Shown here: positions 1-64,000 of the stretch, one piece after another
Layout of the letters: each line of letters begins with the position of its first letter
How positions within the stretch are numbered: the stretch's first letter is position 1
Assembly: GCA_024679065.1 (NCBI GenBank)
Contig: JAGIQG010000014.1
Span: forward strand, 72,912,001-72,976,000
Length of the DNA: 64,000 bases
Reading direction: 5' to 3'
Source of the DNA: Sphyrna mokarran
Lineage: Eukaryota
The notes under the pieces: model-generated
What the model saw: the letters and a program-made list of their open reading frames with translations, nothing else
Database searches by the model: none
Told to the model about the DNA's origin: nothing
Program-made: the position numbers and the translations under genes

Positions 1-859
1 AGACCCGGGTTCAAATTAAACCATAGTGAATGTTGGAATTTGAATTCAATAATAAAAAAAAATCTGGAATTAAAAGATCTGATGGTGACCTTGGAACAAT
101 TGTCAATTGTCATTAAAAACCCATCTGGTTCACTAATGTCCTTTAGGGAAGGAAATCTGCCGTCCTTACCTGGTCTGGCTTACATGTGACCCCGGACCCA
201 TATATGCCCTCAAGGCTGGGCAATAAATGTTGGTCCCTCCAGCAACGCCCACCTCCCAGGATAGAACTACATAGAGGGTGGTGGGTGCCTGGAACCCGCT
301 ACCGGGAGGTAGTGGGAACAGATACAATAATGAGTTTAAGGGGTGTCTGGACAAGTGCATGAAAAAGGATGGCAATAGAGGGATATGGTCCTTGATAGGG
401 TAGGATATTATAGTTCATACGGGCAGCATGTTCAATGCAGGCTTGGAGGGCCAAAGGGCCTGTTCCTGTGCTGTAATATTCTTTGTTCCCTGTTCTTTGA
501 AAGAAAAAAAGCAACTGCTATCTTCCACACCAGCGGTCAACATACAGTTTCTGATGAAAACACAGATGTTTCGACCATAATCCTGCAAATCTTCTTGACC
601 TAGGAACAGGCCCTTGAGAGAAAATTGCAAATTGATACTATTATTTCAGAAAGTTATGAGAGAGAAAAATGAGGAAGTTATAAACCGATTAATCTAACAG
701 CTGCTGTGTGGGAAGTTGATGCAATATATAATTAAGGTCAGAATGACTGAACACTTAGAGATATCTAAATTGATTAAAAAGAACCAAGATGGATTGCTAA
801 AATATTAAGGTCACGGCTAACAAACCCAAGTTAATATTTTGGGGAACCAATTAACTCCA

Positions 860-1191
860 TTGATCTGTCTACACCTCCTGCGACCTCGGAAAAGCAGCCA
901 GCGTAATTAAGGACCCCACACATCCTAGACATTCTCTCTTCCACCTTCTCCTGTCGGAAAAAGATACAGAAGTCTGAGGTCACATACCAACAGACTTAAG
1001 AACAGCTTCTTCTCTGCTGCTGTCAAACTTTCGAATGGACTTACCTTGCATTAAGTTGATCTTTCCCTACACCCTAATTATGACTGTAACACGACATTCT
1101 GCACTCTTTCCTTTCCTTCTCTATGAACGGTATGTTTTATCTGTATAATGTGCAAGAAATAATACTTGACAATAATAAATCAAATCAAATC
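860..1191 (+). mobile_element. Rex1/Babar-type LINE 3' fragment
   Basis: cagcttcttctctgctgctgtcaaac...aataataaatcaaatcaaatc. Confidence 0.85.
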
Positions 1192-1809
1192 TAAAGTAGT
1201 GGATGGAGGATGTCTACAGATGTAGGCTTGATTCTCTGATCTTGCCCGCATTTGGAATTTTTCGATTCCACTGCAGTCAATGGAGATTTAGCTGAGAGCC
1301 AGATTTTCCATTCTTGCTGCCAGCATGTGAGACTGGCTGTAATTCAGCTGCAGATGTAGCCTTCCAAAAGGTTATTGATAACGTTCCACATAACTGATTG
1401 TCAGCTAAAATTGTAACTCATGGGTCAGAATTTATTAGTGTCACAAGTAGACTTACATAACAGTACGATGCAGTTACTGTGAAAATCCCCTTATCACCAC
1501 ACTCCAATGCCTGTTCAGATGCACTAAGGGAGAATTTAGCATGGTTAATGCACCTAACCAGCACGTCTTTCAGGCTGTGGGAGGAAACCTGACCATCTGG
1601 AGAAAACCCACACAGACATGGAGAGGATGTGCAGACTGTGTCTTCATGGACAGTGACCCAAGCCAGGTCTCTGAAATTGTGAGGCAGAGTGCTAACCACT
1701 GTGTCACCGTGCCACCCAGCGGGGTAGTACAGGTCTGTTATACTAAATGGAGATTTAAATGGCTCGCCAAGATCCACTGGAATAGACAGAGTGAGGCTAA
1801 AATATAAAG

Positions 1810-2440
1810 AAAGACTAAGTCAGTTAGGATTATATTCAGTGGAGTTTAGGCCAGTGAGAGGCGATCTCATAGAAACTTATAAAATTCTAACAGGGTTAGA
1901 CAGAGTAGATTCAGAAAGAATGTCCCCAATGTTAGAGGAGTCCAGAACTAGGGATCTCATAGTTTGAGGATAAGGGGGAAACTTTTTAGAACTGAGGTGA
2001 GGAGAAATTTCTTCACTCAGAGGGTGGTGAATGTGTGGAATTCACTGCCACAGAAAGTAGTCGAGACCGAAATGCTGTCTGGTTTCAAGAAGAAATTAGA
2101 TATAGTTCTTGGGGCTAAAGGGATATAAGGATGAAGGGCAGGGGATATTGATATTGAATTCTGGATCTGGATATTGAATTTGCTGATCAACCATAACCAA
2201 AATGAACGGCAGAGAAGGCTCAAAGGGCCGGATGGTCAACTCTTGCTACTGGTTTACAAGCATTATCTTAAACAAAGATATTCTGTATGTAGCAGGCTCT
2301 CAAAGAATCCAATTCTCAGAGGGAAATAAAGGCAGGATCAGAATATTGAATTTGATGATCAGTCATGATCAAAATGAATGGCAGAGCAGATTCAAAGAGC
2401 TGAATGGTCTATTCCTGCTCCGACTTTTTATGTTCTATAT
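1810..2440 (+). mobile_element. CR1 LINE 3' fragment(s) with doubled tail
   Basis: gatctcatagaaacttataaaattct...gaatgtgtggaattc; two successive tail-like segments. Confidence 0.8.
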
Positions 2441-3391
2441 TTTTATGGAGCTCTCTGGCATGGAATTGAAGACAAATGATTGACCTGGTAAGGCAATTTG
2501 TTAAGCAGTAGAAAAATAATAGGTATATACTCAAATTGGAAGGGAGTGGCTATTCATGTCTGATAATAATCTTTATTCACTCTAATCATTAATGACTTTG
2601 GCAACACACTAAAGAGCCAACATCCAAGCCTGACAAGATTAGTGGGCATTGTTTTAATTTAATATGTCTTGGAAAATGGAAGATTATGGTGCAATTTGAT
2701 TGAGATCTTTCAGATTCTGAAAGGAATTGATAATTTAGGAGTGGCAAGGGCGATGGATCTTTAAAATGAAGGCCAGGCTAAAACCTAGCTATACTGCCAC
2801 AGGAAGTGCAATAATCTCCACCGGAATTGTCCAGGTCAGTGGATGCACCCTCAAATAACCTGCCCATTGTACACCACCAACCTCTCCCACTTTCCACTGC
2901 ACACGGCCTCATCATTTACCCATCAGAAACCCCTTTCAATCAATTCTCAGGAATTAGTCCAACCACTATCGCATGATCTGCATCCACATCTCATAGCATT
3001 CACATATTCCAACTATTCAGCTATGACAGCTACATCTCTTTGCACCAAAAGTTGTAGAAACACTTAAGGAGTTTTATTGGTAGTTCCTGGATGCAGGTTG
3101 ACATACGAGTGTTTGAGAGGGATAAGTGTTGGCCCAGGACACATGGGGAAGCATCCCCTTCTCATCTTCCATATAGAGGTAGGGGACCTTTTACCCACTT
3201 GAGAGGGCAGGTGAGGCCTGAGTTTGACATCTTCATCCACACAATGAATATTATTATAACTTCACTGCCATTCTTCAATTTGGTTGGCTGGTAAAGAGGT
3301 ACTGCCTTCTCCATAGTATGATGTTAGTGTACCTTTAAAAAATTTTCTTTTTAATTCATGTTCATAGCCTTAGGCTATGTGTATATATTTA

Positions 3392-4550
3392 TGGTATATA
3401 TGGACTTTAGTAAGGCGTTTCATAAGGTGGCCCATGGAAGGCTTCTGCAGCAATGCAGATGTATGGGATTGAGGGTGATTTAGCTAATTGGATTAGGAAT
3501 TGGCTAGCAGATAGAAGGCAGAGGGTGGTGGTTGATGGGAGATATTCATCGTGGAGTTCGGTTACTAGTGGTGTACCTCAGGGGTCTGTTTTGGGGCCCC
3601 TGCTGTTTGTAATTTTTATAAATGATTTGGATGAGGGTATTGAAGGATGGATTAGTAAATTTGCGGATGACACCAAAGTCGGAGGAGTGGTAGATAGTGA
3701 AGAGGGGTGTTCTAGTTTGCAGAGAGACTTGGACAAGTTGCAGAGCTGGGCCGAGAGGTGGCAAATGGAGTTTAATGTGGAAAAGTGTGAGGTAATTCAC
3801 TTTGGCAGGAATAACAAATGTGTAGAGTATAGGGCTAATGGTAGGACTCTTAATAGTGTTGATGAACAGAGGGATCTTGGTGTATATGTGCATAGATCCC
3901 TGAAAGTTGGCAATCAAGTCGATAAGGTTGTTAAGAAGGCATACGGAGTCTTAGCTTTTATTGGTAGGGGGATTGAATTTCGGAGCCGCAACGTCATGTT
4001 GCAACTGTACAAAACTCTAGTGCGGCCGCACTTGGAGTATTGTGTGCATTATAAGAAAGATGTGGAGGCATTGGAGAGGGTACAGAGGAGGTTTACCAGG
4101 ATGTTGCCTGGTATGGAAGGCAGGTTTTATGAAGAGAGGCTGAGGGATTTGAGGTTGTTTTCGTTATAAAGAAGGCGGCTAAGAGGAGACCTTATTGAAA
4201 CATATAAGATGATTAGAGGTTTAGATAGGGTGGACAGTGATAGCCTTTTTCCTAGGATGGAGAAAGCTAGCACCAGGGGACATAGCTTTAAATTAAGGGG
4301 TGGTGGTTTTAGGACAGATGTCAGAGGTAGGTTCTTTACCCAGAGGGTGGTAAAGGTATGGAATGCCTTGCCTGCGTCAGTTGTAGATGTGCCAAGTTTG
4401 GTGGCATTTAAGAGGTTAGTAGATAAGTTTATGGATGAACAGGGAATGGTTTAGGTTAGAGGGTCACTGCTTGTTCCTAATTGGTCGGTGCAACATCAAG
4501 GGCCGAAGGGCCTGTTCTGCGCTGTAATGTTCTATGTTCTCTATGTTCTA
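3392..4550 (+). mobile_element. 5'-truncated young CR1-type LINE (RT C-terminus plus 3' tail)
   Basis: GVPQGSVLGPLLF, FADDTK, LYKTLVRPHLEYC motifs; in-frame loss relative to the QFWSPH motif and a premature stop; (tatgttc)n tail. Confidence 0.95.
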
Positions 4551-5125
4551 TTGGGCGATGTCATTGCTGGGAGGAAGAAAAAGCTGTGGGCAGGTCAGGT
4601 GACTGGGATTCATTTCCTGTTTTGGTTTGGGAATTGAAGTGTTGGAAGTATTAAGCTGAAAGAGAAGACTCACTCTCTCTCTCTGTTATATTTTTGAAAG
4701 TTCTGTTGCTTTTCTGAGAGGTGAAAATCTGCTGTTGCTGGACCACAATCTCTCTGGTGTTTTGGGAAACTGTTTTGTCTTCAGATTGTTCTGAGTGAAT
4801 CAAGGCTGAATCTTCAACCAAAGGACTCAATTTCCAGTATCGTGTGGGCATTAGTCTGTGTTGTGTTAAACTTGTGAAAAGGTTTTTTTTTTCCATGGGG
4901 TTGGTTTGATTAGACCATTGTAGAAATCTTTGATAAGGGCTACACATTATCACGATCATTTGTTTCTTGTTTGTAATTGATAAAAAGTTATTGCTAATTT
5001 TGCTACTATATGTGTTAACTCTATTCTTAAATAAACATTGCTTTATGAAAGCTTCCCAGTGGGTCACTTGATTCATACCTGAAGTGAAACATCGCATGCT
5101 CATCCAAGCCAAAGTCAAGATGCAA
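4551..5125 (+). mobile_element. Probable LTR-like remnant interrupted by CR1
   Basis: (CT)n tract, aataaac poly(A) context, LTR-like composition; family not identified. Confidence 0.35.
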
Positions 5126-6499
5126 AATATATAGAATATAGAACACTAGAGCACAAACAGGCCCTTCAGCCCACAAGTTGCGCCGTTCATATCCCTACCT
5201 ACCAGGCCTATCTATAACTCTCAATCCCATTAAATATGATCCGGATGGGCTCCATAGAACAATTTGGAGTTTCTGACCTGAACCATAACAATAGTGATGA
5301 AGTCAGTAATAAGAGATTTGATAGAGGTGTATAAGATTTTGTTGGGTGTAGATAGAGGAATGGAAGCAGGCTTTTTTCCACTGAGACTAGGAGATCAAAA
5401 AAACTAGAGGACATGGGTTAAGGGTGAAAAGTTTAAGGGAAAATTGGGTGGGGGGGGTTACTTCACACAGAGAATGGTGGGAGTGTGGAATGAGCTGCCG
5501 GGTGAAGTGGTGAAAGCAGGTTCACTTTTAACATTTGAGAAAAACTTGGATGGGTACATGGATGAGAAGGGTGTGGAGGGATATGGTCCAGGTGCAGGTC
5601 AGTGGGACTAGGCAGAAAAATGGTTTGGCACAATCAAGAAAGGCCAAAAGTCTTGTTTCTGTGTGATAATGTTCTATGTTTCTATGGTCAGTCGAACTAA
5701 TTGCTTTGTAATCTGGGAATTATCAAGGGAAGCTATATTTGCAGTCTCTCAGTAATTACCTCATTCCAAGATACCAGTCCAACACACAAAAAGACATTGT
5801 GGCACCCACGCACTTTCATTATTTTATCCACTGATTAAATCAAATTCTAGAGAAAGGAAATCCTTTGGAGCTAAATCATAGATTCATAGAATCCCAACAA
5901 TGCAGAGAGAGCTCATTCAGCCCATCGAGCCTGCAACAGGCCCTATTTCCATGTATTTACCCTACTAACTTACCCTGACATTAAGGGGCAATTTAACATG
6001 GTCAGTCAACCCAACCTGCACATCTTTGGAGTTGTTCTGCTCACAAAGCATCAAGAACATGACTGGACAGGCAACAAAAGTGAGGAGATTGGCAGGGTGA
6101 CCAAATACCTATCTACCCTTATATTGGGACTGCAAACCCCTGCCCAAAGTCAACGTATGTTGGGCAGGCCTGTTACATTTTCTATCCCAGCCATGGTGAT
6201 CCACCAACCATCTCCCGATAAAGGCCAGAATGGAAAATCTCAGCCTTAGTCGAAAAGTTTCAAAAAGTATCTTGAAAGATGATCAGGAAACTGGTGAAGT
6301 TTACGATTGAATTCTGGAGTTTTGAGCTTTAGCAGCTGAGAGCGGAGTGAGCTGATTAAAATCAGGGAGATATCAGAGAGTTTGAGTTGGTGAATGGGAA
6401 GGGATTGGGCCATGGAAAGATGGATTGTAAAATCGAGAAGTTGCAGTACCAGGAACCAACATAAATCAGTGAGTGAGTGAGGGGTGATAGTGAATGAAT

Positions 6500-7160
6500 G
6501 ATTTGATTTGATTGAATTTATTATTGTCACATGGATTAGTATACAGTAAAAAATATTGTTTCTTGCACACTATGCAAACATACCGAGTTTGCATAGAGAA
6601 GGAAAGAAGACAGTGCAGAATGTAGTGTTACGGTCATAGCTAGGGTGTAGAGAAAGATCAACTTAATGGTAAGTCCATTCAAAAGTTTGACAGCAGCAGG
6701 GAAGAAGCTGTTCCTGAGTCGATTGGTAAGTGACTTCGGACTTTTGTATCTTTTTCCCAACAGAAGAAGGTGGAAGAGAGAATGTCCGCGGTATGTGGGG
6801 GTACTTAGTTATGCTGGTTGCTTCGCTGAGGCAGCAGGAAGTGTAGACAGAGTCAATGGACGGGAGGCTGGTATGAGAGATGGGCTGGGCTTCATCCACG
6901 GCCGTTTGTAGTTCCTTGCAGTCTGGGTAGAGCAGGAGCCATACCAAGCTGTGACACAACCAAAAAGAATGCTTTCTATGGTGGTGGAAGTCGTAGTTGA
7001 TATTCCAAATTTCCATAGTCTTCTGAGAAAGTAGAGATGTTAACAGACTTTCTTAACTATGGTGTCGGCATGGGGAGACCAGGACAGGTTGCTGGTAATC
7101 TGGATACCTAAAAATTTGACGTTGTCAACCATCATTCCCATTGATGTAGACAGGGATATG
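6500..7160 (-). mobile_element. Rex1/Babar-type LINE 3' fragment
   Basis: KFLGIQITSNLSWSPH, RLRNSFFPAAVKLLN; tail aataaa(tcaaa)n. Confidence 0.85.
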
Positions 7161-8397
7161 TTCTTTTGTTGGTACAAGTTCAGGGAGGCAGTGACATTGT
7201 GGCATTGTCTAGTATTCCAGAGACCCAAGTAATGCTCTGGGCACCTGAACTCAAATGTCACCATCGCAGGTGGTGAAATTTGAATTCAATAAAAATTTGG
7301 AATTAAAAGTCTAATTGTGGCCATGAAATAATTATTGATTGTTGGAAAATCCCCATCTGGTTCACTAATATCTTTTAGGGAATGAAATCTGTCATTCTTA
7401 TCTGGTCTGGCCTACATGTGATCCCAGAGTCACAGCAATGTGCTTGACTCTTAAAATGATCTCAGGGATGGGGTATAGATGTTGTCCAGCCAGCAACACC
7501 CAAATCCCATGAACAAATTAGAAAAAGAAAGGATGCACACAACGTAAATTTAGGGAGAATGGAATGTGGGAGTCTAAAATGGAAGCTGTGGAGTGATGGA
7601 AAGACATGGATGAGGATTTCAACACAAGGTAGACTGTGTGGTCCATCAAGATGGTTCACCACCATGTCCCCAAGACAAATTCTCTCCTTGCCAGTGATGC
7701 ACATCCCACAATGAATGAAGAGCAAGAGAGAGACAAAAACCACATAGAAAGGACACAATCATTTAATTTTCCTCTAACATTTATTCCTTTATTTCTCCTT
7801 TATAACAAATCTTTTACAAATCACTTTATTCAGAAGCCATTCTCTTATCTCACGTGGACTTCAGAATCTCTCTGAAACCCCACTGCCCTCTTGACTATGG
7901 AGTCACCATCACACCATTAATACACAATTCAACTGCCCAGTGTGCCTGCGAGAGACAGCAATGGTCATTCCGATATAATTCGGCATTCTTGGTTTAATGC
8001 CCCTTTTTCTGAACTTTATCCACCAACACCGACCCAACCAAATGCAGGAAAACCTTTATTTAAGCAAATCTTAATTAAAATGTGCAAATCTTAAAACTAA
8101 GCAGCCTTAAAATGCAAAACCACACAAACTTCAGTGGGTAATTGGTTAACCCTGATGTCTATCCAAGCTAAACTGAGTTAATAATCCGTGAAAATATCTC
8201 CCGCTTTTGGGAAAAGTTCTGGTTATAAATCCGGCAATACAAAAAATATCAAAAGAGTAATCACAGCTTTTCAACGTCAATTGCAAATCAGCCTAAAATT
8301 TAAAAAGTGGCCCTAACAGCAACCTTTCCTACCGCAATACTTATTCAAACACAAGTTTCCTCAGCAAAAAATATGCAATGATTTCTATTGTTTGAAG

Positions 8398-9863
8398 CTG
8401 CAGCAACGCTATTGCAGACAGAAGAATGGGAGAAACTGTTTGTAAAACTGTCCAGTTCCACAGGGATGTCCTGTCACCCGGTATTGACTGTAAATGGGAG
8501 CCTCGGTGTGACCTGTAAAAGGTGAGGCATTAGCACGGAGTCACTTGATGTAAAGTGTGGTCAATTCTCCAGCTCAAGGCTTAATACTGCACTCCGTCCC
8601 CATCTGACTCCCCCACTACCACCCCTCTCATCTCCTCCCATCCCCTCACCATTTTGATTGAAAAGCTAACAAGGTGGGATCTCCAGACAGAGATCCCCCC
8701 CCCCCCTTGCTTTATTAGATTATTTGACAGATTAAAGCTACTGCTACACGCAAACACCTGTGGAGAGCCTGTTGTTGTGAGGTGGGTTTAGAATTAATAT
8801 CTCTGTGGGAGGATCAAAGGGAGTGAAGGGAGGAATATTTTCACCCTCGATTGTAGGTTGAAGTTGGCAGTGAAGGATATGAATATGTCTGCAGGGTTTT
8901 TGTTTGTCCAAGGCTTCAGTGAAGTCAGATGTATTTTATTCCAATATTGGATGAAGGATTTTCAACCTGATCATTAATATGTGTTTGCTAATATTGCACA
9001 GCAAGATTCCAATCTGAAAGCCTGGTGTGCCAGCCTCCCTGCCTACCAAGCCCCAGTTGGTTGAGGCCAGTGGATGTTTGTTTCACCTTCTGGTTCTTGT
9101 GTTCTGTTTCTGCCCGATTCTCTAACCCTCTCTCACCTCTCAGGTCCGGTGTCTCTCGATCTGAATTGCTTATGGGTGAGGGGAACACATTGCTCTGTTG
9201 GTGGGGGTGAGACAAGTTCAAGCAGCCTTGTGTGGAACATGAACACGGGCACAGATTTGTTCACAGAATCGGTACAGCCTTGGAGGCCACTCAGCCCACT
9301 GTGGCGGTGCTGGCTCTCTGCCTGAGCAGTTCGCTTAGTGTCATTCCCCTGAATTCTTCCCAAACCCTGCGCATTCTTCCATTTCAGATAATATTTCTTC
9401 TAGTATGCCTCAATTTGAATTTGCCTCTGCCACACTCTCAGGCAATATGTTTCTGATCTTTAATCACCTAACCTCCAACGCCCCCCCCTCACTGTTGCGC
9501 AGTGTGGCCTGTTCCGGAGTTGTACATTCGATGAAATGGCCATCGATCTCTCCTCAAGATTCTCTCAAGTCCATCCTTATGCTCCAATCAAAGGTGAAAC
9601 AGCCTCAGTGAGACATTCACTCAAAGCCCAGAGCAGATGTCTCGGAGTTTTTGCATGAATAGTTTTGAATCTCTGTGAAAAGTCTGCCAAATTCAACTTC
9701 CCTTTTCTATTATAAACCTTTTGCTAAATTCTTCTTGAACATCTGAACTGCGTTCTTTATATATTTCAGACAATTACTGAAAGATACCAGAGCACCAGAT
9801 GCAAAGAAGCTGCATCTGCAAACCACCAGCAGTCTACATTCCTGTGTTCACATTTTCCGTTAG
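8398..9863 (+). other. Two putative phase-compatible exons (8398-8521, 9770-9863 with stop) of an unidentified gene or transcript converging on CD74
   Basis: Donor AAG|gtgagg, acceptor tttatatatttcag|, open frame AATLLQTEEWEKLFVKL...TCKRQLLKDTRAPDAKKLH...FR*, several AATAAA at about 9966-10545. No recognised homology. Confidence 0.3.
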
Positions 9864-11136
9864 CCTTACTATCGATCTCACAGCTTAAGCTTCGCCTTTC
9901 CACCTGAGCTTCTCAATGAAGATCAAATATATATTGGGTCTTGTTCAAATTAATGCTCCTACCCGAATAAATTTCAAAAGGAAAGTGAACATCTACATTT
10001 GGAAATGAAAATAATGGCAATATTAAAGAGCAGAAGAAATCAACTGGTACCATCAAACAACCAGCACAGGTATAGTGGGCTGAATGGCCTCCTTCAATGC
10101 TCCAAGGCTCTTGATCAAGATTGAGACCTCACTGTAATGCCTCAGGTTGATTGGCTACAGTGCAGAAGTTCACTATTCGCCTTCCATACTGTGGAATTTG
10201 ATGAGTTGACGAATAAAAATACATATTTTATTTATTTTTTTCTCTTCTGTCACAGTGGACTGGCAAAGAATGGCACTTCTAGTTTACAACTGATTCCCAG
10301 AGCAGTTAAGGATTAGCATATGGTAGGTGCAAAGTGAAACTAGCCCTTTGTACTAATATTCCTCACTGTCTGATTGCAACTATTCCTCATCTTCTTTATA
10401 ACACACCTGTTGTTCATTGGAGGATGGAAAGATCGAGAAGATTTTGTCAAGTCTTTATTTTCAAGGCCTTTAAGAGATCATTTTTCTTCATTAAACAAGA
10501 ATAAATGCTTTTAACCTTGTATGTATGTGAAAGAACTGAAATAAAGACATATACTTGGGCGGGATTTTCTAGTGGCAATCACCCCAAGGCCAAATTTCCT
10601 GTCTGAGGATAATGGGCCTTTGCACAGTTGTGTCCTTCCCATTATGATTCCCCTGGTGGGCAGATTGGGAAAATTCTACTCTAGACTCGGGTTGACAACT
10701 CTGGTTGGACATATTCCTGCAGGCTTTGTTCTGTGACCTCCCTTCTCCACCTACACAATCCCATCATTGGTTGTCCAATTTGTCCATTTCCCACCTCCCA
10801 TTAGCAAACCCGGCTCATAGCTTGCACATTAGTTGTTGCTTGCAAACAGACCTTTTCCAAGTTAGCGAAAAAAAAAAACGACGCACTGAATATTTTTGAA
10901 ATGTGGCCATAGATTTTCTCCTCTAGAAATGTTCTGGTGTTAATCTTTAATTTTTGGAGGTTCCAGAACAGTCCCAGAGCTTTGGCAACCATGCAATGAA
11001 GCATTCTCATAATACAAGGGCTTGTTGTTGGACTGAGGCCTCATTGCTAGGCCCCATGAACCAGGCAAACCTTTTATCAGTCACACATTGACACATCTAT
11101 TGTCCAAAATAAAACACAAGAATAAAATTCCCTCCC

Positions 11137-11142
11137 TTTATT
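11137..11142 (-). terminator. Candidate CD74 polyadenylation signal AATAAA
   Basis: AATAAA on the minus strand followed by a U/GU-rich tract (ttcttgtgttttattttg). An alternative AATAAA lies at 11970-11975. Confidence 0.4.
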
Positions 11143-12421
11143 GCAAAAAGATTTTCCCCATCTACAGTCAGCAATCACTATTGCGTAACAAATAAAAAAA
11201 AAACAATCAGGAAGCAAGGTCATTTTCTCATCAGTTGATTAAGGCAAAACTAGCTTCAAACAAATTAATCAATAGCCAAAGATACAGCTGTAATATGATG
11301 CTTCTGTAAAGTGTGGTGTTTTCGAAAAATAAACTAGTAACACTATAACTGGCTCAAACCCCAAAATATAAGAATGGGAATAAAATCTCTTGACATCTAA
11401 AAACAAATTGCAAAGGAACAATTTTTAATCCAATTTATCTACTGGATGTGGTCAATGCTAAGCAGGCCAACATGCATTGAGCATCCCTCATTGACTTTTG
11501 AGAAAATGGTGTGGGCCTTCTTCTGAAATTGTTTCCACTTGCAGGCTGCAGTAGGCAGGGTGGAATGTAGACAGACAAAGGGGTGGGGATTTGGTGGTGG
11601 GGGTGAGAGGGGAGACAAGGTCAGGGGTCTAGGATCGTGACCCAGTATGAATGAACAAATGGATGTTATAGGTTCAAATCAACACGGGTGTGTGGATAGG
11701 TCAGTATCTAAGGGACAAGGGCAGTTTATATAATAGTTGGGAGCCATCATTGGCCAAAAGAAGGGAGCCAATCTCAAACCATTGGCCTAATTTGGTTCCC
11801 TTTTGGATGTTGTGAATTTTCAGAACTTTTAATTGCAATTTTCTGATGTCCATTTACTCATGATACCCTGTACCAGTCTACATTCCTTTGGGATTCGTGG
11901 GATTGAATCACGTCTGTGTGGTATTTTACTCATCACGTCTCCACATGTCTCGATGTTTGAAAATGCAGATTTATTTTTTAAGGAAGAGCCTGGAATTGAG
12001 GAGATGCTGTTCCCCGATTCCCCATTCCACTCTGCACCGTTCCCTGTCACCACTCTGGTAGGAGATCCAGGAACAGATCTTGGAGAGGAATGCCGGGTAT
12101 GGCTGTGTTTAGCCAAGTCCCCCTAGGGAATGGGATCAGGACTTCAATTCTTTTTTGGGGTGGAGTGCAGGGAGCAAAATGAATCATGTTAACAATCAGG
12201 GCGATCTACTTCTATGTTTACATAAAATAAAATCAATGAAGACAAATCTTTAACACAAGAGAAGGAAATTATGACAGTCAGATAAGGAGCCAGCTCTCAA
12301 TGGTTAACAATCATACCCAAGGTTAATAGGAATCAGTAGTTGCAATTAATGTATGATTTTAATTATGGAGCGAAGCCAGTCAGGATGGGTTTGTCTCTCC
12401 ATCATGAGTCCATCCTCATCC

Positions 12422-12429
12422 TTAGTGCG
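12422..12429 (-). CDS. CD74: CD74 last exon coding part (A-H-stop), followed by 3' UTR
   Basis: Acceptor ctttctgtttgattgcag|CG CAC TAA; a terminal exon with only a few codons, as in human CD74. Confidence 0.7.
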
Positions 12430-15400
12430 CTGCAATCAAACAGAAAGAGTTCACGTCAGTTCAACAATTAATCTAAAATCCTGAAATTTCAATTCTTTTC
12501 AAAATGTTGCTTTGTCTGGTTTCTGTATGTAAGCAATTTGTGTAGATTTACTGTAAAATTCTTTCACAGAATGTACGCATCACTGTCTATAGAATCATAG
12601 AATACCCACAGAGGCCATTCAGCCCATCAAGCCTGTTCTGACAACAATCCCTGTAACCACACATATTTACCCTGCTCATCTCCCTGCCATTAAGGGGCAA
12701 TTTAGCATGGCCAATCAACCTAAACCATGCATCTTTGAACTGTGGGAGGAGACCGGAGCATCCGGAAGGAACCCACATAGACATGGGAAGAACATGCAAA
12801 CTCTACAAGTCACAGAAATCATAGGAATCTAGAAACCCTACAGTACAGAAAGAGGCCATTTGGCCCCTCGAGTCTGCATCGACCATAATCCCACCCAGGT
12901 CCTATCCCTATATCTCCACATGTTTACTCGCTAATCCCCCTAACCTATGCATCTCAGGACACTAAGGGGCAATCTTAGCATTGCCAATCAACTTAACATG
13001 TACACCTTTGGATAGTGATCCAATATGTGCTCCTGAGTATCAGCCTGGAGATTGTGCTCAAGTCTGAGTTTGTGGATCCCACAACTTTCCGATTCAAAAA
13101 CAAGAACGTTAACTCACTGAGCCACAGGTGACAGAAACTTAGAGGCTCAATTGGGACTTTACCTGCAATTTCCATCAAAGGCAAATTAAAAAGCCGTGGA
13201 GGGGGCATTAACAACATTACTGTAGGTAGTGAGAAAAACACACCCCTTTCTTTCTCTGTTAACGTTCCCTCCCACCCCCAGTTTTCAGGGTTAAATTACA
13301 AGGAAGGCTTGCATAGGCTGGGATGTGAATTTTGAAAAGAAGGTATTGTTTATTTGAAAGCTAACAGGGAGCAAAGTCTTAGATGAGATTGAGTGTAAAG
13401 AGGAGGAGGTGGGTAGTTGATCAAGGATATTAAATACCCCATGGGTATTTAATTGGGCTGAATGCTTTTTTGGCATTAGGGAACATTTGTAATGAATTTT
13501 CCCTCAGGACATAGCTGGGTGGGAGAACTCATGGTAGGATAGAGTATGCATTGACGGTGAGAGGATAATGAATGGATAAGTAGAGTTTATTATAACCTGT
13601 ACACGGGCTATGAAATTGGTAGGGGTAATACATTAGGTCTTCCTTCATTTCTTGCTTTGTTAAGTTCTTTGGGTAGTGCATGTATCATATGCAACAACCT
13701 TTCCTTATCTAGAGGGAAGAGTATTTAGTGCCAAATGATAGCGCGATCCATAGCACAGGTGGGTAGTGACTCTAGCCTTGAATCTCTGCAGGCTCGCCTG
13801 CTTTGCAGGATGACAGAATGCTGGACTGTGTTAGTGTAATTCGGAGACACAAGGGGTTGAAATTACAATGCTAATCAAGAATCCAAATTATTCTTAAAAG
13901 TCACCCTCAAAATGTGTGGTTGCCACAGCTGCAGCAGAATTTGGGCAGAATATCTCTGAGGCCACAATGTTGACATGGCTAATTCAGTTCCTCTTGAGGT
14001 TGTGAGTGAGGATGTTCCACTACAGTAACAGCAATGAATGTCAAGAGGAGATGGTTAGATTCTGTCTCTTGCTGGAGGTGGTCATTGCAGGGCACTTGTA
14101 TGGAGTGATTCCCTCATTAGCAGGCCAAATCTAAACATTGTCCAGGTCTTGCTACACCTGGGCATGAGCTACTCTGAAATGGGAGACTTCTTAATCACAC
14201 CAAGAGCAAGAAAACTAAAACATACGTTTGCAGTCTAATTGGTGGCGGGTAGCTGTTCCTGGGATCTCGGTTCCATTCGGGTAAGTGCACCAACAGTAAC
14301 CCGTGCTGGACCAACACTGCTTCACCTCATAGTTGCCTTTCTCATCACATTTAGGGCGGAAGGTTCCAGGCATCAACTTGACTTCCTTGCGGCGTCTCTC
14401 GCACTCAGTTTCGGCTTTGACCACTGGACGAGGGAAGGTAATGTTTGACATCAGAATGATGTTCTTCACACCCCAAGGTCCTTTGCTTGCAGTTCCTTCC
14501 CCAAATTCCTCTATGGGCCTCTTCCCTATCTCTGTCACCTCCTCCAGCCCTACAAGCCTCTGGAGTCTCGCATTCCTCTCATTCTAACCTCCCGCGCATT
14601 CTTGATTTTAATTGTTCCGTTGGTAGTGGTCCTTCAGTTGCCTAGGCCATAGGCTCTGAAATTTCCTCCAGAACCCTGTCTGCCTCCCTAGCTCGCTGTT
14701 TCTTTAAAATTAACTTTCTGAAAAAAGTTTATCCTGGTGTCCCTTTATGTGGCTTTGTGCCCTGTGAAGTAGGTTGGGATATTTTAATGTGTTAAAGGTG
14801 CTACATCAATGCACATTACTGTTGTTGTTCCCTTCCCGCATTAAAACTGATGCCTCTGACACTCCGTTCAAGGCACACGTGACTTGGAGTGTCTCTAGAG
14901 TTGGGATTTGTAACTCCGCTGACTGCATGTTTTCCCGTAAGAAAGGGGACCAGGATATCCTGAGGGACCTGGAACTAGGGATCAGTATCCTGTGAAGACT
15001 AATATCGGACCATTGTCCTAATGTTGGTACAGACTCAATGGGCCGAATGGTCTTTGCTGCACTGTAATGCTTCTATGAAAGTAAAAGGGACATTGAGCAA
15101 GTCTCCAATGGCATAACAAAAGAAATTGTGTCCTTTCTTGAGGAGATGTAACAGTGAAAACTTACACTCAAAGCTGCAAGGTGGCACAGTAGCACAGTGG
15201 TTTGCACTGCTGCTTCACAGCTCCAAGGACCTGGGTTCGATTCCCGGCTTGGGTCACTGTCTGTGTGGAGTTTGCATGTTCTCCTTGTGTCTGCACGAGT
15301 TTCCTCCGGGCGCTCTGGTTTCCTCAAAGATGTGCGGGTTAGGTTGATTGGCCGGGCTAAAAATTGCCTTTAGTGTCCTAAGATGCGTGGGTTAGCGAGT

Positions 15401-18400
15401 AAATATGTAGGGATATGGGGGTAAGGCCTGGGTGTGATTGTGTTCAGTGCAGACTCGATGGGCCAAATGACCTCATTCTGCATTGTAGGGGTTCTATGAT
15501 TTCTGCAGCATTCTAGAGCATTCCTGATCTTGTGCTTGTGTTCCGATGCAATGTGGTCCCATGTGGAATAAGCAGATCAATTTTGAACTCAACAATGTTG
15601 ATATTCCATGGGGGCAGTCTCGGTGCTCTGGGATAAACATAGGGCTGCGGTCTCCCCTCACTCACAACAGCTGTGAATGAGATTGCAGAGATTTTTCACG
15701 CCTATTAGTCACTAAGAGAATTCCAGTGTTTAAGAATAAGAATGTAAAACGAATTAATATTTCTCTCAATGAGTAACAGGGAATATTGGCATAGAATATT
15801 TTCAGGAGATTAAATGATTGGCTAGGTCTATGGTAGGGCAGAGCACACATAGCCCGTGGGCAGAGATTCAGTGACTAGATAGAGTCTATGTTGGGACAGA
15901 GCATGCATGGGACAGGATTCAATGTGAGGGTAAAATCTATGATAGGGCAGAGGGTACATGGGTAGAGATTGCCACCTTGGGTGGCTATCTGTGTGGAGTC
16001 TACACATTCTCCCCATGTTTCATCCTACAGTCCAAAGATGTTCAGGTTAGCTGGATTGGCCATACTATATTGCTCCTTAATGTCCAAAGATGTGTGGGTT
16101 AGGTGGCTTAGCCATGCTAAATTGTCCCTCAGTGTCCAAAGATGTGCAGGTTAGCTGGATTGGCCATGCTAAATTGCCCCTTACTGTCCAAAGCTGTGTA
16201 GGTTAGAAGATGGGTCATGCTAAATTCTTAGGATTGTGAGTTGTGAGGTGAATGTTGGGGTTCAGTTCAAAAATAGACACTGAAATGAAACATTGGTATC
16301 AGTAAAAATGAGTACGGAGCTGTTGTCATGAGAACCCAACTGGTTCACTAATATCCATTTCGCAAAGAATCCTGCTGGCCTTACCTGATATGAGCCTAAA
16401 TGTGACTCCAGTCTCACACTAACATGATCGACTGTTAACTGTCCTCAGAGGTTGCCCATTAGGGCCCTGAGTTTCTTCAAGGAATATCCCACAGAGAGGA
16501 GGACTTCAAAGAACAACTTCCATCGCATGATGGAAGTTGTTTACTAATGAACGTAGCTCTCTCCCGCAATGCCTGCACCCCGAGAATCAATCATTATAAC
16601 TCCCCAGAAAAGATAACTGTTGGTTTTGTGTCTCAAGTTGACTTTCTTTGTCTTTATGTTTTGTGAAGTGTGTGTGGGTTAGAATTGGGTTCACTTCTCT
16701 GAGTGATCACATAATTATCAATAATGACTCAATTCTTTTTGTCTCAATTGCTTTCAGCTTAGCTCTGTGACCTTAGAACCCCATGGTTGAACCTTGACCT
16801 TTAAGCAAAGAAGGAGGTCGTTCAATCCATCTTGTCTGTCTCCTCTTCTCAAGATCAAAGCAACCCTAATCCCACAGCCAGGTTTTCACCTTGTACTTTC
16901 TGAATCAAAGCTTTCACGAGTTTTCGATTCAATGGCCAGTTCCTGCCTCAGTAACTCCCTATGGCACAAGTTCCCAGCCAGTGTGGAGATGTTTCTTCTA
17001 AACTCTATGCATCCATACGATCATAAATCGTAGGAGCAGATGTAGGCCCTTCGATCTATTGAGTCTGTTCTAACTCTCAATGGAATCATGATCTGATATG
17101 ACAATCCTCAATTCCACTTTCCTGCCTTATCCCCATGGACCTCGATTCTCTTACTGACTAAAAATCTGTCTATCTCAACCTTGAACATACTTAACAACAG
17201 ATAGCACGGTGGCACAGTAGTTATCACTGGGTTCAATTCCCACCTTGGGTCACTGTCTGTGTGGAGTGTGCACATTCTCCCTGTGTCTGCATGGGTTTCC
17301 TCCAGGTGGTTTAATTTCTCCCCACAGTCCAAAGATGTGCAGGTCAGGTGGATTGGTCATGCTAAATTGACCCTAAATGTCAGGGAGGCTAGCTAGGATA
17401 AATGCATGGGGTTTGGGGATAAGGCCTGGGTGGGACTGTGATTGGTGCAGACTCAATGGGTTGAGTGGTCTCCTTCTGCACAGTAGGATTCTATGATTCT
17501 ATGACCCAGCCCTTTGCGTTAAAGAACTTCACAGATTCACTCCCCTCTGAGAGAAGAAATTCCTCCTCATCTCTGTCTTAAGTGCATGACCCCCTGACTC
17601 GATGATTGTGCCCTCTGGGTCTAGACTCTCCCACAAGGGGAAACAACCTTTTCCTTCAATAAATTCCCAAATCAAAGACACATTTACAAACTTCAATGAA
17701 TCCTTCCCTATCCCAGTGCAAATATTCCTAATAATTCAGGTCTGTACTCATAACATGACTTATCCCCAGAATCATTCTGGTGAACCCAGCCTGTACCCGT
17801 GCTTTGGCTCTTTGGCTTGAGCCCCCACCTCCCCACTCCCCATTTACATGTAATCATGGTGGTCAATGAGTCAGAACTTATTGTGTCGCAAATGGTGTCA
17901 CGGAGTTTACAACAGGCCTAGGCAGGAGATGAGGAAAAAACCCCACTCGCGGAGAACTTGGGGAACCCCACAGATCCAAAATCACCCATTCTTCAGAGAG
18001 CATTACACTCAGCAGACATCCAGCTGAGTTTTCCATTCCTGACACGGGTGGGTGTCATCGTGGGTGGGAAGAGAATATTTGCAGGGCCGTTAAAAGGTGA
18101 ACAGCTCTCCAGATTTCCCACCCTTGCCTGTGACGATACTCACCAGCCAGAATCTTACCACCTCACCCATCCGAGGCTCGTAAGATCCTGCCCGAGGCCA
18201 ATCGGGAATGCCGTTCTGCACCCCCATCTGGAGTGGGCGAGGCAGTAAAATTCTGGCCAGCATGTCTCAAAAATACTTGTGAATTTTATTCCTTTGAGCT
18301 GTTCTGGGACAATGCGAGTGAACAGCCTGAAGATACCCTTCCCTAACCCAGTTCGCATCTTTGCTCTGCATATAGGGTAGGGGAAGACAGAGCTAGTCTC

Positions 18401-21400
18401 ACTGTTAAACTGACACCCAAAAGCACTGGTCCTTTCTAAATCTCACATTCGCCATGGATTAAACATCAGTTGCCATAGTTACCTTTTAATGCAGGAATAA
18501 CATTGGGAGATTTGGCCTCCTTCGGCTTGTTTTCAACTGGCAGGTCAACCATCATTGGCTTCATTGCAATGCTTGAATAGATCATTCTCCCTGTCGCAGA
18601 CACAAATAATGCAGTGGTTTAGCATAACATTACAGTGATACACTTGGCACCAATTCTCCAGAGCAGCTTGGTGTTGATCTGATTTGCGTGCTATATCTAT
18701 CTTCCTCTATGACTGTGGATCTCTTTTCTATTCATTCGTGGAATATGGGCATCGTTGGCTGGGCTAGCATTTATCGCCCATCCTTAGTTGCCCAAGGAGC
18801 AGTTGGGAGTCAACCACATTGCTGTGGCTCTGGAATCACATGTAGGCCAGAGCGGGTCAAGATGGCAGATTTCCATCCCTAAAAGACATTAATGAACCAG
18901 ATGGGTTCTTCCGACAGTGGTCATTAATATATTCTCAATTCCAGATAATTTTTATTACATAGATCATTACAGCACATATAGGCCCTTTGGTCCTCAATGT
19001 TGTGCCGAGTTATGTCTAATCCCAAGATCAAGCTATCCCACTCCCTATCATTCTGGTGTGCTCCATGTACCTATCCAATAACATTGGGAGATTTGGCCTC
19101 CTTTAGCTTGTTTTCATCTGGCAGATTAACCATCATTGGTTTCATCGCAATGCTTGATTGCGGGGGGGAAATGAATGTCAAAGGTGGTGGATGTGGTGAC
19201 AAGCATATAAAGCATATGAAAGATACATACCACCGTGTCTAGGTTGAGGTTGAGGTTTGGGGGGACTGGTTGTTGGTTCTGGCTTCTTCTCCTGAATGAG
19301 TTGAAAGAGAAGCCAGTTTTGGAGCCAAGTTTCAAAGTCCTGTGAACAAAAGATATATCACCAGGTCAGTATCTAATGGCTTGGGTCCTGTGAACTGTTT
19401 TGTGGGTTTATTTTTGTTGGAGGGAGGCATCTCTCAAACCAAGCTCAAACACTGAAGGAGTGAGTTTCCACAAACTTTAAACTTTCGAATGATTGAGAAA
19501 GAGTAGACACAGAGAAGATAGTTCCAATTCTTCAACAGCAGTTGCTGGAGGTGTAGCACTCTGTCCCACAGAAAGGCAATATAGAATAGAAGGATTGTAG
19601 AATTTCTGCAATGCAGAAGGAGGCTATTCAGCCCATCGAGTCTACACCGACAGCAATCCCACCTAGACCCTATCCCCATGTATTCCCATGACACTACGGG
19701 GCAATTTAGCATAGCCAATCCATCTAACCCACACCATCTGCAGAGTTTTGGAGGAAATTGGAGCACCCGGACGAAACTCATGCAGACACGGGGAGAATGT
19801 GCAAACTCCACACAGTCATCCAAGGCCAGAATTGAACGCGTGTACTTGGCACTGTGAGGCAGCAGTGCCAACCACTGAGCCACCGTGCCACCCAGAGGAT
19901 GCCAGCTCAATTATACATCTTCAAAGGTGAATGTAATAGATCTTTGTTTGTCATGAGGTGTCAAGAAATTATGGAGCCACAATGGGATTAAGGCACAGAT
20001 CAGCCATGATATTGCAGAACACACCGGAGGGGCTCAATGGCCTCCTCCAGTTCATGAGATGTGGGAGAAATTAAAACTAAAGAGACCTAGAAACATAGGA
20101 TATTGGAGAAGGAGGCCATTCAGCCCTTTGAACTTGTTCTGCTATTCATATTGATCATGGCTGATCATCCATAGCCTAATCCCACCTTCCCCCCTGCCCC
20201 CAAATCCTTTAATCCACTTCACCCCAACAGCTATACCTAACTACTTCTTGAAAACATATATTTTGACCTCAATTGCTCTCTGGGTAGAGAATTCCACACT
20301 TGCTGCGTGAAGAAATTTCTCCTCATCTCCATCCTAAACTTTCTATCCCGTATCCCAATGTTATAAGCCTGATTCAGGAGACCCTCCATCACCGAGAACA
20401 TCCTTCTATACTGTCTAGTCCTGTTAGAGTGAGAGAAATCAGTCTCCAAGACCAGAAGACCATCAGACATAGGAACAGAATTAGGCCACTCGGTCCATCC
20501 GTCGTTCAATCATGGCTGATATTTTTCTCACCCCTATTCTTCTGCTTTTTCCCCATAACCCTTGGCCCCCTCATTAATCACGAACCTATCTATCTCTGTC
20601 TTAAAGACACCCAATGATCTGGCCTCCACAGCCTTGTGCAGCAAAGAGTTCCACAGATTCACTGTTCTATATCGTTGGGAGCAGTTGAGGTAATGCATTT
20701 AAGAGGAAATTAATAAGATGCATCAGGGAGAAATTAGAAATTATGCTGATGGGATGAGGTGGGAGAAGACTTGTGTGGAGCTTTAACATTAACATGGACC
20801 GGTTGGGCCGAATGGTCTTTTCCTATAGTATAAGTCAATATAATCCTTTGCAACAAAACACTGACCTGCCATTCGGATTCAGTCATGCTCTCTCTCAGTA
20901 GCTTGATGTTGGCAGAGAAGGAACTGTTGAATTCAGGAATCGTCTTGCTTGCGTTCTCCTTCTGCCATTGAAAAAGCAACATCATGTCATCATTGGCTAA
21001 CCGTTTAACCAAAGGTGCGGTCACCCATTCTTCAATGATTTTAAACCTTTTGTTCAGATTTGAGTTACGCAGAAATGGCCTTATGTCTGTCAAGTGCTTT
21101 TCCATCCCTCATGGTTGGTTGGGAAATTGATGCAAATGAACGAAGCCTTCAATAACTTTTGGGCCATTCTTCCCACGTTCAGCTCACAAAAATGGAGACA
21201 TGTTGATGCTATAGAATTATTCGAGCCATCCAGCTTATTCCAGCTATCTGATTAGTCCAGCATGCCCTGACTATCTTTTTCCCGTAACTCCTCAAATATA
21301 ATCTTTCGAAATCATTTTTAAAGACCCTTTATAAACCACTAGATCCACCTCAGCAGGAGGATCATATTTACTACCAAACGCCATTAAGTTGACTACTTGA

Positions 21401-24400
21401 AGAGGCAATGGTCTAGTGGTATTATCGTTAGATTATTAATCCAGAAACTTAGCTAATGTTCTGGGGACCCGCGTTCGAACCCCACCAGATGGTGATATCC
21501 GACTTCAATAAAAAAATCTGGAATTAAGCATCTATTAATGACCATGAAAGCATTGTTGGAAAAACCCATCTGGCTCACTCATGTCCTTTAGGGAAGGAAA
21601 TCTGCCATGCTTACCTGGTCTTACTCCAGAGTCACAGCAATGTGGTTCACTTTCAACTGCCCTCCAAGGGCTACTAGGGATGGGCAATAAATTCTGGCCA
21701 GCCAGCGGCGACCATGCTAAATAATCAAATGAATTTAAAAAAAGAATTTGGCCAGAATTTTATCACTATTCATGCTGATGGGATTTTCCCATCCCTTCGC
21801 AGTGAATGAAGATTTGGCCGGTCATCAAATTCTCTGACCTTGTTGCACCGTGAGTGCGAATGGCCGGAGAGGTCGTGATCTTTGGAGAAGGTGCAGAGGG
21901 GATTTATTAGAAATGTGCTGGGAATAAAGAGCTTCAATTATGTGGAGGGTCTGGAGAAGCTGGGTTGGTCTTCCTTCGAGCAGAGAAGGTTAAAGGGCAG
22001 ATTGAATGGAGGTGGTCAAAATTACAAACAGTTTTGAGAGTATAAAAGGGAAGGAATTGTTTCCTTGAAGCTTTCAAAAATGTCCTACCTTCAGCAGTTC
22101 CTGCACCTGTTCTGGCAAGGTCAAGGGCTTGGCAGGAGTGGGTTTTGGAGCCTGTGGAAAAAACGCACACAGAAAACCCAAATGACATTTTTCTCTGATA
22201 TAATTAACAAGTTGTAACCATCATGAACAGTTCCAAAATCAAAGCTCATCAAAATATGTCAATCTGATCCTGCTTGAAGTGTCACACCAACTCTGGAAGA
22301 ATTTACCAACTTCCACTGGATAACTTCCCTATCTTTGGGTCATCGCATTGTGGGTCCCAGTCCCACACACTCCAGAGACTCAAATGTAAAAGCTAGGCAC
22401 GGTGGCACAGTGGTTAGCACTGCTGCCTCACAGTGCCAGGAACACAGGTTCTATTCCAGCTTCGGGTCGCTGTCTGTGTGGAGTTTGCATGTTCTCCCCA
22501 TGTCTGCGAGGGTTTTCTCCGGGTGTTCCAGTTTCCTCCCGCAGTCCAATAGGTTGATTGGAGATGCTAAATTGTCGTTCGGTGTCAAGGATTAGCAAGG
22601 TAAATATGTGGGATTCCGGGAATTGGGCCAGAGCGGGATTGTGGTCGGTGCAGGCTCAATGGGCCAAATGGCCTCCTTCTCATTGTAGGGATTCTATGAT
22701 TCTCCCAGTACTGGGAAGCATTGCCCCACCAAATGAGATGTGCAATCCATGATATCTGCCTTCTGAGGGGGAGGAATGTTAAAAAATCCCACAACCTCCG
22801 TTGTAGACAAGCAGGATTGTTCTCTGTACAAGCTTTTGCTGGGAATGTGGAATGTTCTGTGCAAAAGCCATCACTTTCCCTCTTTTCATCCATGTGCCAA
22901 TGGCCATGAACTTTAGCCCTCGAGCATCCAACCGGAAACAAACACGGAATTAAGTTAACTGGAAATGGGTGATGGAGTCCAAAGTAGTGGGTTAGACCTC
23001 ATGATTTTAGTCAGAGACAGGAAGAAGTCTTACACCAGGTTAAAGTCGAAAAGGTTTATCATGACCCCTCGGAGCTTTGCTCCTTCATCAGGTGTGTGGA
23101 GACTTGGGTTCACAAACACATTATTTATAGACAGAAACACAAGTTACAAGATAATGTTTGGAATGTGAGTCTTTACAGGTAATCAGGTGCAGACAGTGCG
23201 AGTGGAGAAAGGGATAATCCCAGGTTAAAAAGGTGTGAATTGTCTCAAACCAGAACAGTTAGTAGGATTTTGCAAGCCCAGGGCAAATGGTGGGGGTTAC
23301 ACCTGGCGTGGCATGAACTTGGAGCTGGAGGAGCAGCAGTCGGTTCCTCCCACTCCTCTGTCAGTGTTTGAACGGTGCGGATTGAATTGCGGAAGGCTGC
23401 AACAGCTACCGATCGGATTCCGCACCAGCATGAGGAACAGAAACTTAATTCTCCTCCACCCATTCCCACCCATTCTGTATGGTTCAGCTCATCCAGAAAA
23501 TTCTGGAAAATCTCAGCTGGTCTGACAGGCCCTGCGGACAAAGAGACAGAGCTAATCCAGATGACCCTGCATCAACTCCACTGTCCTCAGGCTTTATTTT
23601 ATGTTTGTATGGAGTGGGCAGAGAGGGTAGATGGAGGGGGTGCTTGGCAGAAGCTTGGTTCAATCGATTGGTGTGGGGTCAGCTGGAGGGAGGATGGGTC
23701 AGATTCATGCTTAATGTTGGATTCGCTTGATAGGGAGGGGAGCTAGGAATTGGGGTGACGAAGAGGGTATAAGGCCATAAAATGTAGGAGCAGAATTAGA
23801 ATTAGGCCATTCAGCCCATCGAGTCGGCTCTGCCACTCAATCATAGGTTTCTCAACCCCATTCTCCCGCCTTTTCCCCGTAACCTTTGATCTCTTTACCA
23901 ATCAAGAACCAATCGATCTCTGTCTCGAGGGTGCTGAGAATTTTGACTGACCCAAGTTGGAAAACAAAGCCAGGATGCCTCACAGACCCCAGGCTGAACA
24001 CAGGGCCTGGTGATGGTCAAGGAGGATGAGGGGAGGGTGGGGTGGGGGGGGGGAGCAGTAACAAGGCGACCAAGGAAAGTAAACGGAGAAGACAGTTTCA
24101 CACTGAGTGATGACTTCCTTCCCTCCTCCTGGCTCCACCACTCCGCCCCCAACCTATTATCCCGCTACTTGGTCCCGCCAATTGCACCAAGTCCCTATTA
24201 GGACATGGAGGAGGGGCCCAATGGAACAGCAGCATAATTTCAACATCCATTCCCTTTGTGCAATACTTTATCCCCTTCTCAGAACATCTCCATATCCAGT
24301 GAGTCTGAAGGAAGATCAGTCACTGTAACCAGGTGGGCCAAAGCCAACAGCCACTGTTGTGCACAGTGAGATCCAAAAAATAGTCACTCTGGTGACCAGC

Positions 24401-27400
24401 CACTTAATGGCCAGATACCGACCTGTCCACCACAGGAATCGGAGCAGGCGAGGAGGGGTCCATGGACAGGTCCATTGACATTGATTTTATGGTTTCAGGA
24501 CAAACAAATGTGAAAAATCCCACCCATTGTGCCCGCTAACAGTGTTTAACCTTTATTCAAAGAACAAAGAAAATTACAGCACAGGCCCTCCAAGCCTGCA
24601 TCAACCATGCTGCCTAACTGAACCAAAACCCCTACTCTTCCAGGGACTATATCCCTCTATTTCCATCCAATTCATATAGTTGTCCAAAAGCCTCTTAAAA
24701 TTCATATATCATATCCACTTCCATTATCTCCCTTGGCAGTGAGTTCCAGGCACCCACCACTCTCTGTGTAAAAAAATCTGCCTTGTACATCTCTTTTAAA
24801 CTTTACCTCTCACATTTTAAACCTGTGCCCCCAGTAATTGACTCTTCCACCCTGGGAAAAAGCTTCTGACTACCTACTCTGTCCTTGCCTTTCATAATCT
24901 TCTATCAGGTCGCCCCTCAATCTCTATCGTTCCATCCAGTTGTGTAAAGTGTAATGTCTTGTTTTACTTCTTTTAATAGAACATAGAACATAGAACATTA
25001 CAGCACAGAACAGGCCCTTCGGCCTTCGATGTTGTGCCGACCAAAATGAAAAGCAATGCCCCTCCAAACTAAACCATTCCCTTCTCTTCCATATACTTAT
25101 CAATTAACCTCTTAAACGCCACCAAACTTGGCGCATCTACAACAGCTGCAGGCAGGGCATTCCACTCCCTAATCACTCTTTGAGTAAAGAACCTACCTCT
25201 GATATCCGTCCTATAACTCATACCCCTTAATTTAAAGCTGTGTCCCCTCGTGCTAGCTTTCTCCTTCCTAGGAAAAAGGCTATCACTGTCCACCCTATCT
25301 AAACCTCTAATCATCTTATATGCTTCAATAAGATCCCCTCTTAGCCGCAAAGTAGCTGGAAGTTACCTTTGGACTTTCCTTGTCTGGGTCAATGTACGAA
25401 ATGGGCATATCCATCATCATAGGTCGGAGGTGCATGATTTGCTTAGGCTCTAAAGAGATAAATGGAAATTATTTTGTTATGAGTGCAACTCATTGCCAGC
25501 ATGGAGAGAAGGCATCGAAACAGATTTCCACCTTTCAACAAGGTCGCATTTCGGTGCGAAAGACTGAACTTATTTCCTTTTTGCAGAAGAAGCAATTTTC
25601 CTCCACCTTCCCAACTCCACACCATTTTCATCTGGACTTTTGGCAGGTTGGGGGCAAAAGCACACACTCGCCCTTTCCTGAGGTCAGGAGTCCACGTTGT
25701 GAAGACTACCTCCTCCCGCATGCTATTTTCATGTGCTGGAATGAGTATATTCAAACAAAAAAAAACATGGACAGCACGTGACCCTTCAGAAAGCCTGGGG
25801 AGTTGGGAACATTTTTACAGGAAGTGTTAAATGTTTTGACACCTTCAAATGTTACTGTAAGAAGTTATATTGCAATGTGGATCTGTTTCGATGCACTACT
25901 TCATTCCAGAACTCTACTCCGCAAAGATAAATTGTACATTACGTTGAATACCAGTGTATAAGCATTGATATGCATTAAAGTACTTTTTCCCATGAAGAAA
26001 ATGCTATAATGCATGCAAAAAAATGTTGCTCCTCCACTTTGATTGAAAGGTAATCTGTTTTAAAATGCAAAATTCAACATCTACTCTTTCAATTTCAGCC
26101 TTTGGAGTTGGAAACTCAATAATCTTTTGATAGCTGTGGCTATTATGAATGTTTGGCTGATCTTGAAAATTTGATGGGCCATGGCATGGCTGTTCAGGAA
26201 TATAATTGACAGTTTTGTTAAATTGCATTAACAGAAAATGCATAATGAGCCTATTTTAAGGAACAGATCTCTAGCTATCTAATTCTGTTGATATAGTTTC
26301 CAGATGGCCTCATTATAAATGGTTAACTGATCACTAATACTTACAACCAGATTAGCTGAGCCTGGGTTCTGTTTGATTGACACGTTTATGAGGTTATGGT
26401 CAGTTATCTTTTTCTTTGTTGTTTTGCCAATGTCTGTATGTATATTTGGACAGGACTAAGAGTTATGAAATGAAGCTTTGCTTATTAATGTTATTAATGT
26501 CTCTGTAAGAACAGTGGTTATTTTTGCAAATCAGATTTCTGAATGCTTTTCCCCCTCAGCATTAGTGAAATTTATTATGACACAGCTAATTGGTTCTGGT
26601 GTGCAAGGATATGGTGGGAGAGGGACAGTATAGATAAGACATTTTATGATTACTTTTCAAAAGGTTCCTGAATCTAGACTGTGGGCACAGCCTACACCCC
26701 CTCATGCTCTGAGTGGGTGTGGGCTATAAGTTACCTAAAAGCTGGTCTGGCTTCATGGAAATTGCAGAGAGGGGGGTAGTATGGAGAGGTGGATATAAGA
26801 ATATGAGATTCCTATCCTAGCACTGAGGCTGACCAGTTGGGAGTATAGTCTAACTCGCCATCACCATCCTCATCCTGTGCCAGTGAGAACTGTTGGCACT
26901 TGGAATGGGGGCAGGAATCCCAGGATCAGACCCAGTCGGCTTTCAATCCAGCCTATCTCTGCTCCGGCACGGACCGAGAGCATGAGAATCTGGTCACCAG
27001 ATTGTGGTTACACACGAGTGTTATGGGTGATGGAAGTAAGGTGATCGATGTTGAGATACAGATCCATCATGAACTAATTAAATACAGCAGACACAAGGAT
27101 GCCCCTCTCCCCATCATTGAATTGTAAAGCCTTGCAGCAGTAAAGTGACGATTCTGTTCATCCTGTCAGTGTAAAAGCTCTCCAATCCCATGTAATTTCC
27201 ATAATCTTGTGGCTTAGTCCTCTTAAATATCCATTTACCTTGTGAAATTTCTAATGCTGATACCACCTGAAACTAAGGGGCAATTTAGCATGGCCACTTC
27301 ACCTAATCTGCGCATCTTTGGAGTGTTGGAGGAAACTGGAGCACCTGGAGAAAACTCACAGAGACACGGGGAGAACGTATGAACTCCACACAGACAGTCA

Positions 27401-30400
27401 CCCAAGCCGGGAATCGAAACTGGGTCTTGGGGATGGCAAAGTGGCACAGTGGTTAGCACTGCTGCCTCACAGCACCAGGAGCCCAGGTTCAACTTCCAGC
27501 TTGGGTCACTGTCTGTGTGGAATCTGCACATTCGCTTCGTGTTCTGCGTAGGTTTCTTCCAGATGCTCCGGTTTCCTCCCACAATCCGAAAGACATGCTG
27601 GTTGGGTGCATTGGCCATGCTAAATTCTCCCTCAGTGTACCCGAACAGGTGCCGGAGTATGGTGACTGGGGGATTTTCACAGTAACTTAATTGCAGTGTT
27701 AACGTAAGCCTACTTGTGACACTACTTAAAAAACGTTAAACTTATGAGCCCGGTTGCTGACACAGATTACTGTTGCTAACCTTGTTTGTGCAGTGCTCAA
27801 TCATGGTGTACGTGGGTCTGCTTACTATTGAGGCTCAGTGTGCTTGAGCCTGGTTGCTGACTCTGATGAAAGTAAATGAGCTGTAGAAAGAGCTAGAAGT
27901 CGAGAGCTGAGTGGAATTAAGTGCTGTAAATCCAACTCCTGCACAGTTAGGAACTAGTGTCAATTCTGCATAATGCTCAACTTGCTTTCAGTCTATTCAC
28001 CATTTAGCTAATATCGTATTGTCCTGTCTCGGGGTCCCTCAGATTTACTTGGGCTTGAGTCAAGGCACTGAAAGGAAAGAGGATGTACGTACTGACTGGA
28101 TTCCGGCTTGAAGAATACTTGTTTTCAATGCGATCCGTTGTCTTCTGCAGATCTGTGATCCTGTCCTGTTGCTTCAGCAAGAACATGACGCTGACTACCT
28201 GTCCAGCGATTAGCATGGCCGCCAGCACGGTCACACCGCCCCAGAGGAGGCTTCGAGAGCACTTGCTGCTGCTGGAAAATAGACATGTCAAATGGAGAGT
28301 TACTGGAGTGCTTTCTGAGGTTGAAGACGATGCCATTCCCAAAACAATTAAACTAACCAAACTGAGGGACAAAGGGGCAACCCCTTAAAGGAAGGAGAAT
28401 CACCCAAAACAAAAAACAAAGCATAAAGGAAATATCAAACTAAAATGTGATCAGAAGAGTCAATAATACATCCCTGCGGTGCCCAATGAGTACAGAAGAT
28501 CTCAGCAGTGCTCCCGGACACTGCACGCTCCCTGTGTAGGCACATCCAGCTGCGAATATAGCTGTGGAAGAGGGGCAGGCAGTCAGTTCAGATGACTCCC
28601 TCAGTTGCCCACTGCCTAGACCTGTTTATGGGAAGCTTCATCAGGCCCAGAGGCAGGTTCACAAGGAAGTTCTCTGCCTTCCCCACCTGCCCCCCCCCCG
28701 CACTAGGCGATTGAAGCAATCGACAAACTTTGAACTTACACTGCAGTATCTTCTACTTCCAATTATTCCCACGGCTAATCACCCCACATTCCTCCCACAG
28801 CTATTGGAAAGTCAACAGGCTTATCATTACGTGATTGGATGGTCAATCAGATGAACATTTGCTTCTCCTCCCCTAGCATCTCCAAATTTTTTAAGTCCTG
28901 CAGTAAAAGTACTGAGAGGACAATTGTAACTCCCCTTTCAGTTACTCTCAGGGGTGTCCTGGGGGTTAATCCCAGGAGATCTAGTGACCATATCAACTCC
29001 CTCTTCTTTTCTTTTGATTTCTTAACCTTTCTTTATAACTCAAATCACTTAACACTCAGTCCTTAAGCTGTTTTCTGCATTTCTTCCAGGACTATCATCT
29101 TTTATCATGTTTGTTCTTGAGAAGAGAGGCCATCACCTACTGACGACCCTTAAGCAGACAGTGATGAGTTGTGTATCCCACTTGACCTCGGGGCAGCACG
29201 GTGGCACAATGGTTATCACTGTTGCCTCACAGCACCAGGCATCCAGTTTCATTCTTGGCTTGGGCCACTGTCTGTCCAGAGTCTGCACGTTCTCCCCATG
29301 TCTGCGCGGGATTTCTCCGGATGCTCTGGTTTCCTCCCGCACTCCAAAGAAGTGTAAATTTGGTGGATTGGCCAAGCTAAATTTCCTGTTATTGCCAGGG
29401 GGAACTAGCAAGGGTAAAATGCATGGGGCTATGAGGATAGGGTCTGGGTGGGATTGTAGTCAATGCAGACTCGCTGGGCCGAATGGCCTCCTTCTGCACT
29501 TCCGTGATCATTTCAGAGAGGCAGTTGAGAGTCAATCACATTGCAGTAGATCTGGAGTCAGATGTGGACCAGACCAGGTAAGGAAGCAGATTTCTTTCCC
29601 TAAGGGACATCAGTGAACCAGATGGGTTTTTATAACGATCAATGATGGTTTCATGGTCACCATTACTACTTTTATAATCCAACTGTAATGATGGAATTTG
29701 AACCCATGTCCCAGAGCAATTACTAACCAATGTTATTGCCATTACGCCATCATCTCTCTCTATAAATATTTCATGAGTACATATTGTTGTTGATATTATT
29801 ACCACAACCTTATTAGTCCCTATCTCTGCCCTGCAACAGGCCCGATCTGAATGTGTGGATTATCTGAGAATTTTCATTGTTTTCCCAGAATTCAGGTTCT
29901 GTGGATCACAGAGAGTCACACAAGATCCGGAAAGTCCCAAGAAATCCTCCAATGAGCTAATGCTCATGAGGGGCAAAGGTCAGTGTGTTATTGAGGGGCA
30001 AGAGTAGCTGCGCTAATGAAGGGCAAAGGTCACTGTGCTGACAAGGGTCAAGGGTCACTGGGCTAATGAAGGGCAAGGGCCAGTGTGCTAAAGAGGGTCA
30101 AGGGTTACTGCCCTCGCGAGAGGAAAGGTCACTGCGTTGACAAGGGTCAAGGGTCACTGCACTAACAAGGTGCAAGAGTCACTGCATTTTAATGTCTTGC
30201 GTATTGGTGTAACCTATCAGCTATCAGTACCATTTTAGGAGACCTTTCTACATGGGTAATATGTGCTAACAAGTAGTGGGGGTAAGTTAAAGGTCCATGG
30301 AGGGCTAGAGGAGATTGCAGAGAGAGCCAGGAGGTATCCAGTGTAGGGTAAAGCCATGAGGAATGTGAATTGTTAATCTAAGGTAATCCTGAACTGGGGC

Positions 30401-33400
30401 ACGTTGAGAGCTGCCTTGAGTTGTCTGAGGGAGTTTCTGGACTAAGGATTGTTCTAAGATTTATTTTACGAGAATGTTATTATGATTGAGCCTGAACATG
30501 GAAATCCCTAACTGATTGTAGTCAGGAATTCTAGAAACTTCCGCTGTATGACAATTAACAGCAGAAGAGATTCAAGGTCATTGTAAGGAACCTTCCTGTT
30601 TGATTTCATTCTGTAGGACGGACAGTAGTGGCCTTCTGCCCAGTTTCTCGTTCAATAGTTATTTGCTTGATCACTATCAGTGAAGCCAATATTCTGACCT
30701 CCACCACCATGTTGGTATGACCTTGTATCATGTGTAAAAGTGAAACTGGATTTCCTATTGATGCTGAGACATTATTTCTGTTGGTCAGGGAGTCAAAAAC
30801 ATAAGCACTGTCTCATAAAAACACAAGAACTAGGAGCAAGTGTAGGCCACCTAGCCCTTCAAGCCTGCTCCACCATTCAATAAGATCATGGCTAATTTTT
30901 TTTGTGGACTCAGCTCACTTACCCGCCCGCTCACCATAATCCTTAATTCCTCTACTGTTCAAAAATGTATCTATCCTCGCCTTAAAAACATTCCATGAGG
31001 TAGCCTCAACTGCTTCACTGGGCAGAGAATTCCACAGATTCACAACCCTTCGTGTGAAGAAGTTCCTCCTCAACTCAGTCCTAGATCTGCTCCCCCTTAT
31101 TTTGAGGCTATGCCCTCTAATTCTAATTTCACCCGCCAGTGGAAACAACTTCCCTGCTTCTATCTTATCAATTTCCTTCATAATCTTATATGTTTCTGTA
31201 AGATTTCCCCTCATTCTTCTGAATTCCAAAGAGTATAACCCCAGTCTACTCAGTCGCTCCTCATAAGCCAACCCTCTCAACTCTGGAATCAACCTAGTGA
31301 ATCGCCTCTGCACTCTCTCCAGTGCCAATATATCCTTTCTCAGGACAAGGGACCGACCATTTAGGACTCAGGTGAAGAGAGATCACTTCACTCAGTGGGT
31401 TGTGAATCTTTGAAATTCTCTACCTATCCCAGAGGATGTGGAGGCTTCATCATTGAACATATTTAAGGTTGGGATACACAGATTAAAAACAAGTTATTGC
31501 AGGAATGGGAATCTGAAACCAAAAGGGAAAATGCTGGAAAATCTCAGCTGACCTGGCAGCATCTGTGAGGAGAGAAAAGAGCTGATGTTTTGAGTTCAGA
31601 TGACCCTTTGTCAAAGCTAAAAGTGTAGGAAGTGGGGGATATTTACACTATAGGGTGAGGGAATGAAAGATGAGTCATAGCCATAAAAATAAGGGGAAAG
31701 GCTGCTCATGGCAGCCCATAGCGAGAATAGAAGGTTCTTTTTCTTCTCTTCTATTCTCTCTATGGACTGTAACTGGTTAGCAACCTTTCCCCTTACTTTT
31801 GTGGCTATGACTCATCTTTCATTCCCTCACCCTGCAGTGTAAATATCTTCCACTTTCTACGCCTTTTAGCTTTGACAAAGGGTGATCTGGATTTGAAACA
31901 TCAGCTCCTTACAGATGCTGCCTGAGCTGCTAAGATTTTCCAGCATTTTCTCTTTTGGAATAGATAGATTTTTGATTTCTCAGAAAATGTTGTCAATTGT
32001 CAGAAAAACCAATCTGCTTCATTAATGCCCTTACGGAGAAGAAATCTGCCACCCTTAGCCAGTCTGGCCTATATGTGACTCCAGAGCCACAGCAATGTGA
32101 TTGACTTACAGCACAAGGGCAACTAGGGATGGGCAATGAATGATGACCAGCCAGTGATGCCCATGTCCCACGAGTGAAGAAAAATATGGGGAGTGGGTGG
32201 AAAAATGGAGTTGAAAGCTGAGATCAGCTACAACTTGATTGAAGATGGAGCTGGCTCGATGGGCCATGTGGGATACTCCTGCTGCTACATTTTGTATTAC
32301 AGTTTAGAAAGTCACTAATCGAATGTAATGAGCTTTAAAGCATCCTGAGATTGTAAAAGGAGCTATAGAAAGGAACTATAGGAGCTATATTCAGGCATTT
32401 GAATGTTTGAATTTTGCCCAATAAATTTAAAGCAGGCACCCAATTATCAAGAAACTATAAGATTTGAATTTGATGTTGTTGACAACAGCAGACCAAGCCT
32501 ATTGTAGGAAAATTGGTAGCTCATCTCAGGTAAAAGAGAGTGAGAAGAGGGAGAATCTGTTGGTTAACAACTGCCATCTCTCAAATTGAGAGCGAGATAG
32601 AGAGAAAGAGAGAGAGAATATAGAGAGAGAAAATGTAAGAGAGAGAGAAGAGAGAGCTGAATATAGGAGCTATATTTTCCTAGGATGGAGAAAGCTAGCA
32701 CGAGGGGACATTAAATTAAGGGGTGATAGTTATAGGACGGATATCAGAGGTAGGTTCTTTACCCAAAGGGTGGTTCGGGAGTGGAATGCCCTGCCTGCAG
32801 CAGTTGTAGATGCGCCAAGTTTGGTGGCGTTTAAGGGGTTAGTTGATAAGTATATGGAAGAGAAGGGAATGGTTTAGTTTGGAGGGGCATTGCTTTTTAT
32901 ATTGGTCGGAGCAACATCAAAGGCCGAAGGGCCTGTTCTGTGCTGTAATGTTTTATGTTCTATGTTCTAAATACAAGAATTTCTCTTTCAGTAAGGGATA
33001 GACAGCAAATGATGGCCCTCATCCCATTATGAATTTGAAGACTACAATTATACAGCATTTTATCCAACCAGAATTTTCAAATGTATTAATCACACAAACC
33101 AGGGATTGTCCTTACAGCTAACAGCCAAATATGTAAATCTTTTCATCCAAAGAGAAGTGGGAATCTGGTTGTGAGATATAGTTAGTGTTATCACGAGGAG
33201 GTTGTTCCCTTTAAGATGTAACGTCAAATCCCCCAGAGAGGATTCTCTCGCTTCATAATCTGTGAAAAGTGTATGGGAAGGTGTGAACTATTCTCCAGTA
33301 ACACTCACTGGGTAATGGACAGAAATACCCGACCCTCACTTTAACACAAATAATTCAACGATTTATTTATTTAACTAACTGGGAACTTTAGCTAAACAAG

Positions 33401-36400
33401 TAACGTCCTGAATCAAGTAAAATTCTACTGCAATGCTGTTCAAATAAATACTCATTCATTAACCAAAAATATTATAATAGAAATCCGTCAGTCTCAGAAA
33501 ATACAACCAGGTTTTGTGGCTTTCGGGAGCTTTTGGAATCTTTTGTGGATTCCCTTGGTCTCTGAGTTCCTTTTGATTTGGTATCTTTCTCTGGTTAGAT
33601 GGTGCATTTTCTTAGGAAATATATACAGCTATCAGGGTGGAGAGCTGTTCTCTCTCTCTCTCTCTTTCTCTCTATCCCTCTCTCAATTTGAGAGATGGCA
33701 GTTGTTAACCAACAGATTCTCCCTCTTCTCACTCTCTTTTACCTGAGATGAGCTACCAATTTTCCTACAATAGGCTTGGTCTGCTGTTGTCAACAACATC
33801 AAATTCAAATCTTATAGTTTCTTGATAACTGGGTGCCTGCTTTAAATTTATTGGACAAAATTCAAACATTCAAATGCCTGAAGCCTGTTACCAAGGCAAC
33901 CCCGTTGTTGCAGAGTTGGGAACTCTCCAGCATTGAGAGGATTTGAAAGGCCATAGCAAACAAAGTCAAGTGAGGGCAGCATGATGGCACAGTGGTTAAC
34001 ATTACTGCCTCACAATGCCAGGGAGCTAGGTTCAATTCCGGCCTTGGGCTGCTGTCTGTGCGGAGTCCACATGTTCCCCCCAGGAATGCATGTGTTTCCT
34101 CCAAGTGCTCCAGTTTCCTCTCACTGTCCAAAGATATGCAGGTTAGGTGGATTGGCCATGCTAAATTGCCCTTTAATGTCCAATAATATACAGGTTGGGA
34201 GGATTAGTGGGGTAAATGTGCAGGGTTATGGAAATAGGATCTGGGTGAGAAAGTCAGTGCTCAGTTGATGGGCTGAATGGTCCCCCTCAGAACTGTAAGG
34301 ATTCAAACGGAGGAAAATGGGATCAGATTGGAAAGCTGCTTGAGAATTGGTGCAGACACAATGGGATCAAGAGCTTCATTCTGTATTAATCACTCTATAA
34401 TAATATTATTCCCTTCTGCTGTATTTGTTTGAGAAGACCATATGGGGCAGTTCATGAAATAAAGAAATGATGAAATGTCCCAGGGAGAAAATCAAACTGA
34501 ATGTGTTTGCCAATGGGTTAAATTCTGGAACCTCCATCTCATGCCTGCTGCACAAACAGTAGCAATTTGCAAATGGCTTCCACATCCATTTATAGTTGGC
34601 AGAATTCCATTAAGATCCATTACAATAGAAATGGAGGAAGCTTTATGATGTTTTACCAGATCAGAGTCTCAATGGGTGGATGGAATTGTGAATTTGATCC
34701 CAGCAGGGTAATTTTATAAGCTTGACTTGAAAATTTACGCTGGTTGTAGAATCATCTCAGAACCTCGCAGCTTGGAAGGCCATTTGGCCTGCTGTGTCTG
34801 TACTGGCCCTTTGAAAGAGGGATTGATTTAAGTCCAATCTCCAGATGTTTACCCAGTGACAGTCTTCTTGCCCCAGGATGCTTACAGAAGTAATTAAAAT
34901 CTGAGATAACGAAGACTTCCTCTTCTAACTGAGCAATGAAAGGATGAAATATCAGAAGACAGGAAACCATCATGAGTGTGGGCAGAGATGATACGAATGA
35001 TTTTCAAGACAGAGATGAGGTAGAGAGATTCTTCCCACTTAGAAAGGATAGCAGAACTAGAGGACACAGCCTCAAAATAAGGGGAGGGGGGCAGTTTAAA
35101 TTGGAGTTGAGGAGGAACTTCTTCGCTCAAAGGGTAGTGAGTCTCTGGAATTCTCGGCCCATTGAAGTGGTGGAGGCTTCCTCATTGAATATATTTAAGT
35201 CACGGGTAGATAGATTTCTGATAGACAAGGGAATTAAGGGTTATGGGGAGAAAGTGGGAAAGTGGAACTAATCCACTTCAGATCAGCCACGATCTTATTG
35301 AATGGCGGGGCAGGCTCGAGGGGCTGGATGGCCGACTCCTGCTCCTATTTCTTATGTTCTTATGTTCAAAGCTGAATTCACCTTTTTCAAAATTAAGTCG
35401 GGAATTTTTGATTCATTTTGCCAAATAGATTGTGACAAATGTCTCAGTTTTCATCACTTCCATATTGCAGCCACAGACAGAATAGCAGCCATTTTAGAGT
35501 TATAGAAATTCCATTTTAGGTTTGACCAATTCCTCCCCGACAGTGCTCAAACAAAATGGCCAATGCAAGTACCCAAATGACAACAATAACCTTGGGACTG
35601 TGCCAATTGCTTATACATGACTGCTTTAGGCCCTAGAATTATAGAATCCTACAGTGCAGAAGGAGGCCATTCAGCTCACTGAGTCTGCACCAATGACTGT
35701 CCCACCTAGGTCCTATTCCCACAAGTCCACACATTTACCTTAGCTAGTCCCTCTGGCATTAAAGGGCATTTTAGCATGGCCAATCCACCTAACCCACACA
35801 TCTTTGGATTGTGGAAGGAAACCAGAGTACCCGGAGGAAACCCATGCAGACATGGGGAGAATGTGCAAACTCCACACAGACAGTGCCCAAGCCGGGGATT
35901 GAACCGGGGTCCCTGGCGCTGTGAAACAGCAGTGCTAATCTCTGTGCCATCGTGCAGATTTCACGAAAATCGATGCCCAGGCCCAGTTGAAATGATAAGT
36001 GGAATTTTACCACCCCCGCTCATCGCGGGCAAGGGGCAGACAGCAGGAAGGTGCTTTGGTCTCGTGTGGGATTTTACGGTGTCGGGGCGAGCCAGGCCCT
36101 AAAACCGCACCCACGATGTGAAAGAATGCCCTGCCAATAGAAGGGAGCCATTTTGTTTGTCAGGGATTGTGCTCACGTTAGCTCTTGCTGGTTTTCGTGG
36201 CTGCTTTCTGGCTAATAGAGAGGGCAGGTTTGCTCAGTTGGCTGGATGGCTGATTCATAATGCAGAGTGATACCAACGGGGGGGGAGTTTGAGTCCTGTA
36301 CCAGCCGAGGTTATCCATGAGGAGCTTTGCTCCTTGTCTGAGGTGTGGTAACCCAAAAGTTAAAATCACCACCAGTCAGCTCTCTCTCAGAAAGGGAGAG

Positions 36401-46760: not shown

Positions 46761-47838
46761 TCACTACTGTGTTGGAGTCTCAACCTCGCATAAAGTCATA
46801 CAGCATTACAGAACAGAAACATGCCCTCCGGCCCAACCAGTCCATGCTGACCATGGTGCCCTCCCAATTGCCCGTGTTTAGTCCATATCCCTCTGGACCT
46901 TCGCCATCTGTGTATTTATGCAAATGCTTTTTAAATGTTGCTCTTGTACCTGCCGCAACCACTTTCTCTGGCAGCTCATTCCATATACGCACCACTGGCC
47001 GTATGAAGAAGTTCACTGCATGGGCAGCGAATTCCACAGATTCACAACCCTTTGTGTGAAGAAATTGGTCTTCGACTCAGTTCTAAATCTACTTCCCCTT
47101 ATTTTGAAGCTATGTCCCCAAGTTCTAGTTTCACCCGCCAGTGGAAACAAGCTCTACCTTATTATTCCCTTCAGAATCTTATATATTTCTATAAGATCTT
47201 TCCTCATTCTTCTGAATTCCAATGAATATAGCCCCAGTTTACTCAGGTACTGACTAAGAACAGTATAATGTAGCAACCCACCCTCACTGCTGTCAAATGA
47301 ATGATCTTTGCATGTGATCCAAGCAATTAATCTTGTCTAAGCTCTTTGAGCAAGAGATTACTGTGTGGCTTTCTGAATACAGCCTTTTCCCCCCATTTTC
47401 AATGTTTTTATATCTGTCAAATAGAAATTTTCAAAGAAAGTGACAAAAGAATCAAATCTTTATTAACGCCCTGATGGTTTCTTTTTCTCCAGGGATGTCA
47501 TTCAGCAATACCCTGGAGTTTGATCCTCAATTCCAGGAGATTCCAGGGAGTATCAAAGAACAAAGAACAAAAACAGCACGGGAAACAGGCCCTTCGGCCC
47601 AACGAGCCTGCGCCGCCACCTCGATGTTCCCACCTCGACCTGTGATCCCTGTCTATGTTTATAGATCTATGGATTAAAAACCAAATTTGAGACAATTTAG
47701 GGAGAATTTGTTTTGTCAATTAGCCTAAGAGCACATCTTTGGGATGTGGGAGGAAACCGGAGCTCCCGGAGAAAACCCACGCAAGCATGGGGAGAATGTG
47801 CAAACTCCCTCTGGAGTATTGGTATCCTGAGCACTATG

Positions 47839-48587
47839 AGATGGGAGTGTCACAGTAAGAAGTCTGACAACACCAGGTTTAAGTCCAACTGATTTATTTA
47901 ATAATAAACTCATAAGCTTTCGAGGTGTTTCAATCTCTTTATCAAGTGAATGAGGTGTTCTGGTCTCAAACAGCACATATAACAGCACAGACAGTTTACA
48001 GATTGCTGATTAGAATACAAATCTTTACAACTAACCTACTATTCAAGTCTTAAAGTAGCTAACAATGTGAGTGGAAGGAGCACTGAGCACAGGTTAGAAG
48101 ATGTGTATTGTCTCCAGACAGCACAGTAAGTGAGGTTTTTTGCTAACCCAGGCAAGTTATGGAGGTTACAGATAGTGTGACATGAACCCAAGATCCCTGT
48201 TAAGACCGTCCTCATGTGTGCGGAACTTGGCTATCAGTCTCTGCTCAGCGACTCTGCGCTGTCATGTGTCATGAAGGCCCCCTTGGAGAATGTTTACCTG
48301 AATGCTCAGTGCTCCTTCCACTCACATTGTCGGCCACTTTAAGACTTGAATAACAGGTTAGGTGTAAAAATTCACTTTCTAATCAGTAATCTGTAAACAG
48401 TCTGTGCTGTTATGTGTGCTGTTTGAGACCAGAACACCTCATTCACCTGACAAAGAGGTCGAAACACCTCGAGAGCTTGTGTGTTTAATATCAAATAAAT
48501 CTGTTGGACTTCAACCTGGTGTTGTCAGACTTCCTACTGTGTTTACCCCAGTCCAATGCCGGCATCTCTACATCAGATGGGAGTGTC
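47839..48587. mobile_element. Penelope-like element remnant with inverted pseudo-LTRs and 13-bp TSD
   Basis: Arms about 47851-48089 and 48303-48541; internal minus strand ILQGGLHD..QRRVAEQRLIAKFRTHEDGLNRD (GIY-YIG C-terminal type); AGATGGGAGTGTC on both flanks. Confidence 0.85.
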
Positions 48588-49044
48588 TCGGACATCAGAT
48601 GCAGTTTCACTGGGGTAATCTCACACTGCAGAGCCCCACTGTAGATGGAGCCCCAGGTTCGAGGTGGGACATTCTCACCACAGATTAAATCCAGTAACTT
48701 GATCCCAGGAAAAGATCCTGACTCCGAAGGAGAGCAAATGGGGAGATTAGAGGAAAGATATGAAGGGGAATAGACGCAGCAGAGTGAGAATAACTCTGCC
48801 GATTGCCTGGTCTAGCACCAGGCAACATAACCTGAAAATTAGAGGCAGGAATTTCAGGAGCAAAGTCAGGGAATACAAAGGGTGCTGGAAATTTCTCTCC
48901 TGTGAATGGAAATTGACGCTGAGTCCATTTTAAATCTGAAATTGACATATGTTTGTTAACCAGAGGGATATGGAGGGGAGATGGGTATATGGAGTTAGAT
49001 TACAGATCAACCATGATCTCAGTGCATGACCAAGCAGGCTGAGG

Positions 49045-49730
49045 AGGCAGTGGCATAGTGGCATTGTCACTAAATTAGTAATCCAGAGACCCAGGGTAAT
49101 GTTCTGGGGACTAGGGTTCGAATCCCACCACAGCAGATGGTGAAATTTGAATTCATAAAAGTCATTGAATCCTACAGTGCAGCAGGAGGCCATTGGGCCC
49201 ATCGAGTCTGCACCGACCACGATCCTACTCAGGCCCTATCCCCATAATTCCATGCATTTACCTTAGCTACTCCCCCTGATGCTAAGGGGCAATTTGGAAT
49301 GGCCAATCCACCTAACCTGCACATCTTTGGACTGTGGTGAAGACTGGAGCACCTGAAAGAAACCCATTAAGATATGGGGAGAATGTGCAAACTCCACACA
49401 GACAGTTACCCAAGCTAGGAATCGCACCCAGCATCCTGGTGCTGTGGGACAGCAGTGCTAATCACTGTGCCACCATGCCACCCATAAAATTTGGAATTAA
49501 AAGTCTAATGATGACCATGAAATGCATTGTTGGTTGTTGTGAGAACCCATTTGGTTCAGTAATGTCCTCTAGGGAAGGAAATCTGCTGTCCTTACCTGGT
49601 CTAGCCCACATGTGACTCTAGAACCTCAGCAAAATGGTTGACTTCTTAAATGGCCAAATGAGACACTCAGTTCAGGGGCTATTAGGAATAGGCAATAAAT
49701 GCTGGTCTCACCAGAGATGCCCACATCCCA
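49045..49730 (+). mobile_element. Second tRNA-head SINE family (aaacccatctggttcactaatgtcctttagggaagg core) with a nested reverse V-SINE at about 49161-49482
   Basis: CATAAAA duplicated on both sides of the nested V-SINE. Other copies near 1-260, 7185-7520, 18730-18950, 21400-21720, 29505-29750, 40580-40820, 57205-57460. Confidence 0.85.
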
Positions 49731-52700
49731 TGATGCTACACCACGCTAAAGGAAGAGCAAATCACAGATGGGCTGTGCCATATTGCCCTGTCACCTGTCC
49801 AATGAGGCTCCAGCTTCACTCAATCGACCCACCAATCAGTTTCCTCCTCCACTTCGACCCTTACCAAATAAATCTCTCCTTTTTTTTGTCAGTCTGGTTG
49901 GGTCAATAAACACTTTCAGAAACATCAAACCCGACACTTTTACCTCAGCGGGTAGCTGCAGTTGAAGTTGTTTGTTTGTTGTGAGTTCTATTTCAATCAG
50001 GTTCATTTCCTCATTTAACCTTGCTTTGTTTTTACTGTGTTGGAACATGCCAAAGAAATAGGAGCAGGAAAAGGCCATTCAGCCCCTTGAGCCTGTTCTG
50101 CAGTTTTGTTAGATTCCCTATCTCAGTTCCATTCTCCCGCATTATCTGCATATCCCACAATTCCTTTTATGTCCAAACATCTACCCGCCTCTGTTTTGAA
50201 TATGCTAATTGATTAAACATCCTCAATCCCCTGGGGTAAACAATTCAGCATAGTGGTTAGCACTGGTGCCTCACAGCGCCAGGGACCCGGGGTCAATTCC
50301 AGCATTGGCTCACTGTCTGTGTGGAGTTTGCATGTTTTCCCCATGTCTCTGTGGATTCCTCCAGGTGCTCCAGTTTGCTCCCACAGTCCAAAGATGTGCG
50401 GGTTGGGTTGGTAGGCCATGGTAAATTGCTTCTTAGTGTCAGGGGGATTAGCAGGAAAAATACGTGGGGTTACGACAATAGCGCTGGGTGGGATTGGTAC
50501 CAATGTGAATTCAATGGGCTGAATGGCCTCTTTCTGCCCTGTGTATTCTTTAATTTATCGAAACACTTTGAACCTCTTTCGGTCTCCTCATGCCTCCACT
50601 GTTCAAATACAAAGAGCTCCAATTTTTCTGCTTTCTCCGCATGGCTAAAGACCCTCATTGCCATATCTGATATTTCTTCTTACGCCCTCTGAAAACTCAG
50701 ACTCACCTGAATGGTGGCCTTAACTCAGCCTGCATCCAGTTCTGTTCACCCGTGAGCCCCTGTACTTGCTGTACTGTATTAGCTCTCAGTTGGATAACTG
50801 TAATATTCTCACCCCTGTTTTCAGATCCCTTCTTTGCCTCACCCCCTCCCTATCACTGCAACCTTCTCCAGTCTCACAGCTGCTTGAGATCTCTGCAGTC
50901 CTCCAATTCTGGTCCCCTTCAGCATCCATCACTTCTTGATAGGCAGGTGAAGGGTGGCATAGGTGGCACAGTGGTTGGCACTGCTGCCTCACAGCACCAG
51001 GGACACTGGTTTACTTTGTTTGCACACTCCCCCCCATGTCTGCATATGTTTCCTCTGGGTGCTCCGGTTTCCTGACACACTTCAAAGATGTGCGTAGTAG
51101 GAAGATCGGCTGCACCAAATTGGCTTTTGTGTCAGAGGGATTAGCAGAGTAAACGTGTGGGTTTACGGGAATAGAGATCTGGATGGGATTATGGTCAGTA
51201 CAGACCTGATGGGCTGAATGGCCTCCGTAGGGATTCTGTGACTTCAGTCCCCAAGGTCCCAAGCTCTGGAATTCTCTCTCTAAATTTTCTCCACTTCACC
51301 TCCCTTAAAATGCATTTCAAGATCATTGGCTTTTGACAGTATCTCCTGATCTTCTCATCAATAACGCTCTTTTGACCTACCTTTGGACATTTTTAGTGCA
51401 TTAAAGGTGCTACGTAAATGGTTGAATTCCTTCCACAAACTCTCCATGGCTCTGAGGTACTTCCTTAATAAAGCAAGGCTCAAAACTGTGTGCAAGATTG
51501 GTTAGAACGTGGAACTCGATACCAGAAGGAATAGTTGCGGTGAGTTGCATGGATGTGTTTAAGGGGAAGTTGGATAAACACATGAGGGAGACCGGAATGT
51601 AGGTACTATAGGTAAGGTTAGATGAAGCGGGTTGTGGCGAGGATGATGCGGAACTTAGACTGGCATCAGCCTTCTCAGGTAAATGTAGGAGATTCCATGG
51701 CGCTATTTCCAAGGAGAGCAGTGGAGATCGTAGCAGTATCTTGGCCAACATTCTTCCCTCAATCAAAATCAGAAAAAAGTGGAGTATCTGATAATTATCA
51801 GATCACTGTTTGTGGGAGCTTGCTGTGCGCAAATTGGCTGCCACATTTCTGAGTGACTTCATCTTATTGGCTGCAATTTCAAATATGAATGAAAGTCTTT
51901 CTTCAGATCAGTTGGGCCAAATGGACTGTTCCCGTGCTGTGCAATAGATGGAATTCCACGTAACCGCAGCCTAATCAGTTCGGAGCTTCAATCATGTGGA
52001 TAGACAGAAGAGACTGGGACTGTTCTCCTTGGAGAAGCGGGGATTAAGAGGGAATTTGCTGGAAGTTTCAAAATGAGGGATCGGGAGAGAGCAGATAAGG
52101 AGAAAGTTGCCCATTGGTGGAATGATTGGGAATCAATCATAGAATCTACAGGGCAGGAGGAGGCCATTTGACCCATCCAGCCTACACCAACCACAATCCC
52201 ACCCAAGCCCTAACCCTGTAACACCATGTATTTACACCACTAATTCTCTTCACACTAAGGGGCAATTGACCATGGCCAATCAACCTAATCCATACATCTT
52301 TGGACTGTGGGAGGAATCCAGAGCAATCAGACAAAACCCACGTAGACACGGGGAGAATGTGCAAATTCACACAGACAGTGACCCGAGGCTGGGAATTGAA
52401 CCTGGGTCCTTGGCGCTATGAGGCAGCGGTGCTAACCACTGTGCTACTGGACTGCCCTCGGAGGTCATTGATTTGAGGCGATTGGCAAAGGATGTGATGG
52501 CAAAACAAGGAGAAACATATTCACATAGTGGGTATTGAAGATCCTGAGAGAGCAGATTCAATCAAAACCTTCAAAAGAGAATGGGACCATTGTCCAGAGA
52601 GTTCTGAACTTTGCAGGGCAGTGGGTAGGCACACTGCAAATAAGAGAATTGCTCTTACAGAGGGACAGCAGGGAAAGAATTGGCCAAGTGGCCCCCTTCT

Positions 52701-53368
52701 GTGCTGCAAACAGTCTATCATGCTGTGGAATGGGAAATCACAGCCCCCTCCTCTCCCCTCGCAAAAGGATCGAGAGCAAGAGGACACAGATTTAAAGAAA
52801 TTAGTAAAAGAAGGAATGATGATAAATGGTGATGTGAAACTTTCTCAGGCAACGGGTGACATGGTGGCACAATGGTTAGCACTGCTGCTTCACAGTGCCA
52901 GGGACCCGGGTTCAATTCTGGCTTTGGGTCACAGTGTGGAGTGTGCACATTCTCCCCATGTCTGCGTGGATTTCCTCCGGGTTCTCCACTTTCCTTCCAC
53001 ACTCCGTGTGCTGGTTAGTTTGATTGGTTTGATGCCAAATCGACCCTAGTGTCAGGGGAATGAGCAGGATAAACGAGAGTTAGGGAACTCGGGTCTGAGC
53101 GGGATAGTGGTCAGTACAGATCTGATGGGCTGAATGGCCTCCTTCTGTACTGTAGGGATTCTCTGAATGGTTAAAGGTCTGGAATGCGCTGCCTGACGGT
53201 GTGGTGGAGGCAGGTTCAATCAAAGCGTTTAAAAGTCGGTGAGGCTGTTATCGGGAAAACCTGCAGAGCTGTGGGGAAAAGCTGGGATATCGGCACTGGG
53301 TGAGTTGCTCCTTCCAGTGGCCTCTTCCTCTGCAGCTTCTGTGATTGTTGGAACTGGCTCTGGTTTAT

Positions 53369-53455
53369 TGTCACGTGACACTCCAAAAACTCAGCCTCAG
53401 AGAGCACCTTTTGCTTGGTAACTGCTGACTCACACACACACCAGCGACCAACCAG
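53369..53455 (+). promoter_or_regulatory. S-X1-X2-(Y) like module 1 with palindromic E-box
   Basis: TGTCACGTGACA (53369-80); CAGCCTC-15nt-CTTGGTAAC-TGC-TGACTCA-8nt-CCAGC. Confidence 0.6.
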
Positions 53456-53974
53456 CCGTCTCTCAGCTGCTGTGAGTTGATCCTTTTCCTTCCCCCACTC
53501 CCCACACGACTGTGATATCACTGAGTTTGTTTTCTGAAAAAGAAAATTATGGGGGCTTTTGGAGACGCCTTCGAGGATTGAAATACAGGGAAACAACAAT
53601 GCCTCTTCCTAGTTGCTGCCCAGCTCTGATTAATCGGATTACAGGGGCAGGGCTGTGTGCAATGGGTGTTACTGAGTTCAGTCTTTAGTAATGTGCAAAA
53701 AAGAGAAGGAACTGAGATTTGCAGTGCATTGAGAGACAGTAGGGAGTCAAAGGTCAGAACTGTCTCCATCTGTCCTTATGTTCCTGGTCCAAAAGAGGCT
53801 CCACACCCCAAAGCTGTGCAGGTTGGGTGGCTTGGCCATCCTAAATTGCCCCTTAGTGTGAGGGGGACTAGCTAGGCTACATGCATGGGGTTATGGAGAT
53901 AGGGTCTGGGTGGGATTGTAGTCAGTACAGACTCGATGGGTCAAATGGCCTCCTTCTGCACTGTAGGATTCTGC

Positions 53975-54910
53975 GAATCAGAAGCAGGGCTAGGCCACTC
54001 CGCCCCTCAAACCCGTTCCACAATTCTACAAGATCGTGGCTGATCTGTTTGTAACTTTGACTCCACACTCCTGTCGACTCCGATAACATTTTGTGAATCA
54101 AGAATCCATCTAGCTTTGCTTAAAGAATATTTAAAGGCCTTCCTTTGGAGGAAGAGAGTTCCAGTGAGTCACGAGTCTCTGAGGGAAAAAGCTTTGCCTC
54201 ACCTCAGTCTTAATTGGGCCACTCCTTATTTTTAAACAGTGAACCCAAATTCCAGATTCTCTGAAACATCCTCTGCACACCCAGCCTATTACAAAACCCT
54301 CAGGACCTTAAAGGTTTCCATCAAGTCACCTCTTACTTTTCTAAACTCGAATGGATACAAACCTAACCTCTCCAACCTTTCCTCATAAGACAACCCACAC
54401 ATTCCTGGGATTAGTCTGGTAAACCTTGCAGGAATTGTTTCTAACGCACATACATCTTTCCTTTGATAAAGTCGATGGTATTGTACACAATGCTCCAGAT
54501 GTGATCCATCCAAAGCCCTGTGAAATTGAAGCACAGCTTTCCTAGCTTTTACAACTGTGCTAACTTGAGGCCACTCGATGTGGCTAGTAACACACTAAAG
54601 GATTCATTCACTGCGAAGAACTGTGCAATAAAGAATTTAACAACACAGTGATACAGATCTACATCTGGTAACACCCCAATTCCAACTGCAGCCTTCAGTC
54701 CCGGGAATGTAATCCCTCGCTCCCAATTGGGCAGCTTCATGAGCTCCCTCTCCATTTGTTCCAGCCTCAAAGAATTGTCCATTAAAAGGGCCATGCGACC
54801 ATACTAACCAATTCCCCTCACAATAAACATTGTTAGCTTTCCTAATTATTTTCCACATCCGCACTAGGACAGCCAGATCCCTCTGCACCACAAGAGCTCT
54901 GTCATTTCTC
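53975..54910 (-). mobile_element. Degenerate CR1 LINE fragment with internal insertion
   Basis: HLEHCVQY...FTRLIPGM motifs. Confidence 0.8.
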
Positions 54911-55344
54911 ACCAGTTAGGACAACATGGAGGCACAGTGGTGAGCACTACTGCTTCTCAGCCCTAGGACGCAGCTTCAATTCCAGCCTTGGGTCACTGTC
55001 TGCGTGGAGTTTGCAAGTTTTCCCCATGTCGGAGTGGGTTTCCTCCAGTGCTCCAGTTTTCTCCCATCATCCAAAGATGTGGGGGTTAAATTTAGCCACG
55101 CTAAGTTCTCCCTTAGTGTAACCCCAACAGGTGCTGGAGTGTGACAACTAAGGAATTTTTACAGTAACTTCATTGTATTGTTAATCTAAGTCTACTTGTA
55201 AATAATAAAGTAAAATAATAACCTCTTTATTCTTCCTGCCAAAATTGACAATTTGCCCATTCACTTTACGTCCTCTTAATAATTTACTTATCTACCTATC
55301 TTTGAGTCATCAGCAAATTCCGTAACTTTACCTTCGGTCATCAT

Positions 55345-55680
55345 CATAGAATCATAGAAGCCTACAGTGCAGAAAGAGGCCCTTCGGCCCATCGAGTCTG
55401 CACCGACCACAATCCCACCCAGGTCCTACCCACATATCCCTACATAATTTACCCATTAATCCCTCTAATCTCCACATCCCTGAACACAAAGGGGCAATTT
55501 CTTAGCATGGCCAATCAAACCAAACCACACATCTTTGGATTCTAGGAGGACTATCTGGAGGAAATCCATGCAGACATGACGAGAATATACAAACTCCACA
55601 CAGTGACCCAAGCTGGGAATTGAACCCAGGACCCTGAGCTGTGAAGCAGCAGTGCTAACCACTGTGCTACCATGCCACCC
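55345..55680 (-). mobile_element. V-SINE (HE1-like)
   Basis: Full-length reverse copy with (tctatgat)n tail. Confidence 0.9.
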
Positions 55681-55870
55681 AATCCAGCCAATCATTTATA
55701 TACATCCTGTCCCTTTAACCCCACACATTTACACAGACCAGTGCAACTAACCCACACATCTTTGGAATGTGGGAGGAAACTAGAGCACCCGGAGGAGACC
55801 CACACAGACACGGGGAGAATGTACAGACTCCACACAGACAGTGACCCAAGTTACAAAAGAAAGCTGTGCA

Positions 55871-56360
55871 TCTGACAGTGCAGCACTCCCTCAGTACTGA
55901 CCCTCTGACAATGCAGCACTCCCTCAGTACTGACCCTCTGATAGTGCAGCACTCCCTCAGTACTGACCCTCTGACAGTGCAGCACTCCCTCATACTGACC
56001 CTCTGACAGTGCAGCACGCCCTCAGTACTGACCCTCTGACAGTGCGACACTCCCTCGGTACTGACCCTCTGACAGTGCGACACTCCCTCAGTACTGATCC
56101 TCTGACAATGCAGCACTCCCTCAGTACTGACCCTCTGACAGTGCGACACTCCCTCAGTACTGACCCTCTGACAGTGCAGCACTCCCTCAGTACTGACCCT
56201 CTGACAGTGCAGCACTCCCTCAGTACTGACCCTCTGACAGTGCAGCATTCCCTCAGTACTGACCCTCTGACAGTGCAGCACTCCCTCAGTACTGACCCTC
56301 TGACAGTGCAGCACTCCCTCAGTACTGACCCTCTGACAGTGCAGCACTTCCTCAGTACTG
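55871..56360 (+). repeat. 33-bp minisatellite, about 15 copies (TCTGACAGTGCAGCACTCCCTCAGTACTGACCC)
   Basis: Units start at 55871, 55904, 55937, 55970, 56002 ... 56332; the unit matches a DeuSINE segment in reverse. Confidence 0.97.
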
Positions 56361-56470
56361 CATTGTGATTGTCAGCTGCAGATTTCAAGAACTGAAATGG
56401 GAGTGACTTCTGGGCCTGCTGTGTTGAACTGTAATCTACATTGTCCAGTTCTCATTCACTGTCAATGAAT

Positions 56471-56534
56471 CTACAAAACACGGGCTCAACTGCAAACCTT
56501 TCCCCGACAACTAGTGAGTCACTGGGCGGCCAAT
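56471..56534 (+). promoter_or_regulatory. S-X1-X2-Y like module 2
   Basis: CTACAAAACA-CGGGCTC-15nt-CCCGACAAC-TAG-TGAGTCA-8nt-CCAAT. Confidence 0.62.
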
Positions 56535-58194
56535 AGTTATTCTCACATTGGGATTCCTGTCCTCATTATTGGTTTGTCTCGGAGCAGATGTGAAACTGAG
56601 CAAGTTTACACAAGAACATGTTAGTCTCTAGGTTTGGGGCTCTGTGCCAATACTTATCTCTGACACTGTCTCTTTTCAGTTGCCTGCTATTCAGTAAAAT
56701 AGTTTGGAATTAGTTGGTTACAGAAATAGGAACAGGAAGAGGCATTCAGCCCCTTTTCAGACTGTTACATCATACCGTTAGATTAAAGCTGATCTGAGTT
56801 TTAACTGCATTTACAGACCTTAGTATCTGCCCCCACAAAACTCGTCTCAAAGTTGGTTTGGAAATGTCTACGTGAAAACTGACTCCCGCAACTTGTCTGG
56901 GGAGAGAGTTCCAATTTTCATTACCCTTCGTGTGAGGGAGTTCATCTGACATCATCTCTGAGTGACCTGGCTTGAATTTTAAATGTTTTCTTTCCTTTGT
57001 CTGCGTTGATTGGCCACACTAAATTTCCCCTTAGTGTCCAAAGATGTGTGAATCAAGGGGATTCACCATGGGAAATATGTGGGCTTATGGGGATAGGGTG
57101 GGCATTAGCTTGGAAAAGATACTTTGCTGGAGAGTTAGCCCAATGGGCCGAATGGCCTCCTTTGGCACAGTAGAGATTCTATAATTAAATAGACAGAATG
57201 ATGCAGTGTGAGTGTCACTGGGCTAGGTCAGTGCTCTGAGGACATGGGTTCAAACCCTCCCCCTGCGGTGCCTGATGGAATTTATTTTTTAATTAACAAA
57301 TCAAACCTTTAACATAAAGCTGGAACACCAACATGATGCAAACTTTCATTGATTGATGTAAAAACCCATCTGGTTCACTGTGTGCTAAGGAAATCTGCCA
57401 TCCTAACCTGGTCTGGCTTATGAGTGACTCCAGACCCACAGCGATGTGGTCATCTTCTGAAAGGGCCAGTCATTTACTTAGCTTAAGGGAAATTAAGCTT
57501 TGTCCAACTTCTTTTTTGACCATTTGATGGGCAACACGACAGCCCAGTGACTATCGCTGTGCTGTGCAGATACATGGATGACACAGCCTGTGTCTGTGGG
57601 AGTTTGCACATTCTCCCCATGCTTGCATGGGTTTTCTCTGGGTGCTCCGGTTTCCTCCCATATCCCAAAGACATGCTCTTCGGCTAATTGGCAAAGCAAA
57701 TTCTCCCTAAATTGTCTCAGATTTGGTTTTTAATCCATAGATCTATAAACATAGATGGGGATCACGGGTAGAGGTGAGAACATCGGGGTGGCAGCACGGG
57801 CTCGTTGGGCCGAAGGGCCTGTTTCCCGTGCTGTTTTGTCCTTTGTTCTTTGTTCTTTGAAATTAGGAATGGGGCAACAGATGCTGGCCTTGTCAGCGAG
57901 GAATACATTCTATGATGAAGATAAGATAAACATCGGAATATTCAAGCCTTTGTGAATAAGGATACACTCTCCAGTTTCAGAGTGAAGGGTGTCCATATTT
58001 TTCCTGCTGTGTTGTGGTTCTTTCTCCTTGGTACTAAAGGTTGGTAAATTCAGTTCTCACTCCTTGGGAAAGGATTTTATGACCTCCCTCTTCCCGAAAC
58101 TGTAAAATCCTGCCCAAGGTGAATGGACCTTTCTGAGAATCCATTCCACTTGCCCGCCATGATTCCCGCGGTGGATGGGACAGTGAAATCCTGG

Positions 58195-58570
58195 TTCTTG
58201 AGCACACACACTAGAGCAGTAGTGAGGGAGTTGCTGCATTGTCAGAGGTGCCTTCAAATGAGATGACAAACTGCGACCATGTCGGTCCTCTAGAGTGGAT
58301 GTAAAAGATCCCACAGTGCTAGTACAGAGACCAGCGGGGAGACGGGTGGGGGATTCTCCCCAATATGTTGGCCCAAAATCTATCTCCCAGCTAGCATTGC
58401 TGAATCGGACCATTTATCACTGTGTGGTTCATGGGACATTGCTAAGTTGGCTGTATTCTCTACGTAACAACCGTGTTTCCCCTTTGGAGAATATTCCACT
58501 CACTGCCCCATTCTCTGGGATATCCTGAACTTGTGGAAGACGTGCTGGAATTGCAGGTTCATTCTATTTA
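58195..58570 (+). mobile_element. DeuSINE (SacSINE1-like) remnant
   Basis: gctgcattgtcagaggtgcc...ggatgtaaaagatccca core; related fragments near 3070-3240, 45860-46160 and 51660-51850. Confidence 0.65.
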
Positions 58571-59059
58571 ATCCCTCTGGTCTGTGTTGAGTTAGTTGAA
58601 CTCAACCAGGGAAATTGTGGAGTACAAAGGGATAAAAGATCCTAATATTGAACAGCAGCTTGGGGAAAAATAAGGCGCGTTTGCCCCAATTATCAAACAC
58701 CAAGACGGATAGAAAGGTGTTTGATGGCTGGCAGAGACAGAATGGGCCAAACGCCCTCTTTTTAGTGCTGTAAAATCTGTGACAAAGATCAAATAGTTTG
58801 CTATGACTATTCAGGATGGTGTCAGACTTGGCGGGAGGAGCGGGACAGGAGATTTAGAGATGATCAGCTGAGTTTCTTTTGCCTTATTTCTGAATGTAAT
58901 GTGAGCATCATTGACAAAGCCAGCGTTTGTTGCCCGAAGCCTAATTGCCCTGAGAAGGTGATCCACCCTCTTGAACAACCAAGAACCAGCTGAGTAGGGT
59001 AGGGGCCAGGACATTGCTCTGGGATTTGGAAGTGCGGAGGTACAGTAGGAGTTCTCATG

Positions 59060-59740
59060 TATCAGTCACTGAAAGTAAGCAGGCAGTAAAGAAGGCAAAT
59101 GGTATGTTCGCCTTCATAGTGAAGGGATTTGCTTTCAGGGATAGAGATGTTTTACTGCAATTCTATCTAACATTGGTAAGGTCATGCCTGGGGTATTATG
59201 TGCAATTTTGGTGTCCTTATCTGAGGAAGGATGTCCTTGCTATAGAGGAAGTATAGCGGAGGTTTACCAGGCTGATTCCTGGGATGGCAGGTCTGTCACA
59301 TGAGGAGAGACTAAGTCGTTACAATTATATTCACTGGAGTTTAGAAGAGTGAGAGAGAATCTCATGAAACTTATAAAATTCTAACAGGGGTTAGGTAGAG
59401 TAGAGTCAGAAAGGATGTTGCCCATAGTAGGGGAGTCCAGAACTAGGGGTCATAGTTTGAGGATAAGGGATAAACCATTTAGAACTGGGCGAGGAGAAAT
59501 TTATTCACCCAGAGAGTGGTGAATATGTGGAATTCACTCCCACAGAAAGTAGTTGAAGCCAAAATGTTGTCTGATTTCAAGAAACACTTAGATATAGCTG
59601 TTGGGGCTAAAGGGATCAAAGGATATGGGGAGAAGGGGGGGATCAGGATATTGAGTTTAATGATCAGTTATGATCATAATGAATGGTTGGAGTGGGCCTG
59701 GTGGGCCAAATGGCCTATTCCTGCTTCTAGTTTCTATGGA
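59060..59740 (+). mobile_element. CR1 LINE 3' fragment
   Basis: AVKKANGM...VQFWCPYLRKDV motifs. Confidence 0.88.
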
Positions 59741-61006
59741 AAATTCTCCATCCACATGGAGTGTCATCTACTCAAGAGGAATTGGACTCAGGTGGAAAAC
59801 GTTGCTGAAAAACCATACCATCAGCATGCCACTTCTCCCCCATCCTGGGTCAGATGTACACACGTGAAATATGGCCACACTACACGAGGTGTTCGCCACC
59901 CATGGAAAGGCGGCCCCACACAAAGGCAGCGCTTTCAGACACTGAAAGAGGAACTTGCTTCCTTTCCAAGTTTCACATCCATGTCCCAGAGCCACAAAGG
60001 GTTTTATTTATTTTCCCTTGCAGAATGTTGCTCACTGCTGTGCTGTGAGTGAAGGTGGCCCTGATTACAACAGCAACAACTTGGCACTTACATGGCCCCC
60101 TTTGGTGCCCTGAGGCACTCCACAGCAGCAACACAAAACAAACGCTACTGAGTCTCACACATGGAGGTTATTAGGTCAGACCAGCTTGGTCAAAGAGTTA
60201 GGTTCTAAGCTCAATGAGTTAGATTCTAAGCAAGCTCGTCAACATTAGACATGGTCTCCAGTGCTGGAACAACTAGAGAGAAGCCAGAATTAGAGGAGAG
60301 CAGGGGATGGGAGGAAATTGTAGAGATAGAGAGAGGTAAGACTATGGAGGGATTTTCCACATAGGAACAGATGGAATCAGAGCCACTCTGCCCCTCGAGC
60401 CTGTTCTATCCCACAATAAAGCCATGGTTCATCAGTTTACATTTCAAATTCCGCATTCCCATCCAACACCGGATAACATTTCATTCCCTAACAAGAATCT
60501 ATCACCCTCCACCTTAAATATTTCCAGTGATCCCGCCCTCCACTGCCTTCTGAGGCAGAGAGCTCCAAATTGCACAACCGTCTGAGAGAAAACAAAAAAT
60601 GATTTTCTCCGTCCGAAGCAAGGAAGAGAATTTTAAAATCAGGGGATTGCCTCACTGGGAGCCACTGTAGGTGACCGAGCTTGGGAGAGGAGGAGGGGGA
60701 GGGTGATAGGGGAAAGGGATTTGGTGTTCAGACAGAGGCAGCAGAAACTTGGCCTCAGGTTTGTGGGAGGCAGAATGTGGGAGACCTGTCTAGGGATAAT
60801 CATGGCGTGGCTGAAGGTCGACAGCAGATGGGATGAGGCTGGAGTAAAGTTGAGCGATATTCTGGGTGTTGGTCAGCTAAGGTGCAGACGTGATTTGGGA
60901 ATGAAGGGGTATAGAAAACTGATTTAAAATAGGGATCATGAGCCTTGGGAGTCCCTGGGAAGTGTGTAAATAGATGATGATATTGATGTACTTGTTTTTA
61001 TCCTAC

Positions 61007-61470
61007 AGGCGCTTTGGTCCACCTTGTTGTCTAACGAGGGGCATACACGCGATGGGTCGTGAGAGGGCTGCACTTGGATTTTTTTCGAGAGTATCCTAGT
61101 GCTTCACGTCGTTAGTGTACGCTTGACCTGGACCATTTGATGGGCAACACAACAGCGCAGTGACTATCGCTGTGCTTTGCAGGTACATGGATTTGGGCCT
61201 GTGTCTGTGGGAGTTTGCACATTCTCCCCGTGCTTGCGTGGGTTTTCTCTGGGTGCTTGAGTTTTCTCCCACATCCCAAAGATGTGCTCCTAGGCTAATT
61301 GGCAAAACAAATTCTCCCTAAATTGTCTCAAATTTGGTTTTTAATCCATAGACCTATAAACATAGACAGGGATCACGGGTAGTGGTGGGAACATCAGGGT
61401 GGCGGCGCGAGCTTGTTGGGCCAAAGGGCCTGTTTCCCGTGCTGTTTTGTTCTTTGATCTTTGTTCTATG
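61007..61470 (+). mobile_element. V-domain SINE variant with non-tRNA head (other copies 57518-57858 +, 47556-47810 -)
   Basis: Shared gaccatttgatgggcaacac...V-domain...ttggtttttaatccataga...gggccaaagggcctgtttccc. Confidence 0.75.
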
Positions 61471-61539
61471 TGGTCAGAATCTCATCTCAGGATCACATAT
61501 GACACCAATATTGCAGACAGTTTGGTGTGGACTTAATGG

Positions 61540-62235
61540 GTGGCACAGTGGTTAGCACTGTTACTTCACAGCTCCAGGGACCTGGGTTCGATTCCCAGCT
61601 TGGGTCACTGTCTGTGTGGAGTTTACACATTCTCCTTGTGTCTGCCTGGGTTTCCTCCGGGTGCTCCAGTTTCCTCCCGCAGTCCAAAGAAGTACAGGTT
61701 GGGTTCATTGGCCATGCTTAAATTGCACCTTAGTATCCTGAGGTGTGTAGGTTAGAGGGATTAGTGGGTAAAATGTGGAGGGATATGGGTGTAGGGCCTG
61801 GCTGGGCTTGTGGTCAGTGCAGACTCAATGGGCCAAATAACCTCTCTCTGTACTGTAGGGTTTCTATGATTCTACAACTTACATGGTTGCCAGGGAGAAA
61901 CTGGAATGGCACAACGGTTAGCACTGCTGTCTCACAGAGCCAGGGTCCCAGGTTCAATTCTGCCCTCCGATCACTGTCTGTGTGGAGCTTGCACATTCTC
62001 CTCGTGTCTACGTGGGTTTCCTCTGGATGCTCCAGTTTCCTCCCACAGTCCAAAGATGTGCAGGTTAGGTAGATTGGCCATGCTAAATTGGCCCTTAATG
62101 TTCCAAGATGTGTGAGTTAAGGGGATTAGCCACGGTAAATGTGTGGGGATGGGGCAGTGGAGGTGACCTGGGTAAAATAGAGAGTCGGTGCAGACTTGAT
62201 GGGCCGAATGGCCTCTTCTGGGCTGTCAGGGTTTT
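61540..62235 (+). mobile_element. Two tandem V-SINE (HE1-like) copies
   Basis: Two successive head/V-domain/tail units. Confidence 0.88.
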
Positions 62236-62436
62236 GATGGTTTTATGAAGGTGGAGTTGGGAGCAGGGACTGAAAACATTGCCTTCGATCTTCCCGGTAT
62301 TTGATTGGAGGAAATGTCTGTTCGTCTGCCTATTGGATAAGCAATGTGACGAATTAGAGGCCTCGGTGGGATCAAGAGTTCTGAGAAAGAGTTGGGTATC
62401 TTCTGCTTTTGTGTGGAATGTTGGTTTAAGTTTCCA

Positions 62437-62513
62437 TCACCTGATTCTGCAAAACACAACTTCCAGGAGAGATCTCTACCCGGCAACTAATGAGTCACAA
62501 AATAACCAATCAG
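62437..62513 (+). promoter_or_regulatory. S-X1-X2-Y like module 3
   Basis: TCACCTG...AAAACA-CAACTTC-15nt-CCCGGCAAC-TAA-TGAGTCA-8nt-CCAATCAG. Confidence 0.68.
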
Positions 62514-63418
62514 TGTTGAGCATTTGGACCTTGAGTGCCCAAGATTTGGTGCTGGTGCCACCTGCCTGTAACTGCTGGAGCTGCAGCCAGAGCCAAACAA
62601 CAACAACTTGCATCTGGATTGCACCTTTAGCACCACATAGCCCAATCTACTGCACAAGAATGTAATGAAACAAAATAGGACAGCATTAGAAAGGTGTGCA
62701 AAGAGGTTTTAAGGAGCAGCCTAAGGATAGAGAGATAAAAGGCAGAATTTTCCCATCTCACCCATCGTGGGAATCGTAGCATGGATTATGCTAAGTCATG
62801 GACCATTGACCTCGGGTATGATTCTCCAGTCTTGGGACGAATGCAGCCGGAAAAATCCCATGCAGAAAGTTGCAGAGATTTAGGAATTTCGGAGTTTTGC
62901 ATCCAGGCAACTTGAAGACTTGGCCGTCAGCAATGCAGCAATTAGAATGGAGGATGGTCATTAAGCTAGGGTTGGAAGAACCAAATGTCTCAGATGTTTG
63001 TGGGGCTGAAGGAGACTAGAGAGAAGCCATGGAGTGATTCTGGAATTAAGAGTCTACTGATAACCATGAAACTACTGAATATTGTCATAAAAACCCACCT
63101 GTCCTGCAGGGAAGGAAATCTGCCATCCTTACCTGGTCTGGCCTACGTATAACTACAGAGCCACAGCAATGTGATTGACTCTGAAATGGAGGGCAATTAG
63201 TGTGAGGGCGTCGCTGGCAAATGAAGGAGATTTTTTTACTATCTGTAGAGAAGTTTTTGTTTGAATTGCCACGTGGGAAAAGGTGAGAGATGCTGGAGGG
63301 TGGGTGAGATGTGCCTATGGATTAGTAGCTCTTAGAGAGCTGGCTTGGACACAGTGGACCGAATGGCCTCCTTCTTGTGGTGGAACCATGCAATGATTCA
63401 ATGTTGACTTAGTTTCTG

Positions 63419-63494
63419 TCACCTGGTTCTACAAAACACAACCTCAAGCACAGACCTCTACCCGGCAACTAGTGAGTCACACAATAGCCAATCA
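63419..63494 (+). promoter_or_regulatory. S-X1-X2-Y like module 4
   Basis: TCACCTG...AAAACA-CAACCTC-15nt-CCCGGCAAC-TAG-TGAGTCA-8nt-CCAATCA. Confidence 0.68.
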
Positions 63495-63734
63495 CTGGGA
63501 ATGCCAAGAATTTGATGTTGGTGCCATCTGCCTGCAGCTGAGAGCATTGCAGCTGCAGCCAAACAACAACAACAACTTGACAGTCTTTAAACACACCAAC
63601 ACTTCCCAGTCCACTTCCCAGGAACATGAATATGGCAGTCATGAGGAAATATTAGGACAGGCGACCAAAAGCTTGTTCAAAGATGAAGGTTTTAAACAGC
63701 ATCTTAAAGGAGGAGAGAAAGAACAGCCTCAAAT

Positions 63735-64000
63735 TAAGGGGGAGTCAATTTTGAACATAGTTGAGGAGGAACTTCTTCTCCCAGAGGGTTGTGAATCTTT
63801 GGAATTCTCTGCTCATTGAAGCGGTGGAACGTTAAATGTGTTTAATTCACAGATAGATAGATTTTTGACCAATAAGGAAATTAAGGGTTATGGGGAGTAT
63901 GCGGGTAAGTGGAACTGAACCATTATCAGATCAGCTATGATCTTATTGGATGGTGGGGCAGGCTGGAAGGGCTAGATGGCCTACTCCTGCTCCTATTTCT
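63735..64000 (+). mobile_element. CR1 LINE 3' fragment (runs to window end)
   Basis: gaggaacttcttc...gtgaatctttggaattct...cctactcctgctcct. Confidence 0.85.

What the first reader, a model, noticed from the sequence alone, without database searches (positions are those of the whole stretch)
53369..63494. Four dispersed S-X1-X2-Y-like modules upstream of CD74: a candidate RFX/CIITA enhancer cluster
Seen: at 53392, 56481, 62457 and 63439 the same rigid layout recurs in non-TE sequence. It is a 7-nt S-like box (CAGCCTC/CGGGCTC/CAACTTC/CAACCTC), exactly 15 variable nt, an X1/RFX-like site (CTTGGTAAC/CCCGACAAC/CCCGGCAAC x2), 3 nt, TGA(G/C)TCA, exactly 8 variable nt, then CCAAT (CCAGC in module 1). 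Spacer sequence diverges while motifs and spacing hold, which suggests selection. Known: the S-X-Y module bound by RFX/CREB-ATF/NF-Y recruits CIITA at MHC II and CD74, S-X spacing is strict, and distal S'-Y' enhancers exist in mammals. Inference: a locus-control-like array 14.6-24.7 kb upstream of CD74, inverted relative to its transcription; more modules may lie beyond the window.
Basis: partly seen in the sequence, partly recalled or inferred. Interest (0 to 1): 0.85.

Follow-up and report, generated by a model that had tools for sequence, protein, structure and literature searches.

The report
Shark S-X-Y-like enhancer cluster near CD74
Four copies of a compact DNA module resembling the switch that turns on MHC class II genes in mammals lie 15-25 kb upstream of a shark invariant-chain (CD74) gene; they look conserved, but their function is untested.

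Summary
Four + strand modules sit at 53392, 56481, 62457 and 63439. Each has identical spacing: S-like 7-mer, 15 nt, RFX-like X1, 3 nt, TGA(G/C)TCA, 8 nt, CCAAT (CCAGC in M1). They stand far above background. Leave-one-out PWM scores are 21-46 bits against 8-11 for the best other site, and about 0.0009 exact X1-X2 matches are expected by chance.

The four are paralogues from local duplication, not independent events. M3 and M4 are a 190-bp tandem duplicate, and all four share an extra 5' block. Box positions are better kept than spacers (M3/M4 27 of 28 against 19 of 26). The module has no indels, while the flank has many.

CD74 lies on the - strand with its ATG at 38815, so the modules are 14.6-24.7 kb upstream and inverted. 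I saw no S-X-Y in CD74's own 385-bp unique promoter.

The module differs from the mammalian one. It is 54 bp rather than 65-70 bp, and Y is a direct CCAAT placed closer to X2.

First readers noted similar "orphan X-Y modules" near class II beta genes on other pieces of this genome. Those notes are unchecked.

Verdict: a plausible variant of a known enhancer type, with function unproven.

The parts
53369..53445 (+). Module M1: 5' block (TGTCACGTG... CAAAAAC), S-like CAGCCTC at 53392, X1 CTTGGTAAC, X2 TGACTCA, CCAGC in place of Y. It is the weakest copy.
   Evidence: Leave-one-out PWM 21.1 bits against a background best of 8.0.
56460..56534 (+). Module M2: 5' block, S-like CGGGCTC at 56481, X1 CCCGACAAC, X2 TGAGTCA, Y CCAAT at 56530. 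Two inverted CCAAT (ATTGG) follow at 56547-56551 and 56568-56572.
   Evidence: Leave-one-out 33.7 bits. 81% identical to M4 over 53 nt.
62435..62510 (+). Module M3: 5' block with CACCTG, S-like CAACTTC at 62457, X1 CCCGGCAAC, X2 TGAGTCA, Y CCAATCAG.
   Evidence: Leave-one-out 41.5 bits.
63417..63492 (+). Module M4: 5' block with CACCTG, S-like CAACCTC at 63439, X1 CCCGGCAAC, X2 TGAGTCA, Y CCAATCAC.
   Evidence: Leave-one-out 45.9 bits.
62417..62607 (+). Duplicated unit carrying M3. Its partner is 63400-63573, which carries M4.
   Evidence: blastn: 74% identity over 193 columns. Families D15 and D18. 0 gaps in the 54-nt module against 10 gap events in the next 100 nt.
63400..63573 (+). Duplicated unit carrying M4.
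38717..38815 (-). CD74 (invariant chain) exon 1, with the ATG at 38815. This is the presumed target gene. Further exons run down to 14227.
   Evidence: tblastn with shark CD74 proteins. Exon 1 is 97% identical to P0156, named by its source as Mustelus asterias.
38816..39200 (-). Unique CD74 proximal upstream region. It holds GGGACTTTCC (38978-38969), ACTTCCTC (38952-38945) and a lone GGCAAC (39104-39099), but no S-X-Y module. Repeats start at about 39201.

Best explanation
The four modules are paralogous copies of one cis-regulatory element. They arose by local, same-orientation duplication upstream of CD74 and have been kept under purifying selection on the motif cores and on their spacing.

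Each copy is a compact shark version of the MHC 'enhanceosome' platform. It has a pyrimidine tract plus an RFX-type X1 half-site, a bZIP site (TGASTCA, AP-1/CREB-ATF class) 3 nt further on, and an NF-Y CCAAT box 8 nt after that. An S-like box sits exactly 15 nt upstream, and an E-box-like / CAAAAC block lies 5' of it.

Inferred mechanism: RFX, a bZIP factor and NF-Y bind cooperatively and recruit a CIITA-type NLR co-activator. The array then acts at a distance as redundant or additive enhancers on the nearest antigen-presentation gene, CD74. No promoter-proximal S-X-Y was seen at that gene.

Shown here: the sequences, their rarity, their common descent and the pattern of conservation. Inferred: factor binding, CIITA dependence, enhancer activity and the target gene.
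For: 1. Exact layout in 4 of 4 copies. There is no other match in 64 kb on either strand, even with 2 mismatches. Leave-one-out scores are 21-46 bits against 8-11 for background.
2. Box positions are better kept than spacers in all 6 pairs. Examples: M3/M4 27/28 against 19/26; M2/M3 23/28 against 9/26; M1/M2 19/28 against 8/26. Fisher p ranges from 0.0004 to 0.019.
3. Spacing is kept. M3/M4 and M2/M4 align with 0 gaps over the 54 nt, while the 100 nt after M3/M4 needs 10 gap events.
4. Homology between M1/M2 and M3/M4 survives only in the core of about 80 nt; the flanks are unalignable.
5. All four lie within 10.1 kb in the same orientation. Under random placement the chance is about 0.0017, which fits local duplication rather than transposition.
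6. The module tiles have no other copy in the window, although 135 of 248 tiles of 38.8-63.9 kb do.
7. The order and the pyrimidine tract 5' of X match the mammalian description (PMC2278383, Fig. 6 legend read). The S-X spacing of 15 compares with 16 in mouse MHC-I modules (PMC4374748).
8. CD74/Ii is a classical CIITA target with extra S-Y enhancers in mammals, and S-Y modules work in both orientations (PMC1802633, PMC2278383, PMC7866136).
9. CIITA and NLRC5 orthologues are reported in whale shark (PMC8455134).
10. No coding exon or Pfam domain was found in 53-64 kb that a promoter would serve (0 families for 10 of 10 ORFs tested). No CD74 exon relic lies there either.
Against:
- The genome-wide copy number is unknown, so a low-copy repeat family is not excluded.
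- The box boundaries were drawn after seeing the sequences, so the box-against-spacer test is biased towards significance. The six pairs are also not independent.
- Y is a direct CCAAT, not the inverted CCAAT of mammals (PMC7866136). The X2-Y gap is 8 nt, and the whole module is 54 bp rather than 65-70 bp (PMC2278383).
- In human data, CIITA-responsive sites have a narrow XY length (PMC4381081).
- M1 lacks a CCAAT.
- In humans, AP-1 plus CCAAT at precise spacing is a mark of LTR repeats (PMC4889920).
- The CD74 transcription start is not mapped.
- The gene to the right of the window is unknown and could be the real target.
Confidence: 0.5

Rival explanations
1. The modules are remnants of a low-copy repeat, for example the U3 part of an old LTR, or of a locally amplified segment. 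The motif cores look conserved only by chance, by gene conversion or by mutational heterogeneity. They have no regulatory role today.
For: - The region is packed with transposon fragments.
- M4 starts right after the 3' end of a repeat, and a CR1 3' fragment follows at 63723.
- M3 and M4 are plain duplicates.
- In human data, precisely spaced AP-1 + CCAAT pairs are typical of LTRs (PMC4889920, passage read).
- From memory, the stretch just 3' of M3/M4 looks like the start of an abundant shark repeat. The window could not confirm this.
Against: - No other copy exists in 64 kb, although other repeat families recur many times.
- The chance of all four being clustered and co-oriented is about 0.0017.
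- Similarity among M1, M2 and M3/M4 is confined to the 80-nt core instead of extending over a repeat body.
- Box positions are kept better than spacers, with zero indels in the module against 10 gap events in the next 100 nt.
- No LTR termini or target-site duplications were recognised by eye.
Confidence: 0.2
2. The modules are promoter-type S-X-Y elements for + strand transcription. They could be alternative or duplicated promoters (or their relics) of an unannotated non-coding transcript, or of a gene that starts beyond the right end of the window. CD74 would then not be their target.
For: - S to Y points along the + strand, away from CD74.
- In mammals S-Y modules typically lie less than 200 bp upstream of a start site (PMC2278383).
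- M4 is only 0.5 kb from the window end.
- From memory, extragenic transcription starts at distal S-Y modules in mammals.
Against: - There is no ATG-initiated open exon within about 200 nt after any module (read directly).
- 0 Pfam families in 10 of 10 ORFs tested in 53-64 kb.
- Transposon fragments follow M3 and M4 closely.
- No TATA-like element follows the Y boxes.
- Four promoters within 10 kb would be unusual.
Confidence: 0.18
3. The modules are functional enhancers, but not of the CIITA type. One option is a generic RFX/AP-1/NF-Y (or NF-E2/MARE in M1) composite. Another is a platform for NLRC5 rather than CIITA.
For: - X2 is a perfect AP-1 heptamer rather than a CRE-like site.
- M1 reads TGCTGACTCAC.
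- The orientation and spacing of Y differ from CIITA-responsive mammalian modules (PMC7866136, PMC4381081).
- In mouse the S box decides between NLRC5 and CIITA (PMC4374748), and the shark S box cannot be classified.
Against: The position next to CD74, a class II pathway gene. The strict S-X spacing of 15 nt and the pyrimidine tract are features of the MHC module (PMC2278383, PMC4374748).
Confidence: 0.1
4. Chance co-occurrence of short motifs.
For: Each motif alone is common. For example, there are 12 TGASTCA sites in the window.
Against: About 8.8e-4 exact X1-N3-X2 matches are expected against 4 seen. The leave-one-out gap exceeds 10 bits. The copies also share flanking homology.
Confidence: 0.02

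Closest known systems
Mammalian W/S-X-X2-Y (S-Y) module of MHC class II, Ii/CD74, DM and DO promoters
   Same: The order S, X1, X2, Y. A pyrimidine tract 5' of X1. An RFX-type GYAAC core followed 3 nt later by a TRE/CRE-like heptamer. A CCAAT-type Y box. Rigid spacing with freely diverging spacers. Linkage to CD74.
   Different: 54 bp rather than 65-70 bp (PMC2278383). Y is a direct, not inverted, CCAAT (PMC7866136), and lies 8 nt after X2. X2 is a perfect AP-1 site. The modules lie 14.6-24.7 kb from the gene and inverted, not within 200 bp of the start site. No binding or CIITA data exist.
Distal S'-Y' / XL enhancers of the human MHC-II locus and the extra S-Y enhancers in the Ii gene (ref. 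20 of PMC1802633; PMC7866136)
   Same: S-Y-like modules away from promoters, several per locus, active in either orientation, associated with class II pathway genes including Ii.
   Different: The mammalian elements were validated by ChIP and reporter assays, and these were not. Here there are four tandemly arisen paralogues in one orientation. The original paper (Krawczyk 2004) was not read; I saw only its citation.
NLRC5-type S-X-Y module of MHC class I and B2m promoters (PMC4374748)
   Same: The same S-X-Y architecture. The S-X distance (16 bp) nearly equals the 15 nt here.
   Different: Y lies 20-22 bp from X there. The S box that gives NLRC5 specificity could not be compared, because the logos are in figures. 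The gene context here is class II pathway.
AP-1 + CCAAT modules of human LTR repeats bound by FOS and NF-Y (PMC4889920)
   Same: A TGASTCA and a CCAAT at fixed short spacing.
   Different: Those are high-copy LTRs. Here no repeat body, termini or further copies were seen in the window, and an RFX site and an S box at fixed spacing are added.

Membership tests
MHC W/S-X-X2-Y (S-Y) module | Four boxes in the order S, X1, X2, Y on one strand | tested here: met
   4 of 4 modules. M1 has CCAGC at the Y position.
MHC W/S-X-X2-Y (S-Y) module | RFX-type X1 core with a pyrimidine-rich tract at its 5' end (PMC2278383, Fig. 6 legend) | tested here: met
   GGCAAC, GACAAC or GGTAAC, preceded by cctctaccc, tctctaccc, cctttcccc or ccttttgctt. 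The match to the published X1 consensus itself is recalled, not computed. The XY matrix is in a supplement that is closed.
MHC W/S-X-X2-Y (S-Y) module | X2: a CRE/TRE-like heptamer directly after X1 | tested here: met
   TGAGTCA or TGACTCA 3 nt after X1 in 4 of 4. That the mammalian gap is also 3 nt is recalled.
MHC W/S-X-X2-Y (S-Y) module | Fixed S-X spacing (16 bp in PMC4374748) | tested here: met
   Exactly 15 nt in 4 of 4. The one-base difference depends on where the boxes are drawn.
MHC W/S-X-X2-Y (S-Y) module | Y box is an inverted CCAAT (PMC7866136) | tested here: not met
   A direct CCAAT on the S-to-Y strand in M2-M4, and none in M1. M2 alone has inverted copies further on, at 56547 and 56568.
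MHC W/S-X-X2-Y (S-Y) module | X-Y distance of 20-22 bp (PMC4374748) and whole module of 65-70 bp (PMC2278383) | tested here: not met
   8 nt from X2 to CCAAT; the module is 54 bp. Whether helical phase is kept cannot be decided from the text sources.
MHC W/S-X-X2-Y (S-Y) module | Cooperative binding of RFX, CREB and NF-Y, and recruitment of CIITA | not testable with these tools
   Needs EMSA, ChIP and reporter assays.
Promoter-type S-Y module | Lies less than 200 bp upstream of a transcription start (PMC2278383) | tested here: inconclusive
   No coding first exon follows any module.
Distal S'-Y' enhancer | S-Y-like module away from a promoter in a class II pathway locus | tested here: met
   14.6-24.7 kb upstream of the CD74 ATG.
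Distal S'-Y' enhancer | Enhancer activity dependent on RFX and CIITA | not testable with these tools
Transposable element / LTR | Many dispersed copies sharing a repeat body and termini | tested here: inconclusive
   There are no further copies in 64 kb, and similarity is limited to the core. Genome-wide count not possible.

The most novel reading that the evidence does not exclude
In this shark the invariant-chain gene carries no promoter-proximal S-X-Y at all. Its class II-type (CIITA/RFX) control comes only from an inverted, four-fold distal array of a compact module in which the NF-Y site is flipped and sits about one helical turn closer to X2 than in mammals. If the same compact module also marks the 'orphan X-Y' sites that first readers noted near class II beta genes of this genome, cartilaginous fish would show a different, possibly ancestral, geometry of the MHC enhanceosome. 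They would also show a locus-control-type organisation dating back to the origin of jawed vertebrates.
Probability: 0.2. Interest if true: 0.75.

Novelty: new variant of a known kind. Interest (0 to 1): 0.52.

Why it matters
The S-X-Y enhanceosome and CIITA are the textbook example of a dedicated transcriptional switch, but it has been worked out almost only in mammals. My three library searches listed no paper describing S-X-Y modules in cartilaginous fish.

A conserved but geometrically different module next to shark CD74 would give a direct handle on two questions. The first is how old the RFX/NF-Y/CIITA platform is. The second is which of its features (order, spacing, Y orientation) are truly essential. 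Simple reporter swaps in existing CIITA- and RFX5-deficient human cell lines could test this.

If the modules turn out to be a repeat, the finding is of little interest.

Tried and rejected
1. Coding gene downstream of the modules. There is no ATG-initiated exon after any Y box. Pfam gave 0 families for 10 of 10 ORFs tested in 53-64 kb; I chose these 10 by eye as not obviously transposon-derived from the list, and did not test the other ORFs of the region. tblastn with 4 shark CD74 proteins found no CD74 exon relic there.

2. S-X-Y at CD74's own promoter or introns. Regex scans and the PWM scan found none. There is only a lone GGCAAC at 39104-39099, plus palindromic RFX-like sites at 33887-33900 and 18469-18482.

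3. Further weak modules in the window: none scored above 8-11 bits.

4. Repeat membership inside the window. blastn of the four blocks and the 100-nt tile map showed no copy other than the modules themselves.

6. Cross-species loci.
- The transmembrane-exon ORF found nothing.
- The thyroglobulin-exon ORF searched against the representatives gave P0095.
- P0095 gave 19 proteins, of which 17 were shark, ray or skate CD74.
- I searched CD74 exon by exon and did not join the exons into a spliced model.

7. Earlier scan notes gave titles only, which cannot be checked.

8. Literature.
- Passages read: PMC1802633, PMC2278383, PMC4381081, PMC7866136, PMC4374748, PMC4889920, PMC8455134.
- Reference list only: PMC2192141.
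- Not held: PMC359998.
- Seen only as citations, not read: Krawczyk 2004 and Vilen 1991.
- The XY-box matrix of PMC4381081 and the logos of PMC4374748 are in supplements or figures that I could not see. They would allow proper scoring of the shark modules.

9. LTR hallmarks (termini, target duplications) were looked for by eye only, and none were recognised.

Full report
**What is there**

The window is vertebrate DNA with 44% G+C and a CpG observed/expected ratio of 0.30. It is full of SINE and CR1-type fragments.

The alignment of the four shows that conservation starts earlier. A block reading TGTCAC(C/G)TG ... CAAAAC, about 23 nt long, lies 5' of S. This gives an E-box-like CACCTG in M3 and M4 and CACGTG in M1. 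The conserved core is therefore about 80 nt long.

**Is it more than chance?**

- The X1-N3-X2 pattern has 4 matches in the window, all exact and all on the + strand. No further match appears with up to 2 mismatches.
- About 8.8e-4 exact matches are expected from base composition.
- I built a PWM from three modules and scored the fourth. The scores were 21.1 (M1), 33.7 (M2), 41.5 (M3) and 45.9 bits (M4). The best non-module site on either strand scored 8-11 bits.
- Chance is excluded, and the window holds no further, weaker module.

**The four are relatives, not independent events**

- M3 and M4 sit in a tandem duplicate, 62417-62607 against 63400-63573, 74% identical.
- M2 is 81% identical to M4 over 53 nt.
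- M1 shares the 5' block and the boxes, but its S-X spacer is near random (5 of 15 identical to M4, by my count).
- Outside the core, M1 and M2 cannot be aligned to M3/M4.
- All four lie within 10.1 kb in one orientation. For four randomly placed and oriented copies in 64 kb this has a chance of about 0.0017.
- This points to local duplication rather than transposition.

**Signs of constraint**

In every one of the six pairs the 28 box positions are more alike than the 26 spacer positions:

| Pair | Boxes | Spacers |
|---|---|---|
| M1/M2 | 19/28 | 8/26 |
| M1/M3 | 20/28 | 10/26 |
| M1/M4 | 21/28 | 10/26 |
| M2/M3 | 23/28 | 9/26 |
| M2/M4 | 24/28 | 14/26 |
| M3/M4 | 27/28 | 19/26 |

- Between the young pair M3/M4, spacer identity is 73%, about that of the whole duplicated unit (74%). 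The boxes are 96% identical.
- The 54-nt module aligns without any gap in M3/M4 and in M2/M4. The 100 nt that follow M3/M4 need 10 gap events.
- Caveats: the box limits were chosen after looking at the data, the pairs share history, and gene conversion could mimic part of this.

**Context**

- tblastn with shark CD74 proteins (obtained) maps CD74 on the - strand. The exons are at 38815-38717, 28249-28094, 25453-25364, 22157-22089, 20964-20866, 19342-19205, 18591-18484 and 14424-14227.
- The closest protein is one its source names Mustelus asterias (97% in exon 1), so the window is probably from a carcharhiniform shark.
- I searched CD74 exon by exon and did not join the exons.
- The modules start 14,577 to 24,624 bp upstream of the ATG and are inverted relative to CD74.
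- At least 87 of 144 100-nt tiles between the ATG and M1 have another copy in the window. Much of the distance is therefore transposon insertion.
- The module tiles have no other copy except one another.
- In 53-64 kb I found no coding exon. No ATG-initiated exon follows any Y box. Ten of ten tested ORFs gave no Pfam family. There is no CD74 relic.
- The unique 385 bp upstream of the CD74 ATG holds GGGACTTTCC, ACTTCCTC and a lone GGCAAC, but no S-X-Y by regex or PWM.
- The CD74 start site is not mapped, so an upstream non-coding exon cannot be excluded.

**Comparison with what is known**

- Reviews and primary papers describe the W/S-X-X2-Y module as four boxes in fixed order, orientation and spacing. 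RFX binds X, CREB binds X2 and NF-Y binds Y, and Y is an inverted CCAAT (PMC7866136, passages read).
- The module is 65-70 bp long, usually lies less than 200 bp from the start site, and has a pyrimidine tract at the 5' end of X (PMC2278383, passages read).
- In mouse MHC-I modules, S lies 16 bp and Y lies 20-22 bp from X (PMC4374748, passages read).
- Human class II XY boxes span 47-49 bp, and CIITA-responsive sites keep helical periodicity (PMC4381081, passages read).
- Extra S-Y enhancers were found in the Ii gene and the MHC-II locus, and a transplanted S-Y module works in both orientations (PMC1802633, passages read).
- The shark module shares the order, the pyrimidine tract, the X1 core, the X1-X2 arrangement and the S-X spacing.
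- It differs in three ways: it is 54 bp long, Y lies only 8 nt after X2, and Y is a direct CCAAT. By my recollection of the HLA-DRA promoter the pentamer there lies about 18 nt after X2, so the shark spacing would be one helical turn shorter. This is recalled and was not checked.
- CIITA and NLRC5 orthologues are reported in whale shark (PMC8455134, passage read).
- Three library searches listed no paper on S-X-Y modules in sharks.

**A serious rival**

- In human data, precisely spaced AP-1 and CCAAT sites are a hallmark of LTR repeats bound by FOS and NF-Y (PMC4889920, passage read).
- The modules sit between transposon fragments. From memory, the stretch right after M3/M4 also looks like the start of a common shark repeat. 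The window has no second copy to confirm this.
- Against a repeat origin: similarity among the four is limited to the core, there are no other copies in 64 kb, and the copies are clustered and co-oriented.
- Even if the modules are repeat-derived, the core-only conservation would suggest exaptation.

**What could not be done**

- Notes by first readers of this scan mention 'orphan X-Y modules' near class II beta genes, a class II promoter with CCAAT arrays and an MHC class I S-X-Y on other pieces of this genome. I saw only titles and could not test them.

**Verdict**

- The best reading (confidence about 0.5) is a locally duplicated, selectively maintained cluster of compact S-X-Y-like regulatory modules. 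They probably act as distal enhancers of CD74 through RFX, a bZIP factor, NF-Y and a CIITA-type co-activator.
- It works like the mammalian S-Y module but fails two of that module's defining features, Y orientation and X-Y distance. I therefore file it as a new variant of a known kind, not as a member.
- Rivals: a functionless repeat or duplicate (0.2), promoter-type elements for + strand transcription or another gene (0.18), an enhancer that is not CIITA-dependent (0.1), and chance (0.02).

Noticed in passing
window 55796-56426: A minisatellite with a 33-bp period (14 copies in register, up to 94% alike). It ends about 35 nt before the conserved block of M2.
   Followed up: no
window 38945-39104 (- strand): The CD74 proximal upstream region carries GGGACTTTCC (NF-kB-like, 38978-38969), ACTTCCTC (Ets/PU.1-like, 38952-38945) and a lone GGCAAC (39104-39099), but no S-X-Y. 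Repeats begin at about 39201.
   Followed up: partly
window 33887-33900 and 18469-18482: Two palindromic RFX-type sites, GTTGCCTTGGTAAC and GTAACTATGGCAAC. The first is in CD74 intron 1. The second directly abuts the exon at 18484-18591.
   Followed up: no
window 18484-18591 and 19077-19157 (- strand): Two copies of the CD74 exon that aligns to residues 211-246 of the Mustelus CD74, at 86% and 85% identity. This agrees with the scan's notes on a duplicated CLIP-like cassette exon.
   Followed up: partly
window 56547-56551 and 56568-56572: Two inverted CCAAT boxes (ATTGG) follow the direct CCAAT of M2. This is the only module with Y boxes in the mammalian orientation.
   Followed up: no
window 53423-53433: In M1 the X2 heptamer is embedded in TGCTGACTCAC, which reads like an NF-E2/Maf recognition element (recalled).
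   Followed up: no
window 23853-23906 (+) and 44727-44780 (-): The best background PWM hits (7.5 and 2.3 bits) resemble each other and look like copies of one repeat family. They are not modules.
   Followed up: no
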